Source: a virus
Strand: one strand, 5' to 3'
DNA: 64,000 bases
IMG/VR virus record: IMGVR_UViG_3300042507_006854
Coordinates: 32,001 to 96,000 of that record
A model generated the notes under the pieces. That model worked only from the letters and a program-made list of their open reading frames with translations. It was not told where the DNA came from and made no database searches. Each line of letters opens with the position of its first letter. Position 1 is the first letter of the stretch. The position numbers and the translations under genes were made by a program. Shown piece after piece: positions 1 to 64,000 of the stretch.

Positions 1-837
1 ATTACTGAAAATGGAGAATGTATCGGTAATCAAAATTCCGCTTCTCAAAGTCGTTATTCAGAAGCCGCTGGTCAAGCAGCGACTTTAATGAAGAACGCTT
101 TTGGTCGTTGTTCAAGTTACTTACCAGCCGGTAATCATAATCCATTAATTGATTTTCCAATTGCCAAAAGTAGTACGGCAGTTCCTTTTGAGGGCAGGGC
201 TGGTTATTCTGTTACCTACACTAATTCTAAAGAGATAAAAAATAAAAAGGGCTATTGGGAGTATTCGATCTCTATTGAAAAAGATACTGGCGGCGAACAC
301 ACGGGAACAGAAAATGGCACTATTACTGGCGCTGAAGAATTAAGACTTGGTAAAGAAAAATATAATAATGCTAATTCTGTATGGAGTTCTGTAAAAAGCG
401 GTGTTAAATCACGAATTAATGGTTATATGCCTAAACAAGGACAAGATTTAACTTTTTTTGAAAGCCATAATGAAATTGACGGTGTTATTACATATTCAAG
501 AACTGTTACAACGAGTAATAGTTTAACCACAAATCAAAATATTAGAAAAAAAATGGTCACAGTAACAGAAGATTATGAAAAACCACTATATAGTACTTTC
601 GGTATCGTTGGTAAAAAAGAAATTGCTCAAGTTAGGGATAATAAACTACCAATGGAAACAACTGTAACTATTGTTTTGAATGGCAAATATGATACAAGTA
701 TTAGTACATATTTAGGCGAAGCCAAAAGTCTTGGACAGGGGAAAAGAAAAGGTGGGTATTACAGTAAAGTAAGTTACAGTTTTTCAAAAGCTAATAGAGA
801 GTTTAACTATTCACAAACCTCTTTTAAAATGGTATAA
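1..837 (+). CDS. Putative virion structural protein, 5'-truncated by the window edge
   Basis: Frame is open from base 1, so the ATG at 88 is probably internal. Beta-rich S/T/G composition resembles the next ORF; first gene of the structural cluster. Confidence 0.5.
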   Translation: MTENGECIGNQNSASQSRYSEAAGQAATLMKNAFGRCSSYLPAGNHNPLIDFPIAKSSTAVPFEGRAGYSVTYTNSKEIKNKKGYWEYSISIEKDTGGEHTGTENGTITGAEELRLGKEKYNNANSVWSSVKSGVKSRINGYMPKQGQDLTFFESHNEIDGVITYSRTVTTSNSLTTNQNIRKKMVTVTEDYEKPLYSTFGIVGKKEIAQVRDNKLPMETTVTIVLNGKYDTSISTYLGEAKSLGQGKRKGGYYSKVSYSFSKANREFNYSQTSFKMV

Positions 838-851
838 AAAAATGGATAAGC

Positions 852-857
852 GTGTAA
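852..857 (+). promoter_or_regulatory. GTGTAA putative phage late promoter element
   Basis: The same hexamer recurs 8-27 nt upstream of many structural gene starts. Confidence 0.65.
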
Positions 858-878
858 TAATTATAAAGGAAAAAGGAT

Positions 879-2483
879 ATGGCATCATACGGAGGTTTTA
901 ATTTTAATTCATTATGCGGTGGACACGAACCTTTTGTAGGGATTGAAGACGAACAAGTTCTTGTCGGTGGAAGATTTAAGACTGCTAAAAAGGTAATTAT
1001 ACAAGGCCGAATTTATAATGATGGTTTCGAACAATCTTGTATTAAGTCTAATGCAATTAGTCAAAAAATTAATTCTTTACTTTTGGGTGTAAAGGACGAC
1101 TTTGTACCTTTAAATGCTGGGGGATTTTCTTTACCAATTGCAAGATGTGAATCGGTTGAAGTAAACCAGTCAAGTGTTTTTGAAGGGGCGGATTTTACAG
1201 CGGAGTTTCTAGGCTACCCTACTACTTTGGCGGCTTTTGGAGAAAATATCTTAGACCCTGTAGATACTAGGCAAATTAAAGAAAATAATGATGGAAGTAT
1301 TTCATTAATTAGAAATATCTCTGCAAAAGGTATTAGTACAGATGCGTCTCTTAATGGTATTAGTAACGTTAGAAAATGGATTGCGGGTTTAAATATCGAA
1401 ACACCACCACAAATATTTTTTCAAATAGGCCAACTGCAAAATCCTGATAATTCTGTTAAACCTCGTAGAATAGTAGAAACAATTAATAGATTTGAAGGTT
1501 CTGTCAGCATGGAAATTGAATTTGTTTATAGACCTGGGGCGAGAGCAGAAGAATTATTAAATTATAGTGTTGATGTTAGTTATGATGATAAAAGTGGTAT
1601 ATACTCTGTCACCTTAAACGGTAGTTTAACAGGTCATTTATATTCTACAAAATCTAGTTTAAAATCCGCTCTGGGTAAAGTTAATTTTTACACCTTAGCG
1701 TCGGATGCTTTTAAAAAAATTACTGGATTTAATTATTTAAATCGAAAAGAAGAACAATTTAATACTACAGAAGAACTAGAAAATAATACTATTAATTTTA
1801 GTTATACTTATGTTAGTGATCCATTTGATTTAAAAAAATCTTTTTCTGGAGAAGTTAGTTATGATTATGTACGAGATATAACAACTGTTAAAGTAACTGG
1901 GGCAATTACAGCTAGAGGTACTGAAAGAGAAAGAGATACAGCCCTACGTAACGAAATCACAAAATTAAGAAATGGCGGTCTATATGGCGAAGCAAATAGT
2001 TATTTTACTAAATATGCCGTTGAAAAAACTCCACCATTAAGTCGTTTTCCGGTATCTGAATCTATAACTACTGATGAATATGATAATACAATTAGGCAAA
2101 TTAATGTTAGTGCAGAATTTAGTAATCAATATGAAGACAAATCAGGATTAACAAAATACGAGTCTACTGTTTCTGCAAGCCCAAGTTTAGATGTTTACTT
2201 ACCAATACATTTTTTAAATGAAACCGATGGCGTTTTTAAAATGAATTTTTTTAAACGCGGAAATATTTCTGTACAATGCTCTGCATTGGCATCAAGTAAA
2301 TCTGCCGGTGGCGCTATAAAAAGTTTAGGTGAAAAGGATTTAGATGGAATTGCTACGACTGTTGGGGTGAATGGCGTTCGAATTCCAACCGAATTTAATT
2401 TATCAACTCCAGAATATTCTGACGGCGGTTATAGTTTTAATTTCTCTAAAACAGAGAATGTAGAAACTTCCGTTTTTAAATAA
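879..2483 (+). CDS. Putative virion structural protein (tail/baseplate region)
   Basis: 534 aa ORF with alternating beta-strand pattern, preceded by GTGTAA; assignment from context only. Confidence 0.5.
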   Translation: MASYGGFNFNSLCGGHEPFVGIEDEQVLVGGRFKTAKKVIIQGRIYNDGFEQSCIKSNAISQKINSLLLGVKDDFVPLNAGGFSLPIARCESVEVNQSSVFEGADFTAEFLGYPTTLAAFGENILDPVDTRQIKENNDGSISLIRNISAKGISTDASLNGISNVRKWIAGLNIETPPQIFFQIGQLQNPDNSVKPRRIVETINRFEGSVSMEIEFVYRPGARAEELLNYSVDVSYDDKSGIYSVTLNGSLTGHLYSTKSSLKSALGKVNFYTLASDAFKKITGFNYLNRKEEQFNTTEELENNTINFSYTYVSDPFDLKKSFSGEVSYDYVRDITTVKVTGAITARGTERERDTALRNEITKLRNGGLYGEANSYFTKYAVEKTPPLSRFPVSESITTDEYDNTIRQINVSAEFSNQYEDKSGLTKYESTVSASPSLDVYLPIHFLNETDGVFKMNFFKRGNISVQCSALASSKSAGGAIKSLGEKDLDGIATTVGVNGVRIPTEFNLSTPEYSDGGYSFNFSKTENVETSVFK

Positions 2484-2484
2484 A

Positions 2485-4380
2485 ATGAATAAATTATCTT
2501 CAATTAAATATTTTATGAATTTATTACCAGGTAGGGCTAATTCTAGTCTTTTATCTTACATGTCTTTTGATTCTGGTAATAACCAGTTTATTAAAAATAC
2601 TTCTGGTAAAAAAGATTCAAATAATAATGATTTAATTACTGGCTTTATATTACCAAACGTGAATAATTTTTGGCAAGTTTCTGGAGCCGCATGTTTTGAA
2701 AATAATTATGTTAAAATAGTAAATAATAATAATTTATTTAATTTTTCTGATTTTACTTTCGTATCTATTATAGAAAATACGGGTTCTGTGAGTGGTGCAA
2801 CATTATTTTCAACTGTCCAAACTGGTTTAAAATTTAGTTATGACGATTTTGGGGTTGAATATGAAGAAATCTTTTTAAAAGGCTGGGAATTTGGTTTAAC
2901 TTCTAATAATAAATTATATTTTGAATATAAAGATAATAATGGTATTAAAAATATAGTTACAAAAGAAACTCTTCCAGATAAAGCCCCAATCTTTTTTCAA
3001 ATTGATTTTAAAAATTTGACTTTTGGCTATTACGATTATTTTTCAAATACTTTAAAAATTAATTATCATTTTATACAAGATGAATATATTTTTAACCCAA
3101 ATTCTTTATATATTGGTTTTAATCCAGAATCTTCCGGTTTGTATAATTTCAATAAACCATTTTATGGGAAAATGGAACAATTACTACTTTTTTCTCCATC
3201 TATTTACCAATATGAATTAGAAAATATTTTTAGTGGTTTTGTTTCTAGTTATAATTCAGGATCTTATTTTTTTAATGAATATGATGTTTCTGGAGTTACA
3301 GGTTTCGCAACTGGAGTAGATGGAGAAGAAATACCTCTTATTGGAAAAATCGTAGTGATTACTGGTTACGCTACTGGAATAATTGGAACTGTTACCGAGC
3401 TTACTGGAATAGAAACGGTATTTACTGGAATGTATGAAGATGATTTTGGTAATATAGTAGAGGGTTTTGAAGACGTATTTTTAAGTGGAACCTTCGAACA
3501 AACAGGTTTAATACCTCTTTCTGGATTTTTAACAAGGCGAGAAAGTGGTGTTATCCCTGAAAGTATTAATATTAATAATAATGAAATATACCAATATGGT
3601 AGAAATGCAATTAATCTTTTATCTAAAATAGATAATGATGATTTTATTGATATCGAAATGTTCACAGGTAATAAGTTTAATTCAAAATATAATAAAAATT
3701 TAAATGCTTATTTTGATCGTGTCAATGGTACTTTTATATTTGACAATGTAAGATTTGATGGTGAGAATAAAAATTATATAGTTTTTGCTAATGGCCAATT
3801 ATTAAATAGTGGAAGTGGGCAACGGGTTGGTTCAGTCTATCAACCTACTTCTTATATTATTAACGAGGACTACGCAGAATTGTCGCGTGGTGAAATATTA
3901 TGTCAAAATGATTTTAATATTTCAGATAATATTTTAGGAGATTTTATCTCTGGAGGTTTGATTGTTATAGATGAATTTATTCCTTTTCATCAAAATTTAG
4001 CTTCTGTTATTGGTCATCCAAATCTTCAATTTAATCAATACAATGTTTTTATTAATGGGCAAAAATTATGTTCCGGAGAGCATTATACAATTTCTAATAA
4101 TGTAGTTTATTTTAATATTAATAGCGCACTTTTTTCTGGTATTTCTGGCCGTTTAAGTTTAGTAAATTTAAACTATGATTTAAAAATAACGGGCTCTGAT
4201 AAAAATTTATTTTTACCTTCTCAAAAATATTTTGAGAATTATAGTCAAGTATATAAAAATGGTTTGCGTCAACAAAATATAGGAGATTATATTGAAATTT
4301 CGAAATTGAATATTTTAACTGGTAAAGCAATATTTGATACAAAATCTAATTTAATATATAATAATAATACTTTATTTTAA
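2485..4380 (+). CDS. LamG/concanavalin A-like domain virion protein
   Basis: LamG-like end motif LYIG...FYGKMEQLLLFSPSIYQYELENIF. C-terminal repeats VFANGQLL / VFINGQKL / VYKNGLRQ followed by DY or HY. TG/SG-rich middle. Confidence 0.55.
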   Translation: MNKLSSIKYFMNLLPGRANSSLLSYMSFDSGNNQFIKNTSGKKDSNNNDLITGFILPNVNNFWQVSGAACFENNYVKIVNNNNLFNFSDFTFVSIIENTGSVSGATLFSTVQTGLKFSYDDFGVEYEEIFLKGWEFGLTSNNKLYFEYKDNNGIKNIVTKETLPDKAPIFFQIDFKNLTFGYYDYFSNTLKINYHFIQDEYIFNPNSLYIGFNPESSGLYNFNKPFYGKMEQLLLFSPSIYQYELENIFSGFVSSYNSGSYFFNEYDVSGVTGFATGVDGEEIPLIGKIVVITGYATGIIGTVTELTGIETVFTGMYEDDFGNIVEGFEDVFLSGTFEQTGLIPLSGFLTRRESGVIPESININNNEIYQYGRNAINLLSKIDNDDFIDIEMFTGNKFNSKYNKNLNAYFDRVNGTFIFDNVRFDGENKNYIVFANGQLLNSGSGQRVGSVYQPTSYIINEDYAELSRGEILCQNDFNISDNILGDFISGGLIVIDEFIPFHQNLASVIGHPNLQFNQYNVFINGQKLCSGEHYTISNNVVYFNINSALFSGISGRLSLVNLNYDLKITGSDKNLFLPSQKYFENYSQVYKNGLRQQNIGDYIEISKLNILTGKAIFDTKSNLIYNNNTLF

Positions 4381-4383
4381 TAT

Positions 4384-7122
4384 ATGAGAGTAATTTCGGC
4401 AGAAAACGTACAAGGCAATTTTTTTGGAGGCGATCCTTTTAGCGCTAACTGGGATTTTGGTGGGGGAACATCTCCATCAAAATTAACCCTAAATGTTGTC
4501 AATGAACAAGGTAAATATGGTAATCCCAAAAGCGCTTTAGGCTATAATAAACCACAGTCTATTTCAATAGGAAAATTTACTTTTAATGGTTATTTAGTAT
4601 CTTACTCAATAAAAGAATCTCCCACACAGGGTAAAACTTTAGAACTTGTTTATGTTGATAAATTTGTAGATTTAGATAAATATACAATTGGTTTAAAAGG
4701 TAAATGGGGCGAATCCAGCTCTGGTCAATTAATTATAGTGGGCAAAAGATACCATCCTTGTGACATTGATTTAGATTCGACAGTTGAATATCAAGAGCAA
4801 AGAGGTCAATACGACCCTTGTGATCCATGCCCCGAAATGCCAAAATTAAAATATGAATTAGCATGCAGCCCCCTATTAGAACAATTCAATATTTTTGAGA
4901 CCTATTATACTTTTAATGAGTTAGTAGATGTTATACCTTTTGATGTAGATATACCAAACGCAAAACAGTATAAAGAATACAGGTCTAATCATACCGGACC
5001 TTTGACTTCTGTTTTAGGTAGTTGGTGTTCCGATCTTGGCCTTGCTTATTTCTGGGACCCGTTTGGTGAAAAATTGGTTTTTATTAGTAGAGATAAATCT
5101 TTATCAATTAAAGACCCCGGTATCGGAAATGATATCATTGACAAAGAAGAAGGAGCTACGATGGAGAATTCCTACTCAAGAGGTCTTGTCGGTTATATGG
5201 GCTTACAAGGTGGAATAAAAGACTATAGCTGTGTAAAAAGCACGGTTGAAAATCTTGCCTGTTTAAAACTTGGAGATTTAGCTGCAGATGGAACTTATAA
5301 TAGTTTCGGTGGTGGTGAAAATAGTACTAGTTCTGCTGGAGAAGCAGATGAAAAATATGCAAATCATGAAGCAAAAGAAATTGCTATAGCTCTGAGTTAT
5401 TATTCAAAAGACATGCGTGATGCATTTTTATGGTTTGATCATTATGGAATCTTAGGCCCAGATGATTTATTAAAACAATCCGCAGATCAGGGTTCGGGAG
5501 CGTCTGCCGGTAAAATAGATGATGCGGCTACTTTTAGTTTTTTTGGCAACATGCGTGTTGTAGCTGTTTATACCGAAGGGGATGAGGGGGATAATATATC
5601 TCCAGGATTTTCGAAAATAGATGGAGCGTTATCTTCTCAACAAAGAGCGACTTACAACTTACCACTTGGGAAAGATCAGAAAGGAGGGGCGCCTGATTCT
5701 CCAAATTATTATTTTTTTATTGCCCAAGTTAATGAAGAATTATATAGAAAAGAACAAGATTCAGAAGTAGAATTATCAAGAAATTTTTTGGGTAAATATT
5801 GGTATTCCGAATTTGATACTACAATACCTAATGCTACAAATAGAACAACAGAAGTCGATATTCAAGGGCCTGACGGGGCTGGGACATGGTATTATAAAGG
5901 ATCTCAGCTTAAAAATTTACCAATTTTTAATTTTGGGCATGAAGAAGGTTCTTTTATTTCTAAATTAGATGATGAATTACCAACCGCAGATAAAGATTAT
6001 TTAAATAAAATAAATAAATATATTGGAGATCCAAAAGAAAAAGAATTTTTTATTAAAGGTTTTCTTTTGTTAGACAGGGAATCCAAATGGGAACCAAGTT
6101 CAGAGCAATCTCAATGGTATGATAGTTTATTTGATTGGTATGCCGCTCAAATTCCTGTAAAATTAGATGACGGTAGACCAAAAGTTTTATTTGATGTTTA
6201 TCCCGAAGCTGTGAATGACGCTTCTATAAGATTATATATAGCTAGAAAAGGCAATGCTTCTGCATTTAAAGTAAGAAAAGTAATTAAAACTGGACACCCA
6301 AAAGAAAGTCGTGTTCAAAAATCTTTTACAGAAAGTTATCAATCAGCATTAGGTGAATTCGTTGTAGAAGAAATTTGCAAATGGGGTATTTCAGATAAAG
6401 CAAAATATGTTTCACTTGAAATGGGTAGTCCTGTAGCAATTAAAATTGCTACGCCTGTAGAGTCATTTCAACAAGTTCAAAGTGGATCCTTAAGACAAGA
6501 TCCTGAAAAGTTATTATATGATGTTACTGGTGAAGGGGCTAATGCAAAAATTAAAGTCCCCGCTCCTTTTGATAAAGGTTATGACGCAGTAGTAAAGGCT
6601 TCTTCTAAATTTAAAGCTTTCTTGCCGAAGTATGAAAAAACATATATTAAAGAACCTAAAAATGCACAACAGGTTAGTAATGTAAGTTATTTATATGCAC
6701 AAGTAAGTGAAGAAAATCTTAATTTTTGGTTCCGAAAAAATAAAGGAAATAAGGGGTCTTCTGGTCGTGATGATTGTATGCCTACAGATAAAAATTTTGA
6801 TACCTACATGGAGAAAGTTCATCAATTCACCAGTTATACAATGAACTCTCCTCAAGATAGGTATGCATTTAAAATGGCTGGACTTTTTCCAGTAAAGTAT
6901 GGAGTTTTAGATGGTTTAAGTAGTGTTTCAATTAATATTACAGATGATGGTGTTTTTACTAATTACGTTTTAGAAGATAAAATTATTCAACCCCCTTCTA
7001 TCAATGTTATAGAACAGTTTTTAAGAAATAATGCCACCCCCCAAAGAACAATAGGAGATGGTCGTTTACCAATAGATCCTTGGAAATTAAGAAAAATGAT
7101 GGGATCTGTGGCTAATGTTTAA
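4384..7122 (+). CDS. Putative baseplate hub/tail protein
   Basis: 912 aa. N-terminal pattern (PSKLTLNVV...FNGYLVSYSIKE...LELVYVD) is reminiscent of hub proteins; structural context. Confidence 0.4.
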   Translation: MRVISAENVQGNFFGGDPFSANWDFGGGTSPSKLTLNVVNEQGKYGNPKSALGYNKPQSISIGKFTFNGYLVSYSIKESPTQGKTLELVYVDKFVDLDKYTIGLKGKWGESSSGQLIIVGKRYHPCDIDLDSTVEYQEQRGQYDPCDPCPEMPKLKYELACSPLLEQFNIFETYYTFNELVDVIPFDVDIPNAKQYKEYRSNHTGPLTSVLGSWCSDLGLAYFWDPFGEKLVFISRDKSLSIKDPGIGNDIIDKEEGATMENSYSRGLVGYMGLQGGIKDYSCVKSTVENLACLKLGDLAADGTYNSFGGGENSTSSAGEADEKYANHEAKEIAIALSYYSKDMRDAFLWFDHYGILGPDDLLKQSADQGSGASAGKIDDAATFSFFGNMRVVAVYTEGDEGDNISPGFSKIDGALSSQQRATYNLPLGKDQKGGAPDSPNYYFFIAQVNEELYRKEQDSEVELSRNFLGKYWYSEFDTTIPNATNRTTEVDIQGPDGAGTWYYKGSQLKNLPIFNFGHEEGSFISKLDDELPTADKDYLNKINKYIGDPKEKEFFIKGFLLLDRESKWEPSSEQSQWYDSLFDWYAAQIPVKLDDGRPKVLFDVYPEAVNDASIRLYIARKGNASAFKVRKVIKTGHPKESRVQKSFTESYQSALGEFVVEEICKWGISDKAKYVSLEMGSPVAIKIATPVESFQQVQSGSLRQDPEKLLYDVTGEGANAKIKVPAPFDKGYDAVVKASSKFKAFLPKYEKTYIKEPKNAQQVSNVSYLYAQVSEENLNFWFRKNKGNKGSSGRDDCMPTDKNFDTYMEKVHQFTSYTMNSPQDRYAFKMAGLFPVKYGVLDGLSSVSINITDDGVFTNYVLEDKIIQPPSINVIEQFLRNNATPQRTIGDGRLPIDPWKLRKMMGSVANV

Positions 7123-7151
7123 TTTTAAATATTAATCTAATTTATAAATAA

Positions 7152-7157
7152 GTGTAA
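7152..7157 (+). promoter_or_regulatory. GTGTAA putative late promoter
   Basis: 12 nt upstream of ATG 7170; no Shine-Dalgarno. Confidence 0.65.
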
Positions 7158-7169
7158 TACACTGTATTA

Positions 7170-10100
7170 ATGTTAATTTCAGGCACAAGGTTTCGGTCAA
7201 TATATCCTCAGTCTGTAGTAAATTGGAATTTTAATTTTCAACCTACTACTAGCACTGGCGTATTTGATTTTTCTTTTATTTCGAATAGTGGAGATGTTAA
7301 TATTTTTTCTATAAAAAATGGAAAAATTCTTACTACTGATGGTAAATTAGTTGGTGGTTATAGCCCTTATTCTGATATTAATTTATCGGGCAATGTTTCA
7401 AATGGTTTTATAGATCTATACGACACTAATGGGCCTTTATATCTAGGTTATAGAACAACTAATTATAATTATGTAACAGGTTTTAAATTAAATGCTTACG
7501 ATAATTTTATAGATTTTAAATCCTTAAATATTTTAGGAGATGTTCCTCAATATTTTTATGAGAATACTTTATCATACAAATCTGGAGATTTAATAAGAGT
7601 TAATATTTTTAATAGTGGCGAATTTGATTTTAAAATTTTTTCAGGTTCAATTAATACTAATGTTTTTTCACTAAGTGGCGCGAATAATTTAACGATACCT
7701 AAAAATAATAGTGGTAATTTTTATTTAGTCCATAATGGTGTTTTTATTGATTTTTTAAATACTAAAATAATTTTAGATACAGATTTTGGCACAAAAGAAC
7801 TGCCTCTTTTAATGTCTGGAATTAGAATTGAAGATCAATTATATTATATAACAATAGGCCCAGAAATTGTTGCTATTCAAAATGATTATTTTCAAGACTA
7901 TAATATAACTTTTAAAAATTCTTCTGGAGTTAAATTGTCTGTCGAATTAAAATATGTTAGTGGTATAACAGGAGATTATTATAAACCAGTTAGGCAAACC
8001 GGTTTGGCCTCTTTGACAAATGTCTCTGGTTTAATTTCTGGAAGTGGTTTTTTATATGGAAGATCTAGCGGTGTAATAACTAGATTTAATCCTTTGAGAG
8101 GGTTCAATGAATTTGGTACCGGATTTGGAGTGGCTAGAGATTTTAAAATAGCTGAAGATCAATATATTGAAAGATTTTTTATTATTTCTGGGTCAGGTAT
8201 TGGAGAGGTATATTTAAAAACAGGTATCCGTGTTACTGGTTATAGTACTGGTGTTGTCTATTCTGGTTATATAACTTATCTAGGTGGAAATTTAACTGGA
8301 TCTATTTCTAATGCGTTAGCGACTGGAGTAACCCCAGACAGTAGAAGAAATTGGACTGTAGTTAGTGGAGTTTTAGTTCCAACTACGTCAAATACAAATG
8401 TTGATAGTATCTGCCTTATTAGGCCCGAACTTTGTCCGACTTTATTCCCCCCAAACATTTTTGTCCAAACTATTACAGGTTTAGTTACTGGTAATTCAAC
8501 AGTATTTTATGATTATACTGGGCCTATTACGGGATATTATGAAGATAGAGATTTAAGAGTCGTCGATTTAGTAGCAAACAAAGTATATATAACTGGAGAT
8601 TTCGAAGATTATTATAACGTACTTGGTGTTGCATATGCTGTCGGCCCCAGAGTTTCTGGGAAATTTATTGGTGAATTGACTAATTTTGTCGAACCTGGTT
8701 TTTGGACAATATATAAAAGATGGTCTGGCGAATTAACAGGGGAAGGATTTGTAGAATGGACTGGCTCGGGTTTTGACCCTGTTAAAGTCGAAACAAGGCC
8801 TATTATTTTTACAGGTTATTGGTCAGGACAAATTGAGTCAGGATTTCTTGTAGACTTTTGTGATTTAATAGAAGAAAACCCTTTTCCGTGCGAATTTGTA
8901 GTAGAAGGAACTCCTGAATATGTTCAAACAATAGGAAATACTGGAATTTTTTATACCGAATTAAATGAAGTAAACGTGATTACTCAAAAAAATATTGGCT
9001 ATCAATATTTAGAATGGCCTAATGAAAATAGTGATTTTTTAATTAATTCTGGTAATATTAGTTTACATTTAGAACACCCGACAGGGGGGCGTACTAGAAT
9101 TTCTAGATTAGGGTCTACTCCATCTGGATCTGGAAAATTTGATAATCTTTTTCAATTTCCTTTCTATGAAGGAGTTAATACTCAGAAATTTGAGACGGGG
9201 GATGGGGGTGAATTATTATTAATTACAGGACAACCTGTTTTAAAATTCAATTTTAAGTTAGATTCGTCTGGAAATAAAATTCCAATTTATAGTGGTTATT
9301 TATGTGAATATGTAAGAACGGGAAATAATGAAATAGCAATTATTAATGGTTTTCCAGTTCCAATTCCTTTGTCATGCGAAACTAGTTCACAATGTATTGG
9401 TAACGGAGTTTGTTTTAGTGGTATCTGTTGGGAACATAAATTTGAGTTTGAAAGATATATATTTGATGTTTCTGGAAATCCCGTCCCAGACTTAAATAGA
9501 TACCAATGCAAACCCCAAACTGGTTCTACAGGCCAATTACTTTTAAATCCACTTTTAGATATTTCTGGCTCTATTTATGTAAAAGACGAAAAAGGTAAAT
9601 ATAATAAGGTTTATACTATTCCAGGATCAGAAAACAATATCGCTGTTCCTATGTATGAAATGATTCCTGATATGTTTGTAGCATCGAGTGGTTTTTTTGG
9701 ATGGAAAGAAAGTCTTCGAACTTTAACTGGTAGAATATATCCAGATGGTAGAGCTACATATATAACAGGTATTTCTGGCAAAGGTTTTATGGCCAATATT
9801 TGTGATAGTACTTATTTTCGTTTTAATATTACGGGCACCGGAAATGAAACAAATAGTATAGGAGCCTCTTTTTTTACTCCCGAAACTGGAAGATTATTAG
9901 TTTATAAATTATATAAGAGGGGTGACGGTAAACCAATTCAACAACAAAGTGGGGGTATGTATTTTTATACTGGTAAAAATTTGATTGTAAATTCTACTTT
10001 ACATACGGGAGATTATTATGGAACACTTGATTTCTTGCCAGTTCAATGTTTAAAAGAATATTCAAATTCATGTATTGGATTTAGTCATATAAGCTATACT

Positions 10101-11576
10101 GGTTGCGATAGTGATGGATTTATAGCTGGGACTATTTATAGAAATGGTTATGATGATTTTAGAATGAAATTAAGAGTAACAGCTTATTTTGTAGGCGACC
10201 AATTTCCATATATTTCACAAGAAGTTTTTGCTAGCGGTATCATGTGGGATATTATTTTAGGACCAAAACAAAATGAAGCGACTTTTAATTTTCCAATATA
10301 CAAAAATAATAAAATAGAAAATATTGTTTATGGAAAATTTCATTTAGGAATAGCAGAGATTGGTGAGTTTCCACCATGGTTAGTCGGCGTAAAACAAGAA
10401 GAGGTTGATTTTGTGTGGAGTGGTGGGCAAAATTGTCAATCAACAATTCAATCTAGAGGTGTAAACCCAGCAAATTCTGGTCTATATGCTCCATCATTAT
10501 CTTCACTTGGGCTAGACTTACAGGAAACACCATCTTCAAGACCTAATTTATCTAATTGGGGAAATACATGCCCCACTGGAGGTTGGGAGGAATGTTTTTG
10601 TGGGCTGAACACAACAATTTGTCCTGGTATCACATGCACTGGAAATTATATTCTGGACCCTATTTCTTGTAATTGTGTTCCTCCGATAGTTACTACTGGA
10701 TGTATAAGTATTACTGGGTGTACCGGAATTCCGCCAGTAGAAATTGAATGTTCTGGAGCGGCTTTAACAATTAGTGGTTACGTTTTTTATAGAGATAGAA
10801 TCACGACGCCATGTATTGTTCCAGGTCTTGGATCATTAACCCCTACATGTGCCGGTGGTCACTGGTGTAATAGAACTGATTTTATGCCAAGGTTAAGAAT
10901 TGGTAGTTCAACAATAATCAATGCGAATAAAGCCGTTACTCTTAATAATTTGAATGGTGGTGATAGAGACGATCAGTTTGAATTTTTTATACCTGATAGT
11001 ACAATTATTAGTGGTCAAAATGTCCGTTTTGAATTACAGTGTTTGGGAAATAATTGTCATAGAGGTGTTTCATATGTAGTTATGACTACAGCAATTTCTG
11101 GTAATGTTATAAAAATATTTGATAATTGTGTAGAGCCTGATCAAGTTGCCTCTTTACCATTTATATGTACATCTCCAGGGTGTGACGGGTTTAATGTGGA
11201 TACATTAAAAAATAATTTTAATAAGGTTTTACTAAATAGCATTGAGCCTTCTCCAGATACCCCGCCAGGCCCAGGGTTTACTAGACAACATGCTTGTATA
11301 CGTTGGTTATGCACATGTGTTTCTATAAATCAGAATGGACCCCCAACAATAATTTCTTCTAGGCAGTATGGTGGACCGACAACAAATAATTTAAATTTAT
11401 CTGGTATAATTTGGAATGTTGTTCCACCACCAACATCTGGCGGTTGTTACATATATGAATTTCATTTTTATGGTTGGCAAACCCGTTCTCCAAATTCTCA
11501 ATGGATATCTGATGATTCAAAATTTGATGTTTATGGTCTAATTGCTAGGGATAGACAAACTACAAGAATTAGATAA
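7170..11576 (+). CDS. Large TG/SG-rich virion protein (fiber/appendage-like) with Cys-rich C-terminal domain
   Basis: 1468 aa with about 82 [S/T]G dipeptides. C-terminal CAGGHWCNR domain is shared with 19838..23452. Confidence 0.55.
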   Translation: MLISGTRFRSIYPQSVVNWNFNFQPTTSTGVFDFSFISNSGDVNIFSIKNGKILTTDGKLVGGYSPYSDINLSGNVSNGFIDLYDTNGPLYLGYRTTNYNYVTGFKLNAYDNFIDFKSLNILGDVPQYFYENTLSYKSGDLIRVNIFNSGEFDFKIFSGSINTNVFSLSGANNLTIPKNNSGNFYLVHNGVFIDFLNTKIILDTDFGTKELPLLMSGIRIEDQLYYITIGPEIVAIQNDYFQDYNITFKNSSGVKLSVELKYVSGITGDYYKPVRQTGLASLTNVSGLISGSGFLYGRSSGVITRFNPLRGFNEFGTGFGVARDFKIAEDQYIERFFIISGSGIGEVYLKTGIRVTGYSTGVVYSGYITYLGGNLTGSISNALATGVTPDSRRNWTVVSGVLVPTTSNTNVDSICLIRPELCPTLFPPNIFVQTITGLVTGNSTVFYDYTGPITGYYEDRDLRVVDLVANKVYITGDFEDYYNVLGVAYAVGPRVSGKFIGELTNFVEPGFWTIYKRWSGELTGEGFVEWTGSGFDPVKVETRPIIFTGYWSGQIESGFLVDFCDLIEENPFPCEFVVEGTPEYVQTIGNTGIFYTELNEVNVITQKNIGYQYLEWPNENSDFLINSGNISLHLEHPTGGRTRISRLGSTPSGSGKFDNLFQFPFYEGVNTQKFETGDGGELLLITGQPVLKFNFKLDSSGNKIPIYSGYLCEYVRTGNNEIAIINGFPVPIPLSCETSSQCIGNGVCFSGICWEHKFEFERYIFDVSGNPVPDLNRYQCKPQTGSTGQLLLNPLLDISGSIYVKDEKGKYNKVYTIPGSENNIAVPMYEMIPDMFVASSGFFGWKESLRTLTGRIYPDGRATYITGISGKGFMANICDSTYFRFNITGTGNETNSIGASFFTPETGRLLVYKLYKRGDGKPIQQQSGGMYFYTGKNLIVNSTLHTGDYYGTLDFLPVQCLKEYSNSCIGFSHISYTGCDSDGFIAGTIYRNGYDDFRMKLRVTAYFVGDQFPYISQEVFASGIMWDIILGPKQNEATFNFPIYKNNKIENIVYGKFHLGIAEIGEFPPWLVGVKQEEVDFVWSGGQNCQSTIQSRGVNPANSGLYAPSLSSLGLDLQETPSSRPNLSNWGNTCPTGGWEECFCGLNTTICPGITCTGNYILDPISCNCVPPIVTTGCISITGCTGIPPVEIECSGAALTISGYVFYRDRITTPCIVPGLGSLTPTCAGGHWCNRTDFMPRLRIGSSTIINANKAVTLNNLNGGDRDDQFEFFIPDSTIISGQNVRFELQCLGNNCHRGVSYVVMTTAISGNVIKIFDNCVEPDQVASLPFICTSPGCDGFNVDTLKNNFNKVLLNSIEPSPDTPPGPGFTRQHACIRWLCTCVSINQNGPPTIISSRQYGGPTTNNLNLSGIIWNVVPPPTSGGCYIYEFHFYGWQTRSPNSQWISDDSKFDVYGLIARDRQTTRIR

Positions 11577-11602
11577 ATTTTTTATATAAAATATAATATA
11601 TT

Positions 11603-11887
11603 ATGGATTTAATATTATTCGTATTAGTGTCTTTAGGGGCTAGTTATGTTTGGTCTTATGGAGAAATATTTCTTCCTTTAAGAATTTTTATAGTCAAATA
11701 CTTGGGTAAATGGGGTAAGCCCTTTTTATGTGGCGAATGCTCTTCTTTCTGGGTCGGAGTTATCATATCAATATTTATAAACCCTTTATTCCAAATTACT
11801 TATTTAATTGTTTCCAATATTTTTTGTGGTTTAATTTCTTATTTATTATATAAATTTACGCATAAAATACTTTTTGAAAATGAATAA
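11603..11887 (+). CDS. Small membrane protein with CxxC-W motif (DUF1360-like)
   Basis: Hydrophobic helices and FLCGECSSFWVG. Confidence 0.55.
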   Translation: MDLILFVLVSLGASYVWSYGEIFLPLRIFIVKYLGKWGKPFLCGECSSFWVGVIISIFINPLFQITYLIVSNIFCGLISYLLYKFTHKILFENE

Positions 11888-12404
11888 AGAACAGATATTA
11901 GCAAATTTAAATCAATACAAAAATCCACAATTTGGAAGTTATATCGTATTTATTTTTTTAAATTTATTAACAAATTTTAAAGATAAATTTTACACTGGTT
12001 CTGAAAATATTATTCCCGCGATTTATGTAGAAATGGTTACACTAAGTAATTCTCCAAATTGCTCGTGCCGTTCTAAAGTAATAAAATATATAAATAATAA
12101 TTTAGATCAAATTTTTGAATTTATGGTAAACTGGATTAATCGAACAGAAGAATCTATTTTAAGTGAATTTTTTGATTTCTTATTTAACGAAATAGATTCC
12201 CAAAATATAAAAGCCAGATATTTTCAACATTTGGATTTAAAAACAAAAAGAATGGCTGGTAATGTCCTTGTTATCGAAGACGATCCAGTAGAATATAGAA
12301 AAGTAATAGATTACTTGCAAAAAGAAAATTTTGAATATAAAGATTTTAATTTATTTAGTTTAACAGATGGTGATAAAAAATATTTAAAGTTTTATTTCTA
12401 TTAG
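11880..12404 (+). CDS. Hypothetical protein
   Basis: ATG at 11880 overlaps the upstream gene end; NSPNCSCR motif. Confidence 0.6.
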   Translation: MNKEQILANLNQYKNPQFGSYIVFIFLNLLTNFKDKFYTGSENIIPAIYVEMVTLSNSPNCSCRSKVIKYINNNLDQIFEFMVNWINRTEESILSEFFDFLFNEIDSQNIKARYFQHLDLKTKRMAGNVLVIEDDPVEYRKVIDYLQKENFEYKDFNLFSLTDGDKKYLKFYFY

Positions 12405-13192
12405 AATTTTCTTTGATTTATTAAAGCATTTTTACTTCTCATCGCGTGGACCAAAGTAGGTTTAATATTATATTTTTCACCCGTCATATAAGATTCGTAA
12501 CTCCATGTGGTATGTAATGGAATTATATTTTTAAAATTACCCGTCCAATCCGAAGCCCAATAATTAAAGTAATTTTCATGAAAATGAAAATTTACATTTT
12601 TACTCATATAATTTGTAATATAAGCCATCGGAATCTCTTCTGTAATTCGATAGTTATTTGACACAAAATAATTATAACAATTTATTCCTAGCTCACAAGC
12701 TTGTTTAATAAAACTTTTTTTACATATCCAATATCCAGCATTTACGTTTCTAATTTCTTTATTAAAAACACCAAGGTTTCTATACATTTGAGTTAAAGTT
12801 TGAACTGGAACTCCCCACCAATCTGGTCGTATAGTTTTTTCTGAATTAATTGGGCTTTCCAAAAAACAGTGCCAAGGATTACCTTCCCTCATTAAATCTA
12901 ATGGAGATATCTCAGGTTGTGCCACAAAATAACTATCGCTGTCTATAAAAACAAAATACTCGTAATCCATTTCTAATAATTTTATTAAATAAAAAAACTT
13001 AAACATATAATTTGCTAAACTGATTTCAATTTTTGAGTCTAGGGAACGGTTAATACAATTTTTTAAATCTTTATCTGAGAATACAATAAAATCATCTTGT
13101 ATTCCAACAGCTCTTGAAGAGTTTATCAAAGATTGAGCCATATATGCATAATCTCCCCAAGCAATTGTCCAATAACAAATTTTTTTATTCAT
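12401..13192 (-). CDS. GT-A fold glycosyltransferase
   Basis: YFVFIDSD (DxD) and NVNAGYW motifs; typical N-terminus YAYMAQSLINS. Confidence 0.7.
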   Translation of the reverse strand: MNKKICYWTIAWGDYAYMAQSLINSSRAVGIQDDFIVFSDKDLKNCINRSLDSKIEISLANYMFKFFYLIKLLEMDYEYFVFIDSDSYFVAQPEISPLDLMREGNPWHCFLESPINSEKTIRPDWWGVPVQTLTQMYRNLGVFNKEIRNVNAGYWICKKSFIKQACELGINCYNYFVSNNYRITEEIPMAYITNYMSKNVNFHFHENYFNYWASDWTGNFKNIIPLHTTWSYESYMTGEKYNIKPTLVHAMRSKNALINQRKF

Positions 13193-14208
13193 ATACTTTT
13201 AAATATTTCTTCCCATAATTTAATATGTTCGTCTGAGTTACACCACAATTTGATTGATAAATTTCTTGCTTCTACTCCTATTTGTATACGATCCTTATAT
13301 GAAAGATCCATAAATTGGGCATATTCGCAAGCCTCTTCATATGTTTTCCAAATAAATCCAGTTTTATTATGATTTATTTGATTAACGAAATTAACTTTAT
13401 TAGGAGCGATAACTGGAAGTCCTGTCAACATTGCTTCAATTGTGGCTCGACATTGTGTCTCAGTAAATGTATAATGACTATTATAAACATAACAATCTAA
13501 AGATTTTAGAAAATCAATAACGTTTTCTTTTGTGGCGGGTAATAATGTCCATTTATCTTTATTAAAATTAAACCAAGAAAAATGTTCAACTATTTTTTTG
13601 TTTAAACCCATAACACGATACTTAGGATTTTTAATACCAAGACCTTCATAAAATAATGGAAAATTATCTGAAAATTTTAAAAAATCGGGCCGACTATGTT
13701 TACCAATTGTAAAAACATCTTTCTCCTCTCTTTGTATATAACGATAATTTTCCAAATGAAAATAATTAGGAATTATATATTCTTTCGATTTTTGTAATCT
13801 TATATCTTGATAGTGCTGATTACTAGTATAAATAGTCGCATCAATGAAATTATTATCAAAAGCCCATTTTTCTTCATTCGTTCTCCACATCATATCATTT
13901 GACCAAATAAATTTAAGACCCATTGATTTTATTTTTTTTATACGCCAATTTTCAGAAAATATTCTAAAATTACAAAATGAAATTCCAAAACCTTCTGTTT
14001 TTTCTGGAAGGTCTTCCCATCTTAAAATTTCTACATTATTTTTCTTTAAAAAAGAAATATTTTCAACTTCTTCTAATCTAAAATTGTCATTTGGAATACA
14101 AAATAATTTATATTTTTTATTCGTATTGAAACATTGTATTAATTCTTTTAATCTTGTATCTGCGCCCCCTAAATTAGATGGCCAAAGAAAAAAATACAAA
14201 TTTATCAT
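13189..14208 (-). CDS. GT-B glycosyltransferase (GT4-like)
   Basis: GGAD N-terminal motif, IGKHSRPD, ETQCRATIEAMLTGLPVI. Start moved to ATG 14208 to avoid overlap with the divergent gene. Confidence 0.8.
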   Translation of the reverse strand: MINLYFFLWPSNLGGADTRLKELIQCFNTNKKYKLFCIPNDNFRLEEVENISFLKKNNVEILRWEDLPEKTEGFGISFCNFRIFSENWRIKKIKSMGLKFIWSNDMMWRTNEEKWAFDNNFIDATIYTSNQHYQDIRLQKSKEYIIPNYFHLENYRYIQREEKDVFTIGKHSRPDFLKFSDNFPLFYEGLGIKNPKYRVMGLNKKIVEHFSWFNFNKDKWTLLPATKENVIDFLKSLDCYVYNSHYTFTETQCRATIEAMLTGLPVIAPNKVNFVNQINHNKTGFIWKTYEEACEYAQFMDLSYKDRIQIGVEARNLSIKLWCNSDEHIKLWEEIFKSI

Positions 14209-14251
14209 ATTTATATTATATTCTATAAATCTTGTTTTACATAATTTTTTA

Positions 14252-14257
14252 GTGTAA
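14252..14257 (+). promoter_or_regulatory. GTGTAA putative late promoter
   Basis: 12 nt upstream of ATG 14270. Confidence 0.6.
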
Positions 14258-14269
14258 TTAGTTAAATAT

Positions 14270-14638
14270 ATGGCATGCGAACTTTCAGTTATTAGCAATC
14301 AAAATTTTTTATTTGGATCTACCAATTTAAATTGTCCAGATGTTCCTATTCCAATTTGCCCACCAGGAAACTATTCTATTGTCCCAGTTATTCAAAATGG
14401 TTGTATAATATCTTATAATTGTGTTTTAATTAGTAGCGCTATAGATAATTTTATCCCAGAATCTGTTGATGTTAGTGGTCGTGCCGGAACTTTATTTTTC
14501 CCAGACGCCGGATTAATAAACACTACTTGCCCAATAATATCTGAATTAAGCTCTTTTATACCAAATATATTAGAATCTAGTGGCCGAGCGGGAACCTTGT
14601 TTTTCCCAGACTTTGAAACTAAATTATGTGTAAATTAA
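14270..14638 (+). CDS. Small Cys-rich protein with duplicated FIP...SGRAGTLFFPD motif
   Basis: Two copies of the motif; late-type promoter upstream. Confidence 0.6.
   Translation: MACELSVISNQNFLFGSTNLNCPDVPIPICPPGNYSIVPVIQNGCIISYNCVLISSAIDNFIPESVDVSGRAGTLFFPDAGLINTTCPIISELSSFIPNILESSGRAGTLFFPDFETKLCVN
14628..14633 (+). promoter_or_regulatory. GTGTAA putative late promoter
   Basis: 8 nt upstream of ATG 14642. Confidence 0.55.
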
Positions 14639-14641
14639 GCT

Positions 14642-16555
14642 ATGAGTTGCGTTTTATCACACCCTATTAGTGGTCAAATTTTAGTTTTAGAATCTGGATT
14701 TCCGGCTTTATTATATACTTCTTTAAATAATTTAAATGTTGATTTAAATACAGGTTCAAGAATTACCTTAAAAAGTTATTCTAATTTATATGTATTAGAA
14801 AGTACTGATAGCGCAAATAATGTATATCCAACGGAAATCGGTTTTGTTCAAAATTCTGGACTCCCAAATGGATTAGGTCTTTATAATTATAATACAATTA
14901 CGGGAAAAATAAATGGCACCGGTATTTGGAATGTTGCTACAAGATATATATATCCAAATCGGCCGGAGCCCGTATCAAAAATTTTTACAATCGTATCTAA
15001 AGTCTCAGGGGGTAGTATTAATTCGTATCCTTTACCAAATTTTGAGACGGTATTTACAGGAAATGGCCAACCAGTTTTTCCAATTAATGGGCCTAACGGT
15101 TTAGAAATTCCAACTGAAAATAATGGAAATATAACTTTTACCCCAATTACTCAAGAAATTATAGACTCTCCTTTTGTAGAATCAAGTGGGCCAACTTTAG
15201 AAAATTCTAATATCCCTGAAGTTATTGAAAATCCTGAAACCCCCTGTCCAGAAGCCGAGGAATGCCCACCAGATCAGGGTTTTGGTGGTGGAGGATGGGG
15301 CGGTGTTGAAGGCGGTGAAGGAGGCGGCGGCGGTGGCGGTGGTGGCGGCGGACTTGGTTTTGGAGGCGCGGGTGGAGACCCTATTAACTATATTGCAGTT
15401 AGAGGTTTCAATAATCTTACTACCACGCCCGAAGGAGTTATTACTGGATTTAATAGTTTCTGGGCTGAAACAAGATATGTAGACACAAGAACAAGAACAG
15501 AAAATTATTTCTTAGGTAGGATTGGAAATAGATATGTGCGAGTAGATACTCAAACTGACCGTGGTTTTGATAACTCTCAATTAGGTATTATTAAAGGTAT
15601 TAAATTTTCTCAAGGTATTCTAACTCCTAGTGGAAATGGTTATTTACCTTATGGTATTGAAACAGGTTCTACAACTTATTTTATATTAACTGGATTATTG
15701 CCAAATAATAGTATATCAACTTCTTTAATTCGTAAAGACTTAAATGGTCCTTTTATTGATGTACTTCAAAATGGGACTGGCATTTCATTGGGAAATTTAT
15801 TTCCAACGGGTGTTCCTAGACTTGAAAATGCTTCAAATTTTGAAATACAAATTAATATCGGAATTGAAAATATTACAGCTTTATCTTTGAACTGGCAAGT
15901 TATTGTTGATAATTGGAGATCTATTAATGACGCGGTATTGGGTGGTTCATATTCCTCAATTCCAGGAGATTTACTTTCTTATGATCAGGTTGGGGGTAGT
16001 TACATAGAGCATTTAAATTATACATATGAATTAATTCCATTTACGAGTAATGTTTTTTCACAAACAGGAGTTTCTGATTTCACTGGTATTCAAATAAATG
16101 AACCATGGACTACATGGGGAGAAACTCTAAAATGGACAGAATTAACACCAAAAACTCGTCATTTTTATGGTTTATCTTGGTTGATGAGTAGAGCATGGTT
16201 AAATTCTAGTAACGGGACAGTGAATGAAAATCTTCCAATTAGTGGGGCAAATTTTAATCGGCAGGATACTGGTTTTGAAGATTCTCCGATTATCATGACA
16301 AATGATATAACTTTAGACACGACTTGCCCTCCCGTTTTAAATAGATGTTTAGGGTGTGACCCTACGCGCATTAATTTTACTGGTAGTTTTGAGAATTTTA
16401 ACAATTCGCCGCTAGGAAATGTAAGCGGTGCACAGATGATTGAAGCTTTTGCTAATTGTGTTGGTTTAGTACCTTTTTGGAGAGTAGAACCAGTATCAAC
16501 AACCTCTTCACAATCGTTAACAGATCTCTTAGATTTATTAGAAGAATTAAATTAA
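14642..16555 (+). CDS. Putative virion protein with poly-Gly linker
   Basis: 637 aa; Gly tract at about 15280-15375; TG/SG-rich; C-terminal STTSS tag. Confidence 0.55.
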   Translation: MSCVLSHPISGQILVLESGFPALLYTSLNNLNVDLNTGSRITLKSYSNLYVLESTDSANNVYPTEIGFVQNSGLPNGLGLYNYNTITGKINGTGIWNVATRYIYPNRPEPVSKIFTIVSKVSGGSINSYPLPNFETVFTGNGQPVFPINGPNGLEIPTENNGNITFTPITQEIIDSPFVESSGPTLENSNIPEVIENPETPCPEAEECPPDQGFGGGGWGGVEGGEGGGGGGGGGGGLGFGGAGGDPINYIAVRGFNNLTTTPEGVITGFNSFWAETRYVDTRTRTENYFLGRIGNRYVRVDTQTDRGFDNSQLGIIKGIKFSQGILTPSGNGYLPYGIETGSTTYFILTGLLPNNSISTSLIRKDLNGPFIDVLQNGTGISLGNLFPTGVPRLENASNFEIQINIGIENITALSLNWQVIVDNWRSINDAVLGGSYSSIPGDLLSYDQVGGSYIEHLNYTYELIPFTSNVFSQTGVSDFTGIQINEPWTTWGETLKWTELTPKTRHFYGLSWLMSRAWLNSSNGTVNENLPISGANFNRQDTGFEDSPIIMTNDITLDTTCPPVLNRCLGCDPTRINFTGSFENFNNSPLGNVSGAQMIEAFANCVGLVPFWRVEPVSTTSSQSLTDLLDLLEELN

Positions 16556-16559
16556 TACT

Positions 16560-17645
16560 ATGTTTTATACGGGAAAATCAGTAAATAAAGTTTCTCCTAG
16601 TACGGGCCGTTTAAATTTATTAGCTCAAGAAAGTGGTCGTTTATTTTATAATTTATCCGTAAATTCCGAATTAGGTTATGATATATTTTATTTAAGACGA
16701 GCAAAATTTAATAATAATACTCTTTTTAGGAATATCGAAGAAAGGAGTGGCCCTAATAATAATTTTTCTGGATCTTTATATTTAGATAAAAATGATATAA
16801 TTAGTTTTAATTATATTAAAGATTCCACTAATAGCGTTGGATTAGATGAAACACAAATCAATTCTTTAAATTTTGATTGTAATAATCAAACAAAAGATCT
16901 TAAACCCAAAGTAGCGTTTTTATCTTTTTATGGAAATAGTTCCAGCAGTTCTTCTCAAAACCCTCCATTGATAGTTACTAATTTGATCAGTGAGATGAAT
17001 GATCCTACTTATAAAACATATAATTTTCAAATAGCTATTAATAATTCTTGGCCGATTACAGATACTAATGGCAATGTTACGTTTTTACAGTACCGTTTGC
17101 CAAATTATTATGAATGGGAAGATTATCCAGATAATTTTTATGGTTGGAGTTATAACTCTGGAAATATACAAAATTTAGGACCAAATTATGTACAATCAAG
17201 ATTAATTACCGGAAAAATATTAGTAAGTAATCTTTTGTCTTATTCTAATGATCAAAAAGGTTTTAATTTCATTGATTTTCGTTTAGTTCATTACGATCCT
17301 AATTCTACAGAATTTATTAGTGATTATTATAGATTAAATCTATGTCTTGGGGGAATGTTTTTAGATAATCATTGGCTATGCCCAGAATCTGATACATGTG
17401 CTGATACGAATATTTTAGTTCAGGGTTGTACTGGGTATGTAAGTTGTGGTTCTATAGACACCTCTTCATGTACGGATGGAAATGGGCCTTTTGAACCTAA
17501 CCAAGTTTACCCATTTAGAGAAGTGCCGCCATGTGCGGCTGGCGCAACTTTTGATTATCCATGTTTAACATCTTTTAATTTAAGAACTAAACCTGTTCCT
17601 AATCAATGCCCTGGACGACCTATTGATATATTTGTAATTTGTTAG
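16560..17645 (+). CDS. Putative virion protein with Cys-rich C-terminus
   Basis: 361 aa ORF within the structural cluster. Confidence 0.5.
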   Translation: MFYTGKSVNKVSPSTGRLNLLAQESGRLFYNLSVNSELGYDIFYLRRAKFNNNTLFRNIEERSGPNNNFSGSLYLDKNDIISFNYIKDSTNSVGLDETQINSLNFDCNNQTKDLKPKVAFLSFYGNSSSSSSQNPPLIVTNLISEMNDPTYKTYNFQIAINNSWPITDTNGNVTFLQYRLPNYYEWEDYPDNFYGWSYNSGNIQNLGPNYVQSRLITGKILVSNLLSYSNDQKGFNFIDFRLVHYDPNSTEFISDYYRLNLCLGGMFLDNHWLCPESDTCADTNILVQGCTGYVSCGSIDTSSCTDGNGPFEPNQVYPFREVPPCAAGATFDYPCLTSFNLRTKPVPNQCPGRPIDIFVIC

Positions 17646-17650
17646 TGTAA
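17645..17650 (+). promoter_or_regulatory. GTGTAA putative late promoter
   Basis: 8 nt upstream of ATG 17659. Confidence 0.6.
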
Positions 17651-17658
17651 CATATCAT

Positions 17659-18963
17659 ATGAGTTTTAAATTATATTATAAACCCTGGCCAAATGTAGTT
17701 CCTATTATTAATAATGTGGCTTACGATACAACAGAGCTTCGTTCTCCTGTAAAATTAGGAGAATTTAGTTCTGTCGATTCGGCAAAATATTGGGTAACTA
17801 GACATTTAAGATACGGAACTTTGGTTAAATCAACAGAATCTTTAGCTCAAGATACTTTTTTATCTGGTTGGGGTACAAATTCTGGGCCTCAACCTCAGCC
17901 TTTATTAAATTCAACACCTTTTATGTTGACAGGTATAAAAAATATTGCTCTTGGTTCTTTTCATGGTGTTGCTGTTTTATATTCAAACATCGTAACCGGT
18001 TGGGGATCAAATTCAAATGGTCAAATTAATCCTTCTATTTTTAGTGAACTTAAAGGAGAAAGAATAAAAAAAATAGAGGCTGGTGATTCTCACACTTTAT
18101 TTTTATCTATAGATGGAAAAATTACAGGTGTTGGGAGTAACAATGTAACCGCTGGGAATAATCTAACAAATGTTAAAGATATCTCAGTCGGTGCTTATCA
18201 TAGTTTGGCATTATTTGAAAATGGAAATATTACTGGTTGGGGTGGGCCCTCAGCTAGTGAAGCAAAAAATGTTCCCCAATTTTTACAAACAGGAGAGTTA
18301 GGAATATCAATTAGTGCTGGAACAACTCATAGTTTAGCTATTTTAAAAAATGAATTAGTTCCTTTTGAAGATTTTCCAGATTTGAAAGTTTCTACAACAA
18401 GATTAACTGGCTGGGGAGATTACCAAAATTTAAACAATTGGGCTGCAAATCTTTTAACCGGTGAATTTAAAATCGACACTTTTGATTGGGCTGGTTTAAG
18501 AAAAATTAGCGCTGGAACTTGGCATAGTATAGCAGTAATAGAAAAATGGGTTCAAAGAAGCCCTGGTTCAAATTTTTATGATAAAGTTTCTATGGTTACT
18601 GGCTGGGGTAGAAATGACCCCCCAACAAACGGAAACCAAGGTCCTGATGTCAATTTAGCAAATGGTGGGGATAATCTAATGTTTGTAGATAAGATTTTTG
18701 CCGGACCTTATCATAATATTGCTCAATTTTATAATGGGCAATTAACTGGATGGGGGCAAACAAGCGCGTTTAATAACATTAATATGAATGAATATAAAAC
18801 TTCTAATATTAAAGTTAATTATAACTTTAATCTAGTGATTAAAGAAAAAACAAGCACTTTATCTTGGGACAATTCAGAGATATTAAATAACTGGCCTTAT
18901 AATGATTTATATGTATATGAAACAGAACCTGGTGAAGGTGGCGTTGATGCGGTTCCTTGTTAA
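17659..18963 (+). CDS. RCC1/BLIP-II-like repeat beta-propeller protein
   Basis: Repeated IxxGxxH(S/T)L...xTGWG units (IALGSFHG, IEAGDSHTL, ISVGAYHSL, ISAGTTHSL, ISAGTWHS, IFAGPYHN). Confidence 0.85.
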   Translation: MSFKLYYKPWPNVVPIINNVAYDTTELRSPVKLGEFSSVDSAKYWVTRHLRYGTLVKSTESLAQDTFLSGWGTNSGPQPQPLLNSTPFMLTGIKNIALGSFHGVAVLYSNIVTGWGSNSNGQINPSIFSELKGERIKKIEAGDSHTLFLSIDGKITGVGSNNVTAGNNLTNVKDISVGAYHSLALFENGNITGWGGPSASEAKNVPQFLQTGELGISISAGTTHSLAILKNELVPFEDFPDLKVSTTRLTGWGDYQNLNNWAANLLTGEFKIDTFDWAGLRKISAGTWHSIAVIEKWVQRSPGSNFYDKVSMVTGWGRNDPPTNGNQGPDVNLANGGDNLMFVDKIFAGPYHNIAQFYNGQLTGWGQTSAFNNINMNEYKTSNIKVNYNFNLVIKEKTSTLSWDNSEILNNWPYNDLYVYETEPGEGGVDAVPC

Positions 18964-19748
18964 TATTTAATATTATTATTTTTTAATATATTTTCAATTA
19001 AATTTAGATTAACTTGTTTGTCTTTATTTGCCCAAAGATGGACAATACCATTCTTTATTAATTCTGAGGAAATGTCTTCATATTTTGGTGTTTTTATGAT
19101 TAAATTATCTTTATAATTTATTTTTAAATTATTAAAAATTAAGTTTGTAAATAAAATTTGTTCAAAAATTACTGGTAACATCCAACACTTATCTTTTTGA
19201 GGTAATTTTTCATTAATATCTTCTAATAATACTTTATTATTTAAGGCGTAATTTACCAATTCTATTGCTATTTGGTTAATTAATTCAAAATTATTTCCGC
19301 CCACAATCGCACAATTTAATGAAATGGGCTTTGCTATATATGTATTTAAATTTTTATATATATCTACTAAAATTTTAGTATTAAAAAGAAGCCATTCTTC
19401 TCCATGTAAACACAGAAATTCTTTTTTTATTAAATCATCTTTCAATTGTCGTAATAATAAAATATCAAAATCAATATGAATAAAAGGTTCTTTCATTTGG
19501 CTCATTGCTAATAATTTACCTAAACTCCATATTGATTTTGGTATATTTTCTGTAATTTGCTCTTCTAAACAAAAAATATTATTGTATTGAATATTTTCAA
19601 AATACAATCGAGATTTTTTGTCCACAAATAAAATTGTTTCATATCCATGTTTTTGAGCTAAAAAGTTTGAAACTGCTGCCATTTTTAAAATTTTTGAATG
19701 ATTTTTCTCTTTTAAGCTAAAATCAACATAACTAAAAATAACTTTCAT
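18960..19748 (-). CDS. GT-A-like glycosyltransferase (DUF6734-like)
   Basis: WSLGKL...EPFIHIDFDI (DxD), LNCAIVGG and FEQ motifs. Confidence 0.65.
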   Translation of the reverse strand: MKVIFSYVDFSLKEKNHSKILKMAAVSNFLAQKHGYETILFVDKKSRLYFENIQYNNIFCLEEQITENIPKSIWSLGKLLAMSQMKEPFIHIDFDILLLRQLKDDLIKKEFLCLHGEEWLLFNTKILVDIYKNLNTYIAKPISLNCAIVGGNNFELINQIAIELVNYALNNKVLLEDINEKLPQKDKCWMLPVIFEQILFTNLIFNNLKINYKDNLIIKTPKYEDISSELIKNGIVHLWANKDKQVNLNLIENILKNNNIKY

Positions 19749-19804
19749 CTATTTTAATATATACAGATTTAAATGTTAATTCCAGTATATTTATTAATAA
19801 ATAA

Positions 19805-19810
19805 GTGTAA
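19805..19810 (+). promoter_or_regulatory. GTGTAA putative late promoter
   Basis: Upstream of the 19838 start, followed by AGGTAAAAGG. Confidence 0.6.
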
Positions 19811-19837
19811 ATATTTGATACAGGTAAAAGGCTTGCA

Positions 19838-22800
19838 ATGAATTACGATAATCTACAAAAATACATAGAAAATCTTTATTTTAATACTCCAGAAACAATT
19901 CATGGGATCTCTTTAGGATATAAAATAAAAGATGGTGTTACAACAGATAAGCTATGTATAAGCTTTTTCGTTCCTAAAAAACTTGAAGCAAAAGACCTCG
20001 AAAATCAATACGTTATTCCAAAATCTATTGTTATTGACGGAACTGAATATTTAACAGACGTTGTTGAGACAAAAATGCCAATAGCAATTGGTTGTTTTAA
20101 TTGGCAAGCGTCTCCACTTCCTTCAGCAATAGTTCCTCACCGCTCTAGACAAAGGCCATTAAAAGGTGGCATTGTTATCTCAAATTATACAGATTTATAT
20201 AATCCTTTAAAAAATTCTATTGTAAAAGGGACTTTAGGGTTAATTTGTGTTGATAAAGATACGGATTCATTTGTTGGGTTAACCAATGCTCACGTAATTA
20301 TTAAAGACCCGTTTATTCCTTCAAATCAAGATGTAAAAGGTTTTTTAAGTAATATTTTGCCAGATAAAAAAATTGTTCAATATACCGAACCAAATATTAA
20401 TACCACAAATGATAATATAGGTAATATTAGAAAATTTTATCCTTTATCTAAAGATGCCTCGAATTATATCGATGCAGCTTTAATTTCTATTAAAGAATTT
20501 GTTGGTAATACATCAACACCTATTTTAAGTCAAACTGAATCCTGGAGACAGTTAGGTTTAAACTATAACAATCCGATGGAATTTGCTTCCACGCAAGAAA
20601 TTGATAGTTTATTAAATACGCCAAGAGAAATTTATTCAGCCGGAAGAACTACTGGACCAAAAGGATCTAACTGTCCTTTGCAAATAACAAATTTACTAAG
20701 TTCTTATAGTATAATATACGAAGAACAAGGAACTCGTGTTTCTGTTCCTTTTTCTAATTGTATTACATTTAAATATCAAGACAATTCTTTATGGTCAACA
20801 GCTCCTGGAGATAGCGGATCTGTTTTAATAGCAAATTTTAACGGCGCCTGGAAAATTATTGGTTTAGTTTTTGCTGGAGATGAGGGCGGAAGTTTCGGCG
20901 TTGCCTGTCGTATCGACACAGTCGCAAATAGATTAAATATTGAACCTTGGCTTAATGGGAATAAGAACTATATTCAAAATTATAAAACAGTATTAAAAAC
21001 TTTTGATGAGGGCGTATCCTTAATGAGTAATAATAATTCTAATTTATGGAATGTTACTCAAACAATTAGCGGAGATAAATATTGGTATGCTGGTTTAGTT
21101 GCAGACTCAAGTAGCTCATCTTCTGGACCTGCAACTTGGGATATTCAAATTCAAATGACTCAACCTAGTCAAAAGTTTTTTATAGATATCAGGGGTGGGA
21201 CGAATCCTAATTTTACTATTGACTGGGGTAATGGTTCTATTCAAACATATAATTCATTAGGTACAAAAGACTCAACGTATCCATTAACTGGCAATTATAT
21301 AGTCAAAATAAATGGTAGTTTTTCTGATAACGGAAATATTGCTATTAATAGTAATAGTTCACCAAATCTTGGAACACCAGTCTCCGCAGCAGTCAAATCA
21401 ACTTCTATAATGCCTTTTATTTCAGGTTTAAAATCTGTTAATGGGCTATTTTTCCAATCTACGAGTTTAACTTCTCTTCCAACTGGATTCTTTGATTTTA
21501 ATCCTCAAATTACTGATTTTTCTTCGGCTTTTTCGTTTTGTTCGTCTTTAAATTCTATACCATCCGGATTATTTAAAAATAATACGAATGCTATAAACTT
21601 TGGTAGTTCAGACACTTATGGTACTTTTAGAAGTACAGCTTTTACAAATGTTCCAAGTAATCTTTTTTATAATAATACGCTAGCTACTAGTTTTGTCGAT
21701 TGTTTTAATGACGTACCTTTAACAACAACTTCATATAGTAATTTATTGATAAACTTGGCATCAAATGCTGCTCAGCGTCCAAATAATGTAGTATTTGACG
21801 CTCGTAGCTCTCGTTATAATTGCAATGCTCAAGCGGCCAAACAGGTGTTGTTAGCGAAAAATTGGTCTGTTAATGATTTAGGGCTAGAAGGTACTTGTAC
21901 TTCTTCCTCGTCCTCGTCTTCTTCCTCGTCCTCGTCTTCTTCTAACAATCCTAATTTAAATACATCCTGTCTTCCATGTTGCCCAAGTTTTACTGGATCT
22001 TGGGCTGGAGGTATCAATGGACTAGGTATACTAAGAAATTGTACTTCGGAACTTTATGTGTGTCCGACTGGATGCTCAATAAAAAATCTTAATACTAATT
22101 TTACTACTACTGCTGGAGATCCAAATCTAATATTTATAAGCACTCTTGACGGGTCGGCGTATAAAAGAGCTTATATTCAGGGAATTGATAGCGGAGCTTC
22201 TTTCACGAATTATACTAATGTTCATAATACTCTTGTTTTATGGGATGGAGAACAAGATGGTACTACTTTCCAAGATGGCGACACAGTAAGATTTAGCGGT
22301 ACGCTTGGATCTCTTGATAATAGAATTATTAAAGGAATTGATTATAAAGTAGCCGTTATTCCCGAGAAATGTGCGCCGCCTTCTAATTATTTAAATAGTC
22401 AAGCTTTAGCAATTCAATGTGAATATAATCCTATTACGGACCCCTCTTGTTTTGATATATGTTCTGGCGGCTTAATTAATTATACAGTTGAAGCTCTTTA
22501 TTTACATACTTATGACCCAGGCAAATTCCCAGAATCGATATCAATATGTAGTGGAACAGAAGTAACCGGAACTAATAGTATTAGAATATTGACACCATAT
22601 TCTCCATCAAATTTTATACCACAAAATGCTCCAGATTTTTCAGGTATTGCTATTTTACCAAGCCTACAAGGATCACCAATAAATGTCGAGATTCAAACAA
22701 TTTTAAAACCAGGGGGAGCGCCTTTAATCGATATATCTAATGATAATATTAATTTTGGGCAAAATACAACTATTACAATTCCAGCAAATCAGTTAAGTGG

Positions 22801-23452
22801 ATTATTCGCTATTAGAATTACTGGGGCATTACCTCCTGACAATCCTAACCTTCCAGGTTTTAACGAGCCAGCAGAAATATTTTTACAGGCGAGTGTTCCT
22901 GGTAGTCCACTTTACAATCCTTCCTTAACTTTATTAACAATACATCCAGGAGAAAGTGGTACGGGAAATGGGGCTCCTTGTGGCGGACCAGGACACGTTT
23001 GTAATAGAGCTTTATTTGACATTATAATTGGAACAGGTCTTGATCCAGTAACTTCTGGGGTTGTCGGGGTTACTGTACTAAATGCTAATTTAAATAATAA
23101 TGGCGGCCCAACAGATCCAGGTCCTGGTCCGGCACCATATAATGGTCAATATGATAGATATAGCTCTGGAATTATTACAGAGCAAATGGCTCAACAAATT
23201 TTTGGCGCTTCATATAATGACGGTTTAGATAAATCTTATTTTGTAGAAATTAGAACTGGCGTGGGAAATACTAATCCTCACAATGGTATTACGAATGTAA
23301 GAATTAGAGATTGCTCTGGCGCTTTAGTTTATAATTGTTGTTTATCTATCGGTGGTGGTTCAACTGTCCCTCCTCCATTACCAACGCCTTCTACGACTTC
23401 ATCGGCAGCTTTTGACGAAATTCTATCCTCTTTAATAGATGATGTGATATAA
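19838..23452 (+). CDS. Trypsin-like (Nal1-like) serine protease fused to BspA/DUF285-like LRRs, poly-Ser and a Cys-rich domain
   Basis: GTLG, LTNAHV (His), IDAAL (Asp), GRTTG, PGDSGS (Ser), GLVFAG. LRR units LTSLPTGFF, LNSIPSGLF, FTNVPSNLF. Confidence 0.8.
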   Translation: MNYDNLQKYIENLYFNTPETIHGISLGYKIKDGVTTDKLCISFFVPKKLEAKDLENQYVIPKSIVIDGTEYLTDVVETKMPIAIGCFNWQASPLPSAIVPHRSRQRPLKGGIVISNYTDLYNPLKNSIVKGTLGLICVDKDTDSFVGLTNAHVIIKDPFIPSNQDVKGFLSNILPDKKIVQYTEPNINTTNDNIGNIRKFYPLSKDASNYIDAALISIKEFVGNTSTPILSQTESWRQLGLNYNNPMEFASTQEIDSLLNTPREIYSAGRTTGPKGSNCPLQITNLLSSYSIIYEEQGTRVSVPFSNCITFKYQDNSLWSTAPGDSGSVLIANFNGAWKIIGLVFAGDEGGSFGVACRIDTVANRLNIEPWLNGNKNYIQNYKTVLKTFDEGVSLMSNNNSNLWNVTQTISGDKYWYAGLVADSSSSSSGPATWDIQIQMTQPSQKFFIDIRGGTNPNFTIDWGNGSIQTYNSLGTKDSTYPLTGNYIVKINGSFSDNGNIAINSNSSPNLGTPVSAAVKSTSIMPFISGLKSVNGLFFQSTSLTSLPTGFFDFNPQITDFSSAFSFCSSLNSIPSGLFKNNTNAINFGSSDTYGTFRSTAFTNVPSNLFYNNTLATSFVDCFNDVPLTTTSYSNLLINLASNAAQRPNNVVFDARSSRYNCNAQAAKQVLLAKNWSVNDLGLEGTCTSSSSSSSSSSSSSSNNPNLNTSCLPCCPSFTGSWAGGINGLGILRNCTSELYVCPTGCSIKNLNTNFTTTAGDPNLIFISTLDGSAYKRAYIQGIDSGASFTNYTNVHNTLVLWDGEQDGTTFQDGDTVRFSGTLGSLDNRIIKGIDYKVAVIPEKCAPPSNYLNSQALAIQCEYNPITDPSCFDICSGGLINYTVEALYLHTYDPGKFPESISICSGTEVTGTNSIRILTPYSPSNFIPQNAPDFSGIAILPSLQGSPINVEIQTILKPGGAPLIDISNDNINFGQNTTITIPANQLSGLFAIRITGALPPDNPNLPGFNEPAEIFLQASVPGSPLYNPSLTLLTIHPGESGTGNGAPCGGPGHVCNRALFDIIIGTGLDPVTSGVVGVTVLNANLNNNGGPTDPGPGPAPYNGQYDRYSSGIITEQMAQQIFGASYNDGLDKSYFVEIRTGVGNTNPHNGITNVRIRDCSGALVYNCCLSIGGGSTVPPPLPTPSTTSSAAFDEILSSLIDDVI
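21902..21943 (+). repeat. Poly-Ser linker with 18-bp tandem duplication
   Basis: tcttcctcgtcctcgtct x2; 14 Ser codons in total. Confidence 0.85.
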
Positions 23453-23471
23453 TAATTTTAGGTACAAGGAT

Positions 23472-26400
23472 ATGTCTAACTGTTCTAATTCTTATTCAGT
23501 AAAATTTGAATCCTTTAATGGTTTTAATAGGGCAGTTATATTAAAAGGTACTGGCTTATCAATCAATTATGATTTGGGTTGCGAATGTTTAACGCAAGAT
23601 AAAAATTGCAATATTTTAAATAATCTACCAAATAATATTGAAAAAATATTAGACACTAATTGCGTCAATACTTCTTTTACTGGTAATTTTAGATTTGATC
23701 AAAATGATCTTTATAAATATTTAGTAATTCCAGATTGTAATAACTCTAACCCTAATACTACATGGGATTTTTCGGTTTCTCCAATTTGTTGCAATAATCA
23801 ATATTCAGTTAATTTTTGGTCCTATACCGCGCCAAGTCGATTAGTGATATTAGCAGGTAGCGGACTATTAGTTAATTCAGGATTATTTTGTGATTGTATT
23901 AATAGTGATAAAAATTGTTCAATATTAAATTCTTTACCTTCTGATATTTATAAAGTTTTAGATACAAATTGTATTTTAACAAATCAAACAAATTTCACTC
24001 AAACGATTGATTTACCTTCAAATCTTCCAAATTTTGTTTTAGTTATTCCTGATTGTTTAAATCAAAATGCCAACGCAACTTGGAATTTAAATATAACTCC
24101 ATATTGCGCTCAAGGTGCTGTATGCGCTCCTTGTGAAGTTGCTTCTGGTATTTCCTGCTCTTTTGATTATACTTTTAGTATTTCTCCGCGTAACTCAAAT
24201 ATTGTTTTTGATACTTTTGAAAAAGTAACTTCTTATAAAGACGATCAATTAAATAAAGTAATTGTTGAAACTACAAATGGGTTTAGAGGTTATGAACGAG
24301 ATCTTGGATTCATTGCTGAGCAAGTTGATATTAATCCGTTCTTACCAAGTGGCGTTAAAGGCGTAACATATCCTAATGTCGGTGGAATAAATTTTGAATA
24401 CCCAAGTGATACATTCATAAGGGTAGAAGAAAAAAATCTTCGTCTTAAAGAACATGAATCATGGACAGAAGACTTTTCTTTATTTAATAAATATAGCTAC
24501 AATAATTTATCTCAAGAAGAAGCGGGGGCAGTAATTCCAACTAATGACAATATATCATTGTCTAAAGGTCCTTCAATTTATAATATTGAATATAAAGGTT
24601 ACAAATTTAATTCAAATACAAATGCAAAGTATAAACAAAAATTTGTTATCAAACAATTTCCTGAAAATAATATCGGTGTACCGATAGATTATTCTTTTAA
24701 CTCTGGATGGGCAAGTTATGATGTTACTTCGGGAATGAATTTTAAAAATGCCTTTTCGTATGGTGTTCAAGTCGTAGACAAGTTAACATTTACGGAAGGT
24801 TTTATTATTGAAGGTGAAACTAGAATTACTGGTCGTCAAGATATTATCAATTGGATACGAAGTGGCCTAAATCCAGTATTAAGAACTGGCATAATGAGCG
24901 CTTTTAGTTTCTTGTCTGCTTATTGTTTGGAAGGCCCAGACTGTCCAGAGCCTCCAGAGCAATGTCAAAAAGCTGGAGACGGAGGTGGTTTTGGCGGCGG
25001 ACCAATTTGTCCGATAGAATGTTGGACAGGTTCTAATATTACTGGAGCCGAATATTATAATTGGCTGACTGGCACTTTAAATAAATACCAAGACCAAAAA
25101 GCTTTTTTAAATAGTAATAATGTTTATGGAAAAATTATTACAGGTTCAATTAATGCACCATTTACCTCATTAACAGGGTCTCTTAGATATAATTCTTGGA
25201 TTTCTGGAGATAAATTTAGATTCACTATGTATCCATTTGATTATACTGGACTATATAGAGCTCTGCATCTTGGAAATGATCCTATTTATCCACCATACAA
25301 TGTAGAATTAGTCTACCCAAGAGATTGGACAAATATGTATAATTTTGTAGACAAATTAAACGAAAAATTAAGAGATGTTTCTGCGCCTATTTGGTACCCT
25401 TACCTGTGTTTATCAGGCACGCCTAGTGGTCATTACGTATCCGGTTCTTTGATGGAATTTATGATAAATACTGGTTCCTGTTGTCTACCAACTGGCGATC
25501 TCGATATTATGGATTTTCAAAATTTAATTGACTTTCGTTCTTTAAGAAGTTTACCAGGTTTACCACGAACAGGTCAAGCGATGAAAGATGAAGATTTATG
25601 TTTATCTGAAATAAAATCTGATGGATCTGGTCGTGCCCCATGGTATTTTAATTTAAAATTAGATTTATCTCCTAATGAAAGAAGGCCGTATAACATTTAT
25701 AGTGGCTATAGTTACTTAATTCCTACCTGTATTGAATTTCAAAGATGGGAAAATAATTCTTGGAAAACTGTAGATAAACATTGTAATTTATATAAAGATA
25801 TCACTGGACTAGATCGGACCTGTATTATTAAAGAAGTACCTGATTTAATCGAATCCAATGATGGTTATCTTAATCAGAATTACGCAAGCTCAATTACGGG
25901 CACGAAAACAGAGGAAGAATTACTTTTAGAAATTGAAGGTCAACCTTTCAGTGGTGTTTATAAAACACTTTTGAATTTCAAACAAAAAATCACAGTAAAT
26001 AGCAGGGGTAAATGTCAAGGTTGGGTTGATATTAAAGATATTGATTTTATATGGCCAGATAATTTTCCGACAGGCATTCTAACTAAAAATGGTCAATTAA
26101 GCGGTGTTGATAATAGATACTGGTGTAATCCAGAACAACAAGAAGAAAAAGGACCCCCCTGTGAATGTGAACCGTTGGGTCCCGAGCCGGATTGTGCTTT
26201 ACAAGGGTTTGACTGCATTGCGAAACAAGATAAAGACGAAGAATGCGGATGTCCATATTGGTATTGTGAATGCCCAACAGAAGAGGTTCCGCCTGTCGAA
26301 ATTTGTCAAATAAGAACTGGCTGGAATTTAACAGGTAGCTTTGGTTTAGAAGCAAAGAGTGCCAATTTTGATAAATATAGACTTGTATTTAGTAATTTTA

Positions 26401-27905
26401 GCGGTCAAAATATTGAGCATTATAAACCATTAAATGAATTTTATATTGGAAATATAAATTTATTTAGTATCACCGGAGGGATACCGTTACCACCTTTAAC
26501 AGGAACCGAAAAATGTCCTATTGGAGCTGATTATGTAATTGACGTTTTTGGTAATGTGCCTCTTAGAATTACTGGTGTGCACAATTATTCTATTAATGAG
26601 GGTATGAGCGGTGAATATACTAATTATTTTGAAGTAGTAAGACCAATTCTGCCCGAAGAAAGAAATGTTAAATTTAACAAGGTTAGTGGTATTATTACAA
26701 GTTTCTTCGCAACTGGTTTCTGGAGTAAAACGCTTAGACCTTCAGGCTGGGCTTGTAGAACATTTGATGATTATTTCTTTTATGACCCGAATTCAAAAGA
26801 AATTACTTTTGAGAAGACTTTATGCGCTTACGCATCTGGATTTACAGGGTTGAGTGGTAGTTTTATTGCTCTAAAACAATCTGTTGTTAATAGAGAACTA
26901 TTAGTTGGTGGTAGATTTAATACCCCTATTGCTTTTGTAACCTATACTGGAATAGGTACTTATACTGGATTTATTGATAATGTTACTTATAAAGAATATG
27001 ATGTAGTTGGTTATTATCCAATTACTGGACGCATAACAGGATTTACTAGAAGTGGATTTTTAGATGTTAGTAACACGGTAATAAGCCAGGCACCTGTTAG
27101 CGGTGATACTTATCCTTATTACCCAATTCCTACTGGTTTTATAAATGCTAGTGGTTATATAGAAGTTGATTTTTCTCAGATTAGGAATTTTGATTATTTT
27201 ACTATATATGGAAATAATTTTGTTTATCATTCTAATTCTTCTGAATATCCTTTCCCAAGCTACTTTAATAATATAGATACTTTATATCAAATTGTTAGTG
27301 GTATTGGGTCAGATCTTGGTATAGAGTCTTCGTTAGATGGAAATAAAATATTTATTAAAAGTTTAAGAACGGGAACCTTAGGTAATACTTCAATAACAAC
27401 AACTAATACAGGAGCTTTTAATATATTTGGTATGTCTGGTGGCCAAGACATCTTTCCAAGAATTTATAACTATTATTATGTAATTAATGACGGTTTTATA
27501 TCTGGCATTGAAATAACTCCAATGGTAACTGGAAATATTAATAGATTTATTTTAGCCACTGGATTTTACTATAGTAATTCTGGAACAGGTACTGTTACGG
27601 GTAACATAAGCACATTTACAGGCGTAAGATATTTTACTGGAGTATGGGATATTGCAACTGGAAATATATTTACGCCATTTAGAAGCTTTTTAAGCAATGG
27701 GTGGGTTTCCGGAGATAGTTTTATTAGAGAGAATACTTATAGTCCGAATTATTTACATTATATAAAATTGAGAGCCTTTTATTTAAATCAATTGTCCACA
27801 TTCTTATTCGAGGAATCTGATATTGCTGATTTAATTATTAAAGATGCTAACAATCCAGATATTTCCGGATCTGGGATTATTTTTAGATTAAGTGGAATTA
27901 AATAA
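23472..27905 (+). CDS. Large TG/SG-rich, Cys-rich virion protein with duplicated N-terminal domain
   Basis: 1477 aa; two ~105-aa repeats (YSV.F.S...C.C...DKNC.ILN.LP..I.K.LDTNC...LVIPDC.N.N.N.TW). Confidence 0.55.
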   Translation: MSNCSNSYSVKFESFNGFNRAVILKGTGLSINYDLGCECLTQDKNCNILNNLPNNIEKILDTNCVNTSFTGNFRFDQNDLYKYLVIPDCNNSNPNTTWDFSVSPICCNNQYSVNFWSYTAPSRLVILAGSGLLVNSGLFCDCINSDKNCSILNSLPSDIYKVLDTNCILTNQTNFTQTIDLPSNLPNFVLVIPDCLNQNANATWNLNITPYCAQGAVCAPCEVASGISCSFDYTFSISPRNSNIVFDTFEKVTSYKDDQLNKVIVETTNGFRGYERDLGFIAEQVDINPFLPSGVKGVTYPNVGGINFEYPSDTFIRVEEKNLRLKEHESWTEDFSLFNKYSYNNLSQEEAGAVIPTNDNISLSKGPSIYNIEYKGYKFNSNTNAKYKQKFVIKQFPENNIGVPIDYSFNSGWASYDVTSGMNFKNAFSYGVQVVDKLTFTEGFIIEGETRITGRQDIINWIRSGLNPVLRTGIMSAFSFLSAYCLEGPDCPEPPEQCQKAGDGGGFGGGPICPIECWTGSNITGAEYYNWLTGTLNKYQDQKAFLNSNNVYGKIITGSINAPFTSLTGSLRYNSWISGDKFRFTMYPFDYTGLYRALHLGNDPIYPPYNVELVYPRDWTNMYNFVDKLNEKLRDVSAPIWYPYLCLSGTPSGHYVSGSLMEFMINTGSCCLPTGDLDIMDFQNLIDFRSLRSLPGLPRTGQAMKDEDLCLSEIKSDGSGRAPWYFNLKLDLSPNERRPYNIYSGYSYLIPTCIEFQRWENNSWKTVDKHCNLYKDITGLDRTCIIKEVPDLIESNDGYLNQNYASSITGTKTEEELLLEIEGQPFSGVYKTLLNFKQKITVNSRGKCQGWVDIKDIDFIWPDNFPTGILTKNGQLSGVDNRYWCNPEQQEEKGPPCECEPLGPEPDCALQGFDCIAKQDKDEECGCPYWYCECPTEEVPPVEICQIRTGWNLTGSFGLEAKSANFDKYRLVFSNFSGQNIEHYKPLNEFYIGNINLFSITGGIPLPPLTGTEKCPIGADYVIDVFGNVPLRITGVHNYSINEGMSGEYTNYFEVVRPILPEERNVKFNKVSGIITSFFATGFWSKTLRPSGWACRTFDDYFFYDPNSKEITFEKTLCAYASGFTGLSGSFIALKQSVVNRELLVGGRFNTPIAFVTYTGIGTYTGFIDNVTYKEYDVVGYYPITGRITGFTRSGFLDVSNTVISQAPVSGDTYPYYPIPTGFINASGYIEVDFSQIRNFDYFTIYGNNFVYHSNSSEYPFPSYFNNIDTLYQIVSGIGSDLGIESSLDGNKIFIKSLRTGTLGNTSITTTNTGAFNIFGMSGGQDIFPRIYNYYYVINDGFISGIEITPMVTGNINRFILATGFYYSNSGTGTVTGNISTFTGVRYFTGVWDIATGNIFTPFRSFLSNGWVSGDSFIRENTYSPNYLHYIKLRAFYLNQLSTFLFEESDIADLIIKDANNPDISGSGIIFRLSGIK

Positions 27906-27920
27906 ACATAATTAATAATC

Positions 27921-28598
27921 ATGGACAAAAGTTTATTCTTACCAAGTGAAGATCATCCTTTTAAAATAACCGTATCAAAATCAAAAGATGGATATGTTGG
28001 AGAAGTGGCGGATGGCGTATGTTTTTCTAGTTTTAGTTTTAACACCGGTTCGTTTTTACCTATTGAGAATTTAAACAAAGAATTGCCTTTTGAAAAAGAT
28101 AGTAAATTTTTTATTGAAATAAATTTAACGCGAAATTTGCAACCTTCTGGAAATGCAGTAATAAAATGTGCCCCGGTAGGAACAGAAGACTCTTGGCCTA
28201 ATTATCCAGAGCTATTTGAAATACAGCCAAAAGATGAATATGACGATACTGGAAGGGTTATTAAATATGTTGATGGCAAAAGTCAAACGAAATGTTATGT
28301 TTTAATTGGTTACGCAATGAATGATTCTTCTAAAAATGGAGTGAGCAAAGAAGATAGTGGCGATGGTGGCGATGGTGGCGATGGTGGCGATAGCGGTGGT
28401 GGCGGTGGTAGTGAAGATGAAAGTTCTTCAACTTCTTCGGCTGGGGATCCAAAGGGTATTGTTCAACTACTTAAGCATAATTTTATACTATTAGCCTCTG
28501 TTGTTAGTGGGGTCGCAGTGGTTTTTGCAGCACCTTATTTTGAAGGGCATACTCATGAATTAGCTTGTTTAGATTTCGAAACTAAAAATCCTATATAA
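27921..28598 (+). CDS. Hypothetical protein with GDG repeat linker
   Basis: 225 aa ORF. Confidence 0.55.
   Translation: MDKSLFLPSEDHPFKITVSKSKDGYVGEVADGVCFSSFSFNTGSFLPIENLNKELPFEKDSKFFIEINLTRNLQPSGNAVIKCAPVGTEDSWPNYPELFEIQPKDEYDDTGRVIKYVDGKSQTKCYVLIGYAMNDSSKNGVSKEDSGDGGDGGDGGDSGGGGGSEDESSSTSSAGDPKGIVQLLKHNFILLASVVSGVAVVFAAPYFEGHTHELACLDFETKNPI
28359..28391 (+). repeat. 9-bp tandem repeat (ggcgatggt) x3.7
   Basis: Directly visible; encodes GDG repeats. Confidence 0.9.
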
Positions 28599-28604
28599 AC
28601 AACG

Positions 28605-29654
28605 ATGAGTGGTTTTAATGTTAATTTTTTAGGGGGAGTTGGTTTTCCACGATGGCCAATTCCTTATAATCCAGATAGATTACATAGGCCAAAAAATTTT
28701 AGAGCGCCTATTCAATTTTTTAATAACAGGCCTATACAATTAACTCCAGATCAAATGTTCAGAATGTACTGGACTGTTAAAAGTTTTGAAGTTAATATTA
28801 CCGCTGCTACTTTCTCGATAAGAGATATGTTTTCTGATTTTATGATGGCTGGAGGTACTAGTGGTGGAATTGTTGGTGCTATGACTGGGTTAACAGTAGC
28901 CCTCCAAAATCAGTCATTAGATTATGGAGCTATGGCTGTAAAAGGTCATACAAAAATTATAGGCAAATATGAAAAAAAAATACGTCTTGGTAGAGAGGGT
29001 ATTCATAATGGAATTACAATGCCCGACTCTTATGTAGGAGAAGGTTCCGCTTTAGACATGGATGAAAGTTATGACCCTAATATTTTATTATCTAGAAATT
29101 TTAAACCAAATGAGGGATCAATTTGTTCTTCTGGTCCTATACATTATTTTTCCTCAAGAGAGCAGGGCACTTTAGGTGGTAATTTTATTCTTATAATAGA
29201 CTTTTCTGATATTTTATATTATAGAAGATTTTATTGGCCAGCGGTATATATGTCAGCAGGTTTAACAGGTGGGGCCAGTTTTAGTTATGGTCAAATGCCA
29301 TATGTAGATCTTTCTAATCTTGGGGTTGTTTTAGCTCCAGCTTTCGGTGGTCAAGCTATCGGTGGGATAACTGGAGATTTAGGTTATTTAACTGGGTTTA
29401 GTACAAATCTAAGATTTACTCAAGTTTTAATGGTCGGCGGTAGTATTAGAATTGGTAAAAGATGTTGTGATAGATTTTTATGGGATGGTAAAGATGACAT
29501 ACGAGAATCTGGCGGTGCTACCCCTCCAGACACAGATCCTAATAAAAAGCCCTGTGAAAAAGTTTGTAAGAATGACAAAAAAGAAGGGGTATTTATTGAA
29601 ACAAACTGGCCGCAACAGCAAGCCGCGAAAAAGAAAGAAAAGAAAGAAGCATAA
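28605..29654 (+). CDS. Hypothetical protein (last gene of the structural cluster)
   Basis: 349 aa with Gly-rich hydrophobic segments and a Lys-rich tail. Confidence 0.55.
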   Translation: MSGFNVNFLGGVGFPRWPIPYNPDRLHRPKNFRAPIQFFNNRPIQLTPDQMFRMYWTVKSFEVNITAATFSIRDMFSDFMMAGGTSGGIVGAMTGLTVALQNQSLDYGAMAVKGHTKIIGKYEKKIRLGREGIHNGITMPDSYVGEGSALDMDESYDPNILLSRNFKPNEGSICSSGPIHYFSSREQGTLGGNFILIIDFSDILYYRRFYWPAVYMSAGLTGGASFSYGQMPYVDLSNLGVVLAPAFGGQAIGGITGDLGYLTGFSTNLRFTQVLMVGGSIRIGKRCCDRFLWDGKDDIRESGGATPPDTDPNKKPCEKVCKNDKKEGVFIETNWPQQQAAKKKEKKEA

Positions 29655-29663
29655 ATAAAAAAA

Positions 29664-29870
29664 TTATTTATTTTCGAACAGGCCACAATTTAAGCATTCC
29701 GTCATATCTAATATTTTAATACGTTTTTTATTACAAAAATTGTATGTGCTAGTTTTTTTAGAACATCTGCAACCATGTGTTTGTTGGGATGAAAATTTAC
29801 AATTTTTAAATTTATACGAAGCAATTATAATATTTTCTTTTTGGTTATGAGAAAATTGAAGATTAGACAT
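29664..29870 (-). CDS. Small Cys-rich putative metal-binding protein
   Basis: Six Cys; paralog of 40771..40977; ATG overlaps the upstream stop. Confidence 0.6.
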   Translation of the reverse strand: MSNLQFSHNQKENIIIASYKFKNCKFSSQQTHGCRCSKKTSTYNFCNKKRIKILDMTECLNCGLFENK

Positions 29871-30622
29871 TATTTTTTATTTTTTGACTTTATTCCGCTT
29901 ATTATTGTAAACATGCTTAAAGGAGAAATATCTTTAAGATCTTTCCAATTTTCAGAACCTTCCATATTTTTTTGTACAGCTCTTTCTTTAATTTGTTCGA
30001 AAGAAATGTTATATTCTTGCATAGTTTTTTCAAGAAGAGCTAATGGTTGAGTGACCAATGTATTTGGTTCTACATCTGAATCAATATGAGTTGTTTTACC
30101 CATTTCGTCATTACCAACAATATTGATTTTAAGAAAACTTCTGACACAACGAATAAAAGCACGATTTTCGGCAATCGCCATTAAAAAGTTTTTTGCAAAA
30201 TCTTTTGTATTGTCAAGGTGGGCATCAGCTAAGGCTGAAAATGAAACCATATTCATACTAGTTTCATAATTAGGAATCCAATCAATAGTGCATTTAACAG
30301 CAACATAATCTGGCTGAGCTTGAATTACTTCATAAGAAACATTTTTATATCCACGAATTTGGGCAAGTTCTTTAATACCCGCCAAAAGAATAAGCAATTG
30401 GTTATCAGCTAAGGATGTTACGTCAATTTCTTTAAGGTTAATATCTTTTTGATTTTTAAAAGCATCACGATTGGGAACAAGATATTCTTTATTAATCATT
30501 GCTCTCCAATTTATGGTATTGTCTGGATGAAAAATATAGTCTACGCACTCTAAAAGACCATTAACATCTCTTTTAAATTTATTTACAGTATCTTTATAAC
30601 GATAAACGATTTTATCTGACAT
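29870..30622 (-). CDS. Putative ssDNA-annealing protein (Rad52/RecT-like)
   Basis: LLAGIKELAQIRG and MAIAENRAFIRCVR resemble annealase motifs; sigma70 promoter upstream. Confidence 0.45.
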   Translation of the reverse strand: MSDKIVYRYKDTVNKFKRDVNGLLECVDYIFHPDNTINWRAMINKEYLVPNRDAFKNQKDINLKEIDVTSLADNQLLILLAGIKELAQIRGYKNVSYEVIQAQPDYVAVKCTIDWIPNYETSMNMVSFSALADAHLDNTKDFAKNFLMAIAENRAFIRCVRSFLKINIVGNDEMGKTTHIDSDVEPNTLVTQPLALLEKTMQEYNISFEQIKERAVQKNMEGSENWKDLKDISPLSMFTIISGIKSKNKK

Positions 30623-30628
30623 ATTCTG

Positions 30629-30657
30629 ATTATGGCATTATTTGATCAAAGTGTCAA
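30629..30657 (-). promoter_or_regulatory. Sigma70-type promoter, leaderless
   Basis: TTGACA-N17-CATAAT with ATG 6 nt downstream. Confidence 0.75.
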
Positions 30658-30658
30658 C

Positions 30659-31837
30659 TTATTTACCATATATTAGAAAATAATCTAGATCTTGTTTTAA
30701 TAATTCTTTGTTGTTAATTAATTTAATTTCTTGTTCTAACGTTTTCCCATTAAAATTTATCGGCTTATTCTCTTCTGCTGCTGCACGGCTTGCATAAAAA
30801 TGATTATTAGCCATCAGTATTTTATTGGTCCTATATATAAAATTATCATTTAAAAATTCACAATCTTTATCTATATCAATCTCTTCAATTAAATTTGGTA
30901 ACTCAATCATTTGATATTTACGTTCAGAAAAAAGATGCTCATTGTTTTTTGTTTTCTTAAATACAATAGCGCTTCGAATTAATAATTTATTTAAATATTC
31001 AATAAATCTAACATCAATTCCTTCTGTTACATCATAAATAATCATGCTCAGATTTTTCCTATAAACTAACAGTGGGTCTAAGTTTATAGGGCTATCCGTA
31101 ACAATGCAACAGGGTCGAGTTGCTAAATTATGAATAATAGGATCTAATACATTAATTTTTTTATAATCTAATCTAATATTGACCATTTCATTTTGATTAA
31201 AATTGGGAGGGATTACTTGGTCTGGATAACATTCTAAAATTGGATGTATAAATTTATCCCCAATAAATTTTGTAGTAAAACTTGTAGAACTTTTTTCAAA
31301 AAGTAATTTTTCACAGGCTTTTACTACATCTTCAATTTTAATTTCATTAATTCTTTTAGGATTTTCGTTCGGATTAAAACTTGGCTTCCAATTTTGGGGG
31401 GTTAAACAAATTTGCTTAGAATTTTTCCAAAATGGTCCCGCAATTTCTGGAGAAGATACGCTATAAAGGGCAACTAATGGAGTTCCGAAGGCGCTAGCCA
31501 TATGTACTGCAAAACTATCATTGCCAATATGTAACATTGAATTTTCAATAATATAAGCAGATTGATTAAGATTCGTTTGCCCTTGGTAATTAATAGCGTT
31601 TTTAAGAGGAGCATCATCTTTAGATCCAATTTGTATTATTTGAATATTTTCTTTTTCTAAAGATGGCCGAAGATGATTAATCACTTCTTGAAAATAATCA
31701 TAACATTTTCCTGGCATTCCACTACTATTTTGTATAGTAATGTATTTCTTAAATGGAAGAGGAAAATATTTTTTTATAATAAAAGGTTTTTTTATTTTAC
31801 TTCCCGTTGATAATGCGTATGTTTCTAATAAGTGCAT
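30659..31837 (-). CDS. GT9 (heptosyltransferase-like) C-terminal domain protein
   Basis: GQTNLNQSAYII...HIGNDSFAVHMASAFGTPLVALY. Confidence 0.75.
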   Translation of the reverse strand: MHLLETYALSTGSKIKKPFIIKKYFPLPFKKYITIQNSSGMPGKCYDYFQEVINHLRPSLEKENIQIIQIGSKDDAPLKNAINYQGQTNLNQSAYIIENSMLHIGNDSFAVHMASAFGTPLVALYSVSSPEIAGPFWKNSKQICLTPQNWKPSFNPNENPKRINEIKIEDVVKACEKLLFEKSSTSFTTKFIGDKFIHPILECYPDQVIPPNFNQNEMVNIRLDYKKINVLDPIIHNLATRPCCIVTDSPINLDPLLVYRKNLSMIIYDVTEGIDVRFIEYLNKLLIRSAIVFKKTKNNEHLFSERKYQMIELPNLIEEIDIDKDCEFLNDNFIYRTNKILMANNHFYASRAAAEENKPINFNGKTLEQEIKLINNKELLKQDLDYFLIYGK

Positions 31838-31838
31838 A

Positions 31839-33758
31839 TTATTCTAATTTTAAATCAATTTTGTCTTCACCATTATGCATATAGCTTAATAGCCTTTGTG
31901 TTGAAAAATAAGGATGGTAAACTATATCACAAACCCCCTCTTGACCCATTCCACCCTCCATCACAATAGCTGAGTCCATTATTTGATGATACGGTATCCA
32001 TTTGTCAATAAAGGGGTTGCCATCGATTAAATCTCTATATTCAGGTTTTGTAGCTACATATATTTTATATTTATCATTTGAATATCTATCTCTAATAGAT
32101 TCAAATAAAGATGTTACTAAAAATATATCTCCTATACTTTCAGGTTGTACAATCAAAACTCTTTTTAAATTATCATCTTTATCAAATAAGTCTTTTAGCT
32201 CTGTTTTTTGAGATTCAGATAATTCTTTTGTGGCTACTTGTCTAAAATAATTTTCAATTTGTTCTCTTGGAGCTTTATTTGATAATTGTGACATCCAATA
32301 TCTAAGACCCTCATCTTCATCGGGTACATTCATATCTAATATATGTTTATACATATATTTCAACCATTCCTTCTCGTCTTCAATATGTGGAATAATGGCT
32401 TGTGGATTTTGTTTTTTAGAAGACTCTTCAAAATTAAAATCACTGTCATTAAGAATGTCAAGACTATCTATAAATTCTTCAATTTTTTTTCCATTCACTT
32501 CAATTGAATAATTTTCTAGAGCCCATTTTCTTGACTCTATTTCTAATTGGCGCTTTTTCTTTTGATCCATGTCGTAAACTTTTTTGAAGTTTTTCGAAAG
32601 ATCAAAAGCAGACGGTTGCGATTTTAAAAATTGCGTTCCATGTTCTGTATAAAAAATAAATTTAATTGGCAAGCTTCCTTTGTTATATTCAATAATATCT
32701 TCTCCAAAAGAGTAGGCGGCTGTTGTGATAATCTTCTCTGTTAAAGCTGCTTCTACACATGGTAATTCGCAAGCGCCTGATGTAGCAGGATGAGAATATA
32801 ATGAAAATATATTATATATCTCATTTAATTGCTCATCTGTAACACCTAAACCTACATTTACTGTAACTAAACTTTTTCTTTTAGTTATGGGATTTTCAAT
32901 ATCTTGGCCATGGAATGGTGCTATAAAATATTCTCTAGTTTCTTTGCAAATATAAGTACAAAGAATTTCTCTAGGATCTACGCCATATTGCTGACATAAT
33001 CTATGAATATCCCATCCTTCTCCGTAATGAGTATGAGTGTATAGAAATGTATTTTTGATTTCTGGGTTTGCTTTTTTGAACATTGCATATGCTTCAATTT
33101 GAGTATTGATTAGCTTTCGCAATTGATTTCTAAAAACAAAGCCAATAATAAAGGAGTCTTGTGGGATTCCAAACTTGCCTTTAATTTCAGCTATTTTTTC
33201 ATCAGGTAATTTGTAAAAATTTTTAGTATCTACTAGCGGATATTGGTTTTTAACATGCGGAAACCCAAGTTTGTGAAATTCTTTTCTTGCAAAATCACTC
33301 CAAGTCCAATAATGTTGAATATCTTTTGCTTTTGTTATAGTATCTGGTAAAAGGGGTAAAGAATCAAACGTGTTCCAACATACAGTCGGAACCTTTTTAA
33401 AGAACGGCATATCTGTTACAAATTGTGAGCCCCATGTATCATTAATAGCAAAAACAATATCTGGTTTAATTTCTTTAACAATATTATTTAATTCTAATTG
33501 TCCATAAGCGGCCGCTCTAGCTAAATTAGGATCTTGATTAATTTGTTGTATTTTAGATGGATCGTTTGGTAAAGTTCCAATTGTTTGCCATGGAAATTTT
33601 TTATTTCCAGGAGAGTCTTTTGGTACGCCCTGTGCGGCATTTACTATTTCATATTTACCTGTTTTATAAAGATAAGAAAGTAAAAATTTACACTGTTTAC
33701 CAAAACCCGTAAAAGCTCCAGCGTAATCTGTTAAAAATAAAACTCTTTTTTTACGCAT
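31839..33758 (-). CDS. GT4-like glycosyltransferase fused to a DUF4214-like helical domain and a GT9 N-terminal domain
   Basis: FTGFG, RNQLRK, ELPCVEAA; PDEDEGLRYW; VLIVQPESIGDIFL...GNPFIDK. Confidence 0.75.
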   Translation of the reverse strand: MRKKRVLFLTDYAGAFTGFGKQCKFLLSYLYKTGKYEIVNAAQGVPKDSPGNKKFPWQTIGTLPNDPSKIQQINQDPNLARAAAYGQLELNNIVKEIKPDIVFAINDTWGSQFVTDMPFFKKVPTVCWNTFDSLPLLPDTITKAKDIQHYWTWSDFARKEFHKLGFPHVKNQYPLVDTKNFYKLPDEKIAEIKGKFGIPQDSFIIGFVFRNQLRKLINTQIEAYAMFKKANPEIKNTFLYTHTHYGEGWDIHRLCQQYGVDPREILCTYICKETREYFIAPFHGQDIENPITKRKSLVTVNVGLGVTDEQLNEIYNIFSLYSHPATSGACELPCVEAALTEKIITTAAYSFGEDIIEYNKGSLPIKFIFYTEHGTQFLKSQPSAFDLSKNFKKVYDMDQKKKRQLEIESRKWALENYSIEVNGKKIEEFIDSLDILNDSDFNFEESSKKQNPQAIIPHIEDEKEWLKYMYKHILDMNVPDEDEGLRYWMSQLSNKAPREQIENYFRQVATKELSESQKTELKDLFDKDDNLKRVLIVQPESIGDIFLVTSLFESIRDRYSNDKYKIYVATKPEYRDLIDGNPFIDKWIPYHQIMDSAIVMEGGMGQEGVCDIVYHPYFSTQRLLSYMHNGEDKIDLKLE

Positions 33759-33767
33759 ATTAACGTA

Positions 33768-34202
33768 TTATAAATACATTTGTTGTAAAGTCAATTTTAA
33801 ATATTCCTGAAGACGAAGAGTTTCTGCAAAATTTAATGCAATACTAATGCCACCTAATTTAATCAAATAACCAACATGCTTTTCTTCACGAATAAATGGC
33901 TCTACAAAAATAGGGGTTTTTCCAGCATGAACTGTTGACCATTTTTTTTCGCCATTAGATTGTAAAACTAAAAGAGTTTCAGCAATATCATTTTCACTAA
34001 GCTTAATTCTTTTATGTTTTTCAGGATTATTAACGTTTTCTTTAAAAGTTCCGTTTTTAGTTTCTTCGTTCCATCCCGCTTGACGGATCATATTTATATA
34101 AAAACCATTCTTTTTTTGATCTTCTTGGTCTTGAGTTAATCCAAAGGTAATCCAAGAGCCAGTTACGGATTTAGTTGGTTTACAAAAATCTAATTTTTTC
34201 AT
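33768..34202 (-). CDS. Hypothetical protein (possibly PC4/Whirly-like ssDNA-binding)
   Basis: 144 aa with a repeated beta-beta-helix pattern; weak evidence. Confidence 0.35.
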   Translation of the reverse strand: MKKLDFCKPTKSVTGSWITFGLTQDQEDQKKNGFYINMIRQAGWNEETKNGTFKENVNNPEKHKRIKLSENDIAETLLVLQSNGEKKWSTVHAGKTPIFVEPFIREEKHVGYLIKLGGISIALNFAETLRLQEYLKLTLQQMYL

Positions 34203-34217
34203 AAGTTATTATATGAT

Positions 34218-34601
34218 CTATCTGTTTGAGAATCTAAGAATAAAGTCTAATACTCTTAATATTAAAAAGATTAAACCAATATATAGAATATTACCCAAAA
34301 CCAAAGAAATTATTAAAGCAGTCCAAGTCGTTAAACATATAATACAACCAAACAGTTTTAGAAAAAAACTTATAATAAAATTATTATTTATTGATCTTTT
34401 AATATATAAGAACTCAATATAACTAGTAGCTTGCGTTTCGGTATCTGTAAAAAATTCTTCGATCAATAACCAATCATAAATCTTTTTAGGAAAGATAAAT
34501 TTTAAGGCTTTTGCATAATACGCAAAAAAATCTGAATAAAACCATAAATACATTAACCATGATCCGACACAACAGAGTAAAATTAAATATAAGCTTGACA
34601 T
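34218..34601 (-). CDS. Membrane protein with CxxC-W motif (DUF1360-like)
   Basis: LFGCIICLTTW and hydrophobic helices; resembles 11603..11887. Confidence 0.55.
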   Translation of the reverse strand: MSSLYLILLCCVGSWLMYLWFYSDFFAYYAKALKFIFPKKIYDWLLIEEFFTDTETQATSYIEFLYIKRSINNNFIISFFLKLFGCIICLTTWTALIISLVLGNILYIGLIFLILRVLDFILRFSNR

Positions 34602-34639
34602 AAGTATAAAAAAAGTTAAAGTAAAGGAACATTTCTATT

Positions 34640-34687
34640 TCGAAACCTCACTTCGTTCGGCTTCGATTTGTTCGCTTTGCTCACAAA
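34640..34687 (-). other. Twin ssDNA hairpins with tandem GA mismatches and triloops at the strand switch
   Basis: Minus strand reads TTTGT-GA-GC-AAA-GC-GA-ACAAA and TCGAAGCC-GA-AC-GAA-GT-GA-GGTTTCGA. Confidence 0.6.
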
Positions 34688-34722
34688 ATTATATTTCTTT
34701 TTTTGAAAAAATCTAATATATC

Positions 34723-34751
34723 TTGACTTGTAATTCAAAATTTATTATCGT
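34723..34751 (+). promoter_or_regulatory. Sigma70-type promoter, leaderless
   Basis: TTGACT-N17-TATCGT with ATG 6 nt downstream. Confidence 0.65.
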
Positions 34752-34757
34752 TATTTA

Positions 34758-35357
34758 ATGGTAAAAGATTTAAAAAAACATTCTGATAATCAGTTAATTA
34801 ATAAAGTTAAAAAAAATAATTGCAATGATAGTCTCAAAGAGCTTGTAGATCGTCATAGTGGAATGATTTTTAATATGGGGAAAAAATATTGCCCATCTTG
34901 TAATCTAGATTTAAATGATTTAAGTGGTAACAAATATTGGATTATATTTAATGCAATCCAATCTTATGATTCAGAAAAAGGGAGTAAATTTTCTACTTGG
35001 TTAGGTAATCAAATAAGATTCTTTTGTTTAAACCATAAAAATAAAAATACGAAACTTATACCAACAGAAAATGATTCTTTAGAATTTTTTCTTAATGACT
35101 TCTTAAAAAAAGAAAATACCTCAAATAAGAAAGAAGTTATAGACAAAATTATTGATTTATTTAATCAAATTTCAGATCCAAATACTAAAAATGCTATTTA
35201 CTATAGATATTTTTATAACAAAGAACGCATTTTAAATTATGCAGAAATTGCTGAAATCTTGAAAGTTACTCCTCAAACAGTTCTTAATTGGCATAATAAA
35301 TTTATTAGGCTTGCACAAAAAAAATTGACAAACAAATCATCTATTGATATTATATAA
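34758..35357 (+). CDS. Phage RNA polymerase sigma factor (sigma70 family)
   Basis: Region 2 (AIQSYDSEKGSKFSTW) and region 4 HTH (NYAEIAEILKVTPQTV). Confidence 0.85.
   Translation: MVKDLKKHSDNQLINKVKKNNCNDSLKELVDRHSGMIFNMGKKYCPSCNLDLNDLSGNKYWIIFNAIQSYDSEKGSKFSTWLGNQIRFFCLNHKNKNTKLIPTENDSLEFFLNDFLKKENTSNKKEVIDKIIDLFNQISDPNTKNAIYYRYFYNKERILNYAEIAEILKVTPQTVLNWHNKFIRLAQKKLTNKSSIDII
35325..35353 (+). promoter_or_regulatory. Sigma70-type promoter
   Basis: TTGACA-N17-TATTAT with ATG 9 nt downstream. Confidence 0.75.
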
Positions 35358-35362
35358 AAATT

Positions 35363-35668
35363 ATGGATAACAATGATAAAACTAAACTCGAAGAAGCTGG
35401 TGCCTTTTGGATCAAGACTTCTAAAACTGGAAACCAATTTCTTACCGGAAAAGTAAAATCAAAGTCTGGGGAAGAAATTAGTGTTATGGTATTTAAGAAT
35501 AAATATAAAACTGAAGGGTCTAATCAACCTGATTACAGAATTTATTTTGATAACGGTCCTCAAAAAGTTAGCATTTCTACTACGAAAGCGGAAGAGGCGC
35601 CTAAAAAACAAAAAGCCCTTCCTAAAAAGGAAGAGTCTGCACCAAAAAACGAAGAAATTCCATTTTAA
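35363..35668 (+). CDS. SSB-like protein (DUF736-like)
   Basis: GAFWIKTSKTG..FLTG and NQPDY motifs; acidic C-terminal EEIPF tail. Confidence 0.65.
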   Translation: MDNNDKTKLEEAGAFWIKTSKTGNQFLTGKVKSKSGEEISVMVFKNKYKTEGSNQPDYRIYFDNGPQKVSISTTKAEEAPKKQKALPKKEESAPKNEEIPF

Positions 35669-35671
35669 GCT

Positions 35672-36763
35672 GTGGCTAAATTAGCATTTAATTTACCTAT
35701 TAATTCAACCTCTTTGGGTCAAGTCTCTCTCTGTATTTTAAGAGAACTCTTTCAAAGAGGTCTGGACATTAATTTATTTCCCATTGGGGGCGTTGACATT
35801 TCAAGTCAAAATCAAGATCCAAAATTTTTTGAATGGATTCAAAAATCTATTAATGAAAGTCAAAAAAGTCATAATAGAAATACCCCAATTTTTAAATTAT
35901 GGCATTTAACTGGGAGTTTAGAAAGTTTTTCTCAAAAACAAGTTCTTTTAACTTTTTATGAGGTTGATTCTCCTACAACTACAGAAATTAATATAGTAAA
36001 AAATAATGCAAAAGTATTATTGTCAAGCAATTACGGAATTTCAATTTTTAAAAATTTTGATATAGAAAATGTTGATTTTCTTCCATTAGGGTTTGATAAT
36101 ATACATTTTCAAAAAGTTAATAATGATAAAAAGAAAGACGGTATTCATTTTGGTCTGTTTGGAAAGTTAGAGCCACAAAGAAAAAGACATTTAAAAACTC
36201 TTCAAGCTTGGGCTAAAAAATATGGTAATAAACACGGATACTTTTTAAACTGTGCTTTATTTAATCCATTTATGGATCCAAATATGCAGTCCCAAATTAT
36301 TGGACAAGCTTTAGGTAATCAAAAATATTGGAATATAAACTTTTTGGGCTATATGCAGTCTAATTCAATGTATAACGATTTATTAAATAATACTGATATT
36401 GTTCTTGCAATGAGCGGAGGAGAGGGGTGGGGGTTACCCGAATTTCAGTGTGTAGCAATGGGTAAACATTGTATTGGTTTAAACGCCCATGCATACAAAG
36501 AATGGATGACAGAAGAAAATTCTGTACTAATTAGTCCTGCAAATAAAATTCCAGTGTATGATAATTTCTTTTTTAAACAAGGTATGGACTTTAATCAAGG
36601 AAATATTTTCGATTGGAATGAAGAAGACTTTTTAGAAGGTCTAGACAAAGTTGTTGAAAAATTTAATAAAAACCCCGAGAACATTTCTGGGCTAAAATTA
36701 CAAGAAAAATTTTCTTATAAAAAAATGGTAGATAAAATTCTAGAAATATTAGAAAAAGTATGA
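35672..36763 (+). CDS. GT4-like glycosyltransferase
   Basis: GKLEPQRK and SGGEGWGLPEFQ motifs. Confidence 0.8.
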   Translation: MAKLAFNLPINSTSLGQVSLCILRELFQRGLDINLFPIGGVDISSQNQDPKFFEWIQKSINESQKSHNRNTPIFKLWHLTGSLESFSQKQVLLTFYEVDSPTTTEINIVKNNAKVLLSSNYGISIFKNFDIENVDFLPLGFDNIHFQKVNNDKKKDGIHFGLFGKLEPQRKRHLKTLQAWAKKYGNKHGYFLNCALFNPFMDPNMQSQIIGQALGNQKYWNINFLGYMQSNSMYNDLLNNTDIVLAMSGGEGWGLPEFQCVAMGKHCIGLNAHAYKEWMTEENSVLISPANKIPVYDNFFFKQGMDFNQGNIFDWNEEDFLEGLDKVVEKFNKNPENISGLKLQEKFSYKKMVDKILEILEKV

Positions 36764-36912
36764 ATTTAAATAATCTAACACCAGCCTCTTTAGGAGAAAA
36801 AATTAAATTTAAAGATGGTACAGAATATATGCGTATGCCAAATGGCGAATTACGTAGAATGTCTCCTAAGGCGGTTCAAATTAGAAAAATGAATAAAAAA
36901 CAAGTAAAATAA
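36760..36912 (+). CDS. Small basic hypothetical protein (50 aa, not in the ORF track)
   Basis: ATGA overlap with the upstream stop. MNLNNLTPASLGEKIKFKDGTEYMRMPNGELRR... fills the intergenic gap. Confidence 0.6.
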   Translation: MNLNNLTPASLGEKIKFKDGTEYMRMPNGELRRMSPKAVQIRKMNKKQVK

Positions 36913-36916
36913 GGAT

Positions 36917-37255
36917 ATGCCTTATTATTTGTTTAGCCATCCAGAAACCGAAGAAATACGTGAAATATTTTTTCATATGAATGATGAAAAAGTATATATT
37001 GACGAGAATGGTTTAAAATGGAGTCGTGAATTTATTGTTCCACAAGCTAGTATGGATACAAATATAGATCCATATTCTAAACGTGCTTTTATGGATAAAA
37101 CAAATAAAGCTGGAACATTTGGTGAAATGATGGATCTTTCAAAAGAATTAAGTGAAAAACGTGGTGGTATTAAAAATGATCCAGTTAAAAAAGAGTATGT
37201 TAAAAATTGGAAGACGAAAAGAAAATTAAAACATACACCAAAAGCGATTCAATAA
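36917..37255 (+). CDS. Hypothetical protein (FmdB-like N-terminus without Cys)
   Basis: Starts MPYYLF; common phage small-protein pattern. Confidence 0.5.
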   Translation: MPYYLFSHPETEEIREIFFHMNDEKVYIDENGLKWSREFIVPQASMDTNIDPYSKRAFMDKTNKAGTFGEMMDLSKELSEKRGGIKNDPVKKEYVKNWKTKRKLKHTPKAIQ

Positions 37256-37285
37256 ATATTTTTTATTTTGAAAATTTTTTAATTT

Positions 37286-37314
37286 TTGCATCGTAAATCA
37301 TATTGATGTATAAT
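37286..37314 (+). promoter_or_regulatory. Sigma70-type promoter
   Basis: TTGCAT-N17-TATAAT upstream of nrdJ. Confidence 0.65.
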
Positions 37315-37327
37315 TAATATTACTAAA

Positions 37328-39307
37328 ATGAGTACAGAAATTATTTCAGAAAAATTTGCAAACAAATACGTAAACAAACAACCGAATTGGGGTTTTAATG
37401 GTTTAGGGTATATTGTTTATAAAAGGACTTACGCTCGCCTTAAAGATGACGGCAAAACAGAGGAATGGCATGAAACTATTCGTCGTTGCATAAATGGTGC
37501 TCAAAAAATTGGTGCAAACTATACCCAAGAAGAAGCCGAGCAACTTTTTGATTTAATTTTTAATTTAAAATGTAATTTTGCAGGCCGTATGCTTTGGCAA
37601 CTTGGTACTCCAACAATTGATCGTTTTGGAGCGAACTCTCTTCTTAATTGTTGGAATGTTAGTATTAATAGTATTAAATCATTTCTGTTTCTTTTTGAAA
37701 ATCTAATGCTCGGTGGAGGGGTAGGGTTCTCTATTCGTCGTGAAGATATTCATGAATTGCCAAGAGTCAAAAAAGGGGTAAATATAATTCATAAGAATAC
37801 TAAAGACGCGGATTTTATTGTCTCCGATAGTAGAGAGGGGTGGATCCGTCTTTTAGAAAATGTCTTTAACGCATTTTATACGACAGGTAAATCTTTTAAT
37901 TATTCGACAATTCTTATTCGTGGCGCTGGAGAAAGAATCGGCGGGTTTGGTGGTATTGCAAGTGGTCCACAAATTCTTATTGATGGCATAGAAAAAATTA
38001 ATAAAATCTTTCAAACAAGAGAAGGTAAAAAACTTCGTTCTGTTGATGTTCTAGATATTTGTAATATTATAGGTGGAATTGTCGTTTCTGGAAATGTTCG
38101 TAGAAGCGCACAAATTGCGATTGGAGATCCAGACGATTATCTTTTCTTAAGAGCGAAAAATTGGTCTTTAGGAAATATCCCAAACTGGAGAGCTATGTCT
38201 AATAATACAATTTATGCAGATGATTTCTCTCATATTTCTAATGAGATATGGAGTAATGGTTATGTATTAGATTCTGAAACTGGTTTTGCAAAAGGTGAGC
38301 CATATGGATTTTTTAATCTTCCACTCTCACAAAAATATGGAAGACTTAAAGACGGGCCAATGAAAGATAGTAATCTTTATCCAACAGATGAAGATAATGT
38401 CGTTGGAACAAATCCTTGCGGTGAAATTAGTCTTGCTTCATATGAGTGTTGTAATCTTTCCGAATTGTATTTGAATAATATAACTTCTAAAGAAGAACTG
38501 ATTCTCTGTGCAAAGCTTTTATATAAAACACAAAAAGCTATTGCAGCATTACCTTTTATTCACGAAGAAACGAATAAAATTGTACATAAAAATATGCGCC
38601 TAGGTCTTGGCGTGACCGGAATTTGCCAATCTCTTAACAAAATTGATTGGCTTGATGCCTGTTATAAAGAGCTTCGTAAATTCGATAAAGAATGGAGTAA
38701 AGAACGTGGCTGGAATCGTAGTATTAAATTAACAACAGTTAAACCAAGTGGAACACTTAGTCTTTTGGCAGGGGCAACTCCAGGTGTTCATCCAGCGTAT
38801 TCTAAATATTATACTCGTAGAATTCGTATGGCAAGTAACGATCCTCTTGTAAGTTATTGTAGAGACCTAGGATATTATATAGAATATGTCGTAAATTTCG
38901 ATGGTTCTGAAAATCATGATACCGTGGTTGTAGAGTTTCCTTGCGAAACTCCAGACGGAGCATTATTTGCTGATGATATGGGTGTTATTAAACAGCTTGA
39001 TATGGTAAAAAAACTTCAAGAGGTTTGGTCAGATAACGCTGTTAGCGTTACAGCTTATTATAGCGAAGAAGAATTATCGGCCTTAAAACAATGGCTTTCA
39101 GACAATTATGAAAATGGGATTAAATCTGTAAGCTTCCTATTAAGACAAAAGCATGGGTTTAAACAGGCCCCATATGAAGAAATAACTAAAGAGCAATATG
39201 AGAATAAGAAATCTAAAGTAAAATCAATTATTAATATTAATCATAATATTGGAAATGAAGCTTTGGAGGGAATTGAATGTGAAGGCGGTGCTTGTCCAAT
39301 TAAATAA
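37328..39307 (+). CDS. nrdJ: Class II (adenosylcobalamin-dependent) ribonucleotide reductase
   Basis: GRMLW, LLNC, VVSGNVRRSA, TNPCGEI, TTVKPSGT and C-terminal CEGGACP. Confidence 0.9.
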   Translation: MSTEIISEKFANKYVNKQPNWGFNGLGYIVYKRTYARLKDDGKTEEWHETIRRCINGAQKIGANYTQEEAEQLFDLIFNLKCNFAGRMLWQLGTPTIDRFGANSLLNCWNVSINSIKSFLFLFENLMLGGGVGFSIRREDIHELPRVKKGVNIIHKNTKDADFIVSDSREGWIRLLENVFNAFYTTGKSFNYSTILIRGAGERIGGFGGIASGPQILIDGIEKINKIFQTREGKKLRSVDVLDICNIIGGIVVSGNVRRSAQIAIGDPDDYLFLRAKNWSLGNIPNWRAMSNNTIYADDFSHISNEIWSNGYVLDSETGFAKGEPYGFFNLPLSQKYGRLKDGPMKDSNLYPTDEDNVVGTNPCGEISLASYECCNLSELYLNNITSKEELILCAKLLYKTQKAIAALPFIHEETNKIVHKNMRLGLGVTGICQSLNKIDWLDACYKELRKFDKEWSKERGWNRSIKLTTVKPSGTLSLLAGATPGVHPAYSKYYTRRIRMASNDPLVSYCRDLGYYIEYVVNFDGSENHDTVVVEFPCETPDGALFADDMGVIKQLDMVKKLQEVWSDNAVSVTAYYSEEELSALKQWLSDNYENGIKSVSFLLRQKHGFKQAPYEEITKEQYENKKSKVKSIININHNIGNEALEGIECEGGACPIK

Positions 39308-39735
39308 TGAAAGATAAAGATATACATAAACATTTACGAGATTCAATGGATGAAACATTGGAAAAAAAGTTTATGCAAAATCTTCAATGGTCAATGTTAT
39401 TTTTCTGTTTTAATCAAATTGCGAACCATATAAATGAAGAAAATAATTTTAAAAAAAAATATGTTCATCAAGAATTTATAAAAACATGGAAAAAATTTGC
39501 TAATCAAAATATCTCAAGCGTAGATTTAAAAATTATTAATGATATTTTAAATTCTCCTAAAAATGTTTTTTACTCAGCGCTTCAAAATAATAACGAAATT
39601 AGCGAAAGCACCGAAATATATCAAGAAAAATATAATAATATATTAAATAAAATTGAAAAATTTTTTTTAAATACTTTAAATAATGAGAAAAATTTTGAAT
39701 CTCCAGAAGAAGACGACGATAATAAATATGCGTAA
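39307..39735 (+). CDS. Hypothetical protein
   Basis: ORF translationally coupled to its neighbours. Confidence 0.55.
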   Translation: MKDKDIHKHLRDSMDETLEKKFMQNLQWSMLFFCFNQIANHINEENNFKKKYVHQEFIKTWKKFANQNISSVDLKIINDILNSPKNVFYSALQNNNEISESTEIYQEKYNNILNKIEKFFLNTLNNEKNFESPEEDDDNKYA

Positions 39736-40759
39736 AAAAGTTCTTATTACAGGCGTTACGGGCCAAGATGGTAGTTACATGGCAGATTTTCTACTAGAGA
39801 ATACTGATTATGAAATTTATGGAATGGTGAGAAGGGCTTCTACAAATAATTATCATAATATAAAACATTTATTAGATAACCCTAGATTTAAATTAATCAC
39901 TGGAGATTTAACAGACTCACAATCTATTGATAACATTGTTAGAGACGCGCAACCAGATTATTTTATAAATTTAGCTGCCCAAAGTTTTGTTGGAGCGTCT
40001 TGGCAAATACCCGAACAAACCTTTGATATAGATGCTGTTGGTGTTATTAGATGTTTAGAAGCCGTCAGAAAACACGCCCCAAATTGTAGATTTTATAACG
40101 CAGGATCTTCGGAAGAATTAGGAAACGTAGATTATAGTCCACAAGATGAAAAACACCCCTTAAAACCAAGAAGTCCTTACGGGGCAGCGAAAGCTGCTGC
40201 TAGACATATTGTAAAAGTTTATAGGGAAAGTTATAATCTTTTTGCAATTCAAGGGTTATTATACAATCATGAGAGCCCAAGGCGTGGAGAAGAATTTGTC
40301 ACAAGAAAAATTACAAAAGAAATTGCTAAGATTAAAAAAGCTTTAGATCATGGTTATGATTTTGAACCGCTAGAATTAGGCAATATTTATGCTAAAAGAG
40401 ATTGGAGCCATGCAAAAGATTTTGTTCGTGGCATTTGGATGATGTTAAATCAAGATACCCCTGTAGAATATTTATTATCTTCCGGAGAAACTCATACAGT
40501 AAAAGAATTTCTTGAAAAAGCCTTTGAACATGTAAGTATCAAAGGGGATTGGGTTGGGTCAGGAATAGAAGAAAAATTAATTTATAAAAATCAAATACTT
40601 GTACAGATTAATTCACAATTTTACAGACCAGCCGAAGTTGATTTATTGCTTGGAAATCCTACTCAAGCTGTAACAAAACTAGGGTGGAAACCAGAAATTT
40701 CTTTTGAAAATTTAGTTAAAGAAATGGTAGATTGGGATAATTTAAATCTGAATGTGTAA
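39728..40759 (+). CDS. gmd: GDP-mannose 4,6-dehydratase
   Basis: LITGVTGQDGSY, NLAAQSFV, PRSPYGAAK, NHESPRRGEEFVTRKIT, RDW and RPAEVDLL. Confidence 0.95.
   Translation: MRKKVLITGVTGQDGSYMADFLLENTDYEIYGMVRRASTNNYHNIKHLLDNPRFKLITGDLTDSQSIDNIVRDAQPDYFINLAAQSFVGASWQIPEQTFDIDAVGVIRCLEAVRKHAPNCRFYNAGSSEELGNVDYSPQDEKHPLKPRSPYGAAKAAARHIVKVYRESYNLFAIQGLLYNHESPRRGEEFVTRKITKEIAKIKKALDHGYDFEPLELGNIYAKRDWSHAKDFVRGIWMMLNQDTPVEYLLSSGETHTVKEFLEKAFEHVSIKGDWVGSGIEEKLIYKNQILVQINSQFYRPAEVDLLLGNPTQAVTKLGWKPEISFENLVKEMVDWDNLNLNV
40754..40759 (+). promoter_or_regulatory. GTGTAA putative late promoter
   Basis: 11 nt upstream of ATG 40771. Confidence 0.5.
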
Positions 40760-40770
40760 TAATATTTATT

Positions 40771-40977
40771 ATGGAAGAAACAGTTCAAATCATAACACCG
40801 GCAGACAAATTTAATCACTGTAAGCATCGTTCCCCAGAAGAAGAAAGTAGGGTAATTAAAAGATGCTCTTGTCAAGGTGGAGACTATGTTGACAAAGGTT
40901 ATTTTTGTCACAAAAGGCAAATTTTTAAACTAGGGGCACAAATTTGTGAAATCTGCGAACTTTTCGAGTCTAAATAA
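40771..40977 (+). CDS. Small Cys-rich putative metal-binding protein
   Basis: Paralog of 29664..29870. Confidence 0.6.
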   Translation: MEETVQIITPADKFNHCKHRSPEEESRVIKRCSCQGGDYVDKGYFCHKRQIFKLGAQICEICELFESK

Positions 40978-41314
40978 AAAAGAGTTTGTTAAAAAATTCT
41001 TAAAAGACACAAATAATATTATTTGGCCAAAAGAAATGAAAATGGTCAAAAGTTTATTTAAAATTTTTCCAAATGAAAATTTTTGGAAAGGCTTAACGCT
41101 TAATTTTCAACTAAATAGTTTATGTTGGTTTTTATCCGATGACGGAAGAAAATTTCTTAATAAAGAATATAAAAAATTTAATTTAGAATTGCCAGAAATA
41201 AAAACTTTTGAAGTAGATAATAATAATATTGCATTCGAAAACAAATCGTCATATGATTTAGATAAAGCTCTCAATCTAAGAGAGTTCTTAAATTTATGGC
41301 AAAAGAAACTATAG
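40946..41314 (+). CDS. Hypothetical protein
   Basis: ORF; start position uncertain. Confidence 0.5.
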   Translation: MKSANFSSLNKKEFVKKFLKDTNNIIWPKEMKMVKSLFKIFPNENFWKGLTLNFQLNSLCWFLSDDGRKFLNKEYKKFNLELPEIKTFEVDNNNIAFENKSSYDLDKALNLREFLNLWQKKL

Positions 41315-42387
41315 GCGGCAAAAGCATATTATCTTCACATTTAAAAGATAATAAAGACAGTCATTATAATTTTGAAGATGAAAAAATCTTTCATATTTCA
41401 ACGGGATCTTTGCTTTTAGATTCTGAACTTAGCGGGTCGTTAGAAGTTCCAGCGATTGTTCGCTTTACCGGAGTAAGCGGTGGCGGAAAAACAAGCGCCG
41501 CGCTTCTTATAATGAAGAATTTTCTTAAAACCGTCCCAAACTCTAAAGGCTTCTTAGTTAAAGCCGAGGGGCGTTTAAATTCAAACGTCAAAAAAATTTC
41601 TGGAGTAGATTTTGTTGATAAGCCAGAAGAGTGGGATAATGGAAAATGTTTTGTTTTGCGCTCGAATGTTTACGAAAATATTGCCACGCTTATTCTAGAG
41701 TTGATTCAAAATAATCCAGAAAATACTCGATACTACTTTCTCATTGATAGTATGGATGCACTCATTTCTAAAAATGACTTAAGTAAAGGTTTTGACGATA
41801 GCGCTAAAGTTGCAGCTGGGGCTGTACTTACTTCAAATTTTCTCCGGAGAATAATGTTGCCGTTATCTACCTTTGGACATATTTGCGGTCTTATTTCGCA
41901 AGTTCGTTCTAACGTTCAAATTAATCCATACGCTAAAGGAGATCCAAAATTAACCAATAGCTCTGGCGGTAACGCATTACAACATTATGCTGATTGGATT
42001 TTTGAATTCCAGCCAAGATATAAATCAGATCAAATTATTGAAGATGGAAAAATTATTGGCCATTGGTCGAAGATTCTACTTAGAAAAACAACAAACGAAA
42101 AAGATGGTGTAGAAGTTACCTATCCAATTAAGCATGGAAGAAGTGACGGTAAAAGCATTTGGACAGAATATGAAATTGCTGATATGCTTATCCAATGGGG
42201 TTTTGCAAAAAAATCTGGAGCATGGATTGCTTTTGACGAAGGTTTAATCAAGGATATTAAAGAAGATGTCAAAGAAAATTGCCCTGATAAAATTCAAGGA
42301 ATGGATCAACTTAGAACATTTTTAGAAGAAAATAATAAAATATGTAATTATTTATTCAATAAATTTAAAGCTGCATTTGCTAAATGA
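41296..42387 (+). CDS. recA: RecA/UvsX-like recombinase
   Basis: ISTGSLLLD, Walker A GVSGGGKT, LIDSMDAL, ISQVR, SGGNALQHYA. Confidence 0.9.
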   Translation: MAKETIGGKSILSSHLKDNKDSHYNFEDEKIFHISTGSLLLDSELSGSLEVPAIVRFTGVSGGGKTSAALLIMKNFLKTVPNSKGFLVKAEGRLNSNVKKISGVDFVDKPEEWDNGKCFVLRSNVYENIATLILELIQNNPENTRYYFLIDSMDALISKNDLSKGFDDSAKVAAGAVLTSNFLRRIMLPLSTFGHICGLISQVRSNVQINPYAKGDPKLTNSSGGNALQHYADWIFEFQPRYKSDQIIEDGKIIGHWSKILLRKTTNEKDGVEVTYPIKHGRSDGKSIWTEYEIADMLIQWGFAKKSGAWIAFDEGLIKDIKEDVKENCPDKIQGMDQLRTFLEENNKICNYLFNKFKAAFAK

Positions 42388-43322
42388 AAATAGATTATAC
42401 AGATTTAATTATAAACTATTATAAAGATAAAGTTTCAAGCAAAAAAACTTTAGAACGTTCCGATTCTTTTTTAGACCAAAAAGAACGGTATGCAATTACC
42501 TTTAATAACGGTATTGGGGATAGCGTAGTTATTAATCAATTACTATTTGAAACAGAATCTAAAAGAAGTAATATCCATATAAAAAGTTATTCAGACAAAT
42601 TTTTTCAAATATCGCAATTTAATAAATTTATAAAAACAAATTTTTATGACGAAAGTTGTCCGGAACAATATAGAACAGAAGTTCTAGAAGATTATAATTT
42701 AGGCTCTGGGCATTTAATTCAAAAAATGAGAAAGTTTTTTAACTTACCGGTTTTAAATAAACCAAAATCATTTTTAGAAACCGGAGAAGAAAAAATTAAA
42801 AATCGAATTGGGTTACATTTATCGGTAGGGGCAAGCGCAATGGAACTATCCAAGTTTAATTCTTTTCCAAGGCAAATATACAAACAAAATATTGATATTA
42901 TCCAAAAATTTATTAATGAACATCCAGAATATCAATTTGTTGAATTTGGTGGGCAATCAGTTGGTTTAACGAACTGCATAGATTATTGCGGGCAAACTAT
43001 GTCCTTGTCTATTAAAGAGTTATCTAAATGTGAGTATTTTATCGGTTTAAATAGTGGGTTTATGAATTTAGCCGCATGTTTTGATATTAAATCTATTATT
43101 ATTTTAAACATACCTATTAACCCATCAGATATAGTACTCCCAGTCTTAAAAGATATAAGAGTTCCAGATATGAACTGGTTATATCCACAAAATGTTCATC
43201 TTCATCAAGATGGAAAGTCAGACTTAGTTCCTTTATTCAACTATGAAAACATTTTAAAAGCTATTAATGGAGAGATATATCCATTTTGGACAGAAAAATA
43301 TTTAGATTTAATTTATGGTTAA
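42384..43322 (+). CDS. GT9-like glycosyltransferase
   Basis: GIGDSV and FIGLNSGFMNLAA motifs. Confidence 0.7.
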   Translation: MKIDYTDLIINYYKDKVSSKKTLERSDSFLDQKERYAITFNNGIGDSVVINQLLFETESKRSNIHIKSYSDKFFQISQFNKFIKTNFYDESCPEQYRTEVLEDYNLGSGHLIQKMRKFFNLPVLNKPKSFLETGEEKIKNRIGLHLSVGASAMELSKFNSFPRQIYKQNIDIIQKFINEHPEYQFVEFGGQSVGLTNCIDYCGQTMSLSIKELSKCEYFIGLNSGFMNLAACFDIKSIIILNIPINPSDIVLPVLKDIRVPDMNWLYPQNVHLHQDGKSDLVPLFNYENILKAINGEIYPFWTEKYLDLIYG

Positions 43323-43647
43323 AATTAGTGTAGACGAATCGTACGCGTTTGATTATCTTTCTATTCTTTTTATAAAGAAGAATATGTCAGACGAGTGTTT
43401 TAGAAACTGGGAAAATTGTTATGATGAACTTTCATTACAAATAAATAATTTTGACGAAATTATTAATTCTCAAGAATATATAAATTTGCTAGAAGCAAAT
43501 CAAATTACTTTTACTGCCGTAGAGCACGCAAGGTATGGCGAAATCTCAGCAAAAGATGTTGATAATGCCAATATGTTACGACATAAAAGAAAAAAAGAAT
43601 TACAAGAAAAATATTTTGGCAATAAAATTACAGAACATAAAACATGA
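43315..43647 (+). CDS. Hypothetical protein (DUF6165-like)
   Basis: FDYLSILFIK...N..R...K pattern, typical of neighbours of glycosyltransferase genes. Confidence 0.45.
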   Translation: MVKISVDESYAFDYLSILFIKKNMSDECFRNWENCYDELSLQINNFDEIINSQEYINLLEANQITFTAVEHARYGEISAKDVDNANMLRHKRKKELQEKYFGNKITEHKT

Positions 43648-44342
43648 AAAAACTTAAAAATACAACGTTAGTATGTGTAGATGGAGTTGGTAAAACCGAA
43701 TCTGCATTAAAGTCTATTGAAGCCTCTACTTTAAATATAGAATATGAAAAAATAGTACTAATTACTCCAGATAGAAATCTTGACTCTAATAATAAAATTC
43801 AAGTCAGCCATATTAATAAAATGTCATGGAATGATTATAATGAGTTTATTCTCAAAGATTTAACAAATTATTTTGATACAACATACGTTCTTTTAACACA
43901 AGACGACGGGTTTGTGTCTAACTCAGAAAATTGGACGGATGAATTTTTTGAATATGATTACATTGGAGCTCCATGGCCAATCTATTTAGTCAACCACCTT
44001 TTGGTAAATTTATCCCAAGGCACTGATTATCATGGCACTGGGTTTAAAACAAATGTTCCCAAATTACCCAATTATGATTTACATAATTATAGAGTTGGAA
44101 ATGGTGGTTTTTCTTTTAGGAGTAAACGTCTTTGCAATTTTACAAAAAACTATGCAAATAAATACCCAGAGAAACCAGAAGATTGTATAATATCTCTTTA
44201 CGAAAGACAAGATATTTATGATAATGATATGTATATCGCTCCAGTAGAAGTTGCTGCAAAGTTTGCTGTAGAATCCCCGAATGAATTTAATCCAACTAGA
44301 GATATAACAAAAACTTTTGGATTTCATAGGTTTAATTATTAA
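43644..44342 (+). CDS. DUF5672-like glycosyltransferase
   Basis: QDDGF, YDYIGAPW, VGNGGFSFRS, PED and FGFH motifs. Confidence 0.8.
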   Translation: MKKLKNTTLVCVDGVGKTESALKSIEASTLNIEYEKIVLITPDRNLDSNNKIQVSHINKMSWNDYNEFILKDLTNYFDTTYVLLTQDDGFVSNSENWTDEFFEYDYIGAPWPIYLVNHLLVNLSQGTDYHGTGFKTNVPKLPNYDLHNYRVGNGGFSFRSKRLCNFTKNYANKYPEKPEDCIISLYERQDIYDNDMYIAPVEVAAKFAVESPNEFNPTRDITKTFGFHRFNY

Positions 44343-44343
44343 A

Positions 44344-45030
44344 ATGATAAATATTATTTATCGATTTTGTAATACACCGTGTAGTGAAAGGCATAATCGA
44401 CCATATTGGTTTTCTAAAATTAATTGTTTTGAGTCCCTGTACCAAAATTTTGTAATTAAAGATGAGTATAAAATATACTGTATTCAAGATGGAGAAGATG
44501 ATGAATTAACTTATTTAATTAAATCAAAAGATAAAATTGAAAGATTTATTAATATTAATTATAAATCAAACGCTGCGAGCCTAGATTTTTGTTTAAATTA
44601 TGCAGATAATATAAAAGAAGGCGATTATTATTTTGTAGAAGATGATTTTTTGCATAGGCCGAATTCAAATTCTATTTTAGAAGAAGGTTTAAATAAGTTT
44701 GGTTTAATTACTCTATATGATCATTTAGATAGGTATACAGTGAGTGATGATATTACAAAAAATTGTGAATCTATTGCCTTAACCAATTCCTGCTACTGGA
44801 GAACAGCGGAAAGTACTACTTGTACATGGGCATGTAAACGAGAGACCTGGGAAGAAATAAAAGATGATGCTAAAAAATTTAATTTAAATGATCGGGGATT
44901 TTTTAGGCATTTAATACAAAAAAATATTAGATTATGGTCACCAATTAAAGCATATTCTACTCATTGTATGAGTCATTTACTATCCCCATTAATTGATTGG
45001 AAAAAAGTTAATAACGAATATATTATTTAA
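44344..45030 (+). CDS. GT2-like glycosyltransferase
   Basis: YFVEDDFLH, LYDH and STTCT motifs. Confidence 0.7.
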   Translation: MINIIYRFCNTPCSERHNRPYWFSKINCFESLYQNFVIKDEYKIYCIQDGEDDELTYLIKSKDKIERFININYKSNAASLDFCLNYADNIKEGDYYFVEDDFLHRPNSNSILEEGLNKFGLITLYDHLDRYTVSDDITKNCESIALTNSCYWRTAESTTCTWACKRETWEEIKDDAKKFNLNDRGFFRHLIQKNIRLWSPIKAYSTHCMSHLLSPLIDWKKVNNEYII

Positions 45031-45031
45031 T

Positions 45032-45610
45032 ATGCAAAAAATATTATCAAAATACGAAGAACTAAAATCAACTCCGTCTGATATTAATGAACATTTTGAC
45101 ACGCTTTTAAAATATGGAGCCGAATGTAAAACTATTACCGAACTCGGAGTTAGGGGGATTTGTTCTACCTGGGCTTTTCTAGCTTCAAAGCCTGAAAAAT
45201 TAATAAGTTATGATCTTAAACATCCAATTTTTTTTGGTGGAAATCTTGAAGAAGTCGTTGAGGCAGCTAATGAAGCTGGTATTGATTTTAAATTTATAGA
45301 AGGAGATAGTACAAAAATTATCCTTGATAATACAGATTTATTATTTATTGATACGTGGCATACGTATGATCAATTGTCGCTAGAATTAAAATTGCATTCA
45401 AAAAATGTTAATAAATATATTGTTTTACATGACACAACAAATTATGAATATCAGGATGAGACATTCCATCATGTACATGCTTGGGAACAACCTTTTCAAG
45501 GTGGTGGTTTATGGAAAGCGGTAGAAGAATTTTTAGTTAAAAATAAAGATTGGCTTCTTAAAGAAAGGTTTATAAATAACAACGGTTTAACAATTTTAGA
45601 GAAAAAATGA
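45032..45610 (+). CDS. Class I SAM-dependent methyltransferase (Methyltransf_24-like)
   Basis: ELGVRG, DLLFIDTWH, IVLHDT and NNNGLT motifs. Confidence 0.85.
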   Translation: MQKILSKYEELKSTPSDINEHFDTLLKYGAECKTITELGVRGICSTWAFLASKPEKLISYDLKHPIFFGGNLEEVVEAANEAGIDFKFIEGDSTKIILDNTDLLFIDTWHTYDQLSLELKLHSKNVNKYIVLHDTTNYEYQDETFHHVHAWEQPFQGGGLWKAVEEFLVKNKDWLLKERFINNNGLTILEKK

Positions 45611-46602
45611 AAAAAATTTTAATTACAGGCATAGCAGGAATGATTGGAAGTATCTTGGCAAGATACTTTTTATCAAGAGGTTATATAGTATATGGAATTG
45701 ATAATCTTAGCGGGGGGTTTATAGAAAATGTAGATGATCCAGTTCATTTTTATGAGATTGATATTTGCGATCAAAAACAAATCAATAGTATTTTTGAAAA
45801 AGATAAATATGATTATGTAATACATTGTGCAGCATATGCCGCAGAAATTTTAAGCCCTTTTATTCGTAATTATAATTATACAAACAATTTAATTGGTTCG
45901 GTGAATATAATAAATGCATGTATAAATAACGAAGTTAAAAAATTAATCAATTTTTCAAGTTTTGCTACTTATGGAGAAGGATCGCCACCTTTTAAAGAAA
46001 CTGATCTAAGGCAACCAAAAGATTGCTATGGTATAGCAAAATTAGCTGTAGAGATGGATTTAAAAGAGGCTAGTGATCATTTTGGATTAAGATATTCTAC
46101 AGTTCTTCCTCATAATGTTGTTTCTATTTATCAGAATTATTGGGATAAATATCGAAATGCTATCGCTATATGGGTAAGACAATGTGCAAAAGGTGAAGAT
46201 ATTACTATTTTTGGAGATGGTCTTCAAACTCGTGCTTTTTCAGATTGTAAATTTATTTGCGAGCCTATTGAAAAACTGTTAGAAAATTTTGATGGAGAAG
46301 TATTTAATATAGGATCTGATAATGCTATTACAATTAAAGAAGCGGCAGAGCTAGTTTTGAAAGTTGGCGAAAATTGGGGTTTGATAAATTCTAAATTAAT
46401 TTTTTTAGAAAAACGTCGAGAAGTTGTTCACGCTTATTGTGATCATAGTAAAGCAAAAAAATTATTAAATTTTAAAGATGAAACGAATTTAGAATCTTTA
46501 ATTGATCAAATGTTTGGTTATTATCTAACTTTCCCGAATAAATCGGTAGAGTATATGGATTATGAAATAAACAAGAACATGTATAGCATTTGGAAAAAAT
46601 GA
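45607..46602 (+). CDS. NAD-dependent sugar epimerase/dehydratase
   Basis: ITGIAGMIG, HCAA, YGIAK and GDGLQTRAF motifs. Confidence 0.9.
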   Translation: MKKILITGIAGMIGSILARYFLSRGYIVYGIDNLSGGFIENVDDPVHFYEIDICDQKQINSIFEKDKYDYVIHCAAYAAEILSPFIRNYNYTNNLIGSVNIINACINNEVKKLINFSSFATYGEGSPPFKETDLRQPKDCYGIAKLAVEMDLKEASDHFGLRYSTVLPHNVVSIYQNYWDKYRNAIAIWVRQCAKGEDITIFGDGLQTRAFSDCKFICEPIEKLLENFDGEVFNIGSDNAITIKEAAELVLKVGENWGLINSKLIFLEKRREVVHAYCDHSKAKKLLNFKDETNLESLIDQMFGYYLTFPNKSVEYMDYEINKNMYSIWKK

Positions 46603-47012
46603 AATTTAAAAATATTTTTGGCAAAGAGGTAAATAAAAATATTAACAAATATCTTATTGATTGGGACAAGCCCTGTAAAAGTAAGGTTCAATTTAATGTA
46701 AAAAAATTTACAGAATCCTATTGGGGCACACACGTTGTAGTAGAAGAGTTCCCTGTTTTTGGAACGAGGATGAGGTGTGACCTTATTAATTTTACTAAAA
46801 AAATTGCTATAGAGACCCATGGAATGCAACATGATAAATTTGTAAAACACTTTCACAGAACAAAAACTGGATTTAAAAATAGTGTAAAAAGAGACTTGCA
46901 AAAATATTCTTGGCTTGAACTGAATGGATTTAAGATTATCGAAATATTTGAAAATGAAATTCATTTACTATCTCCAGAATGGATAAAAGAAAAATTTGAT
47001 ATAGAGATTTAA
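46599..47012 (+). CDS. Vsr/DUF559-like endonuclease
   Basis: EEFPV...D...IAIETHG.QH...RDLQK..W pattern. Confidence 0.65.
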   Translation: MKFKNIFGKEVNKNINKYLIDWDKPCKSKVQFNVKKFTESYWGTHVVVEEFPVFGTRMRCDLINFTKKIAIETHGMQHDKFVKHFHRTKTGFKNSVKRDLQKYSWLELNGFKIIEIFENEIHLLSPEWIKEKFDIEI

Positions 47013-47013
47013 T

Positions 47014-47529
47014 ATGGGATATTTAAACAGACCATTATTTACGAATAACAAAGCTTTTTACGATGATCGTGGGGTTTTTGTGCCATTGTCGTTAACATCG
47101 CATTTAACATGGTCGCAATCTAATATATCTGTAAATTTAAAACCATTTACTTTGAGAGGGTTGCATTTTCAAAAGAACCCTTACCAACAATCAAAATTTA
47201 TAAAAGTCGTTAATGGGTCAATTCTTGATTTCGTAACTGATCTTGACCCTACATCCGAAACCTACCTAAAAATAGAAATGTTTGCAATGAAACCTGGAGA
47301 TGAACTATACGTGCCTCAAAATTATGCTCATGGATTTTTAACTTTAGAAGAAAATACGATTGTTCAATATTTAGTAAATAATATTTATAATCCAAATTCA
47401 GAAGGGGTAATTCCCTGGACAGAATTTCCAGAACTTCTTAAAGAATTTAAAAAAATAAAAAATTTTTCTATAAAAAATATTGTAATAAAAGATAGAGATT
47501 TAGTAGCTAAAAATTTTGATAAAAAATAG
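47014..47529 (+). CDS. rmlC: dTDP-4-dehydrorhamnose 3,5-epimerase
   Basis: DDRGVF, TLRGLHFQ and AHGFLTL motifs. Confidence 0.9.
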   Translation: MGYLNRPLFTNNKAFYDDRGVFVPLSLTSHLTWSQSNISVNLKPFTLRGLHFQKNPYQQSKFIKVVNGSILDFVTDLDPTSETYLKIEMFAMKPGDELYVPQNYAHGFLTLEENTIVQYLVNNIYNPNSEGVIPWTEFPELLKEFKKIKNFSIKNIVIKDRDLVAKNFDKK

Positions 47530-47530
47530 C

Positions 47531-47559
47531 TTGAATATCAAAATAAGTTAGGCTATCAT
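47531..47559 (+). promoter_or_regulatory. Sigma70-type promoter, leaderless
   Basis: TTGAAT-N17-TATCAT with ATG 6 nt downstream. Confidence 0.7.
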
Positions 47560-47565
47560 ATATGT

Positions 47566-48162
47566 ATGAGCGTATTATATATTGGTATAGCCGGTGTAGC
47601 GAGGTCTGGAAAAGACAGTCTTGCACTAGAAATCGAAAATTTAATCCGATCTTATAAAGGTAAAACAATTTATAGAACGTCTTTAGCGCAACCTCTTAAA
47701 GAAGACTGTAAAGATTTTATTAAACAATATCTTGGATTGAATGTTTTTACAGATAATAACGAAGAAAAAGCTACCTTTCGTGAATTCCTAGTTTGGTATG
47801 GCAAAGTCAAACGCCAACAAACAGAAGGAAAATATTGGACAAATCTTTTAGATGAGAGGGTAAAAAAATTTCAACCAGATATTTGTATTATCCCAGATGT
47901 GCGTTATCAGCAATACGAACAAGATGAAGTTAGCTGGTTAAAAGCAAAACCAAATAACATACTTATTCACTTGCAAAGAATCGCAATTAATGGTGAAATA
48001 GTCCCTCCTGCTAATATGGATGAGTCAATCAATGATTCTATCATTCAAAATAGTGCGGATTATAAAATAGTTTGGCCAACTTTTACTGATGAGAATAAGC
48101 AAGAAAATATGAGAGAATTTGCTGAAAAAGCATTTAATGCGGTAATTAAAAATAAAATTTAA
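47566..48162 (+). CDS. Deoxynucleoside monophosphate kinase
   Basis: GIAGVARSGKD, LAQPLK and IIPDVRY...E motifs. Confidence 0.8.
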   Translation: MSVLYIGIAGVARSGKDSLALEIENLIRSYKGKTIYRTSLAQPLKEDCKDFIKQYLGLNVFTDNNEEKATFREFLVWYGKVKRQQTEGKYWTNLLDERVKKFQPDICIIPDVRYQQYEQDEVSWLKAKPNNILIHLQRIAINGEIVPPANMDESINDSIIQNSADYKIVWPTFTDENKQENMREFAEKAFNAVIKNKI

Positions 48163-48163
48163 T

Positions 48164-49636
48164 ATGAATTCTATTCGTAGCGTACAAATAGAAAAACATG
48201 TTCTTGCTGGTTTTCTAAAATACCCTCAAGTATATTTTGAAGTTTCTCATTTCATTAATGAGAATGATTTTTCGAATGGGCATAAAACGATATTTAGTGT
48301 TGTAAAAGGTCAGATCATGAAGGGTCAACCGCTTGATCCAGTAATAATCGGAGAAAAAATTAAAAACCTTGGTATTAATTTTAAACAAGATTTTAATGTT
48401 TTTGATTATATAGAGAGCCTAGCCTTTCTTAAAATTAGCCAAAAGTCTCTTATTGATGCTTGTAAAAATTTAAAAACAATTACTATTCGTCGTGAAATCG
48501 CGGAAACCGCATCTTTAATTGCAGAGTCAATGGAAAATTCTGGAGACAAATCTCCAGATGAAATTATCTCATTCGCAGATAAAATGTATAATGACAAAAT
48601 TACTGCCTATGATTTAGAATCTAATCCAGAAGATCTTTTCCAAGATATCGAAAAAATGGTTGAGGAAAGAGCTAATAACCCTATCACTGAAACCGGGTAT
48701 CTCACTCCATATAAGCTTTTTAATAAAATGTATGGCGGACTAAGGCCTGGAGAGCTTTATGCATGGGTGAGTCGTCCCAAACATGGTAAATCAACGATTC
48801 TTAGTGATATATGTTCCAAAGCAACCTTAGTTAACCCGAATATGCAGGCTCTTATTCTGGATACCGAAATGCAAACAAATGTAATTCGTTTTCGTATTGC
48901 TAGTAGCATTACTGGTATTCCAATGTGGTGGCTTGAAACAGGGCAATTCAGAAACAATAAAGAGCTTCTGGCAAAATGGAATAGTAAAAAATCAGAGCTT
49001 GCGAAAGCACAGGGTAAAGTAAAGCACTTGCAAGTAGCAGGGAAGCCCATCGCAGAAATTGAATCAATTATTCAGCGTTGGTATCTTGGCCAAGTCGGGC
49101 GTGGCAATCCTGCTATTGTTGTTTATGATTATATTAAACTAACAGGTGAAATAGAAAAAGGTAAACAGGAATATCAACTTATCGGTGATAAAGTAGATCG
49201 TCTTAAAGAGCTTTCTGTTCGTATGAATATTCCGATTCTTACTGCTTGCCAATTGAATCGTAGTGCCGAAAATGGGGCTGACGATTCTAGTGCTATTGCC
49301 CAATCAGATCGTCTTCAATGGTTTGCTGCTTATGTTGGGATTTTTAGACGTAAAACTCTTGAAGAACAAGCGGAAGATGGCGCTCAATTTGGAACGCATA
49401 AAATGATTGAACTTGCATCCCGATATCAAGGTCAGCATGCTCATGGTCACAATGATCTTGTGAGGGTAATTGAGAACAATCGTCCAGTATATCGTAAAAA
49501 TTTTATTTCATTTAATGTGGATAATTTTAATGTAGAAGAAAAAGGTACTTTACAAGATATTGTAAACCACCAAAATGGTGTTAATGTGAATATATTTGAC
49601 CGCGAAAATAATCAGGATCAAGAAGAAATCATATGA
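48164..49636 (+). CDS. dnaB: Replicative DnaB-like helicase
   Basis: GGLRPGEL, RPKHGKS, DTEM, YDYI, CQLNR and IAQSD motifs. Confidence 0.9.
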   Translation: MNSIRSVQIEKHVLAGFLKYPQVYFEVSHFINENDFSNGHKTIFSVVKGQIMKGQPLDPVIIGEKIKNLGINFKQDFNVFDYIESLAFLKISQKSLIDACKNLKTITIRREIAETASLIAESMENSGDKSPDEIISFADKMYNDKITAYDLESNPEDLFQDIEKMVEERANNPITETGYLTPYKLFNKMYGGLRPGELYAWVSRPKHGKSTILSDICSKATLVNPNMQALILDTEMQTNVIRFRIASSITGIPMWWLETGQFRNNKELLAKWNSKKSELAKAQGKVKHLQVAGKPIAEIESIIQRWYLGQVGRGNPAIVVYDYIKLTGEIEKGKQEYQLIGDKVDRLKELSVRMNIPILTACQLNRSAENGADDSSAIAQSDRLQWFAAYVGIFRRKTLEEQAEDGAQFGTHKMIELASRYQGQHAHGHNDLVRVIENNRPVYRKNFISFNVDNFNVEEKGTLQDIVNHQNGVNVNIFDRENNQDQEEII

Positions 49637-50529
49637 GACTTTTAGAACTTTTAAAAGATGCTGGGTGTAATCCTAGGTGCTATGGTAGTTATCTTACTTG
49701 TACTGCTCGCTATCGTGGTGGTGATGACCCTGGATCTGTAGCTATTTATCTGCAGACGAATATTGTCAAAGATTTTGTCACGGGACACTCTTTTTCTTTG
49801 GAAGAGTTTCTTAAACTAACCCTTAAATTAAAAGACCTGAAGCAAGTAGAACAAATTCTTGAAGATAAAGCAAAGTATTATACAGGATTTAATAATGATG
49901 TAGAAGACCCTTTTAACAGAAGTGTTAAATATTATTCACGGGAAGATATTGTAGATTTAAAACAAGATGGATCATATTGGAATCGTCGCGGGATTAGCGA
50001 TGAAACATTAAAAGTTTTTGAGGGGGGTATTTGTGAAGTGGGTAAAATGTATCAAAGATATGTATTTCCAATTTTTGATGCTCGCAAAAAAATTCAAGGA
50101 TTTTCTGGCCGTGATGTAACGGGTAAATCAAAAATTAAATGGAAACATATTGGCCGCAAAAACGAATGGGCGTATCCATTTATATTTAATTATAAATTTA
50201 TTAGAGAATCGAAACAGTTAATTCTTGTTGAAAGTATCGGAGATATGCTTTCTCTTTGGGAAAGTGGAATTAAAAATACCGGTATAACTTTCGGGACTGA
50301 AGCTGGTGGAGGCTTGTTAAAAGCGATTATTCGCCTTGATCCCGACCAAATAGTCATTGCGACCAACAATGATGAAAACAGGGCGGGGCAAAAAGCGGCT
50401 ATGAAAATACGCTCAACACTCATAGACGGATTTTTTGACCCCGCCCAAATTCATATTTGCCATCCATTTAAAAATGATTTTGGAGATCAAACTATAGAAG
50501 AAAATAAAGAATGGTATTCTAACTTATGA
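49633..50529 (+). CDS. DnaG-like primase (TOPRIM)
   Basis: RGIS, RYVFPI, GFSGR, LVESIGD, NND..GQ.AA; the N-terminal Zn-binding region is degenerate. Confidence 0.85.
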   Translation: MRLLELLKDAGCNPRCYGSYLTCTARYRGGDDPGSVAIYLQTNIVKDFVTGHSFSLEEFLKLTLKLKDLKQVEQILEDKAKYYTGFNNDVEDPFNRSVKYYSREDIVDLKQDGSYWNRRGISDETLKVFEGGICEVGKMYQRYVFPIFDARKKIQGFSGRDVTGKSKIKWKHIGRKNEWAYPFIFNYKFIRESKQLILVESIGDMLSLWESGIKNTGITFGTEAGGGLLKAIIRLDPDQIVIATNNDENRAGQKAAMKIRSTLIDGFFDPAQIHICHPFKNDFGDQTIEENKEWYSNL

Positions 50530-50948
50530 GAAGTACTTGGGAACAACATGCAATGAATTTAGCTGCTATTGCGATGCAGCGTTCAGAGGATCCATATCAA
50601 CAAGTAGGAGCTTGTGTTTTAGGGCATCATAACGAAGTTCTGGCTGTCGCCTATAACGGCCTTGCTGCTGGAGTCAATGTAACACGGGAATTTTGGAGTG
50701 ATCGTGACGCAAGACGACCATATATGATTCATGCGGAAAGTAACTGCCTTGCTAGAATTAAAATGGGCGAAGGCAAACTTTTGGCCTGTACTCTTCTACC
50801 ATGTTCCGCATGCGCTACTAATATTGCTGCTTATGGAATTAAGCATGTTATTTTTAAAGATATCTATAATAGAGATACAAAATCAGTAGATATTTTTAAA
50901 TTTTATGGAATTTCTTGCCATCAAGTCGATCCAACATATCCATTATGA
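50526..50948 (+). CDS. dCMP deaminase
   Basis: RSEDP..QVGA, YNG, HAE and PCSAC motifs. Confidence 0.9.
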   Translation: MRSTWEQHAMNLAAIAMQRSEDPYQQVGACVLGHHNEVLAVAYNGLAAGVNVTREFWSDRDARRPYMIHAESNCLARIKMGEGKLLACTLLPCSACATNIAAYGIKHVIFKDIYNRDTKSVDIFKFYGISCHQVDPTYPL

Positions 50949-51940
50949 GTGAACTAGTAAAACTTTCAGCCAGTAGAATCAAGACATTACAATCATGCTC
51001 TTGGATGTATTATTGCAATTATAATCTTAAATTGCCACAAAAGAATAATTCCGGAGCAATGCGTGGCACTGTAGCGCATTTAATCTTCGAAGTGTTGGCT
51101 AATCCTCGGCACGAGCATTACGTTAAAAAAATTGTAAAAAATAAAACGTGCCTAAAGTCTCCAGCAGTTTTTAAATTAATTATAAAGGCCGCTAAGCGCG
51201 AAGGGCTCGATTTAGATGAAATGGTCGCACCACTTAAAAAGAGTGGGCAAGAAATAACTAATCTTAAATGTATAGATGAGATGATTTTAGTTGGTTTAAA
51301 ATTTGATTTTATTGGAGATTATAAACTTATTGGTTCGGAATGGGAGTTCGATATTACCAGTGAGGAACCCAAGTATAGAATTGGTGGATTTGTTGACCGA
51401 ATCTTTAAAGATAAAAATCAAATGATTATTCGAGATTTTAAATCTAGTAAGAAGGCTTTTAAAGGAGACGAATTAGAAAGTAACCTACAAGGAATGATGT
51501 ACTCTCTAGCTCTTCGTAAAAAATACAAAAAACAAAAAGATATTTTAGTTAGATTCTTATTTTTAAGATATCCCGATGATCCAGAAAGAGAGTGCCCGCA
51601 TTTCAATGAAGAGGAGTTAATTGGTTTTGAGCATTACCTTGAATATATTAGTGAATATTTAAAAAACTTTGATGAAAAAAAGGCTCGATCAAATTTTGCT
51701 TCTAGCGAATTTAGTCGTAAATGGATGTGCAAAACAAAATCTGGATGGCGTTGTCCATACTTAGATCCAATTGAATATAAGGTTCTTATAGATAAAGATG
51801 GTAAAACTATTAAATCAATTTTTGCAAATGAAGAGTTTAAAGAAAAAGATTTAAAACCCGAATATCGTATTGAAGTAAGAAAATATGAAGGATGTCCAGC
51901 TTGGAAGCAAACTCAATCAAATAATGACTTTGACTTTTAA
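50945..51940 (+). CDS. PD-(D/E)XK exonuclease (RecB/Cas4-like)
   Basis: LSASRI...C, GTVAH, GFVDRI, DFKS, Q..MY and a C-terminal Cys cluster. Confidence 0.8.
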   Translation: MSELVKLSASRIKTLQSCSWMYYCNYNLKLPQKNNSGAMRGTVAHLIFEVLANPRHEHYVKKIVKNKTCLKSPAVFKLIIKAAKREGLDLDEMVAPLKKSGQEITNLKCIDEMILVGLKFDFIGDYKLIGSEWEFDITSEEPKYRIGGFVDRIFKDKNQMIIRDFKSSKKAFKGDELESNLQGMMYSLALRKKYKKQKDILVRFLFLRYPDDPERECPHFNEEELIGFEHYLEYISEYLKNFDEKKARSNFASSEFSRKWMCKTKSGWRCPYLDPIEYKVLIDKDGKTIKSIFANEEFKEKDLKPEYRIEVRKYEGCPAWKQTQSNNDFDF

Positions 51941-51958
51941 AAAAAGTATTGTTAATAT
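51930..51958 (+). promoter_or_regulatory. Sigma70-type promoter
   Basis: TTGACT-N17-TAATAT; supports ATG 51967 as the start. Confidence 0.65.
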
Positions 51959-51966
51959 TAGGTTCA

Positions 51967-52716
51967 ATGCTACCAATCTTTAGATCAAACTACTCGTTGA
52001 GTTCGGTTCTTACTCTAGAGCCATATTCTCCTATAGAGAATCGTGCTTTAAACCAACCCGACTCTGTATTTGATATTTGTAAAGACTATGGTATTGAAGA
52101 TGTTTTTATTGTTGATAACACCTTAACTGGAATGGTAGAAGCTTATGAAAATTCAAAAAAAGCAGGTTTAAATCTACGTTTTGGATATCGAGTAAACGTT
52201 TGTCAAGATATTGAAAATAAAACTCCAGAGTCTGAACTTACAGAAAGCAAATTTATTATTTTTGCTCTTAAAAATTCGTTTACAGATTTAATTAAATTGC
52301 ATAATATTTCTACTACAAAAGGAATTTATAATGGAAAACCTCGTCTTGATTTTAAAACTTTAAAAGAAAATTGGAGTAAAAATCTTTTGTTTGCGGTACC
52401 ATTTTATGATTCATATATTTATTATAATCTTTTATATGGTCGTCAATGCGTTCCAGAATTAGATTTCACTGATCCTGTTTATTTTATTGAGAATAATGGC
52501 TTACCATTTGACGATCTTTTAAGTAGTCATATTAAAGAAACAATTAAAGATCATGAAATCGTTTTGTCTAAAACAATTTATTATCGTGAGAGAAAAGATT
52601 TTAAATCTTATATGACGTATCGCTGTATTTTGAATCGGACAACATTCCAAAAACCAGAGCTACGTCATTTTGGAAGCCAAGAATTTTGTATGGAGGCACT
52701 GAAAGAAAATGCATAG
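51967..52716 (+). CDS. Stand-alone PHP domain of DNA polymerase III alpha
   Basis: FRSNYSL, VDN..G, LRFG and PRLD match the DnaE N-terminus; metal-binding His residues are missing. Confidence 0.75.
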   Translation: MLPIFRSNYSLSSVLTLEPYSPIENRALNQPDSVFDICKDYGIEDVFIVDNTLTGMVEAYENSKKAGLNLRFGYRVNVCQDIENKTPESELTESKFIIFALKNSFTDLIKLHNISTTKGIYNGKPRLDFKTLKENWSKNLLFAVPFYDSYIYYNLLYGRQCVPELDFTDPVYFIENNGLPFDDLLSSHIKETIKDHEIVLSKTIYYRERKDFKSYMTYRCILNRTTFQKPELRHFGSQEFCMEALKENA

Positions 52717-53341
52717 TAATCTTCTACGTTTTAATAAAAAGCAAAAATATATTGTTTTTGATACGGAAACCGAATCTTTAGCATTAGCTTTAACTAGGCC
52801 TTGGCAACTTTCTTGGCTAGTTTATGATGATCATAAAATTGTTAAAAATGAAGATCACATGCTTTATTGGAAAGATTTGAATGTTTCTGCTGATGCGGCT
52901 AGAATTACAAGATTCGATTATAATAATTGGAAAGAAAAATCTGAAGACCCAAAAGAAGTTCTCCAACTTTTTGAAAGCTATCTTTACAATCCAGATTATC
53001 TAATAGTTGGCGCAAATCTTTTCGGGTTTGACATTTATGTTATAAATACGTTACGCAGAATTTTAGGATTGAAATCAGACTTTTCATATCTTGATCGTGT
53101 TTTAGATATACAATGTATTCAAAAAGGTATATATATGGGACTGAAATCTGTTCCAGAAAATAGAACAGCTTGGCAATATCAAATGTATCATTATGTCAAG
53201 AAAGGGGTAAAGACTTCTGTTAAACATCTATGTGGTCTTTATGATATCGAATATAATGATTTAAAAGCTCACGATGCTGTTTATGATAACGAAAAGTGTC
53301 TTGAAATTTTTAAGAAACAAATTTTGACAATTGAAATATGA
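52709..53341 (+). CDS. DEDDh 3'-5' exonuclease (epsilon-like)
   Basis: FDTET, GAN..FD and AHDAVYD motifs. Confidence 0.9.
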   Translation: MHSNLLRFNKKQKYIVFDTETESLALALTRPWQLSWLVYDDHKIVKNEDHMLYWKDLNVSADAARITRFDYNNWKEKSEDPKEVLQLFESYLYNPDYLIVGANLFGFDIYVINTLRRILGLKSDFSYLDRVLDIQCIQKGIYMGLKSVPENRTAWQYQMYHYVKKGVKTSVKHLCGLYDIEYNDLKAHDAVYDNEKCLEIFKKQILTIEI

Positions 53342-55872
53342 AATTTTTAGAACAATTTAAAAATATTGAGATGAAAAATGTCAACCTTGTGAGGTTGCCA
53401 AATATTTCTTTTACAAAAGAAGAGAAAGGTTTATTGGCTGAAAAAGCAGAAACAAACGAACAATTCCTTCAACAATTAGTAAATGAAGGATGGAAAAAGT
53501 TTCGTGATAAGATCCCAGAGCATAAAAAGAAAATCTATCTTGATCGTATCAAAGAAGAATTTGACATTGTCAAAGATTTAGGTTTTATTGATTACTTTCT
53601 TCTTGTTTGGCGTGTTATAAACAAAGCTCGTCAGCTTGGGGCTTTTATTGACTGGGGTCGTGGTTCAGCGGCGGGTAGTCTTATTTTCTATTTGATTGGC
53701 GTTACTGGTGTTGACCCAATCGATAAGAATCTTTTCTTTACTCGTTTTATTTCTAAAACTCGTGCTAAAAAAGAAGTCATTGACGGAGTCACTTATATTC
53801 AAGGAGATCTTGCTCCAGATGTTGATATTAACTTGGGTGGAGTTCGTGATGAGATTATTGAGTGGCTTAAAAAATGCTACCCGAATAAAGTTTGCAAAAT
53901 TTCTTCTGTTTCTACTTTTTCTGGAAAAATTCTGGTTAAAGATGTTTTTAAAATCATGAATGAGGCCTCGGAAGAAGATGCCAGTCATTTAGCAGATACT
54001 ATTGGCAAGCATTTCGGAGTTGTTGAAGATATTGAAGATTCTTATAAGAATAGCGAGAAGTTTCGTGATTGGGCTGATCGTTACGCAGAAACTTACCAAG
54101 TAGCTTTAAAATTGCGCGGATTAATTCGTGGGAAATCTACTCATGCAAGCGGATATTTTCTTTCATATTACCCTCTTGACAAGTTTGCTCCTGTCGAGAT
54201 GAATAAAGAAGGTGAGTTAACCATTTCTTATGAAATGAATACTGCGGCGAAGTTTGGTATCAAACTTGATCTTCTTGGTCTTATTAGTAATGAGATTATT
54301 AAAAATGTCTTTGAATTAATTTCAGAAAAATTTGAAGATATTAATCTTGATGATAATCCAGAAGTTTATACTCATCTTCAACGTGAGGACTTGCTTCCAT
54401 ATGGACTCTATCAAATTAGTGCTGATTGTGCTTATCGTGTTTGCAAAAACATTCGTCCAGCAAATATTGCACATTTGAGTGACGTAAATGCTATAGCCCG
54501 ACCTGGAGCCCTTGCTTACGAAAAAGATTACATTAATTTTAGTGGAGAAGCTCCACATGAAAAACTCGCCCCAGTATTTGCGGAAACGCGTAATCTTCCT
54601 CTTTATCAAGAACAATTAATTCAAGCTCTTGTTACGGTTGGTTTTACTGCTGACGAGTCTGAATATATTCGTCGTATTATTGGTAAAAAGAAACGGGACG
54701 AAATGCCCAAGTGGAAAGATAAAGTTTTCGAGATCTGTGAAAAGAATGGGTTTGGAGAACAGGTTGCGGAAGCTATTTGGAAAGTCATGTTGGATTCCGC
54801 TGACTACAGTTTTAATAAATCGCATTCTTACTGTGTTGCCTATCTGGGAGCTTTAACTGTTTATCTCAAATATAAGTATCCTTTGGAATTTTTTACGGCA
54901 TGTCTTAACGCTATTCAAAAGCTTCCTGATCCTATGGACGAAATCAGACAGATCGAGAGGGAACTGCCTTATTTTAATATAAAATTGCTTCCGCCAAGCT
55001 TATTGAAGTCGGACATAGGATTTACAGTCGAGGGCAAAAATATTAGATATGGTTTAAGCGCAATTAAAGGCGTTTCAGATAGCTCAATTGAAAAACTTAT
55101 TAAATTCCGTGGAGAATATGATAATAAGATTGATTGTTTCTTAGCTGCAAAACAGGCCGGATTAAACATTGGTATTGTTTCATCCCTTATTCAAGCTGGA
55201 GCGCTTGACGATCTTGGTTCGTCACGCCCACATCTTGTTTTACAGGTTCAAGCCTTTAATCTCTTAACCGATAAAGAAAAACGTCTTGTGAAGGGTTTGC
55301 ACGATGAAGGCGAAAATAAAAATATTCTTAGTATTATTCAATTGCTTGTAGATAAAAAGCAAATTAAAGAATCTCGTTTTGAGACGTTTAAGAAAAAGTA
55401 TGCGTCTTATAAACAAATTTATGAGTTAAATAGTCGAAACGAGGCACTTACAAATTATTTTTATGAAAAGAATTGTCTGGGTTTTAGTTATAGTCAAAAC
55501 CTCACTGAGATCTTTAAACAAGGTAACCATAATTTTATTACTATTAAAGACGCTTTTGAAACTAAAGAAGATAATGATAGAGTATTGTTAATTGGGGAAA
55601 TTGTTGAACCACCAAGACAATCTAAATCTAGAAATGGTAATAAATTTTTTAAAGCGAATGTGGCCGATGATACCGGTAAAATTTCAGTTCTTCTTTTTGA
55701 TGGTCGCTTTGGACTGTTTGAAGATTGTAAAGATAAGAATGGTGGCGCATTCCCAGAAGAGGAAGATATTGTAATTGTTAAAGGGCGTTTAAAAGGAACA
55801 GATGCTATCTTTGCAGATGAGATAGTTAAGCAAGACTGTAAAATATATAAGAATATGAGAGACTTAAAATAA
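53338..55872 (+). CDS. dnaE: DNA polymerase III alpha catalytic subunit (lacking PHP)
   Basis: GRGSAAGSL, PDVD, HASG, KLDLLGL, YQEQ, FNKSHS, IRYGLSAIKG and a C-terminal OB fold. Confidence 0.92.
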   Translation: MKFLEQFKNIEMKNVNLVRLPNISFTKEEKGLLAEKAETNEQFLQQLVNEGWKKFRDKIPEHKKKIYLDRIKEEFDIVKDLGFIDYFLLVWRVINKARQLGAFIDWGRGSAAGSLIFYLIGVTGVDPIDKNLFFTRFISKTRAKKEVIDGVTYIQGDLAPDVDINLGGVRDEIIEWLKKCYPNKVCKISSVSTFSGKILVKDVFKIMNEASEEDASHLADTIGKHFGVVEDIEDSYKNSEKFRDWADRYAETYQVALKLRGLIRGKSTHASGYFLSYYPLDKFAPVEMNKEGELTISYEMNTAAKFGIKLDLLGLISNEIIKNVFELISEKFEDINLDDNPEVYTHLQREDLLPYGLYQISADCAYRVCKNIRPANIAHLSDVNAIARPGALAYEKDYINFSGEAPHEKLAPVFAETRNLPLYQEQLIQALVTVGFTADESEYIRRIIGKKKRDEMPKWKDKVFEICEKNGFGEQVAEAIWKVMLDSADYSFNKSHSYCVAYLGALTVYLKYKYPLEFFTACLNAIQKLPDPMDEIRQIERELPYFNIKLLPPSLLKSDIGFTVEGKNIRYGLSAIKGVSDSSIEKLIKFRGEYDNKIDCFLAAKQAGLNIGIVSSLIQAGALDDLGSSRPHLVLQVQAFNLLTDKEKRLVKGLHDEGENKNILSIIQLLVDKKQIKESRFETFKKKYASYKQIYELNSRNEALTNYFYEKNCLGFSYSQNLTEIFKQGNHNFITIKDAFETKEDNDRVLLIGEIVEPPRQSKSRNGNKFFKANVADDTGKISVLLFDGRFGLFEDCKDKNGGAFPEEEDIVIVKGRLKGTDAIFADEIVKQDCKIYKNMRDLK

Positions 55873-56631
55873 TTAGTATTCTTTAACAATTTCAAAAGAA
55901 CCTTCTACATACCCACCGGCACTTACAGTAGACTCAGAACTTGTAAGCTTACCATTTTGAATACTCGTATTAACACCGCCGCCGCCACCACAAATAGCGC
56001 CCACGCTTACAGTCACATTGTCAGAACCAGGGCATTGAGTTACAGCACGACCAGCATTTAAACCACGAGCGGTAATTGATTGTCTTGCGCTTCTAAAAGT
56101 AATCCCTAAAGCCGTTTGAGAACCTAGAATATAAATAGGTTCCCATTCTATAGATGCATTATATTCAAAACCAATAGCATTAGAAATTGCGGCAGAAGCA
56201 GATCCATGTCCAATTGGGGCGTCTTGTACAGTTCCCCCTCCGCCTTGACTCATAGGGCCACCACCAGGACCAAAAACAGTAAATGATAAAGATCCATTTA
56301 CAATTGCATTTGCTTCTGCTGATAGCGTATGGCTTGTTAAATAAGCTTTTGCAAAAGATTGACCTCCAATAGAAACACTAGTTCCCTGATAAACTCCTGG
56401 ATTAGCGACAATTGCTGAAAAAATACTAAAACCGGGGTCGCCAGCCGAAATAATATAATCAATATTAATAGTTCCTTCTACCGCCCCATTTGGAATGGTA
56501 GCAATAGCATTTTTCTGACCTAGGACTCTGACGCCCTCCATAGGAACTTGGAAAGAATAACTAGCGCTATTGGCGTATAGATTAGATCCGCCAACATTTA
56601 CAGAAACATTTGTATAATTAATAAGGGACAT
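55873..56631 (-). CDS. Putative tail tube-like protein
   Basis: Internally duplicated beta-rich pattern; paralog of the adjacent gene; ATGTAA 11 nt upstream. Confidence 0.45.
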   Translation of the reverse strand: MSLINYTNVSVNVGGSNLYANSASYSFQVPMEGVRVLGQKNAIATIPNGAVEGTINIDYIISAGDPGFSIFSAIVANPGVYQGTSVSIGGQSFAKAYLTSHTLSAEANAIVNGSLSFTVFGPGGGPMSQGGGGTVQDAPIGHGSASAAISNAIGFEYNASIEWEPIYILGSQTALGITFRSARQSITARGLNAGRAVTQCPGSDNVTVSVGAICGGGGGVNTSIQNGKLTSSESTVSAGGYVEGSFEIVKEY

Positions 56632-56642
56632 ATTAATATAAT

Positions 56643-57437
56643 TTACATTAAAAATGAACGAAAGGTCAGCTCCATTGTGGTAGAATTTTCCACATCTCCG
56701 TTATAATTAGTTGAAACAAGTCTAGCGTTTGGAGCATAGAAACTTTCTATAATTTGAGAATTATCACAATTTTTAAGATCTATAGTTATATTCTGAATAT
56801 CGGGAGAACAAAGTAGTGTTTGTATATCGGGCGATTCGTAATCATCTATTTCTAAAGTTAAATTAAAATCAATAGAAATTGGTTTTTTAAGGAAAACATC
56901 GGCGGGATCAAAACTTCCAAGTACGAATATTGGAACTCTTTCACATGATACATTATATTCAAATGAGGTAATACGATTAGTAGTGCCTTGATTTGCGGAT
57001 ACAAAAATATTACCAAAATTAGCCACATAAATTTTATCTGAATTAATGGAGGGAGTAATCGGGGTTGTTATATTACCCCCAATATTACCATATACAACAA
57101 ATTCCGTATCTATATTAGCAATATCACCAACAGAACAGCTAGCATTATAATTTACTAAATAACCGCTTTGAAAGCCAAAAGATTGATTTTTATAATTTAC
57201 AAATCCATTACAGGGAGCATCTCCAGTTAAAGATTTTAAAGGATCGGCATTAATTAAAAATCTACTAAAATTTATATTTCTAGTTAATTCTCCTTGAACT
57301 GTTGCGCCAAAGTTATTTCCTAATAAATCCACATTCTCATACGGAATGTCGATATTTCCATTAAAACTAGTAACTCCAGAAAGCTCTTGGCCATTTATAA
57401 TTAGTTTTTGATCTGGATGTATTATTCTACCGTACAT
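56643..57437 (-). CDS. Putative tail tube-like protein
   Basis: Shares FEYN...PI(F/Y).LG and (A/G)YL motifs with 55873..56631; GTGTAA 8 nt upstream. Confidence 0.45.
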   Translation of the reverse strand: MYGRIIHPDQKLIINGQELSGVTSFNGNIDIPYENVDLLGNNFGATVQGELTRNINFSRFLINADPLKSLTGDAPCNGFVNYKNQSFGFQSGYLVNYNASCSVGDIANIDTEFVVYGNIGGNITTPITPSINSDKIYVANFGNIFVSANQGTTNRITSFEYNVSCERVPIFVLGSFDPADVFLKKPISIDFNLTLEIDDYESPDIQTLLCSPDIQNITIDLKNCDNSQIIESFYAPNARLVSTNYNGDVENSTTMELTFRSFLM

Positions 57438-57445
57438 AACTTATT

Positions 57446-57488
57446 TTACACTTATTTAAGGGTGGCTTAATTTTTATAATTAATGTAA
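57446..57488. promoter_or_regulatory. Back-to-back late-type promoters (GTGTAA on -, ATGTAA on +)
   Basis: 8 and 9 nt from the divergent ATGs at 57437 and 57498. Confidence 0.55.
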
Positions 57489-57497
57489 ATTATATAT

Positions 57498-58379
57498 ATG
57501 CCGATTCCAAATCCTAAAAAATCAGAAAAACAGGGAGATTTTGTTTCTCGTTGTATGGGCGATGAAACTATGAATAAAGATTTTCCTGATCAAAAGCAAC
57601 GCGCCGCAGTTTGTTATTCACAGTTTAAGAAAGCTAATGCGAGCATTGAAGCGGCAGAAAGTTTAGAAGAGTATAAGCAAGATTTTTTCAATATGTCTGT
57701 AGGGTCTTTAAATTCTATTAAAAAACATGCAGAAAATATTCTAGATTCTTTAAATGATCCGATGGTTAAAAATAATTTAACCGAATCTTGGTTACAGGGA
57801 AAAATTGCTATTACTGAAGATTACATGTTAACAATTCATAATTATGTAATGTTTGTAGATGAAAATGGAGAGGAATCAGAAGAATCAGAAGTAGACGCTG
57901 CTGCAGAAGATCTTACTGTAGATAATCTTTATATTCCAGAAGAATCTGAATATGTTTCTGCAGAAGAAGTAGTATTTGATGAAAATGATGTTGTAGAAAT
58001 AGACATTGCAAAAGAAAGACCTGGTCTTTGGGAAAATATTAGACGTAAAAAGAAAAGAGAAGGCAAAAATTATAAGCCAGCAAAACCTGGGGATAAAGAT
58101 CGCCCATCTTCAGAAGCTTGGAAAAAAGCTCAAGGCGCTGAATACCAAGGTCGAAAAGTCACTTTAAATAAACCATTCAGAACTCCAGGTGGTCCTAAAA
58201 AATTTGCCGTATATACTAAAAATCAAAGCGGTAATGTTGTAATCGTAAGATTCGGTGACCCGAATATGAAAATTAAAAAGAATATTCCTGAGCGCAGAAA
58301 AAGTTTTCGAGCCCGACATAATTGTTCGAGTCCTGGTCCAAAATGGAAAGCTAGATATTGGGCTTGCAAAAGTTGGTAA
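57498..58379 (+). CDS. Multi-module hypothetical phage protein
   Basis: MPIP...FVSRCM module, acidic linker, GLWENIR module and basic C-terminal module AEYQGRKV...VRFGD...ARYWACKSW. Confidence 0.65.
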   Translation: MPIPNPKKSEKQGDFVSRCMGDETMNKDFPDQKQRAAVCYSQFKKANASIEAAESLEEYKQDFFNMSVGSLNSIKKHAENILDSLNDPMVKNNLTESWLQGKIAITEDYMLTIHNYVMFVDENGEESEESEVDAAAEDLTVDNLYIPEESEYVSAEEVVFDENDVVEIDIAKERPGLWENIRRKKKREGKNYKPAKPGDKDRPSSEAWKKAQGAEYQGRKVTLNKPFRTPGGPKKFAVYTKNQSGNVVIVRFGDPNMKIKKNIPERRKSFRARHNCSSPGPKWKARYWACKSW

Positions 58380-58385
58380 ATTTTA

Positions 58386-58414
58386 TTGACTAGTTAAAAA
58401 AATAGTTCTATCAT
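58386..58414 (+). promoter_or_regulatory. Sigma70-type promoter
   Basis: TTGACT-N17-TATCAT with ATG 9 nt downstream. Confidence 0.7.
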
Positions 58415-58423
58415 ATTGGCTAT

Positions 58424-58711
58424 ATGATAGTAACATGGACAGTAGAAGGTGTCGATTGGTCAAAAAATATAAAAGCGAGTATTGACTCCGAGCCTTCTGA
58501 AATTGCCACCCGTGGGGTAGAATCTATTTTAGAATCACTAAAAACAGAAGAAGATTCAATTCAGTTCGGCGCTATTTTGAGAGTCTTTCATAATAAAATG
58601 AAAGACGAAGGCGAGCATTGGATTATTTATGCTCCACCAATTTTAGCTAATGCTGGTCATTATCAAGATGCCGAAGAGCTTAAGCAAGCCTCGGAAAGAG
58701 AATTCTTGTGA
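58424..58711 (+). CDS. Hypothetical protein
   Basis: 95 aa ORF immediately after a promoter. Confidence 0.6.
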   Translation: MIVTWTVEGVDWSKNIKASIDSEPSEIATRGVESILESLKTEEDSIQFGAILRVFHNKMKDEGEHWIIYAPPILANAGHYQDAEELKQASEREFL

Positions 58712-59946
58712 ACAAGCACCTTACATATGAAGAATACCGACAAATTTTGGAATCTCTTCTTGAGCATCATGGGGTATTTTATCAATTTTGGCGTTTGGTT
58801 AAGCCTGTTTATAGTAATGATATTCCTACTGCATGCGTTGGCTTTAATAAAGAAGGTAATTGCATTGAATTTTTAATCAATAAAAAGTTTTGGGACAAAC
58901 AATCAGAACATAATAAAAAATTTATTATTGCCCATGAATGTCTTCACGTAATAAATTCTCACGGAAAACGTGCTGGTAAAAAAATGTCAAACTTGGCAAA
59001 TCAAGCAATGGATATTGTTGTCAATGAAAGTCTTGTAAAATATTTTAAATTTAATCGAAAAGAGATAGATCCAAAGACTGAATATTATTGGATGGATAAT
59101 TCATTTGATAATGATCCCAATATTCTCCCATGGAATAATTTTGAGTATTATTATAATAGGCTATTAAAAGACGCTAAATTTGTAAAGAACAAACAACTTA
59201 TTAATGATCATAGTGGTCTTGGAGATTTTCCAGAAGACCATGTTCAACAGATTATTAATAATCTTTCAGAAGAAGACGCGGAAAGTCTTAAAAATATAAC
59301 AGAAGATGCTCAGAAAAATTCACGTAAAAATGATGATAAATCTATAGGTAACATAAAGGGCGGGTTAATTCAAAAAATTGAAAATAAACCAACTCAATAT
59401 AAAAAGAAATGGGAAAGTATTATAAGGCGTTTTGAAAAGAAAATGTCTAAAGATGAGGGTTTGGAGTCACACTGGATAATGAAAGATCGTCGTTTATATA
59501 ATCTTAATTTTAATATTTTTCTTCCATCTGATATAGAACAAACATTAAGAAAAACAGAAAGTGAGAAAGTTGCTACATGGTTTTTTATGGATACTAGTGG
59601 TTCTTGTTGGGGTTTAGCTCAACGCTTTTTCCAAGCGGCCAAAAGTTTAGACCCAGAAAAATTTGATGTTAAATATTTTGCTTTTGATACGGAAGTATAT
59701 GAAGTAGATTTAAAAAAACAAAAATTAGATGGCGGCGGAGGAACAAGTTTTCGTTGTATTACAGACTATATTTATAACAATAAAAAAGTAAAACCATTTG
59801 TTTGGATTTTAACTGATGGGTGGGGTTATGGCGCACAGATTCCAGAAGACCAAAGAAAAAAATGGAATTGGTTCTTAACAGAAGATGGAACAACAGCTTA
59901 TATCCCACAAGGATGTAAACTGCATGAGCTTAAGAATTTTGAATAA
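58708..59946 (+). CDS. HEXXH metallopeptidase-like plus vWA domain protein (DUF2201-like)
   Basis: IPTACV, AHECLH, N.AMD..VN; MIDAS DTSGS, GGGGTSF, LTDG. Confidence 0.85.
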   Translation: MNKHLTYEEYRQILESLLEHHGVFYQFWRLVKPVYSNDIPTACVGFNKEGNCIEFLINKKFWDKQSEHNKKFIIAHECLHVINSHGKRAGKKMSNLANQAMDIVVNESLVKYFKFNRKEIDPKTEYYWMDNSFDNDPNILPWNNFEYYYNRLLKDAKFVKNKQLINDHSGLGDFPEDHVQQIINNLSEEDAESLKNITEDAQKNSRKNDDKSIGNIKGGLIQKIENKPTQYKKKWESIIRRFEKKMSKDEGLESHWIMKDRRLYNLNFNIFLPSDIEQTLRKTESEKVATWFFMDTSGSCWGLAQRFFQAAKSLDPEKFDVKYFAFDTEVYEVDLKKQKLDGGGGTSFRCITDYIYNNKKVKPFVWILTDGWGYGAQIPEDQRKKWNWFLTEDGTTAYIPQGCKLHELKNFE

Positions 59947-59949
59947 ATT

Positions 59950-60255
59950 TTAAGCATAATCCCAATCTGGATCTCCAGATAGATTATTTGGATTTCCAGG
60001 AGGATCGTTTAAAAATTTTTTCAATTCGTCTCCACAAAACTCTGCTGGCCTTGTCGCTGTCATATTTCCTTCTGAATCTGGGCCAGTTACCCTCCATTCG
60101 TCTGGATTATTTTTCATATCATCTCGAACTTTATCTAACGTATCTTGAGTGACGTTTTCACCATTATATACTGTAGCAGGATCATTTGGATTGGGTGGAA
60201 AAGTTACTTCAACGATTCTTTTGCAACATTTGGGTTTTCCAGGATGAATTGTCAT
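59950..60255 (-). CDS. Small paralog family member 4 (CCKR...NNPDEW...FCG)
   Basis: Motifs shared with three neighbouring genes. Confidence 0.75.
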   Translation of the reverse strand: MTIHPGKPKCCKRIVEVTFPPNPNDPATVYNGENVTQDTLDKVRDDMKNNPDEWRVTGPDSEGNMTATRPAEFCGDELKKFLNDPPGNPNNLSGDPDWDYA

Positions 60256-60261
60256 AACGAG

Positions 60262-60543
60262 TTAGGGGGCAGGAATTCTTGAAAGACTACCTCCACAAAA
60301 AATACCATCTTTTATTAAAGTTATTGATCCATCTGGATTATCAACTCCAGTCCATTCATCAGGATTATTTTGTGCGTCATCAACAATACGCTCTACGTCT
60401 TGATCTCTAACATTAGAATCTTCTGATCCTTTAGAGTCTTTAGCGACACTATATCCAGGATCGTTTTCATCATCGCTTGGAGGTTGTATATTTAAATAAA
60501 TAGATCTACGACAGCAAGGTGGTGAAGGAGTATAATAAGCCAT
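60262..60543 (-). CDS. Small paralog family member 3 (CCRR...NNPDEW...FCG)
   Basis: Shared motifs; ATGTAA 9 nt upstream. Confidence 0.75.
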   Translation of the reverse strand: MAYYTPSPPCCRRSIYLNIQPPSDDENDPGYSVAKDSKGSEDSNVRDQDVERIVDDAQNNPDEWTGVDNPDGSITLIKDGIFCGGSLSRIPAP

Positions 60544-60566
60544 AATATAAATTTACATTTAAAAAA

Positions 60567-60878
60567 TTATAACCAACCGTTAAAATAACTACCGCAAAAT
60601 TCAGCTTCTCTATAAAATGAACCGCCTGGATTTTGACCAGGTGGAACCGGACCACTCCATTTATCTGGATTATTTTTAAAATCATTAATTGCAGTTTGTG
60701 CCGCATGTGATGATAAAGGAGGATTTCCACCTCCTTTAGCTACATCCCAAAATTCACTACCAGGACCTGGTGGACCAACGTAAATTCTTCTTTTACAACA
60801 AATAAAAGGGCCTAAAAATCCTAATAAAAAAATACTATTAGCCAAACTGAATTCAATAATATTAATTAATGTATTCAT
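60567..60878 (-). CDS. Small paralog family member 2 (hydrophobic N-terminus; CCKR...NNPDKW...FCG)
   Basis: Shared motifs; GTGTAA 10 nt upstream. Confidence 0.75.
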   Translation of the reverse strand: MNTLINIIEFSLANSIFLLGFLGPFICCKRRIYVGPPGPGSEFWDVAKGGGNPPLSSHAAQTAINDFKNNPDKWSGPVPPGQNPGGSFYREAEFCGSYFNGWL

Positions 60879-60897
60879 AATTTTTATATTACACTAG

Positions 60898-61209
60898 TTA
60901 AGAACCGAAATGTTCTATTTTTCCGCTCCCATTACAAAATGTGGCCATTCTTTGAAAAGTTTGTCGATTAGGATTTCCTGGTTTTTCAGTCCATTGATCG
61001 GGATTATCTATAAAGTCTTGCCTCATTTTTGCTTGATCTTCTTGTGATAAAGGTTCTCCGTCACCAGGTTTAGGATCATTTGGGTCACCGTTATCTCTTG
61101 AGTGCTCTGGGTCATCAAAATAATAATTTAAAGGCCCCTCATTTAACTGTTTAAATGACAAGGTTAGAAGTCTTCTACAGCAACCATCTGGAGGTCCACC
61201 AGCTTGCAT
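60898..61209 (-). CDS. Small paralog family member 1 (CCRR...DNPDQW...FCN)
   Basis: Shared motifs; abuts the upstream stop. Confidence 0.75.
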   Translation of the reverse strand: MQAGGPPDGCCRRLLTLSFKQLNEGPLNYYFDDPEHSRDNGDPNDPKPGDGEPLSQEDQAKMRQDFIDNPDQWTEKPGNPNRQTFQRMATFCNGSGKIEHFGS

Positions 61210-62829
61210 TTATTGATTCCTTGGTGGGTCAATACAAATGACTTGTTTATTAGCTAATTTGAAACATCCGTAGACCCCAGATGGAATACTTTCTACTGTT
61301 TCATAATCATAAATATTCGTAGTATATAAGTTACGGAATCTTCTTGTTTTAGAATTATCTGGGAAAATTTTTATACCAGAAGGTAAATTTTTTCTTAATT
61401 GCAAATAACTATTATTAATTCCTTTTCTTAAATTATTATTTGATAATTCAATAGATTTTCTGAGATTATATGATAATCCGAACCCTCTTTTTAAGACTGG
61501 CTCTGAGATAATAAAATTTCCACTTCCCGTAGTTAAAGGATTTTTAAAAGTATTTCTTATTGTTTGATCAATGTATGAATTATCTCCGTAATTTTTATAG
61601 AAGAATCTAAATTCGTTATTTGTGCCCATACGGCCATCTTTAGTCGTGATATATTCTAAAGTAATAGAATGTCCAGATGGTATTGTCCCATCCCATGTAC
61701 CCGTCGCCAAAGTTTTATTATTTATATATAAACCACTGTAAAATTTATAGAACCACGTGTCTTTTAATGGGGTTGTTTGTTTTAATACGTTTAATAATTT
61801 ATATTTATTATTAATTCCCGAATTAAAATTATCTATTATTGGGTTTAAACTTATGCCAGAATCAAATATATTTTGACCGCTAGGTAAATATTCAGAACCA
61901 ATATCTAAAATATTAACACTAATCCCAGAATTAATTTGAACATATTCATATTTTGGTGGTTTACCAGCAACTTTGGGTTGAATTTTTGAAAGTCTTAACT
62001 CTAAATTATCAACTATAGTATTAACAAATCTGTTTTGCACCCCGTGAGGACTAACATAAACAATTTTTTCTGTTCCGTTTGTTGATTTTAATGATGCGAC
62101 TAATAATCCATTCATGTCTTTATACATTTCAGGATATGTATAAACCGAATCTAAAGCGATAACAGTATTTAATTGAAAAACTGGATATTGCCAAAGAGTT
62201 ACGCTATTTGGGTATGGTAAATAACCTGAAACATTTTCATATTTCTTATATAAGAATGTATTTCTATTGTCGTAATTAATTCCGCTATTATAACCGGTAA
62301 TATAATAGCCTGATGTTATAACATTGTTTTGAATAGTAATTGGTTGATAATTAAGTTTAGCTCCTGTTAAAGATGTATTGTTTGATAGATTTGCGGGAAA
62401 TTGAATTCTAGAGAAAGGTAAATTTCTATCAATACTTTTGAGATGTGTTTCTCTCGATTCTAAAAGTGGTTTAAAAAAATTGCTATTTAAAGTTTCAAAT
62501 CTGATTTTATATGGAGCGAAATAAGAATAATCTCCATAGAAATTTAAGGCAAGTTCTGAAATAGTTTCATAAATTTTATTATCATTTTTAATAATAATAT
62601 TTTCAAAAGCGTTTTGCTTTCTTCTACTAAAAAGAATATCATTATAAAGAGTTTTTCTTAGAACTGCTGTCGGTATAACGTTTCTTAAAGTTCCAAGATT
62701 TATTACATCAAATTTATAGTCACGAATTCTCGAATTTGGGTGTGGCTTAGTATCTATTCCAGCCCCATCAAATGCAGATGGAACAAAACTTAACCCTAAT
62801 TTTTTATAATTATTTGTCGAAAGACTCAT
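61210..62829 (-). CDS. Putative virion protein (TG/SG-rich), directly downstream of the ribozyme
   Basis: 539 aa; no nuclease, reverse transcriptase or transposase motifs recognised. Confidence 0.55.
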   Translation of the reverse strand: MSLSTNNYKKLGLSFVPSAFDGAGIDTKPHPNSRIRDYKFDVINLGTLRNVIPTAVLRKTLYNDILFSRRKQNAFENIIIKNDNKIYETISELALNFYGDYSYFAPYKIRFETLNSNFFKPLLESRETHLKSIDRNLPFSRIQFPANLSNNTSLTGAKLNYQPITIQNNVITSGYYITGYNSGINYDNRNTFLYKKYENVSGYLPYPNSVTLWQYPVFQLNTVIALDSVYTYPEMYKDMNGLLVASLKSTNGTEKIVYVSPHGVQNRFVNTIVDNLELRLSKIQPKVAGKPPKYEYVQINSGISVNILDIGSEYLPSGQNIFDSGISLNPIIDNFNSGINNKYKLLNVLKQTTPLKDTWFYKFYSGLYINNKTLATGTWDGTIPSGHSITLEYITTKDGRMGTNNEFRFFYKNYGDNSYIDQTIRNTFKNPLTTGSGNFIISEPVLKRGFGLSYNLRKSIELSNNNLRKGINNSYLQLRKNLPSGIKIFPDNSKTRRFRNLYTTNIYDYETVESIPSGVYGCFKLANKQVICIDPPRNQ

Positions 62830-62830
62830 A

Positions 62831-63140
62831 GTTTACCATCCCCTGTCAGACACTATTCGGCGCTCTCTCTTGGTGAGCGCCTACTTCCGGTCTAACTGGG
62901 CAACTTATGTTATCGTGCGGGAGTTTACCCCGCACATCTCTACGTCACCGTAGAGTTCAGACTATATCTTGTTTACGTTTGCACGTAAATCAGGGCGCTC
63001 GTGGGAAGATTACTGTCCGTTCTGGACTCGCTTCCTAGTCGTTACACCTTTTTCGTATTCCTACGAAACTTGGCTCGGTATTGTCTTTGCCGCGTTAGCG
63101 GCAAAGAGTTCCACCGAATTCACCCCGAAATGGCCTAAAT
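62831..63140 (-). ncRNA. Group I intron-type ribozyme, free-standing and apparently circularly permuted
   Basis: P (AAUUCGGUGGAA), Q (AAUACCGAGCC), R (GUAACGACUA) and S (AAGAUAUAGUCU) elements. Pairings P3-P9.1 all check out, with GNRA loops. GC-rich island in AT-rich DNA. Confidence 0.9.
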
Positions 63141-63162
63141 TTTAAAAGATCGATAATAATAT

Positions 63163-63168
63163 TTACAC
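63163..63168 (-). promoter_or_regulatory. GTGTAA putative late promoter driving the ribozyme transcript
   Basis: Same motif as at structural genes, about 28 nt upstream of the first paired element. Confidence 0.6.
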
Positions 63169-63185
63169 GTAAATTTATGTTTTTT

Positions 63186-63896
63186 TTAAAAAATATTTAA
63201 ATTTGAAGAGAATGTTTCTTCAACAATTCTTCTTGCTTCTTTATCCTCAGAATCTTTAACAGCGTAAACTAACTTATTATTATAAATACTACATTTATAA
63301 ATAGAATCTCCAGCTAAGTTTTTAATTTCTTTAAAGTTGCCTTTAAAATCAATTAAATATGAACGATAAACGCCATCCAAATCTGAAACAGTTATAATAA
63401 ACCTGTCTTCTTGTTCAAAAACATTTGTTAATCTATAAATAAATTTATATTCAAAAGGTAATTTAAATAGTTCATCGTTAACAATTAATTTATCATGACC
63501 ATGTTTATGATCTATAGAAAACAATTTATTTTGAATCAAGCAAGAGCTAAACGATCTTGTTATTATGTTCATATCTCCAATAATATTTAAATTGGAATCT
63601 ATAGGGATATTAATATAACAATATACAATAGGTGTATTTAAACCTTGATTAAAACCAGCTGTATAGCCAAGATAAAGATTATTATCTTTAATTAAAATAT
63701 GTGGATTACACTCTACGAGAATATCTCCATAAATGCCATATTTCGGGGTATTAATTTCAGATTCAACATTATTCGAATCTTTCTTCCAAATTTTCCACGG
63801 AACGAGTTCGTATTCTCCGCCAAAATTTAATTTAATAGAATTTTCTGCAGAACAATATAGTAAGAAATTAGAAGATAAATAAGGTTGATGTTTCAT
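63186..63896 (-). CDS. Hypothetical protein
   Basis: 236 aa ORF. Confidence 0.6.
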   Translation of the reverse strand: MKHQPYLSSNFLLYCSAENSIKLNFGGEYELVPWKIWKKDSNNVESEINTPKYGIYGDILVECNPHILIKDNNLYLGYTAGFNQGLNTPIVYCYINIPIDSNLNIIGDMNIITRSFSSCLIQNKLFSIDHKHGHDKLIVNDELFKLPFEYKFIYRLTNVFEQEDRFIITVSDLDGVYRSYLIDFKGNFKEIKNLAGDSIYKCSIYNNKLVYAVKDSEDKEARRIVEETFSSNLNIF

Positions 63897-63913
63897 TTTT
63901 TTATTAATTTTGT

Positions 63914-64000
63914 TTATTCCAATGAATCTAAAAGAATGTCCAAACTCCGTGAAGATGTAGTTGAAGGGTCATTGCCTCCACAGTTTTTTCTTAGTTCCAT
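63914..64000 (-). CDS. 3' end of a gene extending beyond the window
   Basis: ...RKNCGGNDPSTTSSRSLDILLDSLE*; C-terminus matches those of two structural proteins in the window. Confidence 0.6.
   Translation of the reverse strand: MELRKNCGGNDPSTTSSRSLDILLDSLE

Follow-up and report, generated by a model that had tools for sequence, protein, structure and literature searches.

Locus and layout of the element

The IMG/VR phage record under study is 146,949 bp long, and the window that was analysed, to which all coordinates refer unless stated otherwise, is the stretch of 64,000 nt made up of its bases 32001-96000. Between ORFs 63186-63896(-) and 61210-62829(-) of this window lies a GC-rich gap of 356 nt that holds an element (62835-63168(-), hereafter copy A) with an intact group I core, and no gene is interrupted by it, just as the initial annotation of this DNA had claimed. 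Copy A is intergenic, has no upstream exon and thus lacks the flanking exons that would be joined into a linear product; read 5' to 3', it consists of a guide strand, the core, G62901, a 66-nt insert and the cut site at U62835, an order that fits that of a permuted intron-exon arrangement. An in-frame stop is found 3 nt 5' of the downstream AUG (62829-62827). The features of the locus, in the order of transcription, are the following:

63163-63168, - strand: GTGTAA promoter-like motif, which precedes all four ribozymes of the genome and most family members
63140-63151, - strand: degenerate BoxA-like motif (GAUCUUUUAAAA), deviating from the BoxA consensus at two positions
63129-63135, - strand: guide (IGS-like) strand with the wobble G at 63134, a position fixed in 32/32 analysed elements
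62908-63127, - strand: catalytic core P3-P9.1 (P4, P5, P6, P7, P7.1, P8, P9 and P9.1), matched by RF00028 and supported by covariation
62901-62903, - strand: 3' strand of P9.0 (UU) and terminal G (62901), within the conserved GAUAACA-N-UUG motif
62841-62900, - strand: insert (“tail”), a closed stem-loop that separates the terminal G from the substrate strand and is predicted to fold as a long hairpin
62835-62840, - strand: substrate strand of the split P1 (GAUGGU), pairing with 63134-63129, with U62835 as the wobble partner of G63134
between 62835 and 62834, - strand: predicted cut (as a rule, members of the family have AA after the U)
62830-62834, - strand: predicted leader after the cut (AAACU), short, as in the ordinary genes of this phage
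61210-62829, - strand: 539-aa gene downstream of copy A, paralogous to those that follow copies B, C and D

A renewed reading of the - strand found every position in the initial annotation to be correct, i.e., those of P3 (63127-63121/62997-62991), GCCAUU (63134-63129), GTGTAA (63168-63163), GAUGGU (62840-62835), the terminal G (62901) and the tail helix (62900-62890/62851-62841). Its claim of an own late promoter holds as far as a promoter-like GTGTAA motif being located directly upstream.

The group I core is conserved and under selection

The Rfam group I model (RF00028) matched 62938-63200(-) at 69.9 bits (E 1e-17; the gathering score is 50) when the search was run in “evalue” mode, while the default gathering-mode scan of the whole window missed the element due to its filters, and a whole-genome Rfam search likewise gave only three of the four copies described below. 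The folding energy of a 366-nt stretch was found to be far below that of its shuffles (z = -6.7). A hand-drawn P3-P9.1 structure, including the P7 pseudoknot and P9.0, was then scored on 19 members of the family: 92.8% of the cells were paired, as opposed to 72.4% for column shuffles and approximately 40% for slid controls, and 38 of the 55 core pairs showed a compensatory change. Among these pairs, P7 pair 153:243 covaries (A-U in 12 and G-C in 7 of the 19 sequences), and P9.0, the first pair of which is A-U in 18/18, has a second pair that is either A-U (8) or U-A (5), a covariation that splits the sequences into two subgroups (J7/9 AA with UU, and AU with AU). J8/7, P7 with its bulge, J4/5 and the terminal G are invariant across the family. 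The full group I core that had been recognized from the letters of the DNA is hence borne out by both the Rfam score and the covariation of the 19 members, and the core of copy A is real and under selection.

Further copies in the genome and relatives in other phages

Three further group I cores are encoded on the same strand of the genome, at 100.4, 104.3 and 112.6 kb (copies B, C and D, respectively), and the four copies, which head ORFs of 539, 914, 621 or 699 aa, share one plan: GTGTAA, 14-18 nt, (G)TTCTTTAAAA, a short variable strand, P3-P9.1 and GAUAACA-N-UUG, followed by a variable insert of 66-192 nt, the complement of the variable strand, (U)AAA and AUG. Copy C is situated in a divergent intergenic region, where a + strand gene begins 50 nt upstream, and therefore has no upstream exon on its strand. 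Copies A and B share 223 identical nt of the core (62908-63130 and L004:4407-4629, respectively) despite their different guides, inserts and genes, which points to gene conversion or an exchange of cassettes in the recent past.

Pattern scans of IMG/VR and metagenome contigs revealed about 40-45 relatives in other uncultured phages, the family as a whole carrying nine or more guide types. Its members mostly score above 150 with the family profile, whereas conventional introns reach at most 108, and it is only the family members that can be aligned through the leader. One of the contigs (L089:8144-8704(-), the same as L104) has two ribozyme units in tandem, the second of which precedes a Gly/Ser/Ala-rich open frame without an ATG and with an in-frame stop two codons before the frame.

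A P1 helix split between the two ends of the element

The pairing of GCCAUU, just 5' of P3, with GAUGGU, at the far end of the element, was part of the initial annotation, and the homologues that have since been collected show that this end pairing is real and covaries across the family, being kept with compensatory pair types in 26 unique guide/substrate combinations. The guide G is invariant and located 9-10 nt 5' of the P3 anchor in all 32 analysed elements; its partner gives G.U in 25 of the 26 combinations and G-C once (L024). Offsets 0 to +3 are paired in 26/26 combinations, the pair types at offset +1 being GC (13), CG (5), AU (4) and UA (4), and the pair on the other side of the wobble, away from P3, is formed in 24/26. 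Later members contributed new pair types (a guide C with a G after the cut in L199 and L201), and the pairing is weaker in L170 and L203b. Altogether, the split P1 is short (4-8 bp), and the substrate U is usually followed by AAA(C) and mostly found 2-12 nt 5' of the AUG.

These counts were taken by an anchored script, with the downstream partner anchored on its U, because a full-length MAFFT alignment had left the 3' ends out of register. The observed guide/substrate pairing was matched by 0 of 20000 partner shuffles, a figure to be read with the substrate sites having been picked partly by complementarity and a 4-bp match being common by chance (2.5 sites per foreign-guide scan), for which reason the test was repeated with a target window fixed by the start codon alone: the 15 nt before the ATG then contained a full site for the own guide in 13 of 17 elements, compared with 21.5% for foreign guides. 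Nearly all members that had been found via core-only or BoxA-only patterns likewise have, 5' of the ATG, a site complementary to their guide. When the best complement of the guide was sought without constraints, AU-rich chance helices swamped the result.

As for the identity of this helix, the U is on the strand leading to the downstream RNA and the G on the strand running into P3, which is the polarity of a P1. A conventional relative of the core (L110:3100-3480(+)) interrupts the anticodon loop of a phage tRNA, where splicing after U33, as judged from the tRNA fold and the rule that exons end with U and introns with G, would yield a tRNA-Thr(UGU), and its guide, GGUCG, is located directly 5' of P3 with no P2 between them. 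(An alternative junction in L110 would give a tRNA-Tyr(GUA), but with an intron end that is not G.) The P1 guessed for four conventional relatives was not confirmed by exon continuity, probably due to nested endonuclease ORFs. The P1-polarity wobble, together with a guide placed like that of L110, indicates that the helix between the 5' and 3' ends is P1 and that the RNA is opened in L1; as read from these pairings, copy A is the usual intron circularly permuted at L1, with its P1 formed across the whole molecule. The natural circular permutation proposed initially is thereby retained, while the opening is moved from L2 to L1, and the end pairing, initially taken for P2, becomes P1 on account of its invariant wobble. 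The alternative cut after U63129 that had also been put forward would have the polarity reversed, and the wobble that is conserved is G63134.U62835, whereas U63129.G62840 (offset +5) is not.

The insert and features of a possible second step

The GAUAACA-N-UUG motif leading up to the terminal G is conserved in the family and shared by conventional relatives, which carry it at their 3' ends. Immediately 5' of the wobble G, the guide has a nucleotide that is able to pair with either of two residues, the one following the predicted cut and the one that opens the insert; the second of these pairs (G:C, U:A or A:U) is formed in 15/17 own combinations versus 54% of swapped ones, and a P10-type pairing of at least 2 bp is seen in 47% of members versus 28% after swapping. 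Such an alternation of the guide, as deduced from complementarity, would correspond to that between P1 extension and P10 in ordinary splicing.

The inserts of the relatives range from 15 to 192 nt (L089 and L132 having tails down to 15-25 nt) and are unrelated in sequence, and most of them fold in a manner that brings their ends together. In the orthologous copies D, L006, L188 and L189, however, the inserts share long identical stretches despite proteins that are only ~41% identical, so the insert itself may matter. A circular stop-less ORF was considered for the 66-nt insert of copy A and rejected, as stops are present in all three frames. The predicted back-splice junction of copy A had 0 matches in metagenome contigs, which, being mostly DNA, give this result little weight.

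Signals in front of the ribozyme and the predicted leaders behind it

At least 17 ORFs of the genome have GTGTAA 8-13 nt 5' of their ATG, the hexamer usually following an AT-rich run (examples in the window are at 14252, 14628 and 17645 on the + strand and at 60894 and 57451 on the - strand). Given this spacing, GTGTAA marks gene starts, most plausibly as a promoter from which leaderless or near-leaderless mRNAs are made, and its placement suggests that this promoter is specific to the phage. The leaders predicted to remain after the cut resemble this short GTGTAA-to-ATG spacing of the ordinary genes: AAACU-AUG for copy A, 8 nt for copies B and C, and 2-12 nt for most members, with a minority having the predicted cut site 23-141 nt from the ATG. 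A second GTGTAA promoter was observed between the substrate strand and the ATG of the gene in two relatives (L024:7549-7640(-) and L153:5040-5085(+)), that of L024 with a terminator-like hairpin 5' of it; the ribozyme unit there is uncoupled from the gene, and the cut would not always be needed.

In copies B, C and D and in most relatives, GTTCTTTAAAA stands at the position of the BoxA-like motif, a perfect match to the BoxA consensus, GYTCTTTAANA (PMC5725501). The same genome has a perfect BoxA consensus between two tRNA genes at L004:17214(+) (genome 113214) and a BoxA-like GTTCTTTGAAA after an AGTGTAT motif near the tRNA cluster at 122465(+) of the genome. With BoxA thus also occurring among tRNA genes, the motif seems to be a sign of transcription units of this phage that are not translated, and its probable role in front of the ribozyme is to attract Nus factors that would shield the long untranslated leader or assist its folding.

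Genes downstream of the ribozymes

Three groups can be distinguished among the genes headed by the ribozymes: a large paralogous family, which comprises the 539-aa gene of copy A, the corresponding genes of copies B, C and D and those of many relatives; a second family of 900-aa proteins; and a short basic protein that opens the tail-fibre operon in smaller phages. The downstream ORFs are complete, all of them beginning with M and continuing into a conserved N-terminal KLGLGG-type motif. The 539-aa protein had no match in Pfam or PHROGs, only weak baseplate-like leads in the Atlas, and its AlphaFold model (pLDDT 67) no match in the PDB at E up to 0.001, while one member of the paralogous family has a Laminin_G_3 domain or insert as well as hits to baseplate-wedge and virion-protein PHROGs. 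Directly 3' of the ribozyme-led 539-aa gene, three adjacent ORFs of 93-103 aa (60262-61209(-)) share CCRR, NPD-W-G and FCG motifs.

A proposed reaction and its alternatives

The reading preferred here, to which a probability of roughly 0.6 is assigned, is that copy A would be a natural group I ribozyme in circularly permuted form, which makes up the 5' portion of a phage mRNA and removes itself from it at U62835. Transcription would start a few nt past GTGTAA and run through the BoxA-like motif, guide, core, terminal G, insert, substrate and AAAC to the AUG. Free guanosine bound in P7 would then attack after U62835 and give rise to an mRNA starting with G-AAACU-AUG, which, being near-leaderless like the other mRNAs of the phage, would become translatable. 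In a second and less certain step, the 3'-OH of U62835 might attack after G62901, releasing a 66-nt circle, in which U62835 would be joined to C62900, and the linear core; the products would therefore be three, namely, the linear core, the circular insert and the downstream RNA with an added G.

Were it only the 3' splice site that reacts, by hydrolysis or in a lariat-capping-like manner, the 5'/3' helix would be a P10 that positions the bond after G62901 and the mRNA would keep the hairpin insert as a structured 5' UTR. In favour of such a reaction, the element has the terminal G, P9.0 and a helix by which the stretch 5' of P3 is connected with one lying 3' of that G, and the ribozyme stands in front of an ORF, as GIR1 does; a P10, however, requires no invariant G.U, yet one of P1 polarity is seen in 25/26 combinations, 15-192 nt separate the helix from the terminal G, the leaders left behind would be long and structured, unlike those of the other genes of the phage, and an Rfam search at E up to 10 returned only Intron_gpI and a chance U7 row but no GIR1, all of which makes this explanation improbable. 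It also seems rather unlikely that the element is a non-catalytic structured leader, i.e., a domesticated or decaying core retained for stability, translation control or recombination with no cleavage taking place. The second promoters of L024 and L153, which bypass the ribozyme, would agree with such a role, and identical cores, as in copies A and B, could promote recombination, but the columns of the catalytic core are invariant, compensatory change is widespread across the ~45 members, and it is difficult to see why guide and substrate should stay matched from gene to gene if no reaction took place.

The opening at L2, as envisaged in the initial annotation, would turn the 5'/3' helix into P2 and the tail helix into a P1 with the U62894.G62847 wobble and a micro-exon of 7 nt. 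Copy A does have an 11-bp tail helix containing this U.G, and many conventional relatives carry a hairpin just 5' of P3; the feature is nevertheless particular to copy A, as the other members have unrelated tail helices and only 2/19 closing stems contain a U.G with the polarity required, which leaves the micro-exon unsupported, and with tails of only 15-25 nt in L089 and L132 and the invariant wobble being in the 5'/3' helix instead, this version is very improbable. Even less credence can be given to conventional linear splicing with a 5' exon upstream, be it in ORF 63186-63896 or in a short leader. There is no terminator between the upstream ORF and copy A, hence read-through transcripts are possible, but no sequence upstream is complementary to the guide, the partner of which is downstream in every member, an in-frame stop precedes the AUG by 3 nt, copy C has no same-strand gene upstream, and the N-termini of the family are complete; the absence of an upstream P1 or 5' exon had been correctly pointed out from the start.

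If the preferred reading of a permuted ribozyme that cuts itself off the mRNA is extended to the whole clade, the latter might be an “inside-out” device for mRNA maturation, in which gene-specific guides direct a cut by guanosine that leaves a G-tagged, near-leaderless mRNA with a 5'-hydroxyl, the translation of this mRNA depends on the cut, the synthesis of virion proteins is tied to the GTP pool, a gene-specific circle is back-spliced, and BoxA/Nus provide protection. This extension is put forward tentatively, at somewhat less than even odds, and a strict link to mRNA maturation is weakened by the second promoters of L024 and L153, the G-C at the wobble position of L024 and the tandem units of L089.

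Relation to known systems and significance

The engineered permuted intron-exon (PIE) constructs made from the group I introns of T4 td and Anabaena pre-tRNA, which yield a circular exon and linear intron pieces, likewise have a ribozyme part before the “exon” and the 5' splice site after it, and their two-step chemistry is the normal one. They are, however, products of engineering, with an opening that is generally placed in a peripheral loop such as P6, whereas the phage element is natural and opened in L1, has only a substrate strand of 4-8 nt downstream, and the piece 3' of its predicted cut would be a whole mRNA. The lariat-capping ribozyme GIR1 of the Didymium and Naegleria twin-ribozyme introns, the reaction of which makes the new 5' end of an mRNA, is, like the phage element, derived from group I, located directly 5' of an ORF and equipped with a helix that joins the strands before P3 and after the terminal G; its core is remodelled (P15 and the DP2-DP2.1-P10 junction) and it branches 3 nt past the terminal G, in contrast to the ordinary group I core, the P1-type G.U and the lack of a GIR1 Rfam match in the phage element. 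A c-di-GMP-controlled group I ribozyme in a 5' UTR of Clostridioides difficile, reported by Lee and colleagues in 2010, is said to decide on the translation of the downstream gene. It is similar to the phage element in being a 5'-UTR group I ribozyme, but it has the conventional order, with two leader exons building the ribosome-binding site, and no riboswitch was seen in the phage element.

Among natural systems, the intron ND5-717 of mushroom-coral mitochondria (Chi et al. 2019, PMC6545197) is the only published back-splicing group I intron found in the literature searched, and its topology matches that of copy A. ND5-717, however, is an intron of a mitochondrial protein gene, holds most of the genome in its P8 and has exons encoding ND5 (PMC6545197), while the phage element is the 5' leader of a phage mRNA, with a non-coding insert and no exons restored. 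The circularly permuted group II introns of bacteria, which do not reside within ORFs and give rise to circular RNA (Roth et al. 2021, PMC8637638), are also natural free-standing permuted ribozymes of a self-splicing type, albeit of another ribozyme class and chemistry, and they never abut an ORF (PMC8637638), whereas the predicted cut site of the phage element, in most members, is only 2-12 nt away from the start codon that follows it. In the literature searched, a permuted, free-standing or group I-like ribozyme of such a layout was found for neither phages nor bacteria. The initial annotation was right as to the kind of element, a free-standing, promoter-led and permuted ribozyme, and wrong as to its opening point, P1 and micro-exon; the core and presumptive chemistry are those of ordinary group I.

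What, then, would such an element mean for the biology of these phages, and for that of group I ribozymes in general? To our knowledge, group I ribozymes in nature are almost only introns that repair the gene they interrupt. If the reading proposed here is true, the phage family would be the second case, beside the lariat-capping ribozyme, of the group I fold being re-used for the 5' ends of mRNAs, and the first one for bacteriophages. It would also represent a natural counterpart of the PIE method for circular RNA and a new link between the translation of leaderless mRNAs and a ribozyme reaction, and it would give BoxA, placed ahead of a ribozyme, a role that had not been expected.
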